Source: Oikopleura dioica
Taxonomy: Eukaryota > Animalia > Chordata
Assembly (NCBI GenBank): GCA_907165135.1
Contig: OU015566.1
Coordinates: 13,082,001 to 13,146,000, forward strand
DNA: 64,000 bases
Reading direction: 5' to 3'
Shown: positions 1-64,000 of the stretch, piece after piece
How the letters are laid out: every line of letters begins with the position of its first letter
Position numbering within the stretch: position 1 is the stretch's first letter
Program-made: the position numbers and the translations under genes
The notes under the pieces: generated by a model
The model's input: only the letters and a program-made list of their open reading frames with translations
The model's database searches: none
Told to the model about the DNA's origin: nothing

Positions 1-425
1 CTCGGTTTTGATATTTTCTTCCTTGATTTCTTCAATCAAGGAGAAGAGAAGTTTCATTATTGTGAACTTTTTGATCGAGTATGGGAGCGTGCTTTGGCAC
101 TCATACTTGGACACGAAGCAGAACAATTCGGCAGGGAAATCGTCCTCGACGAGAGGGCGGCTGGTGTGGCCCGTAAACCGGGCTTGATAGAAGTCAAACA
201 GTCGGAAATGAAATCGTCTCCGGTCCAGTCAGGCAGCGTGACTTGGTCCGTGATAAAGCCTCCGACGCTAGAAGCAGATGAGCGGGCGGTGATGACGGGA
301 GATTGAGCAGCTCGACGAGAGCGCTTGCGAGAATCTCGGGAGTTGGAGGAGGTGGTTGAGCCAGTGGAGATTCGGTGAACGGGGTCGCTTTCAGAGGAAA
401 AACCAGTTGATTGAGAGCGGCTCAG
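1..425 (-). CDS. Possible coding exon(s) of an unidentified gene running off the left edge
   Basis: One minus-strand frame is open from about 215 to position 1 (FHFRLFDFYQARFTGHTSRPLVEDDFPAELFCF...EEIKEENIKTE); an upstream Ser-rich open stretch lies in another frame. No recognisable homology. Confidence 0.3.
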
Positions 426-2141
426 AACTAAAAAATACTGTAAAGGAGAGCGCCATGAAGGCTGAAATTGAAACCTGAGAGCATAGAGGAGCTAAATACA
501 TCTTTTATCGACAATCGCTTGGAACCTCTTCTAGAGCTGCGTGGGCGACAAGCAGGTGCAAGTTCTGAGGCCAGAGATTGACTATCTTCAGCGACTAAAA
601 TTATGAGAAGGATCAAAAAAGTCAATAATCTATTTTTTTACATTTCGAGTAGCCAGTAAGATGAATATTTCTCTGATGGGGGAGTTCATGGATCATCGCC
701 ATTTTCGAGTCTTGAATTGGATACGATTTTCGCCTCGCCTTTATCCAGTGCCCCTTCATTTTTCTCAACCCCTCTTTTCTCAGAAAAAAAAGTTCAATGT
801 CTAACGATTATTTCACCTCGAACGCTTGCGCTACTAAAAAATTTAAATTTTTCTTTTTGTTGATTCATTCGGCTCAGCCGAAATCCTCTTTGGTGTTGAA
901 TAAACCATTTTCGTTTTGTCTGGACGTGAGAGCGTGAGCTCAGAGCGTGGTTTAATTTTTACGAGTTATCAGAGCGCGATTAATTATTGCCAAAAAAAAG
1001 ACGTTTTGGAATATTCTGATTTTCAATAGAAAATCATGGCTAAGTGTTTTGGGTGCCGAAGGGACTCTATAATTGGGGAAATACCGACTTCGGCGAAGAA
1101 AGTCACGCTGATTTAGTCAAAACGAAGGTCTTGCTTCTCAAAATAATTTAGAAATTTTAGCTCTAGGGGACTCCTTAGTTGGGTTTATAGTATCCTTCCT
1201 GTAGTAGCTTCGTTTTTCTTCTTGCGTGCGAAACGTATCGATGCTCTCTTCCCCGTATCAGCTCCGGTCTCTCTTGAAAAAGGGATCTTGAGCTACTAGC
1301 TAAGCCTCAAAACTGCTGAATAAATCACACTGGAGTGTCTTGGAGTTTTTTCTTTTCGCTAAAACTCATGAAAAATTTAGCGGGCTTAGTTCGAAGTCTC
1401 TCCGGGAGCGCTCACTGCCTCTCGAGCTTTCAGGTGCTCCTTTGTTCTTTTCAATTTGAGTCTCAAACAACCATAAATTACCGAAAAAACTATGACGTAA
1501 TCACTCAACGGGAAACGGAATTTTTACGCGGTGGGAAGATTTATGTGACAGCAAAATAACAAAATTGTCTTTGAACACATTCAACAGAAGGGGGTTTACC
1601 AAGACTATCTTAGACGGTATGTCCGACAAGATCCCTGTTTTGAACAAACCAAGAATCGTTCTTTCCTCCAAAGCAATTTTTCCAGTTGATAAAACAAAAA
1701 TGCAGTCCTTGTGATTCAAGAAACAGCCAGCAGTTCAAGCAAAGTATTTCTCTCTTGTTTTTTTTTCAGATATTCTGAAGCTCGATTGTCGGGAGTTGAG
1801 ATCAACAAGGAGAACGAAAAAAAAGTAAAAGTAAAAATTAAAAGCGAAAGTAAAAGATAGCTCCACCGGTATCGGCGGGTTGCTTTGAGCGGAAATGATT
1901 TGGCGAGTGATGATAAAAAGTCGGATTACCCGCAAAACGGACCGGTAATGCGCGTGGTGGCGCCCCCGCTATAAACCGCAAATTTCAATTTCAAGCTGCT
2001 GAACTCTGTAAAAATCTGCTGATTTGACGTCTAAAATGCATCTTTCATTACAAAGCTCAATAGACCATTCGATTCTAGACCGTCAGTTAGAATTATTTAT
2101 TCTATCAAAAAACCCATCAAATAAAGAGCAAAATTTTAAAA

Positions 2142-2827
2142 ATGATTCTTCTGTACCTCTTTTTGACCAACTTTGCCTTTGGAAAACTAAGTCTCCAAGG
2201 AACGGAAGTGCCCTTATTTTGCCCTATCCTCATCCTCTATCTTGCATTTCCTTCTAAAGATCGCAACAAAAATCCATGCGTCGTATCGCTCAGGTCGGAG
2301 AGCGAAGTCCTTTTCGAAAAATCCTGCGAAATCAAAGCTGGGGACGTGGCGAATTTCTTCATCGACGAAATGGCAGTTGCTGATGCTGAGAAAATCAAAG
2401 AAGTAAAACTGCGATCGGATTTCCTCAACTCCATTTTGTTTCAAGCGCCGATAAAGCAAATCAACCTGGAGAATAAAGAAAACTTACAGGAAAACGCCGC
2501 ATAGATATCTTTTTCAAGAAAATATCTAGTTGATGCGAGTTCTGAAAAGATTCGAATAAGCAAGGGTTACGCACCAATCTCCGATTTTTATGCTTCCTAC
2601 GATAACATGTACGATGCTGACTTAGACGCCGGGAAGAAGGAATTTGAAGACTGGGAATACAACACTGGGAAAACAGTAGCTAACGTCTCAATTTGGGCTT
2701 CAAGGTAACAAAGGAATCTTTCAATAATCAGTTTGTTTTTAGGACAATTATTGTCGTCATTCTAGTTTTCGTTATCCTTCTGATGTATGCTTTGTCAAAG
2801 CTCTTCAATTTCAGTAAGTTTGACTGA
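2142..2827 (+). CDS. Hypothetical single-pass (type I) membrane protein, multi-exon
   Basis: N-terminal hydrophobic signal (MILLYLFLTNFAFG). A further open exon lies at ~2520-2703. A GT-AG intron (~2704-2741) joins it to a TM exon RTIIVVILVFVILLMYALSKLFNFSKFD*. TATAAA at ~1969. Confidence 0.55.
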
Positions 2828-3051
2828 TCATTCCAATAATCGAGAATTTTAAGTGAACGAAAAAGGACCTGGATACTCGCCAATCTAGCTCTTGCTTTTG
2901 TGTTTAAAAAAATAAACATTTATTAAAAAAAATTAAACAGCAGATGAAGGTCTCGCTTTCTTCTTTTTCTTTCTAGTCTTTCTTGGTTTCGAAGGAGTCG
3001 CTCTTTCTTCCTCATTTTGTGGTGGATCCTCTGGGTCTGAAATGAAAGTTC

Positions 3052-6000
3052 TTATGAGTCCTGTTTTTCAAAAGTACCTTGAAAAGCGACTCTGGCCATA
3101 GGAGCAGTTTCAACGTATCCTAACTTGTTTGATTTCATCACCATCGTTGGCCGATACGCCCTTGAAATGCTCGACTCTTCGGGTTCATCATTCTCCGCTG
3201 AAGAGTTTTCATCGCTTGCTGCGGAGATATTGAATTGTATGTCTTGATTCGCTTCGTCGAGTCCTTCAGACGGTCGATAAGTTCTTTTTTCATCCTCAGC
3301 TGAGAACTTTATCTTCCGCTTCTTTTGTATATCTTTTTATTGGTTTGTTTTTGTGTTGATATAAGTCTAATTATTTGATATAAAAGAAAATTACCATACT
3401 TATCCGTGATATGGAGAAAATTACTATTTTTGATGTCTTTGCACAAACCAATGCCTGAATCTTCTTCAGAAGAAGCCCGTTTTGCCGGTACCATAATGGT
3501 CGGTCTATATTTTCTACTCAAACCGCTCTTCTTCTTTTTCTCTTTCGTCTGGGAGTCCTCGAACTTGACAGTTTTATCAGCCGAATCATCGTCTGAAGAA
3601 GATTCCATCTTTGGCTTGACCATCATCGTCGCTCGGTAATTATTGAACTTTTTTGAGGAAGAAAATTGAACCGTTTTTGAGGGATCTTCCTCGGCTTCCG
3701 AAGAGGTCCGGTTAGACTTGATGATTTTTGTTGCTCGATAGTTTTTGAAGCTGCCATTGCTTTGGATTGGAGGTAACTCGGATTTACTTTCGACTTTAGT
3801 CGGGCGGTATGACCCGAAAGGACTTTTCACGGATAAATCATTGTTTTAATCACTTGGAATCGCGAAGATCAACCGTTTCCTTACGGGCTCATCTTCTTCC
3901 TCACGACCTTTGACAACAACAGTCGGTCGATAAGCAGTGGAAAGGCCCTTTTGGGCTCCAACAAACATAACTCTATCTTTTTGTATTCCACTGTCGCTAT
4001 CTTCTTGCAAGAACCCGCCATTTCGAAATCCAATTTTCGGGAGATCATCCATTTCATCTTCGATTTTCTGGAAAAAAAAGATTGCCAACAAGCTTGATTT
4101 GAGAGGATACCTGAACATTGAAGGAAGCAAACGGATCCATTCCATCATCAAACATGGACTGCTCAGTCATTGTCGTCATCGCATAATCACGATTTCCGTC
4201 ATCGTCATCGTCGAAATTCGAGTTTGCGAGAATCTGCGCTCTGTCAGCTTCAACTCTTTTGATCTTTTCTCGCTCCTTTTGCACATCGATTTGAGCTAGA
4301 ATTTATTATTTCTAGGTAATTCTCAAAATATCTCACAAATAACATGATAGAGAGCAGAGAGACGATTCCAGAGCATCGCAATAAACTGAGTTGATGTCAA
4401 AATGATGTAAAAAATAAGAAAGAACATCGTAAATGGCTGGAGACTAAGAACAATCGGCTCGGTTTCTTCGTTGTCTCCAGTGCTATTGAAATTGGAGTGA
4501 GACAGAAAACCAGTTAAATCCGTTTCTTTCGTGCATTTTCCTTCCAATCCGGGCATGTCTTCGAGTATGATATCGATGCTCAATAAATCTTCGCTATATT
4601 TGATTACCAAGACAGACACTGTCATCCAGAGAAGATTTGCGAAAATATAAAGAAGATACATTTTTCGCTTGAAACCAGTTAGTTCTTCCGCCAGAACGAG
4701 TTCTTGTTCTTTCACTCGTTTCTCGAAACGACCCTAAATAAACAATATCAAAACTGCCTCAGAATTATTTCGTATTTTAACCTTTGTCCTGATACCAATA
4801 TGACCAGTATCAGCATCTGCCATCTCCTGCCAAAATTGATATTCAGGATTCGAGAGGGAGTAGACTTTGCAGCCAGAAGATAAATTAATCGTGTCATCAA
4901 GAAACCAAGAGAAGTACTTCGAATCGCGATTTAGAAATTGCTCCCTTTCAAGAACATGCTCAAATTGAAGTGGAGTCCAATCTTCAGGAATCGGCTGGTA
5001 CTTCTTCGTCCGAGGATTCGACAGATACATGTAAATATATTCTTCTTCGACTCGGCGAAGTTTCTTGATCTTGAAGCCGCCAAAAAGCCGCTCTGGAGTG
5101 ATAAACTGCTCATTGAAGCCAGTAACAACAATCGCCTCAGTTCCGGAATCGCCGTCTTCATCCCCGCTGGCAGCTGCGATGACCGTTTTTCTCGGCCCAT
5201 CTTGAACATTTCGAAATAAATCTTCATCCGCGACTGTTGGTTGTTCAACAACTGTTGTTTTCTTTTTGGTCTTTTTCTTGTCATCAGCAGATCTTGTTGG
5301 TTTTACTTGGTGATTTGGAGGAAGGCAAATAACGCAAGTACAGTACCGGAAGCAGCCCTTTCCGAGACATCTTCCAAGACAACCTGCATCCTCCTCTTCA
5401 TCTTCGTTCTCCCCATCTTCTTTTTCTTTCGCGGTTTTCTTGAGTTGTCGAGTTCCCCAAGAAACATCGTCAAGATTCGCTGAATTTAGGGTTAGGGTTA
5501 GGGTTAGGGTTAGAGTTAGGGTTATTACCAATTGAATAAAGTTGTAAGAAAATGAAGCAAGATGGAATGAACAAAAAGTAAACAACTCCGCAAATCAAGC
5601 TCTTGAAATCAAAATGCAAAATTCCAGCTAAAACTTTCAGCGCAATCAAAATCAGGAAGAATAAAAACGAGGGATTGAGTGGACATTGGATTCCAGTAAT
5701 GAGCATGCCAATCAACACCGCCGCCATGATAAATGCGTATCCCATCGAAAACCAGAAGGCCAAAGAAAGCTGTAGCTCAGAATTGTCTGATAAAAAGCAA
5801 ATAATGGCAAAGAGAGCGGCCGGGACGATAACGATCAAATAGCACGGAAGTCGCGATAAGTTTTGGCTAAATAAAGTAGTCAGATATTTTCAAAAATCCG
5901 GAAGCTTCTAAATCTTCAAAATCATTCTGAAAAAAGCTTGTACTTACAAAGCTCCAAGATTTAGTCCCTCCGCGACGAGAGTCAGCGTTGTTGAAAGAGC

Positions 6001-8796
6001 GATTATGCTAAAGACGAGGATCAAAAGTTGGTAAGTGATGTAAAGAAGGGAGATGTATTGGTTTGATCGGCGGATTTCGTAGCTCTGTTGAATTAAATTC
6101 CAGATGTTGGCAGTTGTTGAGGGGCCCCATCTACGTCGCTGTTTGTAGAAGGTTTCGAGGTCTTCTGGGGCAAAGGTGTTACAACTCGCTGCAGATTCGT
6201 ATTCAATTCTTCCACCAGCAAGCAGAATCAAAGTACAGAGCCACCTATCTTCTCCCTGATCGAACTGAAGCTTCTCCATTGGCGACTCAGCGTAAGACTT
6301 GTACTTGGCCATTACATTCGGTTTTGCTAGAAAACTCATTCTATAAAGCGAGAAACAACCTGGCGAGCAAAGGACACAACCAAGAACATGCTCGGCCGAT
6401 TTCATCAGCCAATGACCAACAGCATATTCAAATCGCTGGTACCAAATTAGCCAGGAAGATCCAACTGGGACAATTCGGCCGCAACAAGCAGCTACATCAT
6501 CGTTTCTCAGAAGTCGATTCAGGCAAAGCTCGACTGAAGAGGGATGAAAATCAACGTCGCCATCGAGAGTTAGAATGAAAGACTTGTCTTTTACAAAAGG
6601 AGCATTGTTTTTCTCAGCTCGGCAAGTGTCGATCTTCCAGCCGATCAAGTAGTACAAGTACATGACTTGACTCCATCTTTTTCCAGCCTTAACTTTCGTC
6701 GCGTCTTTCAAATGAATTACCAATTGAATGCCGAGGATTTCATACTCTATTCTTCCACCATATGGAGTAACAATAACAGTTCCTTTCTTCAAAAAATCTT
6801 CCATTTGAAACAACCTCAGCGCTTTCGTCACAGCTCTGATGAAAGAATTGACAAATTCATTCAAAACGACCTTTTCTTCGACCGTTTCAAAAACATTGTC
6901 GAAAAATACATGAATTTCCATGTCGTAAGAATCCGCTGTGTCTTTTTTCGCCGCATGATCTCTTATCAAGCGAACGAGAGAGGTCGCTAATTGGTACATT
7001 TCCTCAAAGGTCTCGTGCCAAAGTGTCGTGCAGACGAAAATCATCGGCTTTGTCTGGCCAGTCTTCCAAATTGCAGTTTTTCGGTTGTCGATTTTGATCT
7101 TTGGTTTTCCCGCGTTCCATGTTTTGGCTGCTTGTCTCCTGTTAAAAAAATTGTAAACACTCGTGTGGACAGGGCGATACGACGGAGACAAGAAAAGATT
7201 ACGCTCAAACTCATACGGTAAAGACTTGTTAACCCAAGCGAAGGGACATCTTGTCCGGATCAACAACAGTGCCCCTAGTAAAGCCAGTAGCTGAGTTAAA
7301 TACGAAGAGTACAGCATATCGATCGGATTGCAATCGTAATAAGGCCATTTTTCTCGAAGCCAGCTTCAAAAGAGGTGTATAATTACCGTTGTCTTGAATA
7401 AAAAGAATGTTTAACATGACAATTATTCTAAAAAAAATTGTTCAAGATTGAATATCAAATATCAAATATGCCATAAAATTTATGGCTGAAAAAATGCTTT
7501 AATCGACCATTTCCTTGTTGTATTCTCATATTTAGAATCATTATTGTGTTGTATGTAACACGCTTGAGAGGCCTCTTCATCGCGGGCAGTGTATTTGTTG
7601 AAGTAACTCAGGTCCATCAGGAAACAAATAAGGACCGCTGCGATAGATCCAACAAGCTTGGGAACCGTGAAACCAAAAGTCTGCAGTTTCAGTCGAACGC
7701 CAGTTTTCCCCAAATAAGCTGAAATGGCGCTGCAAAGCGGCCAAAGAATAATGAAAGAAGAAAAACTCGAGTCAAGGTTTTCCATCGAAGTTAGAATCGA
7801 CCCTCCATAGGAAACAACGACAGAAGAATAGATCGTAAAAGTCAGTAGAATCTTCATAACAGCGATTGGAAAATGACTGATGATTACATGATAGTTCGCT
7901 CCAGTTGTGACATTGTCTTCGTTGACAAAAACCTCCCTGGTGATGAATTTTCCTACGACGGGCAGCTTTTCCACGACAGGAATATTTCCAAATGCAAGCG
8001 CAAGTAAATAAACTATCAAAAGACTAGTTACAGCTCCCAGATTTGAATCGGGACGGACGTCAACTCCCAGCGGAACTGTAATGGAGTAGAAAGCCAGGGC
8101 CGCGCTGGGCAGAGCAAGTGAGATAATCGTCCAGATTTTCTGGCTGAGGGTTTTGGACCTGAAGCTGAACAATTTTGGAAGCGTCAGTGCGAAAATTGGA
8201 AACAAGAAGGAGTTCCCACTGATGAGGGCGTTTGTTGTTTTTGATAAATAAGGCGCGACGCAATATACAAAAGTTGTCATAAAAATATGGTTCAGAATAT
8301 CTGGTAGACCAATCGTCAACAACAACTGCCACCTTGGCCAGGTTTTTCTTCTATACAAAATGAAATAAGTCGAGTAAACTATCGTGAAAAAATCCGGAAT
8401 GAGGAGTCCCCAAAACGCCAGATTCGCCTTTTGAGAGTACAAAAGTAAACTTGTTGCTTCATTTTCCGCTTTTTGGAAGGACGGATGGAGATGATAAACG
8501 ACAACGGAAAATGATACTGCTGATAGGATTTCAAAAAAGGAGTTTGTTATCAAGAATAGGAAGCCAAATACGCGGCGGAGCCAAATGTTCACGTGGAATT
8601 TTGTGGCAGTGGGGAGCTTTTCCACCTTTGGTTGGACTTTTGCTCGATCCCAGGGCTATTTACAAGGAGTTTTCTTACTGTAATTTTGAGGATCTCTTAC
8701 CTGAACATATTCAATCGACTCGTCATCATGTTCCTCCGCTCCTTTATCTTTCAACAAGTCCTTATCTTGCGCTTCATTGAACTGAACCTTCTTCAT
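3052..8796 (-). CDS. CHS: Chitin synthase (GT2), multi-exon; the 3' end may extend to ~2935 through one more exon
   Basis: N-terminal PWD motif after splicing (IEYVQ|PWDR) and a multi-TM N-domain (7480-8625). The catalytic exon 5944-7317 carries TLDGDVDF, QRFEYAVGHW, CSPGCFSLYR, GEDRWLCTL and QRRRW. SWGTR follows the TM helices, then a C-terminal TM block and coiled coil. Confidence 0.95.
5486..5524 (+). repeat. Interstitial telomeric repeat (TTAGGG)x6.5 filling a 49-nt chitin synthase intron (5480-5528)
   Basis: ttaggg x4, ttagag, ttaggg, tta read directly. Splicing GT(5528)..AG(5480) on the minus strand restores LYSI-ANLDDVSWGTR. Confidence 0.9.
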
Positions 8797-9244
8797 GTTT
8801 TCTGTTACTACAGTCTCTCTCTATCAAGGATGCTACAGGTACTGCCCCCTGCAGCCTCAGTGGTAAATCTCTGCTGTCGTTTTCATTGCTCTTGAAAATG
8901 AAAGTTGGCGCATTCGGAATTTATGATCGGCCCGAGTAACGACAAACAGTAAGCAAGTGATCGCCACCGCAAACATGCTCTTACTGGTACCTCCAGCCTT
9001 AGTTACCAATAAAAAGCAACTCCCTCTTTTGGTGCAATTCAACAAACAAGTAAACAAGTCCTTTATTTTCTATCATCATCTTCTGATTAAAAATAAACAA
9101 TGGCGATTTTTATGCATGTATCTGTTTTATTCCGTTATTTTGAGTGGAATTTAAATTGTAAGCTATCATGTATTGGGTTCAGAAAAATATTTTTTTGAAT
9201 GAAGCAAAAATCAGAATTCAATGAATTCAATTGAAATTCTAAAT

Positions 9245-10833
9245 TTATTTATCCGCCTTCGCTGATTGAATCTTCTCCAGCGTCGTCATCGCAGTTGCTA
9301 CCGTGCTGGGAATGTTTCCGACATCAGCAGGAAGAATCAATCTAGATAGGTTTTATTTGTCAGTCTTAGAGAATTTAAACAATCTTTTGCGTAAATAATT
9401 ATGAAAATTGGGCAATTTATTTTCAAAAAGAAGCTTTCTAAACTGAGAATAATCAGCGACGATCTGAATTTTGAAAACTCAGATGTTTGCTTCTAAACTG
9501 AGAATATATTCTACAATATCGCCATTTCATCAAGATAAATATGAATAGAAAGTAGAAAAGATTCTCGATTACGGTCCGAATCGGATCATCCGATGGATGT
9601 GTCAGTAGGATAAACTCACGTGTTTCCTTCCTGGGCCAATTCACTAAAAGCATCAATATACTGGGCAGCCAAGTCATAATCAGCCGCTTGTCTTCCATTC
9701 TCCGCAGCGAGTCTTTCCGCCACCACTTCAATCGCCTTCGCCTTTGCTTCAGCCCTCAAGATCGCCGCCTGTCTTTCACCCTCAGCTTCGTTTATCAATT
9801 CCATGCGCTGCGCTTCAGACTGGAGGATTCGCGCCTGTCGCTGACCTTCTGCCTCGTTGATTGCAGATTCGCGGACACCCTCAGATCGCAAGATTTCAGC
9901 TCTTTTTGTTCGCTCTGCTTCTACTTGGCGCTGCATTGCTTGACGGATTTCACTAGGGATCTGAACGCGTTGAATTTTAAACTCGTAACACTTGGATAAC
10001 AGATGTAATTGGCATCTGATACAACCCATAATTGGGCAAATTGGTATTTTTATCTATGTACCTCAATATCTTTAATTTCGTATCGGAGGGCAGACATTCC
10101 CCAATCAAGTGACGCTTCATTTATGGACGAGCAAATTCTACTATTCAATTCTTCCCTTTCGGAAAACAGACCATCAAGAGTAAGCTTTCCAATCTCCGAT
10201 CTCATCGTTGTCTTCGTTGTTTCCGAAATAAGATAAATCACCAGACGGATAAAATTTACCTGGGCTAATTGTTTAATTGCGAATTCAGAGTCGTCCACTC
10301 CATAGGACGCTTTTTCAGCGTCTTTAATTTTAATGTACAAAACTCCGTCGATATCAATTGTAACATTATCCTTTGTAATTGCTTTCTGGTTGTCTTTAAA
10401 CGTACTCAACTAACTTTTGTCTATTTTTTCATTTCCCGTAGGAAAATAAGAAAAATAATCATAAAAATCTTAAAATAAATTCGGGAGATTATCTACTTTG
10501 CCATAATAATTCACGCAAAATCTTACTAATATCTTATTTAAAATCAACTCATTATCCACGTAAAAATTTTATCCATCTCGAGATTGAGCACTTCCCTACG
10601 GTAATTACGAGTTCTTTTAAAACTTGTACATAAGCAACCCGCTCGATCAGGGGTACTTTAAACATAGGTCCTCCAGGACTCGATCGAGCGAACTTGCCGA
10701 AGCGCTCGATGACGTAGATCTCTTGCTGGGGGACGAAGTTGACGGGGAACGCGACGCGGGAGAACCATGATAGGGTTTTGGAAGCGTTGTGACGTTTGAG
10801 GCATCTTTGCACGGCACGATTAGACGATAACAT
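9245..10833 (-). CDS. STOML2: Stomatin-like protein 2 (SPFH/band 7 domain, mitochondrial type)
   Basis: FVPQQEIYVIERFGKF, AITKDNVTIDIDGVLY, SYGVDDSEFAIKQLAQ|TTMRSEIGKLTLD, LRYEIKDI, AMQRQVEAERTKRAEILRSEG, last exon LILPADVGN...KADK*. The N-terminus is Arg/Ser-rich, like a presequence. Confidence 0.93.
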
Positions 10834-11216
10834 GCTAAAAAGAGTACAAAAAAGTAAGATCAGAGTCTTCGATAGGGAAAATGGAGATCTGTATTTTAAG
10901 GTCTGTTGCTTTAGCAGATTCATATCGATATGTTTATCAATTTCTTTTATCCTGTACTACTTGTTATTTGATCATGGTCAAACGGGTTCAATATAACTAC
11001 ATTTGAAGTCCTTTCTAGTCACTTATTCATGATAAGTACTCGGAGGACTTTGCAGTCTTCGAGCTTAAAACCATATCCAACGATAAAGTTGATCCAACCA
11101 TGAATATCATATTCGCTGATAGAGAGACAAATTGTACAGATAGGCTTTATTGAATATTTCAGTAGCAGAACTTTGAAAAACACAAAATATTATCAATATT
11201 AATAAATTATTAATCG

Positions 11217-12672
11217 TCAAACGCGTTGCATATGATTTTGCTCAGGCACTTGAGAAATCTGAACTGGCAGTTTTAAAGAAGAAACTTTCTGGGTGATCGG
11301 GGTCTTTGGGAGCGGCGCATTAGGAGCAAAGTTCTCTTTGCTGGCTTGATTTGGTTTCGACGTCGATAGATGCTCTAGAACGTTGGGAGCGTATTTGGTG
11401 ATAAAAGCGCTGCGGGAGATGCCAAGAGCGGAGGCACGGCAGTAATCGTAAGTGATGATGGATTTGATGAGATCTTTTGCTTCCGTGGACAAAAGTGAGG
11501 GAAGATCGAAGCTCAAGTTCTGGATCTTCTTCCGCGTTGAAGTGAGGGAGGTGTATTTGAACGGTGGTCGGCCGACTTAATTGAAGTAAAAATTGATTGA
11601 AATTGACTAAGAATCCTTACCGAGCATGCAGAAAAGCACACAACCCGCGGCCCAAATATCCGAGGTGGGAAAGTGCTGTCGTTGTTGAAAAACTTCTGGA
11701 GCGAGGAAATTCGGCGTGCCACAGATGCAAATTTGCTTTGTCTTGTTTGTGTCGATAGCTAGTCCGAAGTCGGCTACTTTGGCGCATCCGTCTTTTAGGA
11801 GAATATTGCCGAGTTTGATGTCGCGATGGAGAATGCCGTGAGAGTGGAGATATGAAAGCGCGGATATAACCTGGCTTTAGATGGTTTTCTATGATGCGGT
11901 CTTGTGGACAATTATGAGATTATTATTTCAAAAACTGTTTTGTTGTTTATGGAACTTATCGTAATAACAGTCATACTTCTAATTTAATAAAAATTGAATT
12001 TCCCAATTTATCTACAGACTGCCTCTCGTGGAGGTTTTTCTGTAAGATACAGTCTGAAAATTCAGTAGAAAAAAATCCTTTCTCATGAAAACCAATTTCT
12101 AAATATCTCTGCAGATCGCCTTTCGTTCAGAGTTTTCGTCGGTTGATTCTGATTATGAGTTTCCAAAAAGTCGAATCTGTTAAAATTCTGTATTTATCCA
12201 TAACTTCAAAACTCGATTTCCTTTATGAGATCTCCCAGTGTCATTTCATTGCAGTACTCCAGAACCAAACAGATCTTCTCTTCATCCCTAAAGCTCGCTA
12301 AGATCTTGACAATATTTGGATGTTTCAATCGTCGCTGGATGATGATTTCTTCGTCGATTCGTACGACTTGTTCTTGTTTTTCCACCCTCTTTCTTGGGAC
12401 GATTTTCAAAGCGACTTTTCTGGAGTTTTCTTTCTTTCCATGCTCCGGGGTTGATTTGGAGTACTGAAGGGCCGAGTAGACTTCGGAAAAGCCGCCCTTC
12501 CCAAGCTTTTTTCCTAGATGAGGGTTAACTTAAGGCTGTAGCGGTCGATAAAGAGTGATTTTGGAGAGAGAGGGGGGTGTAGCTTACCGATTTTGTAGTA
12601 AGAATCAGTATGAGGGTTGAAGAAGTCATCCCTCAAGTTGACTTTATCCATCATTTCGCTTATACAGCCCAT
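11217..12672 (-). CDS. Polo-like family Ser/Thr protein kinase (3' end uncertain)
   Basis: LGKGGFSEVY, VALKIV, HPNIV, LVLEYC, HRDIKLGNILL (the PLK-type LGN signature), DFGLA, ICGTPNFLAPE, DIWAAGC. Confidence 0.85.
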
Positions 12673-12705
12673 TTTCTCTACTCTTCTCTAGGTCGTTTTT
12701 TCTCT

Positions 12706-12999
12706 CTAGTTTGAGTTGGAGACTTCCAGACTTGAGTGTACCCAATTCTCGATTATTCGAAACTTCAAATTATCGAAATTTGCGTATTCGTCAATTTCCG
12801 TGATTTCTGGATTTCTTCTTCGTAATAATTGATTTCTCGTTGTATCAAGTAACTTTTCTTCGATTCGGGAAGAGTACCCATTTGCGCCGTGAGTTATTTG
12901 CTTCCGTAGCCGAGCCATATTTCGATCCTGAGTTAGACCAAGTGATGTCTGAAAAGCACCACGTGACCCGTTGTTTTTGCGAGTCTCGATAGTTGCCAT
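12706..12999 (-). CDS. 97-aa ORF of unknown function immediately upstream of the kinase
   Basis: ATG-initiated uninterrupted ORF ending 34 nt before the kinase ATG on the same strand; no homology recognised. Confidence 0.3.
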   Translation of the reverse strand: MATIETRKNNGSRGAFQTSLGLTQDRNMARLRKQITHGANGYSSRIEEKLLDTTRNQLLRRRNPEITEIDEYANFDNLKFRIIENWVHSSLEVSNSN

Positions 13000-13814
13000 T
13001 AACGCAAATCGCCACTTTTGGAAGCAGGAATGTTGATCAGACCAGCGTTCTGTCTCTATAATACGAGAATTTTATTGCCGTGTGGGATTAGCACTACTAC
13101 GAGCGTTTTCTAGCGCAAACAAAGGAGAAAAAACATCTTGGCCGTCACATATTGTCTACTCCCATAATAAGCTACTTCCGACAGACAACGACAGACGGTA
13201 TATGTCAATAAATTCTTCTATCATGATATTTTTGAGGGGATACAATCGTAACTTACAGAAGAGAAATGAATGATCACATGTTTTCGCTCCCGTAAATTAT
13301 TCATTCTTATTCTCAATTTAACGTCAAATTATCAAACTTAGACAGACAGACGATTAATATCATCAAATATTATCCAGAAAGGGAATATAATTTAAATTCT
13401 CAATTCAGTCAATCATTTCAAAGAGTTTACACTCACTAGAGCGAGAAACGGTTATTCTATATTTAAATTCTATCCAGTAATCTATCAGCCGTCTGTCGTT
13501 CTTCTTGATGTTTCCTAAAATAATTAAATGGCTCATAAATCTGGTTTCGTTGTCAAAAATTTATATAATAAAATATCCCATGATTTGACACTTTATTTAG
13601 GTGTTTTGAAGATAGGAAAAATAGCAAACAAGAATGAACAGATTATAACTTGTTTTGAATCTTTCTTCTACAGTAACTGTAAGTACAGTATAAAAGAATG
13701 AAATTGACTGTGACATGCAGTATGTTGTTTCTTGAACGAATGGGAACAACAGATTGATAAGACTTGAAAGGGGATGAATGAATTTAGGATTTAACAGAGA
13801 TGGGTAGTCGATAG

Positions 13815-16800
13815 TTAAAATGCTGGCTGAAGAAGTTGCGAAAACGACCTGAATTGATCATCGTCGAGGAAGATATTCTTCATAGGCGCGTCGGGCTTTG
13901 AACTGAGGATTTCTGCAGATAAAGAGCCCTTGCCGTCCCACGCCTGAAAGTCACTTTAGTTTCAGAAGATTCGTATCAATCATCAACGATTCCAGCCTGG
14001 AATATCCAGGACAATAGAAATGAAAAAAATTAGGATAATTAAGATCCTGATAGGATTTGCACGAGTTCATCTTCTTCGGGTTCTCATTGAGAATGGACTT
14101 TATTAAATACCCTAGGTCGAAAAAGAACAAACAAGCGTCAATACCTGATTGAAAATCTTTGTCGGGAATTCCTGCCCTGTCTTTGTCTTGACCGTAGCTC
14201 CATCAGCCTTTGCAATGGCATTTCTCAGCTCGGATTCAAGACTTGGAAGGACTTTTGCGCTCTTGGCTCGCTGGGCAAGGTCACCGGCAAGACGAAGCAT
14301 GGCTGGTTGGGGTTGGCCAACTTTGACTAAAGATACTGGGCGGAGGAGAGGAGCGGCGGCGGACTCGATTTTGTGGGAAAGATCCACGAGATCGGGTGAG
14401 TTGATGTTGAGTCTAAATGAATATTTGAGGAAGAATACAGTTGTAATTATATTGTTTTCTAAAATTTAACCGATAGCATCATTAAAACTGCATCTATCAT
14501 GCACATGTAGCTAGCACATGTAGATCGTGCTAGTCAACATGATAAGTTATCATGTACCAACAACATATTCTACCATATAAATTATATGATATAATCATAT
14601 AATTCTATCATATAATCAGCTATTTTTTATGTTTCATTGCTCAAGAAAATTGTTGCATGATTACTTTGGAAGTGGCTGCAATGTAGACACTCGTTTCGAT
14701 AAGGACCTGCCCTCCGATCGCGCAAGTTTCTTTTGAAGACAGCTCACAGATCTTGAAAGCGAGAGAATCTGCTCAGCAAGAAGAGGGGAGTCGTTGACGG
14801 AAGCTTCAAAGAAAAGCGTGAGGTCTAGTTAAAAGAAAAAAAGAATACCTGAAGTAATCGTCGGCGATTTCGGCGAGGAGAATCCAAGACGCTCAATCAT
14901 ATTCGACTTGTTCTGCGAGAGCCAGTTCTTTCTTTGCGACTAGAATAAATGTTGAAGATGATACGCAGACTTGGGCTTACCTGGAGGTTGTTTTTCTCGT
15001 CTTTGACAGAAGTCAACTCGGCCCTGTATGTTTCACAAGTTTTCTCAAACTCCTTTTCTTTCTTCAGTAAAAGCTCCTTGGTCTCCTTGAGCTCATTTTC
15101 CAACTTTCTTGATGCTTCCTCAGATTTCATATTAGCCCTTGACGATCGCGACTCGAGCATGTCGGCTTTGAGCTACAACAGATGTTTGATAAACAACAAC
15201 GATAGTCTATCGACGAAACGTCGCAATAGAGATTTATATTTCTGTGGCAAGTGCCAACCCCAGATAGAATATGTTCTACAGAAAAAGAGTGACTCACCTG
15301 TAATTGCTCTGTTTCATCGCTTTTGATCCTCAGAGCTTGTTTCAGTTCTTTGATGACTGTATCTTTATCTTCCATGTGCAACTATAAATTTTAGATGAAA
15401 GATAACAACAATAGTTGAATGTACTTGGAGTTCTTCTGGCGATTGTGTAGATATCTCTGCAGCTCGTCGTTTTACAGCCGGCTCAAGAGACTCAGCAGCT
15501 TTGTTCACGTGGAAATCGCCCTCTTGAAGTCGGGAGTTGATTTTGGCGATGCATTGGAAAGAGCTTTGGATTGATCCCTTCACTGATGCTAACCCCTCGT
15601 TGCCTTTTTCGAAGATGCTTAATTTTTGTATTCAAAAGGCGCGCGAGGCGCTCTGATTGACCAATTGCGGGTAAAAGTAGACAATCTTAGGCATCCTTTC
15701 CTGGTCCATAAACCTTATTACACGCTTGAATACTAGCATCGTGAAGCTGCTTCTCCGGAAGATGCTTTTGCTCCAAGTTAATCGCTTGCGAGTGCGTCGT
15801 ATTCGCCCAATACTGAAGGAACTCAGAAATGATTGAAATCTGGTGGATCGCGTCACGAGCAGACGAGCGCTGATCTTGATCCATGACACCATGTTTCTCG
15901 TCTGGAGAAAGTCGCTGAATTCTTCGGAAGGTTTGGCGAAGGGATGGGAGTCGCGCGATTATGTCTGTTAGCAATTTTGCTGGGTCGGAGAGCTCCTGGC
16001 CAGGGAGAACTTACAGAAGGTAAAGGATGTGTTGTCATGTGACAAGTAATCGGTGTCAAGCAACATGAATATCTATCACTGCAGCGATTTCTGTTGGGAC
16101 AATTAAAGATTATTACTACGATTAAAAATAATGATTTGATTTTACGCTTTCATGATTCTATTACCTCAGTTTATATAAAAAAAACTCCCTCAAAAATGCT
16201 CTAGCATAGAGATTCATAAATTGTGAATAATTGTAGCACTATCGCATAATCCTATTTCACCGTTCCTAAGTTCTGTAGTCGTGCCGTAGTCACTCCAAGA
16301 CGGTTCGAAAGAGTAAGACCTCTTCGGGAAAGTCGGAGGATGAAGCCAGCGGCGTCATCTTGCTCACGAGCAAAGTGAACTCCGTGGACGTGGGCGATGA
16401 AGCCAAGACTCTTCTGAAGATTGAGCAGCGAAATTGTCTCGTCAAGGGCGTCGCGTCTGACTAGATCGATAAAATAGTCCAGGACGGCTTCGTGTGGGAC
16501 GAGCTCGTGATAAAGGGTCGCCACGCGTTTCCAAGTGTCGATTGAACAGTCATGAAGGATCCCCGTGAAAGTTTCAGTGTATCCTCTCAGCGTCTCGAGG
16601 ATATCAACGAGCTCCGCTGCCCAAATATCCGTCTCCGTCTGCGCTGGATCGCCAGTTGCTCCTTCCAAATCGAACTTGTCCATCACCTCTGTTTGGATAA
16701 TGCGCGCTTTTGCACTAAGCCTTCGAATAAGCAGCTCAATCTTGACCCCATCTGCGTCGCCTCCTCGCGTCTTGAACCCATGGGGGAGGAACATTTGGAG

Positions 16801-19800
16801 CATGTTCACGTGAGCAGCGAGCAAATCACTTTCCAGCTTGCGAAGATCAAGCTCGACTTGTGTTGAGTGGTGGCGACGCTCGAGGACGCGCTCAGTCAAA
16901 ACAGCAGCGGTTGCTTCGGTTGTGTATGAAACCTCGGCTTGCCCGTCTCCCTCGCCTCGTGATGATTGTTCCTTCAGAACAAGTTTTAGAAAGATGAGGG
17001 GTGTCAATGATACCGTTTCATTATTTTTTATTTGAATCTATGACGCAGATGTATTTAAGAATATAGGTCTAATTTAGATAAATTTATAATATAATATAAC
17101 TTCTAGTCATTATAATTTTTGCAGACCAGGGAACTACGCTCCAGAGAACACGCTAATTTTTGTCAGTTTTTTTAATAATCTCTAAAACCTTCCTTGTATT
17201 GCTCAATTTCATCTTTCTGCACGGTAACCGCGTGTCTAAACTTCTTGATCGTCTCCTGCAGGTCGATAGAATGCGCTCTTTCAGCTTCCAAAAGCCGCGT
17301 TGCGTCCCGAAGTCGACTGTTGATTATGTCGTTTTCTTCCCGCAACTCGAGTTCCTTTTCTCTCGCCACTTCGCCCATTTCCGCGTCTAGTTCGTGCAGC
17401 TCTTCAAGGTCGTCCGCCCGTTCTTTTTCCTCTTGTAGCTTTTCTTCCAAGTCCAAAACTCTTATCGTCAAGTTTTCAACCATCTCTTCCGACCCAAGCG
17501 CCAAATCGACCTGCTCTTTTAGCTCTATCAACTCTTCCTGGAGTGCTTTATTCGCATCTTCAAATTTCTGCTGCAGTTTCTTTGCCAGCGCAAGTTCTTC
17601 TTGATCAGATTTGGACTGTTTCAGAGCTCGGGCAGCCGCTTGCTTTTCTTCCGCATTCAAATCGCGGATTTTGACGATGGCATCTTTTAGTCGCTGGATT
17701 TCATCGTCCTTGATTCTCAGTTGAAGGGGAGTGACGCTTTCTCCGTCCCCTTAAAATTTAGGCTGTAATCATTGAGAACCCTTAATTTAAGAAACATCTA
17801 TGGTAGAAGTATACGATCTTTCAAAAAATAGGCACTACGCAAATAATAGCAAAAATAATTATTCATCAGAGAGCACAATCGCACCTCCACATCACAATAA
17901 AAAACAATTATTGTTCTATTCTAAAAGGTTTATGCAACTGCGGATAATATATCCTCAAATAAACAACCAACAATATTGTCCATCTGTAGATGAAAAGATC
18001 TGAAGATAACTAGAGCAGTAATTATTTTTGCAAATACTGAACCTTAATGAGAGTAATTTTTAGCCCTGTCGCTGATAAATGAATTTATTGGTCGTTTTAG
18101 ACGAACGTATTCTTTGGAGAAACAATTGCATTTCTACTATTCACCTGAAACGGTTTCATTCGCTGATTCCGCTTCCGCCCTCAGCAGCTCCAAATCCGTC
18201 TCGGCCTCTTCCAGTCGAATCTTCATATCCTCCACCTCGCTTCTCGCAATTTCCGCGGCTTCTTCCGCCATTTCCTTGTCCAGCGTGAGCATTTCTATCG
18301 TTTCACTGCTTTCGGCCATGTCTTCGCGGAACTGGTCGAATTCGGCTTGGAGTTCTTCCTTTGATTTGCGCATTGAGTCGAGTTCACGGAGCTTTTCTTT
18401 GTTTTGCTCCATGATACGGACTTTGAATTCTTCAAAAGACTGAAATGATAGTTGAAGTTGTTTAGCAAAATTTTATGATCGAAATTAAATAAACTTTAAT
18501 TACAATATATCTTCAAGAAATTTTCTTGTTCAAACATATGTTTACATAAAGTAAAAGTATAGTTTGAAATTCAAACTTGGAATTGTTTACCAAAACATAT
18601 GTAAAAACAAATCTTTTTGTTTCACCAGAAGAACACTCTCAGAACAGATATAAAATTTATACCTGCAGTTGAATCCTGTTCCTCTCCGCATCCTTCAACG
18701 CTTCCCTATCTTGCCGTCTTTTCGCAACGAGCAGATCGGTCTTGTCTTTCCAATCTTTCACCGAAGCCTGGAGCTCGGCGTTCTCTTTCTCAAGTTCGGC
18801 GATTTTGTTTTGTTGCTCCGTGATTTCCTGGAGGCTTTGAATTGATGATGATTTAGGCGGCGAGGCTTGCAGCTTTGGAGCTTCCACTGGCGCTGGTTCT
18901 TTTGCTGGAGATGGTTGCTTCTCTGGAGCTGGTTTTGGCGGAGATTCTTTTGGAGGGGAAGCAGCTTTAGCTGCAGCTTTCTTTTCCAATGATGGATCGC
19001 GTGAAATCTTTGGCGTTGATGCTTTCGGTGCTAGTGATTTTCGCTTTTCTGCCATCATTGAGAGACGACTGGCAGGACGAGAAGGGGGCTTCATTGCTCC
19101 GGCTGAAGGAGTCGGCGCGGTTTTCACTAAAGAGATGCTGTTATGAAAGAATACACGTTGGTACGGTATATCATATACCGTAAATGACAATTCTCATGTG
19201 GTTAAGACAAGCGGGTATATTTATGATTTATTCGGAGGATAATCGGGTGAATAGGAGAAATTTGCTCGTCATTAGCAAAACAATTCTGATTCGGAATTTA
19301 ATCCCAGGTCCACCTCTCTTCAAGATCCTACAGACATGCTATATCAACGCAGCTCGGACTCGTACAGTCATTTTTCCGAGTACGCAGCTCGGAATATCAT
19401 CATCGTAAAGATGTTTTAAGACGGAAAGTGAATTTCATCACAAAATTGAATATACCGTACTGTATATCGTACTGACGGGAAATTAATTCTTATTTATTCT
19501 GATACGAACAGCATGCGCTTACTCAAGTTTATATAAAGAAAACATAACAAATTCCAATTTCGTATAGACGCGCTTTTTTATAGGTGGTGGAAGTTTTCTT
19601 GCGAAACTCGCGAGTTTCGCAACTCACGCCTGATGAAGGAGGGCATTCCCTCCGAAAGCTCGCAATAAAACAAAAATCGAAAATTCTACAACGTCAACAC
19701 AAGAGATACATCGTAAAGATGTTTCAAGACGGAAAGTGAATTCCAAAATTGAGTAAATATCGTAGTGACGGGAAATCAATTCTGTTTTAATCTGAATTCT

Positions 19801-20877
19801 GTACAGCATGTGCTTACTCAAGTTTATATAAATATAACATAACAAATTCCAATTTCGTATATGAAAAATTACTGTTGGCAACAGTCTGTTGCTACTAGCT
19901 GCGGTAATTGAACTCATACGCTCAAATGAGCGATTTCTTTTATTCTTGAAGTATCTTCGGATTTTCAGTTATTTAGGGTGTATCCTAAGATCACAAGCAA
20001 AATTCAGTAAGGAACTGACCCGCTGAAGACATCTATGGAGTATTTTCTTTCAGTCAAATGAATCCGAAGGGGCATTTTGTGCCCGGATCAGCCAGTATTT
20101 GACAGTAAAGAGGGGCGATAACGAAAAATCCGACTGATGAAAGATCGGGAATATTTATGGTTTCAAAGGCTAAAATAATTAAGGGTGTGTATCCGAGATT
20201 CACAAAGCAGCCCTCAACAAAGAAAAAACGAGAGCAACTGAACATTCGCGGAGCATTTTTATAGGTTTCCGTTCGACCCACCCGACAGGACTGAGGACCT
20301 GTAACATGGTTTAATACGGACCACGGGCCGTTTCCGGACCGAAATCGGCGCGGACGTTTCTAGGGTCCTATTGGCTTATGGTTTTTAATGGAGGCTGATT
20401 AGAGTAAGCTTATGAATAGAATGGAAAGGCTGGTTAGTTACTTTTGCGTGTACAAAAAGGGGTTAATTTTTTAACCCCCTGAGCGTGTACAACAAAAATC
20501 GCGCCCCACGGTGCGTTTCACCTGATTTTCGTCGTCTAACGGATTTTTTCACTCTTTTAGGTGAATTTATCGCTTTTTCTATTTCAGATAAATTCGGTTA
20601 CAGATTTCATGGAAGCGAAAAACGCTAGAATCGTACCTGCGCTTGCCCCATCGCTGGGCGGGGCAACCAGCTGTTCTCGAACGAACATGCCATAGTTTGG
20701 TTCGCAAGTGAAATAAGTCGTTCCTTGGATAGAACCGTTGTTTTTGCCTTTTTGTTCATCAAGAATGATTCCAATCCAGACTCCTTTGGCGAATTCAGTC
20801 TCTCCCACGAAGGCGACGGTTCCGTTCCCGACGTCTTTCGACGGGATCGAAACTCTCTGGCCGACTTCAACTCCCAT
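13815..20877 (-). CDS. DCTN1: Dynactin subunit 1 (p150glued), multi-exon
   Basis: CAP-Gly (FVGETEFAKGVWIGIILDEQKGKNNGS), basic/Pro-rich linker, coiled coils (EMLTLDKEMAEE; QVDLALGSEEMVENLT; LQETIKKFR), LQMFLPHGF..GGDAD, LLKKEKEFE, and a last exon ending QFRSFSQLLQPAF*. Confidence 0.95.
19401..19861. repeat. Diverged ~155-165 bp direct repeat pair in DCTN1 intron 1
   Basis: catcgtaaagatgtt..acggaaagtgaatt...gcttactcaagtttatataaa..aacataacaaattccaatttcgtata occurs at 19401-19566 and at 19709-19861. Confidence 0.8.
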
Positions 20878-21723
20878 TCTAAATGACCATCGTTTAGTCC
20901 TGGTGATTTCTTGGCTCTAGAATCCTCTAGGGAGACGTGAAAGACGCGTTTCTAAAATATAAATCGATATTGAGAAAAAAAGAAACCTCCAAAAAATAGA
21001 AAACTTCAACTTGAAAATGAAAATATCAAATCAAGTTAAAATGATCTTCCTGTGAATCTTATCTTTTTAACTACAGTTATTATGATTATCACTGAATCAT
21101 TGAACGCTTCTTTCAAAAGGCATCGCTTCTCTGGAAAAAGCTCTCGGTGTGAAGAAACGAAACTGGCGCGCTCGACCAATCAAGCGCCGCGGAAAATCTA
21201 AAAAGGAGGGAAAGCCAGAATAGCGCTTCCCGCCCTTTGTCTGCCCTTGTCGGATTGCCGTCCGGTACTCGTCGATTTTTAGGAGAGAAAGAAGAAGCCG
21301 ACCGTTTTATTCTTCAAGTTATCTTTTCATAGTGCCTATGAACAAACACAAATGGATTAAATCCATCAAATTTTGATGATTAAAAAACAAGTTCTTTCAG
21401 TCATTTAGTCAATCAATCAAAATATGTTTCTAAAATTGTATCATCAAATTATCTTTCAAACTTTTATAGCCTAACAAAATCTTTATAATAAAGATTGTTG
21501 AGAAGAGTCGAATAATGCTATCGTAATGATTCTTTTCAGAAAATGGATTTTAATTGCTTTATCCATGTATTCGCATAATGTACCGGTAGTTATGCTTATT
21601 CGTGATCAGCTTTAAGTGGGGAAGCGAGAATATATTAAAAAATCGGACATCGTCGTAATTATAGCTCGATAGTGCCACAGCGTCAAGCAGCTCCCTCTAG
21701 GTGGATACAGAATGACAGCCTAG

Positions 21724-21730
21724 TATAAAT
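21724..21730 (+). promoter_or_regulatory. TATA box of the small secreted-peptide gene
   Basis: TATAAAT ~80 nt upstream of ATG 21805, followed by a C/A-rich leader. Confidence 0.55.
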
Positions 21731-21804
21731 AATGGTCTAAGCCCACTGTCTCATCAAACACCTGCAAATTACAACCAACAACACAATCCAAAAAATTCTC
21801 AACA

Positions 21805-22056
21805 ATGCAAATCACTCAAAGCATCATCTGTCTTTTTGGATCGGGCGTTTTCGCCACTCCATCCATTCAACTTGAAAACGGCTTCGTCAACAAAGTAGCC
21901 AACTATCACTACCCTCAAGACGTTCCATCCTATGTTGACCAACTCAAGGCGTATGATGCTGAGCTCGGCGAGCGATATGCAAATTTTCGCTCAAAAACTC
22001 AGCTCAAACGAGCAATTCGCCAACGAATGTTCAGAAAATACCATGGATCTGACTAA
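21805..22056 (+). CDS. Small secreted protein (83 aa, intronless), orphan
   Basis: Signal-peptide-like N-terminus (MQITQSIICLFGSGVFA), TATA box, CAACAATG start context, basic C-terminus with KR/RK pairs. Confidence 0.65.
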   Translation: MQITQSIICLFGSGVFATPSIQLENGFVNKVANYHYPQDVPSYVDQLKAYDAELGERYANFRSKTQLKRAIRQRMFRKYHGSD

Positions 22057-22380
22057 ATGTCCCCTTCAAATTAAAAAAAAATCACCATTTAGTATGCCAA
22101 AATTTGTTCCCTAAAATAATCCGTTAGAAATGCTCCTGTTCTCAATATCTTACAATCAGAATATCCCCTTAACAACTCTGCTGTTACTCTTCTATTGACT
22201 GTCCTTCTCTCTCATAAATTATGAATTATTCATATTATAAAATATATTTAAAAAATATTTCCTTAAAAACAAAAAAATAAAAAAAGGTATTACCTTGAAA
22301 AATTGATAAAAACTATATACTAAAGCCTATGTAGTTGGTAATTTTGACTTTATTTACAGTGCAGTAATCATGACAAAAAA

Positions 22381-25300
22381 TTACAAAAGGGCATCGAGAT
22401 TGAGATAGGTATTTGCGACAATCTCACTGGCCGAGGAAATTGTTCCTGAAGCCGAGTCACCTTCTGTATTTGTCGCAGTAATCGTCATCGGATATGTGTT
22501 CGTTGCGAAAAATGGATCGGCAGCTAAGAACCAAAAGGAAAAGCCAACACTGCCCTTTCCAAGAGGAAGGTCGAAAGAACTGCCGTTAGCGCTAGTCGCG
22601 GTTATCGAAGTAATTCCGAAACGGGAGTTAGTTGGTTGAAGCCCGAGCCACCACTGGCTGCTTCCGGTTTTCCATCGAAGCTGGGTCTTCGAATTCGGCC
22701 GGAAGGCGGGAGGACATTCGACGAATTCCCAGGAGCCGTCGAATCGGCTAGGCGACTCGTTGCCAGTGACAGAGTTCCAGACGGCGAGGTTAGAGTCGAC
22801 ATCACCAGAGTGGCACTCTGGGCACGAATCGGCGACCATAGCGATTGTATCCTAATTTGTTGATTACAGTGATTTTTCTTTCGGATTTACCTGTCCAGTT
22901 GAGCATACTCCAGGGAAAGTCGATTGCTCACACGAGCATTTGAGCTTGACGCACCGTCCACAAGCGAGACCGTCGTTGTATTCATGAGATTTGGGCAAAG
23001 CAACAAAGTTTGTGATTCCAAGATTTGAACTTGAGTCAAATGCGAATTCGCAATTTCCAGTGAAAGACGTCGTCTTATCGTATTGAGTGAAATCTCCAGT
23101 ATTGGCCAGCACATCGCAAGTTCCACCAGTTCCGCCGTTTCCTCCTTTTGTTGTTGTTGTCGTCGCTGGAGGAGCGGTTGGTGGTGCTGTCGTGGATGGA
23201 CTTCCGATGTAAGCGGCGATAAGTCCTTGAAATCCGCAGTTGTAATCCAGCGCGACCTCGTTTGTGACGTAGTCGCTTCGGTCGTTTACGAAGTTGTCCG
23301 TTGCAGTTCGTGGACCACCGATCAAGGCGCCATTCAGACGGAATCTGTTAGCACCGCTAACATTTTTATCCGACCAGTCGCAGGCTCCCTCGCTAGCAGG
23401 TCGGCAAGAACTGGCTCGATGGTGAGGCTGATTGGCGAACTTGTCTCCATGGCCGACCATATAAGAAGCCTGCTGGCCGTTAATAAGTGGATGTCCGCTT
23501 GGCCCATCGCCGAGAAGATAGTCAAGTTGTCCCTTTGCAAAGCTCTCTCCATCAGCAACTCCAGCGTCCGTCGCTAATTTTGCAATAAAGGCGGCATTAG
23601 CTGCATGTCGAGCGCTTCCCCACTCTTGAATGAAGACCATTCCTCCTGGGGACTTCGATTTTGCTTTGAGATTGTTGACAAATCCAGCGATCTTCGACTG
23701 GTAAGCACTTTTCTGAGAGTCGCCAGCGGCATTGAGAATTTCATACATGAGAAGATTCGCTGCTGGAGTCTTGTTGTCCCAAGAATACTCTCCTCCCCAG
23801 CCGAGATCATTAGCGCTCGCCAAACTTTTTGCTCTAGCGACGTCACTTGTAAACTTGATTGGCTCAACTTCTCTCGATGCCTTTGCGATCCAAGCACCAG
23901 CGAGAACCAGTTCGTCTTTATAGCCAGACCAGGATGTGTAGAAATTGCCAAGGTCGAGACTGTCGGAGTATTTAGCCCGATGGTTGTCGGCAAAATCGAG
24001 CAGCTCTCGAGCTCTTCTGAGTAGATCGGTCGCTTCGGCTGGATTGGAGTCTTTGTAGAGCAGTGAAGCGGAGGCGAAAAAGGCTGCAGTTTGTCCAGCG
24101 AGATCGGAACCAGGCTTACTCGCATCGATTTTTACGGCTGGTCGGTCCATTGACATCTGCTCCGGGCGAATCCAAACGGAATGATCTGCATTGCCATCGC
24201 CAACTTGAGCCCAAAGCTCGTTAGGTCCGGTATGACAACGCTTGAAGAAATCGACACCCCAGTCAATAATCCTCTTCGAGTTATTGAACTCCCCAGCAGC
24301 TTTATAATTATCCTCGTATTGAACCATGCCCCAAGCTAAAGTGTTGAGAGCGAAAGCGGCTGGAAAATTGAATTTGACGTGATCTCCAGCGTCGTAGAAA
24401 CCGCCAGTTAGATCAACTCCGACTTCGCAACCATCGTGGAGGGCTGAGTCCCCGCGCCAAGGGATTCGTGACCAGGACGGTTTCTCTCCGGACATTTGAG
24501 CTTCGTAAAAGAGGATGCTCTTCTTGAGAGCAGACTCGTAATCGAGCCAGGAGTCGGATTGGATGTTGACGCTGGAAGGACTGGATGCTTCAACACCTTC
24601 GGGTCCGGAACAGTGATCAGTTGGGGGTTCAGTCGGAGGCTCAGTTGGCGGCTCAGTTGGTGGCTCAGTTGGTGGTTCGGTCGGTGGCTCAGTTGGTGGC
24701 TCCGTCGGTGGCTCAGTTGGTGGGTCCGTCGGCGGCTCAGTCGGTGGTTCAGTTGGTGGTTCAGTTGGTGGCTCGGTTGGTGGCTCTGTCGGTGGCTCGG
24801 TTGGTGGTTCAGTTGGTGGTTCAGTTGGTGGCTCTGTAGGGGGTTCTGGAGAGCAAGTTTCATGCGCTAGATGTGCATTCTTCTTGTATCTCCAGCCATT
24901 CTTGTCGCACGCAATCTGGAATCGAACTCTTTTGCTTTTGTCGTTACAAACAGCTTTGCATCCTTTGATTATGGTGCCTCTTTTCTGACAGTTCCATTTT
25001 CCGTCTCCGATCGGGTAATTGGTCATGGCATCCCATTCGTTGCACTGGAACTGGTTGCATGTCTCCTGCCAGTTCTTGCCCAGCTGCTTGGAGCTAATGC
25101 ATGGTTATTAGCGTGAACGCGATAATTGGAAAGTGGTTTACCTGAAGCTTCCATTTTTCCTGTTGCAGAGAACAAGCCCTGCGCTGGTTCCAGATCCTTC
25201 GCACCACAAATTGTACTTCTTCTTTTTGCTGTCTTGTGAATTGAAAGCTAGGTGACCCTTGGTGATTGAAAGCGTTGCAAGCTTTTCATCGCACTTGTCG

Positions 25301-25707
25301 ACTGGGACGGCGCATTTCATGTTATCAGTAACGTTTTTCTTTTTTATTCTAGTTGGGTTTCTACATTGACCCTAGAAAGATGTGAAAAAAATGAATTTCC
25401 GCTTTTTTCTTACCTGGATAGAGGCCTTTTTCCAATTTCCTTCTGCGTTTGGATCATAGCATTTCGGGTAGCACCTGATTGTAGGCTCATCTTGGTCGAG
25501 AAGCGGACAGTTCCAGTAGCCGTTCTCAATTGGATGGTTGCCTGTTTGTTCTCTCAAATCATCCGAGCAGGGATTACCCGCTCGAGCACTTCTGAAGAGC
25601 GATTCTGACGCAGAAAGCTCAGTTTCTTCCAACTTTTTGAGCTTTTCGAACTTGTGTTTCCAAGCTGCTTCTGAGGCGCTGAGCATCACCAAACTTGAGA
25701 GCTTCAT
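22381..25707 (-). CDS. Secreted modular glycoside hydrolase family 9 endoglucanase: signal peptide, three Cys-rich modules, (PTEP)n linker, GH9 domain, Thr/Pro linker, expansin-like domain (DPBB + CBM63-like)
   Basis: GH9 motifs: ALKKSILFYEAQMSG, WRGDS, DLTGGFYDAGDHVKFNFP, QVGDGNADH, YKDEL, PHHR, GALIGGP, NEVALDYN. Expansin-like motifs: ACGRCVKL, VADSCPECHSGDVD, WEFVEC, GSSQWWLGLQ. Three short GT-AG introns restore the frame. Confidence 0.93.
24618..24845 (-). repeat. Coding 12-bp tandem repeat, about 19 x PTEP (mucin-like linker)
   Basis: Visible in the 720-aa ORF; synonymous variation among the units is consistent with selection on the protein. Confidence 0.9.
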
Positions 25708-26071
25708 TGTGTTGGGATGTGTAAAAAAGAGTGTTAGAAAAAATTTTTTTTTTATAAAATTGATGAAAAATATGAAAGCGCAGGGAATTTTATACGGAGC
25801 GCGCGGCGGCGGTGGCGCGCTTTCTTGGTCCTACTATTTGCGTAAAAAATAACTGTTCGAGGGACTTGGTGGTTTTATTGACGGTTAAAATATTCTTGTT
25901 CATAAAAGATAACTCAGAAGCGGAAATATTTGACAAGATTTGGAAAGTGTTCGTTTTATGTTTTACAAGGGAGGAACACGTTGAATTTCTATGTCTACAT
26001 GTGGATACATTTTTAAAATGGTTGAAGGTGGTCATCATTCGAGCTAGCCCTAACCCCAAACCTTATCAAAG

Positions 26072-26222
26072 CAGGGTTGAAAATTTCGCGGACTTTTTTG
26101 GGTTCAAATCGCTCAACATCGCTTCAAAATCGCTCATCGCTCCGCTCGCTCCGGAGAAATTTTTTTGAAATCGCTCATCGCTCCGCTCGCTCCGCGATTT
26201 TTTCCCGAAATTTTCAACCCTG
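26072..26222. mobile_element. 151-bp MITE, hAT-like
   Basis: Perfect 17-bp TIR CAGGGTTGAAAATTTCG; 8-bp TSD TATCAAAG at 26064-26071 and 26223-26230; internal duplicated CGCTCATCGCTCCGCTCGCTCCG. Confidence 0.88.
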
Positions 26223-26275
26223 TATCAAAGAGGGCCATGCTCCCCGGCAGAGTTACAAAGTTGGTCTTTTTTTGT

Positions 26276-26595
26276 TCAGCTGAGCTGAGCTGAGCTGATT
26301 ATGATTGAAATTTTACTTAGCTGAACTGAGCTGAGCTGAGTAAAACTTTCGCTTATTGAGCTGAGCTCAACTAAGCACACGCAATTTTGAGCTGAGCTGA
26401 GCTGAGTGAGTTGTGCTGAGCAGGTTTTTACTGTAGTGAAAATAGCAAATAGTGTGAGCTGAGCTGAGCTGAATTTGTCCTTTCAGAAAATTATTTAATT
26501 GAACTGAGCCGAGCAGGCCATTTGAGAAATCATTGAGCTGAGCAGTGCAGATTCTCTTCTGAAAATTGCTGAGCGGAGCTGAGCAACCTCAGCTC
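26276..26595. repeat. Interrupted (GAGCT)n pentanucleotide clusters
   Basis: Many ctgagctgagctga runs separated by AT-rich spacers. Confidence 0.8.
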
Positions 26596-27682
26596 AATCA
26601 ATTTGCAACACTGTTCCCGGGTGAGCACAAAAGTACACGTTATGGGACGACCTTAGATAGGCTGAATCTAATTAGGTGTTTAAGTACTTATCCTGAAGAT
26701 AACCCTTGCCAAAAATCCGCAACGTTTTTAAAGATAACGGGCTCTTCTTGAACAACGTTCGTGCGGATTAAATTCAAACACGTGTTGCTTTACGTTAAAT
26801 TTTTTTCTTATCGATGGTAACATTGATCATATTCCTACTCAATCATACTTCTCTCGATAAGCCCAATTAATTAGCTTTTTCCTTGACTTATTTCAATAAC
26901 TACCGTACTTCGATAAAACAGATAAATACAAATGACTTTTTGTTATGGTACTCATTTGATCAATTTTATTCAATATTGTTTTCTGTTTCCAGCAACTTAT
27001 TGACAATAAGCAGTGAGCGCCCTGTCTTAGGAACCACCACTGAGTTCTAAATTTACAATAACAACAGAAAAACCGAGTGATTCCACGATGAGCAAGTTAT
27101 GATTAAGTTTTAAATCCGGACTCCGGAGCCGCCCAAAAACATAGAAATTTCCAGATACCGCCGATATTTTTCTATTTATCCCGAAAATTCGTATTTTTTG
27201 ATTTCACAAGTTCAATTTTTGTACAAAAATGCCTTGATTACTAAAAACTAGACGCCGGTTTTCAAGTCATAATTTAATTCATAGAAATAAAAGCGTAATA
27301 AAACCGTCATTGAGAATCGAAAGATTAATTCGTGCGCAAAAGTCTATCCGCAACGCGCAAAATCGTAAAAATAACAATGACGTGAGTACATTTTTTTGAC
27401 GTTTGAATTCTTTCAAGTCGTTTCTGGCACGGTTTTTGGCCTGATTAGATTGGCGTCAAAAATTGAAAAGAAAACGCACCCCAAGAGCTTCAAAAACAAC
27501 GACTTCAAAAAGTCACTTTTCGGAGAAAAAGAAGCACCACGCTTTTTGGACAGCTTCTGCTAATGCGTGTCCTTGAAAGTGGTCCATTTTAAATGTCAAT
27601 ACTTTCAACTGACATTTTAACCAAACCCCTGCTAGAATCTACAAGATCAAATCAAAATCAAAGAATGGATGCTCAAGTTAGC

Positions 27683-27837
27683 CTAGGGTGGGCAAAAGCT
27701 GGGGTAGGGGTCCTGGGGAGATTTTCTCGCTTGTGATTGGCTAGTGCAAGAAATGCAAAAAACTGGCCTCTGATTGGCTTAGAGGATCCCCATCCACCCC
27801 CCCCCCCTTTGCCTGGGGAGAATATTGGCCACCCTAG
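27683..27837. mobile_element. 155-bp MITE, hAT-like
   Basis: Ends CTAGGGTGG...CCACCCTAG; flanks AAGTTAGC / AAGTCAGC form an 8-bp TSD with one mismatch; two internal TGATTGGCT motifs. Confidence 0.75.
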
Positions 27838-27924
27838 AAGTCAGCAATCAATTCTTTCTTCTTTTATAAGATTATAATAAAAATTTATTATGCGAACAAA
27901 TCGAAATTGGAAAATTCGCAGAAA

Positions 27925-28709
<785 letters not shown>

Positions 28710-28823
28710 TTTCAAAACTGACGACTTTTTGAAATTTCATCGGCTTTTCCAAAACAGTTCTAGAAAATCTTTTTTTTTTTGAAAACAAAGAAGACCAATT
28801 TGTCAATTTTCGATTGTTTATTT

Positions 28824-30763
28824 TCAGATGTAATTAGGAATTGTGGTCATAAATGGGAGAGTCTCATTGTTTTCAACTTCGATGAATGTACTCGTCAACT
28901 CCATAGTTGTCAGATCGACGATTCGAAACACATTTTGGAGATAGTGCCCTCCTAGTGTGTGCACTTCGCTGAGAACAAGATTGCCAGAGATCATGTAGCT
29001 CTGTCGAAAATACAAAAGATTGTGTCCGAAAATCGGATATGGTACCAGTCTGTCAAGCTCGATCCAGTGTCCCTTGGTGTTCAATTGAGAAAGCAGTTTT
29101 CCTGAACAATATTTACCTGGTAGAGACGATTGATTGTGACAAACTGTTGCTCGTAGAAATAGTTGATGCCAACTGTAATGAATATCAAGCCCTTGAATAT
29201 CAATACCGTAGCGATATTAATTCCTATTTTCTCTACTTACAGTCTTATCAGGTATTGCGTCAAGGTACATTTTATAGAGCTTGAAACCGCCAGGAGGACG
29301 AGGAGCCGCATACTTTTCAGATCGCCAAGGTGAAACGGAAGGGTTTTTTCCAGGCTCTAGTGAGTCGACTCGAATGTTTTTATCGCGAAAGTAGAATATT
29401 GTCTACAAAAATATACGAAGAAGTTTTTTGTGGCGTAAAGCGTACGAAATGATTATCGACGGGTAATTTCAATGCTCTGTCATTTTCTTCCACCCAAATG
29501 TCCGACTTGATCGATGGAGGAGGAGGCTTCGAATAACGAAAGTTTCTTATCAAGCCACTTTCGATAAAGAAACAACGATCCTTTTTTGAAGCGATTTACA
29601 AAAAAAACATTAATTAAAACTTACTTCATCAAGTCGAGTTCCGCAAAATATTATTCTGCTTTTTTCCGTTGAATCGATCGTACCAACGCCAAAAATGAAA
29701 TTCAATCCATAGGGTGGAAAATCAGGAGTTTTGCCGAAACTATGCTTCAAAGAAAGACTCTTCTCATCAACCAAATAAAGAAATGAAAGGCCAATCCTTT
29801 CCGTTTCAATTGGTTTGCTTATCCCAGTCTGTGTTATGAAATAATTGTTGTTAAATCTATCATATGCGTGGTAAATGAAGACATAGCTTTTGCCTTCCAT
29901 GAAAATCGTCGAATACACAGCTGTGAAATCGAACTCGAAATTCGCAAGAACATTTCCAACCAATCTTTTATCGCGGACTTCAAGCTGGAGAAACAAGTTT
30001 GACCTGTTTGTAAGAACATGGTAAATAGAGTCGTAAGCATAATTCTCGACTACAACATTAGTTTTTAAAGGATATTGAGTCTTCGAGCAGATGAAATTTT
30101 TGCACGGGCAGCCATTTTGGCAATTTTTTCGAGCGGGCAATCCTGAAATTGAACGATGAACGACTTGCGATCTGAACGTACCTGAGTCGTGAGCATTTTT
30201 GTCGACTCCATACAGATAGAATCGCATTCCTTATCAAAAGTTTCATCCCTTTGCTTGCATAAAGCCTCACACATCTTCTTGTCACGTGTCACATAGAACT
30301 TGCACATGTTTTTATTGGCAATATTTTCAGCCATTGTGTAATTTTGCTCAATTTTTCTGCCAAACTTGACTGTATTTATAGCAGCTGGGAAAATAAACCT
30401 TCTGTAGCTGTCACTTTCGACATCCCCACAATTGTAAAGGGCTCTTGCGCAGGAAGAAAACTCGAATTTCGTGATGCAAGTCTTGAATTTCAAAACGCAA
30501 GCAGAACCGAAACCTGGTCTGAACCTGTTTTTCTGTAGGCTGATATAATTCGTGAGAAGCATGATTGATATCCAGAAGATACTTCCAAGGACAACGTAGA
30601 CTAGTTTTTGTTTGTCAGTTGCGTTTCCATGCTTCTTGAGTTTCAGTTTCTTTTCGGTATTTCGAAGACTATATCTTCTCTCTCTTTCTGGAAGACTGTA
30701 TCTTCTCTCTTCGTCAAGAAGTTTCTTTGGTATCAGCAGCCTCTTATCTTTCCCAGTAATCAA
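28824..30763 (-). CDS. Orphan type II membrane protein with a Cys-rich stalk and a beta-rich C-terminal region; apparent frameshift at 30124-30129
   Basis: Consecutive minus-strand ORFs (30065-30763 with a TM segment and Cys cluster; 29610-30227; 28824-29084). Adding one base in the A6 run gives DCPLEKNCQNGCPCKNFIC. Confidence 0.5.
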
Positions 30764-31162
30764 GTAGATCTTACCCTCTGCTTTGCAATTAGCACATTCA
30801 ACCTACAATGTAAATGTCCGAAAAAAAAGTTGAAACTCAAAAAATACCGTGCATTTCGTATTCGGCGTCATGTTTGACTGATCCCCCCAAGTGCGGCTTC
30901 TTCAGATTTAGAATGGCAAAGCGACAGATTTGAAATGTCGACCTTTCAAGTTCACGTAGGTTCTTGAACCCAGAGTAACGGATGGAAAAGAGAGAGAGAG
31001 CCCGACTCAGACTGTAATGGATCTGTTCAAAGGTCAGCGCAACAAATGAACACGTCTAGACTAGCGTTTCGCTTATCACCTGATCCGTGGTCATGCTCGT
31101 TGTCGAAGCTCCTATGTATAAAATGTCAGATTTTTTGAGATGACAAAAAAGTACCAGTAGAA

Positions 31163-31524
31163 ATGCAAATCGACGATCTTCCCATAGAGCTCCAAGCAAA
31201 AATTATCGAATTCACCGTCAAAGAGGACCAAAAAGAGCTTCAAAAAATTGCTCAGACAAGTTCGCAATGGAAAACGCTGACGGAGGAGATTTGCTTTTGG
31301 CAACCCATTTTTGGTAATTTCTCATTTGACAGTCTCAGTCTCATTATTTTTAAGAGAAAACGATCCGAGAATCTTCAATTATTCAAGAATATGTAGGAGA
31401 AAAAGTCATTCAAAGTTGGCGAGACAAGTCCCGTCGATTTTCAAGCCCAAAACGCTCCGCTTATCTTCAGACGCTCAAAAAAGAAGTGAAAATTCTTGAA
31501 CACTTTTTTGTACAGAAGTTTTAA
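31163..31524 (+). CDS. Small F-box protein (two exons)
   Basis: IDDLPIELQAKIIEF...IAQTSSQWKTL..EICFWQ matches the F-box pattern. A GT-AG intron (~31313-31353) gives an open second exon ending VQKF*. Confidence 0.7.
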
Positions 31525-31731
31525 TACAGTTAATATTTGACTTTGTTGTAAGGATACCTCAGGTAAAATGATGCTTTCTTCCTTGATTTCAACGAATTCT
31601 TTGGACAATAATCTTGAAAAATAGTAAAAAATCCGAAATTATGAAAAAAAAAAATTCCATCATCTCTAGAACATCCCTCCTTAGGAGGGTTGTTTTGCAT
31701 CAGATCGTCAGTTTGCAAGTAACGAGAAGCC

Positions 31732-33555
31732 ATGTCGCAGCCGCCAAATGTCTGGGGAACCACGCCGGAGATCATCGACGATCTCGCCGCCTTCATCCAA
31801 CTCCGTCGACGAGCTAACGATGCTCATGCGATGAAACAGGCCGAGCAGATGAAGAAACTTGACGGTAAAATTTTTGAAAAATGATCGAAAACCTCCCGAA
31901 AACGATTTTTTCAGAGGAAATCATTGCGATGAGACAGCATGTTCGAGCTGATCGACGCGAGGTCGCCAAGAGCATTTTCAACGATGAACAAGTCATCACT
32001 CATGCGCTGGCTGACGAGAAGCAGCTTCAGCTCGCATGCAAAGGCCTTGACGTCCGCACCGCCGCGATCAAGCTCAACGAAGATGTCTTCGTCAGACACA
32101 AGTGGCTCAACTACCTCAGACACCAGCGGGTAAGTTATCTTTTTTATCCCCTTTTCTCATTTACATGGTCTTCAGATGGCTCGAGAGCGCCGATTAGAGG
32201 CTGCTAAGACCCAACATCATGTGACATCACTTCACGAACATTCCACTTTCCAACGCGCCGACGACAAAAGTCTCCGTCTCCTGATGACGAAGCTTGACAA
32301 GATGATCATGAAGCGCAACACCGCTTCATTCATCCAGGGCACTTACAGAGAAGCCCTGGATAAACTGAATAAGGACTCTTTGACCTTGTCCAAGGATTTG
32401 GACTACATCGAGCGAGCAGTCACGCTCAGCAAGTTTGAAGCTCTCGATCTTCGGGAGATCTACCAAGCTGCTAAACAGGTACTGAAATGCGCGAAAGAAA
32501 ATCAACTAAAAATCTATTCTAGGGACAAGAAATCGCCCGGGCAAAACGACTTGAGCTCGAGCAAAATGTCTTCCTGGCCAAGCAGCAGCGCGACAAGTTG
32601 ATCTCTGAGACTCGCCAACAAGCGAAACAGGCCGCCGAGATGCCCGAGTTTGCCGCAGTGCGAACTCCTGTTGATTTGGGTCAGACTGGAAAAGAAAGAA
32701 CGACCAAGACTTTCGCAGACAAGCCATCTCATCAGTTGGACAAGCTCAGCCCTGTCATCAAGGTAATCGAACGAATGTTCTTTCCTTACTTATCTTTTTC
32801 AGATCATCACTACTGTAACAAATACTGCGCTCGCTGACGAGATCCCCAAGGCTTTCAATCGCCAGGTGAAGAATCGAGAGTCGCTTGAAACTCAGTCCAC
32901 TGAAGTCACTGAGAAGCTCAACGAAGAGAAGCGACTCTTTAAGGCTGCCCAGGCTGACTTGGAATTCGCCCAGTTTAATCAGAAGGAGACGGCGCGAATT
33001 CTTCAGGCTGAGATTGAAGCTGCGGAAGAAGAAATTAATAATGACTCGCAGCGACTTCAGACACGACGATCTAGTGATACTAGACAGGTAAAGGACCAAC
33101 CTTTTATTTTACTAAATGATTTAATCATTTCAAGGTCGAGTACGTAGTGAGCATCAACGACGCTCTGGACGGCATGCTCGCAAAGATCACAGGCGCTGGC
33201 CTCGCCGAAGTCGAGGACGCAACCAAGCTCACCATGACTGAAAGGCTCGACATCATCAAAAAGGCAGCAGAGGCGCTCAAACAAATAGAGCGCGAAGAGG
33301 AAGCTGAAATCGAAGCAGAGCTCCGCATGGACGCTCTTTTCAAGAAAGGTAATCACAGGACTCTCATCTTCCAAACTAATTAAACTTTAAGTCGGTGATT
33401 CGGGAGCACAGCGAATCAAAATTATCGAAGACGACGGAGTCAACTTCTCTGACAACTTCATTATTGACGACAACATCAACGAGCAGTACATCACTCGCGA
33501 TGAGATCAAAAAACCTCTCAACAATGGAAAGAGCAAAGTCGTAAAGAAAAAGTAA
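31732..33555 (+). CDS. Outer dynein arm docking complex coiled-coil protein (ODAD3/CCDC151- or CCDC183-like)
   Basis: Spliced coiled-coil ORF including LRLLMTKLDKMIMKRNTASFIQGTYREALDKL..DSLTLSKDLDYIE, and a C-terminus RIKI..acidic..ITRDEIKK..KKK* typical of the family. Confidence 0.72.
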
Positions 33556-33990
33556 AGTAAACTGAATCGATTCTAGCACCTGTTTCCTCCTTATTCTATT
33601 AATAAAACAACCATCTTGTCAAGAAGACAAAGACGATTCTTTCTGCTAATCTTTGGGTGAGCAAAAAGAAAGAGTTTTTTTTGTGAGTTTTATTTGAACG
33701 AGTGAAACAGCAATGTGGAACAAGAAGAAATTTTTTTTATAAATATTTTGTCTTTTTCCTTGAATTTTTTTTGTAAAAAGAACTATCACCATTTTTTGAT
33801 TGAGCGAAATTTCTTATGAATTAAAGCGAGGTTCCGTGAATTCGGAACAGGAATCAGAATAGTGTGAAATATATAGAATGTGAGTTAGTAACTGTTTTGT
33901 GTTAGTAAATGACACCAGAACGGCGCTAGAATAGAAAATTTTTTTCTGAATCTATTCGTGAGAAAGAGCGATTGAGTATTTCGTGAAAAG

Positions 33991-34969
33991 CTAAGTTGGA
34001 ATAACTACATTTGCACGGCAAGTCGGGCATGAGGCATTTTGCCGCAGCCAAGGGTCAATACAGTCAGCGTGAAAGTAATGCTTGCAGGGAAGAGTTCGTA
34101 CTACGTAAGACATGACAAAGTCGTCCATGCAAATCGTGCACTCGTCGTCCTGCTTTGTGTACTCGTGCCGTTTTAGGGTTTTGATTTGGTCATCTGTTAG
34201 GCCGCGATTTCGCGATGATCGACCTTCTTCGCGATGCCCTCGATTTCGTCGATCTTGCGTTTCTTGTCTGAAAAAGGAACCGCTGAAATCAAGGAAGAGA
34301 ACCAGATTTTCGAACTCACCGCATTCTCCTCTCTCTTCTTCTTTCTCTCTCTTCTCGATTGGCTCTATCAATCGTACGGGATATCTCATTCAATCGATTG
34401 TCTAAATATCACATCATCATCAAATCAAGAAAAAAGGCTGTTTTACATAAAGATCTCGCTGACCGAGTTTGTCCATCGCGTCGGTCTGCAGCCCTTTGCT
34501 CTTGCCGATTTTGGTTTCGGGACGATGAAGAAGACGACGATGTAGTGCGGGTTCTAGAGTTGTGACTGTTTCCATAAGGAAAGTTGTTGAAACTGAGAGG
34601 GCATTTTGTTCGATATAACCGATTATGCGGAACTTACTCAAACATAGATTCGATTCTAGCGTTTATGTTCTGCTCCATGCCACTGAAGATCTGGTCTAGT
34701 GATGACTCGATCTGGCCGAAGTTCATCTGACGAGAATTGCCACTTGAGCTTGAAGAGGAAGTTCTTCTTCGTGACGATGAAGAGTGATGACCATGGGTTT
34801 GATGATGACGAGAACTGGATGGGTCTTGACGTGGATGATTTTGAGGATAATTGCGTGAACGTGAAGTCGAAGTCTGGCTGTGCAAATGTGGCACTCCGTT
34901 GATCCTCACTGAGCTTTGATAAGTGTTGTTGATGTCGTTCATGAATCGGTTAAACGCGTCCCCGAACAT
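33991..34969 (-). CDS. RING-H2 E3 ubiquitin ligase with a low-complexity Ser/Arg/His N-terminus
   Basis: GLTDDQIKTL...ECTICMDDF....VRTLPCKHYFHADCIDPWLRQNASCPTCR. Confidence 0.88.
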
Positions 34970-35552
34970 CTCCCACTGTTAAGCTGACTTTCTTTCTAAA
35001 AAAACTTTCTTTGGATCAACTTTTATAAAAAAAACTTTGATATATATTAAGATAGACTTTGAACCGACAGCTTCTGGGTTTTGTTATTGCTTTGAATAGA
35101 AAATTGCACGGACGAACTGAACGAATAACCAGTAGTAAAAGAATTGAGAGAGGAAAACATAAAATTGAGTAAATATTCAATTTTTACACCGACGAAAAAG
35201 AAAATTATTTGGAACTTTGATACTTAGAAGGAAAACAAAATGTGCTTGAACATAGGTAAAATTATCATAATTAATGTTGGATTAAATAAGAAGACGACTT
35301 TGAACTTTGTTTTTTTTTTCTTTAGGCAACAGCGCATATTTTTTAAAAATATATATTCGGATAGAGTAAGGGCAGTTGACATAATATTATAAATAATCTT
35401 TTTGTGAGTAAAAATGCCGTGTTTTGGGTTTTTTGTGAACAGAAATGAATGAATATATGTGGAGAAAAACAAAAGGATAGACTGATAGTGATTCTTACAG
35501 CAATCAAGCAGGAGCTCTTGCTTTTTTGAGGTAGGGAGAAGTAGGTAAACTT

Positions 35553-38269
<2,717 letters not shown>

Positions 38270-38634
38270 CTTGCTTCTCTACAATTCACCGTTCAGTCTT
38301 TTTTTAACGAAGAGGGAAAGAACAAGGTTACTAGGTAAGGTGGTAAAAGGAGGGAAGAGAGAGTGCGTGTGATCGATAAATGCTGATTAGCTTTAGTCTG
38401 ACCCTTTTTTGATAACACACACGAGACGGGTCAATTTTGAAATCAATAGTATTCGAAGCTCAAGCCAAATTTTATGGACTGCTAAACAGACAGACCAAAG
38501 TTGATATGAAAAAGTTTTATGGTCGGAAATAATGAATCTTGAATCATTCAGGCTTCACGAATCGTGATTCAGAAATATGACTTATTCTATACGATTACGA
38601 GCATAAAATTCGAACAAAGTTTGCTCGGGATTGC

Positions 38635-38781
38635 GCACTTTCGACTAGAAAAAGCTGGTCAAAAGGGCCGAAATTCTAGTGTTTCTTATGATAAATCGCA
38701 AAGAAGATGTCTTATTCACCAGTTATCAAGCTAAAACTAGAATTCGGGCTCTTTTGACCTCCTTTTTCGAACCGAAAGTGC
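38635..38781. repeat. Imperfect ~60-bp inverted repeat (degenerate MITE or foldback remnant)
   Basis: gcactttcg..aaaaag..ggtcaaaag.gcc.aattctagt..ttgataa pairs with its reverse complement across a ~30-nt loop. Confidence 0.7.
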
Positions 38782-39162
38782 TCATTTACGGCTCGAAACT
38801 GCATCTTTTTCGAGAAGAAAACTTGTAAAAAGGATGTCAGGCAGGATTGAGAATAATAACAAGCAGATAAATGAGTAAAATAAATGAAAATATGTGATAA
38901 ATGAAGATAAGTGTTTCAAAAGAAAATCACCAAAGAATGAAGCTCCCAAGCATCTTTAGTATTCTGAATAACTCCAGTTGTGCATTGCTTGACAAACTGG
39001 CCAAAACTCGCGCCCCCTTTTTTGACATTTTGGCCAATTCTCGACATCCGGCCAGGCTCGGCCATCGGAGGAGAATCTCCTTCGAACTGAACCCTTTTTT
39101 CTCTTCCGATCTTTTTTAGCTTCTGGGCCGCGCGGAAGGGATTTCTCGCGCAGGCGCTCTCT

Positions 39163-39175
39163 GATTGGCCCAATC
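39163..39175. promoter_or_regulatory. Inverted double CCAAT box in the divergent PACSIN/PIN1 intergenic region
   Basis: GATTGG-C-CCAATC palindrome in a GC-rich patch. Confidence 0.45.
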
Positions 39176-39809
39176 GAAATGGAGTGTAGAGGAATTTCCC
39201 TTTTTTCAAGAGAAACAACTGAAGAATGAAAAACGCGGAAAATTGATTTTCGAAGATGGAGATTCTAGAAACAAAGAAAACGAAAAAATGAAGAAAATCA
39301 TTATTATTGATTCATAATTATGAAATGTCACGAATTCCAAGCACGAATTGTAAATCCTGTTAATTGTAAATGACTGTTAATTCTTACTATTTTTATTATG
39401 AAATGAAAAACTGTATAAAAACAAAGTTTACCATAACATTGACCTTTACTGTCTTTTACTGAAAACAGCTGATTTATGATTATTACGAAAAATTCTATTT
39501 TTAAAGAATGAAACAAAAGTTTTCTTTCTTCGTTCAATATCAAGATTAGAAATATAAATTTATAAAAATGAATTATAAAATGGATCCGAATTATGTATTG
39601 TATGTTTCATCCACACATCGTAGCACTCTAAAACTGCAAAATTGTCTTACTATTATTATTGTTATTAAATTGATTTGATTGTTTCTTCAATAAAAAATCA
39701 AATATGCAGACTTATTAATAGCTATTTACATGGTTGATATTCTCTTTTCTGCTTGAAGCATTAGCATAAGTATTGCCCGGATTCTCCAGTTCAGAGGTGC
39801 CATATTAGA

Positions 39810-42800
39810 ATGGAAGGAGCAGGAGACGACATCCCCGACGGATGGACAAAGAAAGTTTCTCGATCGAGCGGGCAGGCTTATTACGTAAACCGATTTACGA
39901 ACGAAAGCCAGTGGGAAAGGCCGACCAAGCCTGCCAAGAAGCCGTCTAGTGAGAAAGTACAGGTAAAAACGTCAAAAAACTCAATTTTTTAAAATGAGAA
40001 AATGAAAGAGGGTTAAAATTGTGCAATTCCATCACGACTGTAAACAATCCTGTTTCAAAATATTATCTTATGTTTACAAGAAAAATTAAGAAACATAAAA
40101 TTCATAAATTCAGGCGAGTCATTTACTTGTAAAACATCGCGATTCGAGACGGCCAGCCTCATGGAGAAACGAAAACATCACTATTTCGAAGGAAGAGGCT
40201 TTGGGTAAGAACTAGCGTCCTTTTTCTGGGTCTATACGCGGTCAAAAAGGAGCTGGGCGAGTAAGGGATCAGAAAAAAACTGAGCGTGGTTCTCGTATTT
40301 CATTTTGTACCGTGTTTTTGAGCGGTTCGAGGCTTATAAAAAGATTTGGGAGTAAATTGGGAATACCAGGAATCAGTACTCTTCTAGTAGAAGACTTCTA
40401 CTAAAGGGTAGTAGGGATTTCCTTTTCGGCAGAAATGCCGAAAACTTCGATGGTTTTTTCTGATTTCCTTTTCGGCAGCTTTCCGAAAAGTATTTCCAAT
40501 TTCAAGCCTTTTTTCAGGAATACTTTTCGGCAGAGTGCCGAAAAGGAAAACACAATTTAAAGAAAGCTTTTCGGCTAAATGCCGAAATGAAAATCATAAT
40601 TTAATGAATTCTTTTCGGCAAAGTGCCGAAATGGAAATCATTATTTGGGGAAAACTTTTCGGCAAGCTTTTTCATTCAAGTTTACATGAAAAGCTCTACT
40701 TTTAGGTAGAAAATTATCAAATCTAATCATCCCCTACCTGGGGGCTCCGCCCCCTAGGTCCTAAAATGCCGGGGTCTAGTCTAGGGTTACTTAGGGTTAC
40801 CTGCGGTAACCCTAACTAACCCTAGCCTATCCCCCTCGGGTAAGGTTGTTCTGTCATTTTGCCCAGTGCTCCTAACCCTAACCTTTATTTTAGAATTAAG
40901 CATTAAATTTAGCATTATGCTTATTTATTCTTTCCTGCAAAATTTAAAAGTTTCCTTAAAAAATTAATGCATCACTCTTAATTTCTAGAAGCATATACTG
41001 TCTTCTTCTTTCTAGACTTTTGAATTCTTTCTTTAAAATGTGCCGAAAAGCTTTTCCGAAAAACGAATGAAATCAAGTAAATGCTTTCGGCAGATCTGCC
41101 GAAAAGCTTTCCCTCTAACAGGAAACAATTCTGATTTCTATTTCGGCGAAGTGCCGAAAAGCTTTTCTAATAAATAGGTTAAACATGGTAATACTTTTCG
41201 GCAGTGTGCCGAAAAGTAAATCAGAATTATGCCTTCAAAATGATTTTCTTTTCGGCTGCATTTGCCGAAAAGGAAATCCTTACTACGTACTAAAGTTAAG
41301 AGTGTGACGCCCTTATTTGTTTTTGCGTAAAACTATCTGATTCTCTGAAGAAATTATATTTTGTGATCAATGTGTCTTCTTTTTCTATTGAATTTACAAA
41401 ACAGAAACTGCTGTTATCTACATGACAAGAATCGTTAGAAGAAGATATGTTGTAGTTAAAACAATTATCAAGTAATTTTCTTCTTCTCCCAAGGTACAAA
41501 ATAATTCAACATAATTGTAATATTATTATCATGTATATTATTCAAACAGCAGTCGCTTTTTGACTTCAAATGGACTGCCCCTTTGAGTTTTTCGCGATTG
41601 TTTTGCCATTTTAGAGGGTCTATTCTGTTTCACTTTTTTCTACAGAGAGCATTCTAAAGCCCCCGGAAAGGGGCTCCCTGTTGTTGTTAGAAAAGAGCAG
41701 CGTTTCCTCTTGCCAAGAAATAAAATTGCCAAGTTGTTTAGTTGTAGGTCAAGGATCTAAAAACAAATTTTCAGTAGTGGGCAAAAACCTGACAGAAGAT
41801 AATTTTCTTACTGTGTGTTGCTTTAGTTCTTTTGCGCTACAAGTTGTAGCGTAAAGCTTCTTTTCCAAGCTAAAAGTAAACACAAAAACTTAAACTTTAA
41901 GTTTCAAATCCACAAGACGAAGTTGCAGACTAACAATAAACCAAGTTTGGGTTTAGGTCCTTTCGGTCATCAGCCTAGTTGTTTTTAGTCTGTTATTTTT
42001 CTGCTTATGGTCGTAGAAGTTGTCTTCGGGGATCGGCAATCTGTGTGGAAGCCTTCAGTTAACCACTACTGTATTAAAAGCTTGAAGAAAACCGACCCTA
42101 CTTGCTGATGAGCTTGATAATGCTCACCGCAAACTTTGGTCATGTTGGCAGTGAATTTCGCACTTTTTCTGTCTTAATTTTTCTTCGCTGCGGCAAAGAT
42201 TCTTGCGTGTCCAAATTAGATTCTGATTAGCCGCAAAAAAGACGAGCTGGTCGTTTTCACACTTGCTCAGCCAGGATCTGACCTGGGCTTGAATTAATCG
42301 AATCGACACCTGCAAGTTCTTCAATTTTTCAACTTTTTTACTTTTTGGAAAGATCAACTTGATGAACTCTAGTGAAAAAATTATAGCTTGAGTTCAAAGG
42401 CTAAAAAATGGCCTCCTTTTACTCTTGAAGATTACTCGGGACGAGAATGTTAAACATAGGGTCTGTTGACTTGTCTGAAAAAAAAGTGAAGCGAGCTATA
42501 ATTTTCTGAACCGAAGTAGGTCGTTTTGCAATCAATCATCCTAGGAAGCACTATTTTCCTGCCTACTTCGTTAAAAGTCTTTGCTAAAGTTTACTATCTG
42601 ACCTTTTCAGCAACATCAAGATCTCAGCAAGTTAGTAATTTCCTTTATTTTTGTAAAAGAATAACTTTTAAGAGGCAATTTGTAATTTTTGTAATATCCT
42701 ATTGTTAACATGCACGGCCAAATTCCGCGGCGTAAGTTGATAGTGACGGAGCGTGCTCAGTGAGTGATCAAACACTACTGGTGTTGCTAGTACTTGCACC

Positions 42801-44735
42801 ATTCAAGCGCCGCCAATCACCGGGCGCCGCGGAGCATTCTTGAGTACAATTGTGAAAACATCATGCTACGGCGGCCAGACTAATTTAGATTAGGAACTGG
42901 CTCTTCGACTAGCTGACAGATAGACGAAATCTACACCCGATAGCTATTATAGCGATATAGCTACTTTTAAGTAGTATCTTAATTTGAAAGTACTGAATCT
43001 TCGGAAATGATTTTTGACGTCAGGGAAAGTACGTGGAAACACTGACGATCAGAAATTCCACTCTGGATGCAAGTAAAGCGCCTTAGGGAACTTGAACAAG
43101 TCGCACTTGAACTTGCCACTTTTCCTGCTTGAGGCAGGTTACGCTGGTTATTTCATAAACCTGATAACCCTTACCCCTTCTGGAATTTGCGATATTTGTT
43201 TTACAATTGCGGTTTTTTGATGATATCCGATGGTCATGTACTTCTTCTGCGATCAATGAAGATTCTAACTTTACTCGACTTTGCAGTATTTACGGCGGCA
43301 TTTTAATATGTACTCGGTTGTTTAGGGATAAAGAAAGAATCTTGAAATTGAGTTTGGCGGTTAGCAATACCGCATATTAATAGTCACGTCGTTGGAAAGA
43401 CGGGTCTTTTTGGGTCAGTTTCAAGAGTATTTCGAAATATCATCAGCAACGGCGGAGCGGAAGAGCTACTTCAATGACAGTAATTTCGGACGTGAGGGGA
43501 TAAACAATTTTAATTTGAACCTGAACCACGGTTATGTTCAGGTTTTACCCTCTCCATTCCTCGCTGAATACCGTCTGTGGTTTCGCGATTATTGCTATTC
43601 GGAGGGAGAAATTCTTCCGGCTCTCCTGGTCCTGGCCTCGTGTTTTGGGTTCGACTCGGGGTACTTTTTCTCAAGTGGTTTTATTAGTAGAACTATTGAC
43701 TTGTGGAGAAGCGTTCAGACATTGACCAGGAAAGGCTGAAGCTGAATATAGAGAAGTTCAAGTGAGTTGTTCTTGGAGAAAAGGGATTAAGCACGACCCT
43801 CTGTCGGGGACGAGAACCGCCATGAACTGGGAGAGGGTCACTCGAGGGAAATCACGAATTGAGATAGAGAAGTCCGCTCTTGCGAACGAATCCGCTCTTG
43901 ACGAATATCACTTGTCACAAACATGTCACGCAACATTTTTGCCAAACAACGATCCGGGATGCTCGATCGGGGATAGTTATTATTTGCTTTTATCAGCAGC
44001 AAGCTGAGGAAAGCGACTGATAAGTTGCGAATCGAGCATTTTCTGGCATGTTTTCTTTTTTGAGCCAGTCGTCAGCTGGACCGGGCGGGAGACGAGAATG
44101 GAATGCAACGAAAAGGTCGTTAGTCATGCATTATAATTTATGTTACTTTTAGCTGGAATTCAGAACTTAGTTCTTTCAATAAAATCCTTGGATTTTAGGG
44201 CTAGGGGATGATTTTGACGGGTTTTTCTTGAGAGGATAAGGTTATATTTGGATTTCAGCCAGTAAGAATGAAGTATTTTTTGTTTTGACAAATCACAGAT
44301 CAGTATGTTCCTGAGTTAGCCGACAGAACCCATGTTATCTATTCTAGTGATTGAAATAACTCTTTTTTTCAGAACAATTGCAAAAATATATTGTCCAAAT
44401 CGAAAAAGGAGAACGATCATTTGCTGTAAGTCGAGTTCAAGTCTGAAACGATGATTAATGTTTTGATTAAGGATTTAGCTAGTGAAGTATCCGACTGCTC
44501 CTCGGCGAAACGTGGCGGCGATTTGGGTCCCTTTGGCCGTGGGCAAATGCAACGTCCATTCGAAGAGGTACAGTATCGCTACGGTAGTATAGTACCCTTC
44601 TGAGCAAATCAGATTTGATCAGAAGTTGCTAGAATCTTTTGCTATTTTTAGGCGACGTTCGCACTGAAAGTCGGAGAAATGAGCGGCATCGTCGACACCG
44701 ACTCCGGCGTCCACATCATTTTGCGCACTGCCTAG
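39810..44735 (+). CDS. PIN1: Peptidyl-prolyl cis-trans isomerase Pin1 (WW + parvulin), 5 exons with a ~4.2-kb second intron
   Basis: Exon 1 [17 protein letters not shown]....SQWERP; 40115-40203 [17 protein letters not shown]; ~44372-44425; ~44471-44569 [26 protein letters not shown]; last exon [25 protein letters not shown]. Confidence 0.97.
40407..41287. mobile_element. ~880-bp non-autonomous DNA transposon with multiple subterminal repeats (hAT-like)
   Basis: ~30-bp TIR GTAGTA(G/A)GGATTTCCTTTTCGGCA; 8-bp TSD TACTAAAG at 40399-40406 and 41288-41295; many TTTTCGGCA/TGCCGAAAA motifs near both ends. Confidence 0.88.
41953..42457 (-). CDS. Putative nested antisense 3-exon gene encoding a small IQ-like-motif protein
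   Basis: TTTTTTTTCAG acceptor before the ATG; two phase-compatible GT-AG introns; product contains [16 protein letters not shown]. Confidence 0.42.
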
Positions 44736-46206
44736 ATCTGTCTTCGTTCAAGAAGACCAAAAGTAGAAGAAAAAGAAAATACTGTCGTCACTTGTCACAT
44801 GTCAATTCAATCAAAAAACGCTTACTGGAAACATGTGAATATATTTGATTCAAAGTTCACTGATTCAAAATAATACCCTATTCATTGAACAAATTCAGAT
44901 GAACCTTCTGATCGAGGGACGGAAAAAGTTCCATTTTGAAAAAAATTCTAGCGCTAAGGACAGCATGAATCAGCCCTGTTTATTTCTGACGTCAGAAAGG
45001 AAGCTCTAGGCTGTTTTTGACAAATGTCTACTTTGAAATTCGGACCGTTGGTTCATAATTTCAAAATATCACGTGATGTCATTGAGCTGAACGAGAATTT
45101 CTAAATTCTCTACATTGAACTTTCCTTCCTTTTGTCTTTCTACATTAAGATTATCGTTAAAAAAAACTAGGGCAAGAAGAAGGAGGCTACGGTTTATTTA
45201 ACTAACTTTAAATCCTTTTTTCTACGTTCCGGAAGAACCTTTTTTCTTTTCAAAAAAGTCTGGAAAAGCAGAAATATCCCCTAATCTGTAGTTTAACTGG
45301 TCGGCAACGCAAAGTTGCGCCTCTCTGCGCTGCTTTCGCATTCCTCGCCACTAATCCTTTTCAAAGTTCGCCACCAACTTAGAAAGAGGAAGCTCGATGC
45401 CTTGACTTGACAAGCGGTATAATGGGATTATGTTCGGCGGCGAGGGCTGCTCGAGTTCACCGACGAAGGTTACTCACACAGCACCTTCGAGCTTGCCTTA
45501 AACTCCACCGCCACTCGATCACTACACCGCTATTATTTTTGTCCTCTTGGTGAATTTTTCGACCGTTGTCAAAAAAGTAGCCTGCATCATCGAATTCGGC
45601 AAAAATGCGCGCCATCGATTTCAAATTTGAAATTTGAAAAAGTCGAAGTTAACCGGTTAAAAATGCGCAACTTGCCAATTCTATCGTTGATTCCAGTTGA
45701 AACGAGAATCAGTTTGCTGCTTCGAGTGAATGAAATTAATATCGGATTTTTATATTTTTTAGCTCGAAGCCGCATGCGGCTTCTCGATTTTCTGTCATTT
45801 CTGGACACTTTTCGGCCTATGAAAAGCAATCGGGTTAATTCGACATTCAATTTCACCGGGTTAAAAATGGAGACTTGCTTCTCCGGCACATTACCCTTTC
45901 TGATGATTCCGAAAACGAGTAGGAAAGGACGCGTCTGAGAGCGCAACGAAACCCGACTCGATTTCATACAAAGCAGGTCCTTCATGGTCGCGAGTGACTC
46001 CGTAGTAATTCCAACGCATTATCGAAAATATCCGCTAACAACGAAAGGCTCAACCCCTTTCGTCGCTGGTTGACCTAAAAAACATGAGCTTTTGCACTTC
46101 CCAAGTCTATATTTTTCAGACAAATAAAGGTAAAGTTGCAAATATCCAGGGCACTTCCCTTATTTTCAAATTCCTTTTACTGCTTTCAGAATCTGGAAGT
46201 TTCAGA

Positions 46207-46310
46207 CATTCAGGGATGCCCAGGGACCTCAGGGGACATTTTGGGACACCCTCGGACATTCATAGACATCCTGGGACATTCAGGTACATCCAGGGATGCC
46301 CAGGGATATC
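46207..46310. repeat. Degenerate ~10-bp minisatellite (GGGACATTCA-like)
   Basis: cagggatgcc/cagggacctc/aggggacatt/tgggacaccc/tcggacattc/tgggacattc repeated. Confidence 0.65.
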
Positions 46311-49300
46311 TTGCGACGCTTAGGACCTTTAGTGAACATTTTCATTTGTGAAAAATTTCTTTGGAATGTCTGAATAGTTTTTGATGATGAGTTTTTCGTA
46401 CTCATCAATCAAGCAATTAGCCAAAACGGACGTAACCGCAGTGGCATTTCTGGCGTCACCGTCTCCGAGACTGGAAATTCTCTCCTCCCGGTTTTTCCTC
46501 GGATCGTTGGAATGCTGGCGCAAGTCATTCACTACTCCTTTACTGCACCAGCGGAGCAATTTTACTCCACCAAAAAGCGCGGGAACTCTGAGTTGCATCT
46601 CAGTCACGTCGCTGGGCGCCCATCGGCCAGGTAGATGTTCCCTTCAGAGCTCTTGGCGGCTGTTAGCGCTGCCAATTTACTACTGGTACAGCGCGCATAC
46701 TCAAATCAAGCCTCTAGAAAACCGATACAGGCTTTTAATGAATGGTTCGGAGAGCGAAAAAAGAAGGATGATTTTCTCACAGTTTTTAAAAGACTGAATA
46801 TTCTCGTAGGCTAGCAGACAGCAGTAATTGACCGTGTAATCAGTACTTATCATTTATTTTTCGCTGGTCGACAATTTTTTCTTCCGTTCCTTTTGTACCG
46901 ATTTTTAATAATAAATGGTCGGTTATCACGACAGTAATTGCTACTTGCTACATCCAAGGCTGGTCCTGAAATTTATGAGTAGACACTGCGTCAATTCATA
47001 CCTTCCTTTTTCTAGAGCATTCTTCATTTTTGTTGTGTGATTGGTTTTGGGTGGCGTGATTCGCAAAGTTTATCGTGATTGTTAGTTTACTCCAGCAAAA
47101 ACAAAATGGCGGAAGGTTCGTCAAACCCCGTTTTGGAAAAGGTTGTTTGGATTTTAGGAAAACACTACAAGGGCAATTGTTGATTAAAGAGAGGCAGAAG
47201 GCCACCGCAAAGTCGACCACGTAGCTTCGACTGCCGCCATCGCAAGAAACGCGAACTAAAAAGTTCAGCCTTGGTGGTCAATACTGGGCAGTTTGCCCAT
47301 CATTTTTTTGAAAATCTTTTAGACTTAAATTTCCTTAGAAACGTCCCAAAAAGTTCAAATCTAAGTATTTTCATTTTCACGATCGAAAGAAGTGGAGTCA
47401 TTGAACGAGCTTCCTTATAAAGTGTTTTGCAGCACTTCGGATTCTTCTCTTGATCCTGGATTTCGGCCGATAAGACGTTCCCTACGATAGTGCTTTAAAA
47501 TTGCCTGTCTGGCGGCCACTAGGGAAGGAGACTGGCGCTCCGAGTTCTTGATACATTTTAATAGGAAAATGCTGATTTTTTTTATTCATGTTGAATTTTA
47601 CTCAGTCTCCATACTCGATTCTTTGTCAAAAAATCTATTTTTTAGCTACTCAAGTACTGAAATTATTCTCTGAGAGAATATTCCTTTCAATTACGATCCC
47701 AATCGTTGGAAATTTTCCTTAGTCGAAGAAATTCTCCATTTTCCGGACAAATCGGAGGAAGGCGATGATATAAAATCGCCGAAAGATCACGTACAAAGCA
47801 AGTGCTTGTGATTTTGAATATCGCATCTTGCTTGGCCGTGACAGAATTTTGATATACCCAGCGGAAAGCCCCTTTATCGCTTTAAAGCTTTAGTAACCAG
47901 CTAAGTACATTTTCTCCCGATCTCGTCGCGAGTTTTTCAATTTCTTTTGATATTACCAGTATAAATAACTGCGTTTCGGTAAAGTTAATTACTGTTACCG
48001 CCGCTGGAACTCGTAAATATTTTCGAGTTGTCACGAAAAGGAATTTTGTTGGGAAGGAGAGCTGGAAAGGGCGGCATCGCCCTTTTTAGCAATGCTCAGG
48101 GTGCAGGGTGAACTTTTCGCGAAATCGGATTTACGGACTGGCATGTCGCTTTTTCGACAGTCAATGCATTTTTGAAGCGGCGATTCTCCTTCTATTTACG
48201 ATGGAATCGCTTGTTCTCAACAGTGCCACTTCATTTCTCATAAGCAAAAGTCTAGTAATAAAAGAGGATTGAAGTTCAATCATTGAACCAATTGAAAGTT
48301 GCAAATGCTAGATGCTTCCGAAGTAACTCGGGCCGAGTTAGGAATCCCATCACCATCCAAGTCTCCACCCTTTCGGCTTATCCAGCTAATCTCGGCCGAG
48401 TTCAAATTCTTTTTGCATCAGCAGGGTAACTTTCTCCGTGCTGAGGTACCGTTTATTTAACACCGCTGAGCTGTGTAACATATCTTCTATCTCGAGCTGC
48501 TATGAAAATAAAAAGGTATCGAGCTTTATTTGAACTCGTTCTTGAGTTACACTTGCCCGGTTTCAAGTTTGAAAATTATGCAAACCTCGGAAGAAGGAGA
48601 TCCCCCTTGAGTTCAAACGGTAAACCATGGGAAGTGCTAGTTATGTTGGTATGTCCGGCTCGCCTCTCTTTTAAAGTTCTTGTGCGACAGTTCTTTCGGT
48701 AGTGATTATATTTTGATGTTGGACGTTGAAGGTTTGCGCCGTGTGTTTTCCGAAATAAGCTCCCTCTTTCTTTCTCTGTCTATTTTCAGTTGCGCTTGCT
48801 TCCTAAGCTAACGATGCTAACCTTTTAGCTTATCCCATAATATGCACACGTGAAATATGCTGACCAATAGTGCTTCTCGCGGAAAGTTCATATGATTCGC
48901 ATAATAGAAAGTATCGCTTCAAACAAGCAGGGTTCTAAATCACGTGGTTTATAGTAAAACAAATCTTATCTTTCGGTACTGCTATTGAACAAGTTCTCGA
49001 ACATCTATCCACAGATATTCGAGAATGACATTGATGTTTTTATGTTGTATCATCGTATAGTCACAATGATATAAAGACGAGCAACGATAGAACATTCGAT
49101 TGATGAGCCCCTCGTTCCAATATTAACCTCTTGGAATGGACCTCGCTATCTTTAATTGTTGACAAGTCGGGTGATATCAGCGCAGTGCGATATCAGTGTT
49201 TTAGAGAGATTCTGCTTCTCGCGCAACCATTTCCCCGCCCGGTTACGAGGAACATCCGTCTCGATTCGACTGGCTTAATCTGGTTTTAGAAACCTCCCCC

Positions 49301-49621
49301 ATTGAATCTTATTTATTGAAATAGTTGTTCGAAAACGACCGAATAACTCATCAAAGAATAACCCTCTTGATATCAAATTTGACTGTCTGGCGCCAGCAGT
49401 TGCAAAACTTCTTCTGAAACTTTCTTAAATTTGAGAGCTTCGCTACTGCTGTATAACTTCTAACCAGGGGAAGGGGAGAAGCTAAAAGACGTATCTGCTT
49501 ACTTTGGTTTTTAATCTCCTAAGGCCTTGACTCTTATTGAGCGCATATTCTTTCTTTAAAAAGGGAACAGATTTGATCGTGGTGTTCGTTTGGGACAATG
49601 TCTAATGTCTCGATTTTTAGA

Positions 49622-52600
49622 ATGTCGGATGAGTTCAAAATACATCACTTAGCCTCGCAAGTGTGTTCGAGCCTCAAGAGCGCGATCAAACCCGACAACA
49701 TCGCCTCGAACTTCAACAAGAACAGGACGAGATATGTGACAGTGCAAGTGCCGGCACAAGAAGCAAGAAGGTTTATCATTTCGCAATCATCCTCGCCGCA
49801 CGAATTCAATGATCTTTATGATGAACTCAAGGTAGACGTTCGAAGAATATTTCTTCATGCTCGGTTATAATCTATAAATTATTAGTTTTTACCATTCACT
49901 TCAATTTTGAACCGTCAAGGTTCATTCCCACGACCTTGCAGTTATTTTTTCTGTTTAGAGCAAGAATGTCCGCGTCCTCGACGGGCTGGTGTTTATACTG
50001 GAAAATGTATGCAAGGACGAAAAAGTAAAAAAGATGCTCCACGCCCATGCGTTGAACATTGGTGACGCCGGGAAGGTTCCGATCGGGAAAGTGAAGCCTG
50101 GAGTCAGGCAAACTGAAAAGCAGGAGATCGGGAACATGGACTTGGAGGCTATTCAGAAGACGATTTCAGGAAAAGTTGCTTAGATCTCCCTAGTCTATAA
50201 GAAAAGACTAGACCAACCTTGATTCTCTTTTATAAAGAATATCAAATTCATCAATCGTTTCAGAGTCCGCTAGAAAATCCCGCCGTTCAAAAGCGCCTAA
50301 ATCTTCAAAAACAAACTTGCTTGAGCAAGGTGACTCGGCGGTATCGGCAGACACTCTTCTTGATGTCAAAGCTCAGAGGATGAAGGCTCACGCGAACGAA
50401 CCGTCGACCTGTGACATAAGATATCCCGCGATCTGGAGATCACGTCACATTCCCGATTTGGAGCAGTACAAGAACAAACCGGTTGGGCAGATTGGTGCGC
50501 TTCCTACTGAATCACAGGTACTGTACAAAACTTGAAGCTGCCCTGTATTATCGGGGATTTTTATTCAAGACGAGCGCCAGTTTACTAAAGAAAAAAGTTG
50601 ATATTCAGTCAGCCTAAAAAACCAATCCTCCTTGAAGAGCCTTTTCCTTAAAACAAATCCGCCTTTTTAATCTCCCGTGACATATCTGGCTTTAACTTGT
50701 TCGCCGAGAAACGAGGAAGGACTGAACTATTCTTCCTGCGAAAGCGATATTACAACGGCTTAAATTTTTGGCACCATTACTAAAGTTAAAAAAGCTATTC
50801 AAAACAATTACTTTTGAATGAATAAAGCAATTCTTTCAGGAATCCGAACTGGTCAGGGACCTCTTGTGCATCCTCTCTGGAGGCCGTGCTACCTACATTT
50901 GGATGAAGAAAGAAAGCACGGAAGAGCATCGAATCCTGCCGCCAGAATACGAGCTCGACCCGAGCATCAACATCTCCCTCCGCTCACTGACAGTCGAGCC
51001 CTTAAAAGTCGCTGCAGCTCTTCATGTTTTGCTCAACTTCAGCGAAAGATACGTCCTCCACAACTTCGGAATGGTAGCCCATGCGTTCGTCGCCGAGCTT
51101 TCAAATTACGTCCAAGAAATTAGGAACAACATAGTCAAGCTAGAATCAGTTCATGTGAGTTTGATGAAAGAATTCGCGCGTTAGATAATTAAACTCAGAT
51201 TACCTCCGGACTCAACTTACACCAGCTCAATTGTCACCTGCGAAGCGTACTACGCCAAGTTCAAATTATCAGGTAACGCAAAGTCCCAACGCTCAATCTA
51301 AGCAACTCATAGCATTATAGGTATTTACGCAACGCAAAATTAATTTATCAAATTTAACTTGATTCCGATGGGGGAAAGCATCATTACCAACAAAATAGAA
51401 AAACAGAGTCAGGCTTAGGATTCTAGCAACACTTCTGTTATTTCGATACTAACAGTAGATGCTTCAGAGGTTATTGAGTTCTTCGCGGGGAGGAAAAATT
51501 TCATGCGAATTAATTATCCGAACTTTCGGAAAAAAGGGGCGTCCCCGTCTGTTGATTAGTGATTCAGGCATTCGGTTTTCTGGAGAGTCGTATTTCCCCC
51601 GTGCTGAATAATTTTCTCTCTCGCATCAACCGCAAAAAACTAGCTTCGAACTTTGAACCAGCTTCGGGCCGAAGAAGCGTCAGCTGCGGCTAGAATTTGC
51701 ACCCTGCAGCTGCAATATTATCATCAGACGATATCTAACAGTGCCCCTATCTCTCTTTCTGTACCTGCCGCCTCAGGAATTTTCGATTTTCTTTCGAGAT
51801 TCCTCCGAAAGAGCAGTAGAGAGCTAATAATAACCGGTTTTATCAATCTTGTCAAACAAAAACGAACTTGTCAAAGAAATACGTACTCGTTAATTTCTTT
51901 TCCGGGGTCTCGAGGATTTATGCAGCAGCGTCTAGACTCGGGTCTGAACTGATCATTCACCTGTCACCGCTGTGAAATTCACCGAATCGATTCTTCAACT
52001 TGTTGGAGTCCGTCCTGGGGGTCGCTTCGCACAAAAGTGCATTGTGGGAACTACCAATAGGGCGGCTACTGACATGTCTTTGGATGAAGCTTGTCTACAT
52101 CGTAGTCTGGATCAGAGCTGGAAAAAAGTATACTTCCCCCCGCCCTTCAAAAATCTGCAGGGCGCCCTTCATTCTTGAAGGGCGGTGAAGTACGAAATGG
52201 CTCTGAAGTATACTTCACGCGCTGAAGTATACTTCAGCTATCGGTTCTTATCGAAAACTTTAGCTGCAACTTCATCTGCCACAATCAGCGTGGTTTAAAT
52301 CATGGCGCCTGAGAGCCAATAAGCGCAAAATTTGAAAAAATTCTGGCGGATGGATTCTGATGGCCGACAGAACCAAATTGAAGTAGAGTGAAGGGCGGAA
52401 GGGCGGTTGAAGTAGAGGGAAGGGCGGAAGTACACTTCACGCCCTTCAACGCCCTGCAACGCCCTGAAGTATACTTCATGAAGTATACTTCATTCTGAAG
52501 GGCGAGTGAAGTATACTTTTTTACCAACTCTGGTCTGGATAATTGAGGCGGATCCGTAGGGCTAAACCTAAAGTCCAAACCACTCAGGCCCGTTTTTCAT

Positions 52601-55600
52601 ACTTTGCTTCAAAATCAAGAAAAAACGCATTTCGTTTTTGCGGTTGAAGGCACTTTCCCGTTGGGCTGTTAATAAATTCAATGCACAGCCGTAGCCCAGT
52701 ATCCAGTTCAAAAAGATGGTGCGGTTACGGAGGTGAAATTACTTGAATTCCACCATAAGGACCAAGTGTAGAACGCGACTCTCCGGCTGTGGATACTTAG
52801 TAACGTTAGAAGGTTATGAAAGGGAGGTGAAAGCTGCATGCAGATATTCGACCTCAGCGTTTTTTTCTGGCCAAGGAAGTCCTTAATTCGCAATGCATAT
52901 ATTTGTATTTAAACCTTTATGTTCCTTTCTCGACCGTTTCCACCTGAGAAAAGAACTTTGGGACGCTGGATACTTGCGTTCGCGAACCATCATGTGCGCC
53001 CCTTTCCTGACATTTTCCTCGCACCTTCCTAAAGTTCGCCTCAAACCACAGCCGTTTTGAGCTCTCTACAGGCAACTAATCGTGCGGTAGCAAAGTCTAA
53101 ACGTTGATATTTTTCTATAAAAAGTCAAATTATTGACTAAGAAACGAACAACTCTCGAGTTTATTTGCGTTTTTCTAGTTATTTTCTAGCGGCGAGATTA
53201 TAGTTAAATTTCGGTCGAAATTAACCTTTTTCTTGCCATTTTGAGAATCTAGGATAAGGCCTCTATTTTCTATTTACGGAAATTCTCAAATTTAAATTCA
53301 GCAGAATTGCTGATCAGCTCTATTTTGAGAATGTTTTTGTCTACTTTTATATGCTCAAGCACGTGGTGAAATGCTGAAAAATAGACTTGGATTGACGCAA
53401 ATTATCATAAATATAGGACAGGGGAATAGTTTTGCATAAAGTGAAAAGTAAGCATAAAACAAACAAGGCACGGAAAAAGGTTTAAAGCGGACTCGAGCGA
53501 TGAGATTTAGAGTCTAAGATTTAGACTCTTTTTTTTTAGGATTAATTTTTAATTTTTTGCTCTGCCTTAAAAATCTGAGCTTTTTTGTTTGGAAAAATTC
53601 TTTCGAAAAGAATCGGAAAACTTTTAATTTCTAATTTTGCGCTGAAAGTTCATTGTTTTATTCAGCGATATCTGCCAGACGATTGCGCGTTCTAACTCTC
53701 GAGGTGCTCAAATTCTGACGATCTTGCATCAGAAGGCGGAGAACTCTGCCGGCGATCCGGAGCAGCGGATCATTTTCAATTTGACAGCCGCCGCGTGTGA
53801 ACCCTACCTGGCGATGATTGCGCAGTGGATGCAGAAAGGCGAATTGCAAGGCACCGGTTTTAACCCTTTTTCCTCTTCCTTCCGCCATTTTCCGAATTGT
53901 CGAAATCGTTGTTCGGCAAAACACAGAAACAAGTTTTGGGATAAACTCGAATTGGTCGGAAAAAATATAAATTTTCAATTTTGACAAAAATTTCAACTTG
54001 GGGATAAATCATTATCTTGACCGTTTTCGTCATCGTCTAAACTCTAGAAAACACCTGGAAAAAACTTTTTTTCATAGCCTGGGGCGATTCTGAGGCCATT
54101 TTCATGAATTTTCTACGAACTGCCATATCTCACGTGACAGATGATGAAATCACGTGATTGATATATTTTTAGAAAGCTCAGCTTCTGAGGATTGGGGGAA
54201 AGAAAAGAAATTTGAAAAAAATCGATTCTAAATGACGAAAATTAATATTTTAATTTTTTGGCCAATCAGCAAAAACCGATTTTTCGGAAAAATTTTTGCT
54301 TTCCCCCAATCCTCAGAATCTGAGCTTTCCATTGATACTTGGATCATCTGGTTTCAAAGAGTATCACGTGAGTTATGGCTGTTCGAAGGCCGAAAATTTA
54401 TATTTTTTCCGGCCATTCAACTTGAATTTGACGATTGAGGAAATTTCTAATTACGTTTATAGAAAATACATCAAATTACTAGCTCTTACAAGTCGTAAGG
54501 TTGAGTATAATAGGATATTCACTAGAACGTTCTAGTTGTAAGGACAAACTAGAATTTGCCATGTCGGGGAAAAATGTATGGTAGAATATGTTTGCGAGTA
54601 TTTTTTTTCGAAAACCTGATTGGTCTAACGGCGGAATGCGGACATCTTATTGGTCTAGAATTTGACAAAGATTCTCCTTAATATGAACGCTATTTTTGTC
54701 GATTTGTACCGCCGCCCTGGTATTTTCGTTAAATTTTATCTATTTTGTAAATGATGTTTAGTCGGAACACTTCTCGTTCGTTAGTATATTGACGGTTCTT
54801 GGTCAATTACGACGACGGTAAAACGAAGTTGGAAAACATCATTTCGCAATTGTGCCTTTACGGTACTTTGACGGAACATGTTTTTTCAGACATTTGTTAT
54901 TCCGACATCAGCAATATTTTTACATTCCATGGTAACCAGTTTACAACCTTGGCGGAGCATTATTTTGGTGCTCCCAAAAGGTGTTTTTCATGTCTATCTG
55001 TCAAATTTTGAACATGACAGCATCAAGAATGTCCTCTCCATCACGTGATTCATCCTCGCACATTCATCTACAGCTACCTAGCCTAGTCATTCTAGAGATA
55101 GCGTGGGATGAAGCGGGAAATGATTACAGCCCACCTTTCCTTTTTTTCTTTTTTTTTGGTGGAGTAGAAAAAAGCACTAGCGCTCCGTTCAGCATTTCGG
55201 TGCGTGGTGGTGCTTCGTGACTCCGTGATGGGATGGCCTTGGCGCCGCCGAGTAGATCTGATCGGGATGGTGGTGGAGCATGCCGCGGGCGATCAGGCAT
55301 ACCGTCGTGCTGACTCACCTGCTACTACTCCGAGCTCGTCTTGCTCAATGTTGCGAAATATTTTCTTTAGCAATAATAATAATAAGTGCTGCTTTATTTT
55401 AGATTTGTAGACCGGAAATACTGATGCTTATTTTAATAAAAAAGTAATATAATGGAAAATAGCCACGAAGTCGTTGAAATAGAAATGACAACTGTCGGAA
55501 GAAATCCTCATGAAATTCCAAAGTACTTTTTATGTATTACATGACATTTTAAATGACAATTGGTGGTTCAAATTTTATGATTGTTGGAAATTAGACGTTG

Positions 55601-56990
55601 ATAAGCGTATACTTTTTATGATGAGTATAGCAGATTCCAATTAGATTTCTTATTCCAAGCGATTTGGTGTTGGTGTTCATTTTTGTACAAAAATAGACAG
55701 AAATTCACTTGTTGATAGCGTGATATCAAGAATCGTGTGGCGCAAGAGCATAGTAATAGACACTTGACGAGTTTTCACCGGTTGTTGATCATAACACGAT
55801 TGAGCCGCAATTGAGCTTGTCGCCAAATAATTTCAGCTTTAGTAGTGAGGTGCCTTTTCCGGCGCAAACCGTCGTGCCCTCTGTTGATTTTTTGCATCAT
55901 TTTAAGATGCAAAATTTGATTAGTAAAATAGGTGGTGGTCTAAACTTTGAAGTTCTTACGTGCGATAAGAACTTCGTGTGGCCTAAACTTTGATCGTTCC
56001 CATGTGAGATTCTTTGAGAAAGTGGCCTAAACTTTGAATTTCCCCGGAGGCGGTTCTGCCATCGGTGACTAGAGCACCGCCCGCTAAGGCCACTACGCTT
56101 TATGCAGACCAATAAGGTTTACGTTTTTCATTCAAGGTGATGACACACATAGAACTAGTCAGAGCGCCTCAGGGGAAATTCAAAGTTAAGACCACTTTCA
56201 CACATAGGAAGAATCAAAGTTTAGGCCACTTTCTCAAAGAATCGCACATGGGAACGATCAAAGTTTAGGCCACACGAAGTTCTTATCGCACGTAAGAACT
56301 TCAAAGTTTAGACCACCACCTATTTTATTAACTTCTTTGATGAAATAATAGAGAAGTGTCTAGATAACGCTGTTGTTAAGGGCATCTCTCGACTATTTAA
56401 AATTTCAGAACTCTATCTTACTATGTTCCTTCTAATTCGAAAAAAGTCTAAAAAGGTCGGGTCAGACAAAGTTGATGACACTCAAATTAAACCCAGGAAG
56501 CCGTGAGAATAGCGCTAGAAATCGAGTACCCATCATAGACGACTTCCTCCGACCGGTTTAGATAACAACTCCGCCTAGGAATTGAGTCAATTGACCCGAC
56601 ATGGCATGTTTTAAAAAGTCGTTACAGCGACAATTTTGATGAAATCGGCCTTTTTCGCCTTAATTCTTTAATTTTTTGAAAAAATATCACGTTTACCAGC
56701 ACTCACTGGATTTACGCTAATGACATGTTTATTGAATTTGGCGCGTAGACACTGTCAGGACGCGATTAAAAAGCAAAAGGTTAACCGGCGGCACAGACAA
56801 ATACAAAGAATTCATGGTGACGATCAGAAAAGATCATGGAAAGGAAAATCTACAGATTGAGTATCACGAGAGCTACTGGGAGCAACATGCTTCGCTGGTG
56901 CGAGAGCGCATTCCGCGCTTTCTGGAGGGCTACGCCGAGAAGATCCTCAAAACGGGCAAATATCTAAACGTAGTGGCAGAATGTGGGAAA
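49622..56990 (+). CDS. TUBGCP2: Gamma-tubulin complex component 2, 5' portion; remaining exons not found in the window
   Basis: MSDEFKIHH...KNRTRYVT...YDELK|SKNVRVLDGLVFIL; IGALPTESQ|ESELVRDLL; FGMVAHAF; exon 51199-51272; exon 53666-53850 GDP...AAACEPY...WMQKG; exon from 56797 DKYKEFMV..YWEQ...IPRFL...KILKTGKYLNVVAECG. Confidence 0.93.
52113..52532. mobile_element. 420-bp MITE, hAT-like, in a TUBGCP2 intron
   Basis: TIR CAGAG(C/T)TGG(T)AAAAAAGTATACTTC; perfect 8-bp TSD GTCTGGAT at 52105-52112 and 52533-52540; repeated GAAGTATACTTC palindromes and GAAGGGCG motifs. Confidence 0.9.
54172..54329. repeat. Inverted repeat with 31-bp arms (30/31 match), probable MITE remnant
   Basis: gaaagctcagcttctgaggattgggggaaag (54172-54202) versus ctttcccccaatcctcagaatctgagctttc (54299-54329). 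Confidence 0.75.
55929..56322. mobile_element. MITE with ~120-bp TIRs built of direct sub-repeats (Tc1-like IR/DR organisation, probable TA TSD)
   Basis: taggtggtggtctaaactttgaag...gtggcctaaactttga is mirrored by tcaaagtttaggccac...gaccaccaccta; GTGG(T/C)CTAAACTTTGA recurs three or more times per end. Confidence 0.8.
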
Positions 56991-59684
56991 GGGGGATGAA
57001 TTCCTAGAGCGAGAGGAATGCGCAAAAACGAGCGCCCGTGTCGCCGCCGCTTTCGTAGTAGAACTACTACTCAGTCACTCACTGAATCAGTCACCCGCGC
57101 TGACTCTTGGCTGAGTAGTAGATTTATCTTAGTACCCAAGGCTCCTCTTTACTGAAAGCTGACATCTGGCCAGTATCTTGGGGATGAATATGTTTTTTGA
57201 GAATTGCAAATCCGGGACTTTCAAATTCATTCCCCCTTTTTAAAGTCACGACATTGCGCACCGCCGCGAGCTGCTAAAGTACCTCGCTAATCCGCGACTC
57301 TTGGAGAAGCCCATCAACACGTGTTACAACCATTCGTCTCAATGTGAGTATCCCGGGGATCCCCTAAATTCCCCTGCTGGATAAATCAGTTGCTAACCAC
57401 CTGCATGTTCTTCAAAAATGACTTGATCAGGATTTGGTCAATTTAGTCAGTGTTTACTTGCCAAACTGGAATTTTAGGGATTCAAGTGATCAGTCTGAAA
57501 ATTGGGATATTGATGGGGAACCCCTTATTATGAACTTCTTTTCAAAGGAGAAGTTGAACTTTCGCGAACTTGTAGAGCAAAAATCCTTAAATTCGTAAGT
57601 CTGGTATTTTGAACAGATTCAACAGATGTTCGTCAATTACCTTACTCTTCGTTTTGGGTTTGTGGTGCGCGGAAACCGCAAATTTCGGCCATTAAGATGC
57701 CTCGACTTGGGCACCTGTAGCAATTGCCCTATTTCACGCATTCAATCGCGAACAAGAAAAATATAACCTTCGATGAAAATTGCCGTTTTTAGTTGGCAAG
57801 GCTTTTGGTCAAATTGAAACGTCCGAATCTGATTATTGAAAATGGAAGGTAGAGCAATTTGAAGAATTAAAATGTAATTATCTTTTTTATTTTTGTTTGA
57901 TGGAAGCTCTAGTTTGTCTATTTTCATGTTTGTAATTGTCCAAAAATGGAACTATTCCTAGCTTCATATTAAGTTGTTATTGTTGTCAATCAATGGCGAA
58001 GTGGGTAATTCGATAAAACGGAGTTTTGAAGTGGAATTGATCGGATAAATTGGTAGAAAGCAGTTTCTTTCTTTCAAGTTAACTTCTGACTAAGACTTAG
58101 TCTTTCGTAATTGTCGTCGCAAAGCTAGACATTTGCGTCGTGAAAGATGCTGAGCGGAGTGAGTTGGAACCAGTGGTGTTGAAGTGACGTCACTTTTTGC
58201 GCGAGCACCAGGCGAAGTCACGAGAATTCTGAGTGGCGAAAAAACAGCCCAGACTTATGAATCTCTGAGTTGGCGTTTTTTCGACCATTGACGAGCTCGG
58301 GGACCTTCTATCGGGGTGCGAGGTGTCACGTGGGTCTGCCACGATTGACGTGTTTTATTAGTTATTCGAGGGTTTTGCTAAGGAACTGACTCAGAAGTCA
58401 TGATGTTCCGATGTTTTTGAGCCTTTTTTGTTGGTTATTTTTGCTCTAAATTTCGAGGGTCTATTATAGTTTCATCTCTTCTGCAAAATACCTGAAAGTC
58501 GTGTCTTATTAGCACGGGAGAGGCGCATGAATTGCTCAACACAGGGCGATCTGTAATCTGACCGCAGTATTTTCGCGAAATCACAATTTTGGTCGCGTTC
58601 GACGAAGCACGAGACAGAGTCAATTGAGGCCTTCTCCATTTTTAAACCAGTCTTTTTAAATCGCCATAATTTTATTGTGAAAATACGGCGAAATGGCCTC
58701 AGTCTACTGAAGTATGTGTAGGCTTCCCGCACCATTTTTCTATTTTCTAGGTTCTCTGGCCGAATCTAACCAAACTTGCTGGACATATGCATCAAGACAA
58801 GCTATGAAAAACTGCACTAGCCGATTTTTCGAAATGAGTCTCTTTGACACCTTTTTTGGGTGTTTTTTGACGAGAAAAAGCACTAAAGTGATTAGAAGCT
58901 GATTAGAAGTGCCTTCCCACCGGGTCAGACATTCAAGAGTACCCTTGGAAGAAAGCTAAGGGTCGATTCTATCGACACACCAAAAATTGGTTTTGCACCT
59001 TGATGTTATCAGTAGTATCTGATGCCTCAAAGTTGACTGAAATCGTCAGATACGAAAATTCAAGATTTTCAACTTTTGATAAACGCGAGCTATGATGACG
59101 TTCTATAGCTCAAATTAAAGCTTATGAATCACTAAACTCACTGAACCGGTTTTTACCTAACCAGCCGGTCATTCTAGCGGTTTACCGCGGTTAAACGCTT
59201 TTTATTGAATATTTTCACTCAAAAACGAAATAAAACCATGAAATGAGTCAAACCAGAGCCTTCTGGTGGTCAACTTGAGCTAACCGGGGCGAACCGGACG
59301 GTTGATAAGGCGGTTCAAAGCGGTTCAGGCAGAAAAATGATCGAAAATACAGCAATATGCACATGAAATTGCTCCTTATTACAAGACAAACATTTTGAAC
59401 ATATTTTTGAACCGAAACAACAAACCATGTGGTCGATAAAGCCGTCCGATGCGGTTCATCGCGGTTCATGCTAATAAATAGTCAGAAATATGGCAATATG
59501 TATATCAAATTGCTTCTTTTCTGAACATTAACATTTTTGAAATATTTTCGAATCGATCAAGCTAACCGAGTGGTCGATAAGGCGGTTCAGGGCGGTTCAT
59601 CGCGATTCAAGATCAAAAATTTAAAATTGTAAAACAAGAAAAATGATACTTTTTCTATTCATTGCGCCTGTAGGCGATGATTGT

Positions 59685-60756
59685 CAGTCCCGTCTCTTGA
59701 AATCAGCAAGGTTAGGGGCCAAGCCGACCCGAAGGGGAGGCCAGTCCCGTCTCTTGAATTAAATTAAGTAAGGGACCAAGCCGACCCGAAGGGGAGGCCA
59801 GTCCCGTCTCTTGAATTCAGCAAGGTAGGCGGCCAAGCCGACCCGAAGGGGAGGCCAGTCCCGTCTCTTGAATTCAGCAAGGTAAGGGGCCAAGCCGAAC
59901 CGAAGGGGAGGCCAGTCCCGTCTCTTGAATTCAATCAGGTAAGGGACCAAGCCGACCCTAAGGGGAGGCAAGTCCCTACTCTTGAATTCAGCAAGGTTAG
60001 GGGCCAAGCCGACCCGAAGGGGAGGCCAGTCCCGTCTCTTGAATTTAGCAAGGTTAGGGGCCAAGCCGACCCGAAGGGGACGCCAGTCCCGTCTCTTGAA
60101 TTCAGCAAGGTAAGGGGCCAAGCCGACCCGAAGGGGACGCCAGTCCCGTCTCTTGAATTCAGCAAGGTTAGGGACCAAGCCGACCCGAAGGGGAGGCCAG
60201 TCCCGTCTCTTGAATTCAGCCAGGTAAGGGGCCAAGCCGACCCGAAGGGGAGGCCAGTTCTGTCTCTTGAATTCAGCAAGGTAAGGGACCAAGCCGACCC
60301 GAAGGGGAGACCAGTCCCGTCTCTTGAATTCAGCCAGGTTAGGGGCCAAGCCGACCCGAAGGGGAGGCCAGTTCTGTCTCTTGAATTCAGCAAGGTAAGG
60401 GACCAAGCCGACCCGAAGGGGAGACCAGTCCCGTCTCTTGAATTCAGCCAGGTTAGGGGCCAAGCCGACCCGAAGGGGAGGCCAGTTCTGTCTCTTGAAT
60501 TCAGCAAGGTAAGGGACCAAGCCGACCCGAAGGGGAGGCCAGTTCCGTCTCTTGAATTCAGCAAGGTAAGGGACCAAGCCGACCCGAAGGGGAGGCCAGT
60601 CCCGTCTCTTGAATTCAGCAAGGTAAGGGGCCAAGCCGACCCGAAGGGGAGGCAAGTCCCGTCTCTTTAATTCAATCAGGTAAGGGACCAAGCCGACCCG
60701 AAGGGGAGGCAACTCCCTACTCTTGAATTCAGCAAGGTTAGGGGCAAAGCTGACCC
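59685..60756. repeat. 60-bp minisatellite array, about 18 units (left arm)
   Basis: Unit ggccagtcccgtctcttgaattcagcaaggtaaggggccaagccgacccgaaggggga with point variants. Confidence 0.95.
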
Positions 60757-61517
60757 TAACCCCTTTTGGGATCCCGAATGTTTCGGGATTACCCGAACTG
60801 TTCGCAGTGTAAATGAGCCTTTTTGTCTTCAAACCTTTCGGGGATGATTCTCAATAATTTCTGTCCAAGAAAATATTATAAGGCAAATAGTTACGTCTGA
60901 GAACATCTTAATTGAAGCAAATGAAGGCACGAAGGAACAAAATAATATACTTGAACAGTTGGATTTTTAACCCATGAAAATCTCTATAAGACAGGCGCGG
61001 AGCGAACACATTCTCTGTGACTGCAAGTTCACCATTGATAAATGGTATGGCCTTCTTAGACCATCCAATTTGACGAAGGCAGATAGAATTATCTTTTTGA
61101 TAAGTAAAATGTCCGAATTCGGCATTTATACGCGCGCGAGTTCCAGCATTTAGCTTTTCTATTCTGTCAGAACGACTTATAGTGACATAAATTGAACCAA
61201 CATGATCGGAAGTCGATTAAAACAAGGAGTGAAAACCAAAGCGAGTTTTGAAGGAAAAGTGACCTCGTTTCAAGAACTCACTTCTGATGAGCTGGATGAA
61301 AAATGGTTGCGATAGCAGTTCGGTTTCTTTTCGCATTTTGCAATGAAAAATTTTAATGGAAAAATTGTTTGAGTATTAATTTTTTGAAAAGGGAAAATCA
61401 CGTTGAGTAATATTTGTATGTTTGCCCCGAACCTTGTTATGTATGCAAACAAAAATGCAAACATAAACGCATTGTTTGTTTAGGTTGATAACGCCTCGGC
61501 ACCATTACCATACTACT

Positions 61518-62998
61518 GGACTGGCCTCCCCTTCGGGTCGGCTTGGCCCCTTACCTTGCTGAATTAAAGAGACGGGACTGGCCTCCCCTTCGGGTCGGCT
61601 TGGCCCCTAACCTTGCTGAATTCAAGAGACGGGACTGGCCTCCCTTCGGGTCGGCTTGGCCCCTAACCTGGCTGAATTCAAGAGACGGGACTGGCCTCCC
61701 CTTCGAGTCGGCTTGGTCCCTTACCTTGCTGAATTCAAGAGACGGGACTGGCCTCCCCTTCGGGTCGGCTTGGTCCCTTACCTTGCTGAATTCAAGAGAC
61801 GGAACTGGCCTCCCCTTCGGGTCGGCTTGGCCCCTTACCTTGCTGAATTCAAGAGACGGGACTGGCCTCCCCTTCGGGTCGGCTTGGCCGCCTACCTTGC
61901 TGAATTCAAGAGACGGGACTGGCCTCCCCTTCGGGTCGGCTTGGCCCCTTACCTGGCTGAATTCAAGAGACGGGACTGGCCTCCCTTCGGGTCGGCTTGG
62001 CCCCTAACTTTGCTGAATTCAAGAGACGGGACTGTCCTCCCCTTCGGGTCGGTTTGGCCCTTAACCTGGCTGAATTCAAGAGACGGGACTTGCCTCCCTT
62101 TCTGGTCGGCTTGGTCCCTAACCTGGCTGAATTCAAGAGACGAAACTGGCCTCCCCTTCGGGTCGGCTTGGCCCCTAATCTGGCTGAATTCAAGAGACGG
62201 GACTGGCCTCCCTTCGAGTCGGCTCGGTCCCTTACCTTGCTGAATTCAAGAGACGGGACTGGCCTCCCCTTCGGGTCGGCTTGGCCCCTAACCTTGCTGA
62301 ATTCAAGAGACAGAACTGGCCTCCCCTTCGGGTCGGCTTGGCCCCTTACCTGGCTGAATTCAAGAGACGGGACTGGCCTCCCCTTCGGGTCGGCTTGGCC
62401 CCTAACCTGGCTGAATTCAAGAGACGAAACTGGCCTCCCCTTCGGGTTGGCTTGGCCCCTAACCTGGCTGAATTCAAGAGACGGGACTGGCCTCCCCTTC
62501 GAGTCGGCTTGGTCCCTTACCTTGCTGAATTCAAAAAACGGGACTGGCCTCCCCTTCGGGTCGGCTTGGTCCCTTACCTTGCTGAATTCAAGAGACGGAA
62601 CTGGCCTCCCTTCGGGTCGGCTTGGTCCCTTACCTTGCTGAATTCAAGAGACAGAACTGGCCTCCCTTCGGGTCGGCTTGGCCCCTAACCTGGCTGAATT
62701 CAAGAGACGGGACTGGTCTCCCTTCGGGTCGGCTTGGTCCCTTACCTTGCTGAATTCAAGAGACAGAACTGGCCTCCCTTCGGGTCGGCTTGGCCCCTTA
62801 CCTGGCTGAATTCAAGAGACGGGACTGGCCTCCCCTTCGGGTCGGCTTGGTCCCTAACCTTGCTGAATTCAAGAGACGGGACTGGCCTCCCCTTCGGGTC
62901 GGCTTGGTCCCTTACTTAATTTAATTCAAGAGACGGGACTGGCCTCCCCTTCGGGTCGGCTTGGCCCCTAACCTTGCTGATTTCAAGAGACGGGACTG
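61518..62998. repeat. 59/60-bp minisatellite array, about 25 units (right arm, inverted)
   Basis: Reverse complement of the left unit; CCC versus CCCC variants shift the ORF frames. Confidence 0.95.
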
Positions 62999-64000
62999 AC
63001 AATCATCGCCTACAGGCGCAATGAATAGAAAAAGTATCATTTTTCTTGTTTTACAATTTTAAATTTTTGATCTTGAATCGCGATGAACCGCCCTGAACCG
63101 CCTTATCGACCACTCGGTTAGCTTGATCGATTCGAAAATATTTCAAAAATGTTAATGTTCAGAAAAGAAGCAATTTGATATACATATTGCCATATTTCTG
63201 ACTATTTATTAGCATGAACCGCGATGAACCGCATCGGACGGCTTTATCGACCACATGGTTTGTTGTTTCGGTTCAAAAATATGTTCAAAATGTTTGTCTT
63301 GTAATAAGGAGCAATTTCATGTGCATATTGCTGTATTTTCGATCATTTTTCTGCCTGAACCGCTTTGAACCGCCTTATCAACCGTCCGGTTCGCCCCGGT
63401 TAGCTCAAGTTGACCACCAGAAGGCTCTGGTTTGACTCATTTCATGGTTTTATTTCGTTTTTGAGTGAAAATATTCAATAAAAGCGTTTAACCGCGGTAA
63501 ACCGCTAGAATGACCGGCTGGTTAGGTAAAACCGGTTCAGTGAGTTTAGTGATTCATAAGCTTTAATTTGAGCTATAGAACGTCATCATAGCTCGCGTTT
63601 ATCAAAAGTTGAAAATCTTGAATTTTCGTATCTGACGATTTCAGTCAACTTTGAGGCATCAGATACTACTGATAACATCAAGGTGCAAAACCAATTTTTG
63701 GTGTGTCGATAGAATCGACCCTTAGCTTTCTTCCAAGGGTACTCTTGAATGTCTGACCCGGTGGGAAGGCACTTCTAATCAGCTTCTAATCACTTTAGTG
63801 CTTTTTTCTCGTCAAAAAACACCCAAAAAAGGTGTCAAAGAGACTCATTTCGAAAAATCGGCTAGTGCAGTTTTTCATAGCTTGTCTTGATGCATACGTC
63901 CAGCAAGTTTGGTTAGATTCGGCCAGAGAACCTGGAAAATAGAAAAAGGTGCGGGAAGCCTAAGTATGTGACAAAGTTTTGAATGCACTAAAGTGCTTGT

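Follow-up and report, generated by a model that had tools for sequence, protein, structure and literature searches.

Does a chordate gene encode a cellulase and a complete expansin on one polypeptide, and if so, on whose cellulose would such an enzyme act? The question is raised by a gene on the minus strand of the window, the 64,000-nucleotide stretch of Oikopleura dioica DNA that we analyzed; its source lineage is a larvacean of the O. dioica complex. Tunicates are, to our knowledge, the only animals that build with cellulose. Little is understood of the way in which they form such structures, inflate them and cast them off.

Spliced translation of the four exons at 25707-22381 gives a single open frame of 1065 codons that ends in TAA, and the boundaries of all three introns are GT-AG (Table 1). 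The product carries, in order, a putative signal peptide, three Cys-rich modules, a Pro/Thr linker, a GH9 domain, a second linker and expansin domains 1 and 2. We consider it almost certain that this is one secreted protein in which an intact GH9 cellulase is joined to a complete expansin. Because one exon holds GH9 together with the first half of the expansin, no splicing is needed to join them. Intron 3 contains in-frame stops and must therefore be removed; the junction that its removal creates, STGQ/DTIAM, is unbroken in intron-less relatives and in the O. dioica protein CBY24130.1. The Pro/Thr linker is made of 17 PTEP and 2 PTDP units and is probably O-glycosylated. An earlier note, made from the letters alone, had described one spliced frame with Cys-rich modules, a (PTEP)~19 linker and the GH9 motifs, and all of the sequence features it listed are where it had put them; the 39-nt intron that it placed inside the expansin part is there exactly, with GT-AG ends and in phase 0.

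Table 1. Coordinates of the gene and its parts in the window, with the basis for each. L001 is a metagenome contig that carries an ortholog.
Feature	Position	Strand	Basis
Whole coding region, ATG to TAA, 4 exons, 1065 aa	22381..25707	-	Single terminal stop; colinear with the L001 ortholog and CBY24130.1
Exon 1: start codon, putative signal peptide (about aa 1-16, MKLSSLVMLSASEAAW), first Cys-rich stretch	25414..25707	-	Signal peptide from reading the sequence
Intron 1, 42 nt, GT-AG	25372..25413	-	Intron in L001 also 42 nt and in the same position
Exon 2: second Cys-rich module	25142..25371	-	Spliced translation
Intron 2, 48 nt, GT-AG	25094..25141	-	Frame kept only by acceptor 25094; 43-nt intron there in L001
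Exon 3: third Cys-rich (Sushi-like) module, PTEP linker, GH9, second linker, N-terminal half of expansin domain 1	22891..25093	-	Uninterrupted ORF 22864..25026; translation
(PTEP)n linker, 12-nt unit, 18.2 copies	24617..24834	-	Tandem Repeats Finder
GH9 catalytic domain	23221..24540	-	PF00759; alignment with termite endoglucanase 1ks8
GH9 catalytic codons: DAGD; Glu of NEVALDYN	24393-24382; 23259-23257	-	
Second linker, Ser/Thr/Pro/Gly-rich	23119..23220	-	Translation
Expansin domain 1 (DPBB), N-terminal half, with CGRC and CSCEQ...C insertion	22891..23118	-	Aligns with uninterrupted relatives; HMM match from aa 834
Intron 3, 39 nt, GT-AG, phase 0, inside expansin domain 1	22852..22890	-	40-nt counterpart in L001, same position
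Exon 4, first part: C-terminal half of expansin domain 1 (DSCPEC..GDVD)	22708..22851	-	Invariant Asp aa 928 is codon 22797-22795
Exon 4, second part: expansin domain 2, CBM63-type beta-sandwich	22384..22707	-	AlphaFold and Foldseek; Trp-Trp aa 976-977 at 22653-22648
Polyadenylation signal AATAAA, about 27 nt past the stop	22349..22354	-	Read from sequence; L001 has AATAAA at a similar distance

The GH9 domain was found by Pfam on the window pieces (PF00759, E 1.4e-123, profile positions 1-443 of 444), and its best solved structure is the termite endoglucanase 1ks8 (E 1.4e-113). The motifs DAGD (from aa 409), PHHR (731) and NEVALDYN (786) all align with 1ks8 in their DAGD, HHR and NEV..DYN residues (aa 409-412, 731-734 and 786-793), and we predict a catalytically intact endo-beta-1,4-glucanase of the animal type. 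In a tree the domain is placed among animal GH9 sequences, within an expanded larvacean-specific subfamily (support 100/100). None of the other 119 GH9 homologs, ascidians included, has the expansin module. Many animal GH9 enzymes carry a CBM2, and Pfam finds none in the window protein. At the N-terminus, Pfam gave no Sushi match at E up to 1, the third Cys-rich module reached Sushi clusters at 0.90-0.91 with low recognition in the Atlas feature search, and the second, in exon 2, had no family in Pfam or the Atlas.

Recognizing the expansin took other means. The earlier note had proposed profile searches for both parts, and these worked for GH9 and failed for the expansin: on the split pieces of the window Pfam finds only GH9, with no DPBB or expansin match at curated thresholds. 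The expansin is divided by an intron and divergent. Even the complete module of the ortholog stays below the cut-offs (EXPB1_D1 22.7 bits against 27, DPBB_1 17.8 against 28.8, Expansin_C no match), and several relatives in its clade pass the one for DPBB_1. These scores reflect limited profile sensitivity and are not evidence against homology. The identification instead comes from solved structures and family profiles. Exon 4 alone matches solved expansins (9ms5, E 3.9e-7), and a family profile matches 9ms5 (3.3e-20), 7wvr (4.8e-20, over its full length, residues 4-194), YoaJ (2.9e-16) and Phl p 1 (7.9e-5). With the window left out, an HMM built from relatives gives 225 bits over aa 834-1065. 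AlphaFold models exon 4 with a pLDDT of 90.3, and every one of its top Foldseek matches is an expansin or a grass group-2/3 allergen; the predicted fold of the closest complete relative (pLDDT 93.9) matches a solved expansin with a TM of 0.72/0.82. These models cover exon 4 and the relative. The N-terminal half of domain 1 in the window protein is identified by sequence alignment; searched by itself against the PDB, this half had no match.

Key residues of solved expansins are also present. The earlier note had pointed to the essential Asp of bacterial EXLX1 and to a Trp-Trp platform, and we find both the Asp and the Trp-Trp pair. Asp928, in GDVD (from aa 925), corresponds to D82 in B. subtilis EXLX1 and to D78 in the Clavibacter protein, an Asp on which wall loosening depends; it falls on the position mutated in the Clavibacter D78N structure 4js7 and is invariant in 68 aligned modules; the equivalent of EXLX1 D71 is nearly invariant in the same alignment. 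In domain 2 the Trp-Trp of GSSQWW (from aa 972) is present and aligned, its second Trp is nearly invariant in the 68 modules, and the third aromatic of the platform (W125, W126 and Y157 in EXLX1) would by alignment lie in FSFWF. Domain 1 also has CGRC (from aa 886) and DSCPEC (from aa 917). As judged from these alignments and models, the module is a complete two-domain expansin of the EXLX type, a DPBB followed by a CBM63-type domain. We considered whether domain 1 might be a GH45-like hydrolase, as the window has an Asp after TxY (TQYD), but in the L001 ortholog and CBY24130.1 this residue is Ser; there is thus no conserved catalytic base and we dropped this reading.

The window gene is the ortholog of GH9-4, or GSOIDG00008134001 (GenBank CBY24130.1, UniProt E4XD95_OIKDI). 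CBY24130.1 comes from another lineage of the species complex and has the same module order and the same expansin splice junction, with 75% identity overall (GH9 83%, expansin 78%), but its first linker is Thr/Ser-rich where that of the window is (PTEP)n; in the databases it goes by no more than 'unnamed protein product' or 'cellulase'. The L001 ortholog has the same architecture, shares all three intron positions and likewise has a Thr/Ser-rich first linker instead of (PTEP)n. Its intron 3 is 40 nt long, so splicing is needed to hold the frame. Between lineages, GH9 has a pN/pS of 0.107/0.756 and expansin exon 4 one of 0.160/0.744, against free divergence of the introns and 3' UTR. The expansin module as a whole has a dN/dS of about 0.11, with domain 1 as well conserved as domain 2. 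All parts of the gene are under purifying selection, and the gene is real and selectively maintained. The earlier note's description of a genuine, intron-bearing animal gene that joins an intact animal-type GH9 to a two-domain EXLX-type expansin is borne out.

We looked for RNA support over 22250-24450, a stretch chosen to be clear of the PTEP repeat and with introns 1 and 2 outside it. Under the same species label, three oligo-dT RNA-seq runs and a single-cell run yielded 0-5 partial reads, which matched at 90-95% identity. These reads evidently come from another lineage, so they neither support nor refute the splicing. Among indexed sequencing runs the window stretch had no match. Searching the literature by gene identifier also returned no match, and the house-proteome papers found in our search make no mention of a hydrolase or expansin. 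A sequence search with the linker and first half of domain 1 of P0001 returned P0001 alone; the annotated orthologs were recovered as members of its 90% cluster.

As for where the module comes from, in our trees it sits within a distinct clade of unnamed marine sequences (100/99), separate from an oomycete clade and from a clade with a protein of the hemichordate Ptychodera. Unnamed marine sequences of eukaryote-like character come nearest to it, then proteins of oomycetes, amoebozoans and hemichordates, with solved bacterial expansins much farther away (33 bits versus 84). These comparisons neither support nor refute the horizontal acquisition suggested by the earlier note. The trees hold no bacterial, fungal or plant rows (the amoebozoan Mastigamoeba match was also left out), so no donor can be inferred from them.

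Compared with the solved microbial EXLX structures (B. subtilis EXLX1/YoaJ 2bh0/3d30, Clavibacter 4jcw, Streptomyces 9ms5, Talaromyces 7wvr), the window module has the same two-domain fold, domain 1 Asp and domain 2 Trp-Trp, but it is only 13-21% identical to them and is tethered to GH9 where they are free-standing. The larvacean clade also has extra cysteines, in the CSCEQ..C insertion and in DSCPEC. By score, no named relatives come nearer than the oomycete EXLX proteins (Phytophthora, Pythium, Lagenidium; 84 bits for Lagenidium P0133). These have the DxCPxC..GDLDLS motif in common with the window module and occur in organisms with structural cellulose of their own, but they form a separate, well-supported clade and do not have the CSCxQ insertion. 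An endoglucanase and an expansin are also found on one polypeptide in bacteria (GH5-expansin of Xanthomonadaceae, CelA of Clavibacter with GH5-CBM2-expansin), and fungal swollenins have a CBM and an expansin on one chain (CBM1-expansin). However, the bacterial fusions use GH5 rather than GH9, and they serve a plant-associated microbe on foreign cellulose, unlike a fusion in an animal that makes cellulose itself. The main text of a survey of expansin fusions mentions none with GH9.

The window gene is not the only such fusion in larvaceans. The earlier note knew of no such architecture in chordates, but the full fusion was already present as the O. dioica model CBY24130.1 / E4XD95, and a 2026 preprint on the GH9 expansion in O. 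dioica (bioRxiv 10.64898/2026.03.31.715263) reports a 'gh9-expansin', though this is a different gene, GSOIDG00010457001. The preprint lists the window ortholog as plain 'GH9-4', without an expansin, and its text does not state where GH9-4 is expressed. It finds gh9-expansin enriched in posterior Fol cells, part of the house-making epithelium, and proposes that it relaxes cellulose fibres there. Like the window gene, this one and a gene on contig L007 are larvacean and place an EXLX-type expansin C-terminal to an animal GH9. gh9-expansin is a separate gene with another N-terminus, and the L007 gene is a GH9-CBM4_9-expansin with CBM2-like and CBM4_9 modules where the window has Cys-rich ones; going by architecture, the two appear to be the same gene. 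The L007 expansin module (P0132) is not sister to that of the window, as a common clade is rejected (AU p 0.006). Its GH9 falls outside the GH9 subfamily of the window, although here a common clade is not rejected (AU p 0.19). GH9-4 is a second larvacean GH9-expansin fusion, which possibly arose independently of the first. A broader account, which we hold tentatively and would put at a little below even chances, is that one expansin family, acquired or inherited once in ancient times, was shuffled onto Sushi-like, CBM2, CBM4_9, mucin-linker and GH9 partners, with GH9 fused twice independently (GH9-4 and GH9-CBM4_9).

For the function we propose the following. The aromatic face of domain 2 (Trp976, Trp977 and the aromatic in FSFWF) would bind the enzyme to cellulose microfibrils, taking the place of the CBM2 known from many other animal GH9 enzymes. 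Domain 1, through the invariant Asp928, would loosen non-covalent contacts between chains without hydrolysis, and the tethered GH9 could then cut the exposed chains, while the N-terminal Cys-rich modules may anchor the enzyme in the matrix. The likeliest substrate would be the animal's own cellulose, either during house and pre-house building or in trimming nascent microfibrils in the house-secreting epithelium. We would call the chances evenly balanced that the enzyme acts on the animal's own cellulose. As the best explanation overall, we think it somewhat probable that this is a secreted multidomain GH9-expansin working on that cellulose. The same domain set is also compatible with a digestive role.

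Such a role, in which the enzyme is secreted in the gut and breaks the cellulosic walls or thecae of algae, as the GH9 enzymes of molluscs, crustaceans, termites and urchins do, with the expansin as an aid to binding or loosening, has several points in its favor. The GH9 is of the ordinary animal type with a termite digestive endoglucanase as its best solved match, expansin annotations in bivalves that eat algae are mentioned in a 2019 preprint, and the domain set by itself cannot tell the two roles apart. We still find it unlikely, because this GH9 belongs to the larvacean-specific expanded subfamily (100/100), the species' other gh9-expansin is reported in house-building Fol cells (bioRxiv 10.64898/2026.03.31.715263), Cys-rich and Sushi-like modules with mucin-type linkers are more typical of matrix proteins, and the animal makes cellulose itself. 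It could also be that the expansin only targets the enzyme, with the CBM63-type domain anchoring GH9 to cellulose and domain 1 a structural remnant that loosens nothing. An enzyme without the CBM2 of many animal GH9s does need a binding module, and bacterial expansins (EXLX1) loosen only weakly. However, domain 1 is conserved like domain 2, with its D82-equivalent Asp invariant and the D71 equivalent nearly so in the 68 modules, and the selection (dN/dS of about 0.11) extends across the module. We judge this reading improbable.

It is far less probable still that the fusion is an artefact of annotation or assembly or a decaying gene, with the expansin exon outside the GH9 transcript or derived from contaminant DNA. 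No RNA reads could be placed on the window lineage, and a 2019 preprint asked whether animal expansin annotations are contamination. Against this, the first expansin half is in the same ORF as GH9, the tiny GT-AG introns within the module are typical of this genome, the structure is common to three independent assemblies or lineages, purifying selection is strong, and the 40-nt intron of L001 means that the frame there needs splicing.

Some of this was already known: GenBank has contained the CBY24130.1 model since 2010, and for the sister gene the concept was stated before. What is new is that GH9-4 is recognized as a second GH9-expansin, with its module in a distinct marine clade, and we regard this as an incremental advance, not a fundamental one. 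Published work has so far given O. dioica a single GH9-expansin, and the second was hidden by standard domain annotation; surveys that rely on Pfam thresholds undercount animal expansins. GH9-4, with Asp928 and the Trp-Trp platform, offers candidates for a possible combination of plant-like non-hydrolytic wall loosening and hydrolysis in animals. If GH9 was indeed fused twice, selection would seem to have favored tethered 'cut-and-loosen' enzymes for an animal's own cellulose more than once, and this would parallel, in animals, the way plants remodel their walls.

We placed the four exons of the fusion gene by reading the DNA and testing combinations of splice sites (see table). The ORF list for the minus strand contains a prominent frame at 22864..25026 (720 aa) and a downstream one at 22381..22839. 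All three introns are GT-AG, with lengths of 42, 48 and 39 nt, and splicing gives a protein of 1065 aa whose only stop is the terminal one. This confirms the observation in the earlier note that one spliced ORF encodes both a GH9 cellulase and an expansin. The 39-nt intron that it described agrees exactly with our model (22890-22852); it is phase 0 and has in-frame stops inside. The PTEP-encoding 12-nt repeat was also recovered, and translates to 17 PTEP and 2 PTDP units.

Coordinates of the fusion gene and its associated signals
Feature	Position	Strand	Basis or location
Exon 1	25707-25414	minus	DNA reading and splice-combination testing
Exon 2	25371-25142	minus	DNA reading and splice-combination testing
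Exon 3	25093-22891	minus	DNA reading and splice-combination testing
Exon 4	22851-22381	minus	DNA reading and splice-combination testing
AATAAA signal	22354-22349	minus	3' of stop codon
12-nt tandem repeat, 18.2 copies	24617-24834		Tandem Repeats Finder

GH9 shares one exon with the second linker and with the first half of expansin domain 1, so the fusion itself is independent of splicing. On the metagenome contig L001 lies an ortholog (1028 aa) whose three introns (42, 43 and 40 nt) sit at the identical positions, and because the last of these is not a multiple of three, splicing is required for the frame. The multidomain protein is under purifying selection. Between the window and L001, synonymous sites are saturated and replacement sites are constrained (pN/pS of 0.107/0.756 for GH9 and 0.160/0.744 for expansin exon 4), while the introns and 3' UTR diverge freely. 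RNA runs that bear the same species name yielded hardly any reads at >=90% identity to positions 22250-24450 of the window. This near-absence reflects deep DNA divergence among lineages under one species name; cross-lineage protein identity for the GH9-4 gene is 75%.

In the window, the first linker consists of a clean (PTEP)n array; in L001 and in the O. dioica protein CBY24130.1 it is a Thr/Ser-rich tract. It is replaced or fast-evolving, and the flanking domains are conserved. CBY30769.1 lacks the entire Thr-rich linker (974 aa vs 1020 aa in CBY24130.1); either the two differ by allele or haplotype, or the gene model is an artefact at the repeat. Directly downstream of the gene, minus-strand ORFs (16250-20900) with a CAP-Gly-like motif (20584-20877) and long coiled-coil segments resemble a gene of the dynactin p150 or CLIP type. 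In L001 a class-III aminotransferase occupies that place, so the lineages do not share the same order of neighbouring genes.

The Pfam GH9 match spans the whole domain (E 1.4e-123), and among solved structures the termite endoglucanase 1ks8 comes closest (E 1.4e-113). The catalytic motifs that the earlier note had called intact (DAGD, HHR, NEV..DYN) are all kept in the alignment with 1ks8, so nothing in the sequence suggests an inactive enzyme. In the GH9-domain tree, the window and its ortholog fall within a fully supported clade of six, along with O. dioica GH9-3 and marine sequences. The closest GH9 paralogs apparently end directly after GH9, and the expansin module is missing from all 119 other GH9 homologs, which include ascidian ones.

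Pfam found no match on the two intron-separated expansin pieces, and the complete module of the ortholog was still below threshold. All evidence apart from Pfam agrees that the module is an expansin. Exon 4 alone matched the Streptomyces structure 9ms5 first (E 3.9e-7), followed by Talaromyces 7wvr, Clavibacter 4jcw and B. subtilis YoaJ. HMMER, run exhaustively against 1.84 billion representatives, gave 256 relatives, and in the intron-free ones the end of exon 3 (..CSTGQ) runs straight into the start of exon 4 (DTIAMV..). The family profile matches expansin structures across both domains (9ms5 3.3e-20; 7wvr 4.8e-20, chain residues 4-194; YoaJ 2.9e-16) and the grass beta-expansin Phl p 1 at 7.9e-5. 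An HMM built from relatives, from which the window and its ortholog were left out, gave the spliced protein 225 bits (aa 834-1065). AlphaFold was confident for exon 4 (pLDDT 90.3) and for P0125, the closest complete relative (pLDDT 93.9, pTM 0.90). The top Foldseek matches were only expansins and grass group-2/3 allergens, with a TM-score up to 0.72/0.82 for the complete module. In the window itself, the N-terminal half of domain 1 is a putative expansin segment, assigned by alignment only. Across 68 aligned modules the GDVD Asp (aa 928) is invariant, and the second Trp of GSSQWW hardly varies. In the Clavibacter D78N structure, the mutated residue is the one that aligns with Asp928.

The earlier note did not know of this architecture in chordates, but it is already in GenBank. 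The 90% cluster of the ortholog fragment includes CBY24130.1 (UniProt E4XD95, O. dioica, 1020 aa, "cellulase") and CBY30769.1, both with a complete expansin and a junction identical to the window's. CBY24130.1 is 75% identical to the window protein, and its N-terminus is that of "GH9-4", GSOIDG00008134001, listed in table SI2 of a single-cell preprint from 2026 (10.64898/2026.03.31.715263). The same preprint describes "gh9-expansin", a different gene (GSOIDG00010457001) enriched in posterior Fol cells. GH9-4 was listed as plain GH9 probably because Pfam is below threshold on the complete module. A preprint of 2019 refers to "an annotated expansin gene" of O. dioica, doubting that it was genuine, and its main text describes expansin fusions to GH5, CBM1, CBM2 and CBM32 only. 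The earlier interpretation is partly supported, for an intact GH9 and expansin in one gene, but not as a new architecture; the gene is a second GH9-expansin of O. dioica, concealed by annotation.

Both expansin trees place the window's module, with strong support, in a clade of sequences from marine metagenomes and metatranscriptomes. The varied partners of its close relatives suggest extensive domain shuffling: P0123 has its own signal peptide and no partner, P0129 (JGI 3300018840, L006) has two or three CBM2 domains, P0132 has CBM4_9, and P0126 and P0128 have other N-terminal regions, with a below-threshold Cu/Zn-superoxide-dismutase-like fragment in P0126. P0137, a close relative by score with another N-terminal region, was too incomplete for the trees. 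By eye, that region resembles those of the GH9 proteins P0004 and P0009.

The Logan contig L007:1-2200 (SRR7620404) encodes, in order, a GH9 C-terminal part, CBM_4_9, a Thr-rich linker and an expansin (P0132). This GH9-CBM4_9-expansin architecture is the same as described for the preprint's gh9-expansin, of which L007 is probably the counterpart. Its module branches as sister to the clade that contains the window's module, and not to that module alone. Joining the two expansin modules was rejected by an AU test (p 0.006, for a group picked after the first tree was seen). The partial GH9 of L007 was placed apart from the GH9 subfamily of the window, but the test did not reject a common clade (p 0.19), so two independent fusions are likely but not proven.

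Beyond the marine clade, the nearest named proteins are from oomycetes, the amoebozoan Mastigamoeba and the hemichordate Ptychodera flava, and solved bacterial expansins are far more distant. Because the trees have no bacterial outgroup, "microbial-type" holds for the fold and family, and horizontal acquisition, from whatever donor, is a possible origin. The P. flava protein (P0139, XP_070533744.1, 506 aa, on a 40-Mb scaffold) has two expansin-like stretches. It matches exon 4 at E 1.3e-15, and in the trees it groups with other sequences outside the larvacean-type clade. Current records may understate how widely marine deuterostomes carry expansin modules.

The multidomain protein that the gene encodes looks secreted, and it combines an intact GH9 with an expansin that appears intact. 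Domain 2 would dock on cellulose, since Pfam found no CBM2 in the protein, unlike many animal GH9 enzymes, which have one. Domain 1 would loosen chain contacts via Asp928 and the tethered GH9 would cut the exposed chains, while the Cys-rich modules (the third with a weak Sushi-like lead) and linker may hold and space the enzyme in the matrix. A digestive role is possible. We favor the animal's own house cellulose as the substrate, because the GH9 expansion is specific to larvaceans and because of where the sister fusion is reported to be expressed (10.64898/2026.03.31.715263).
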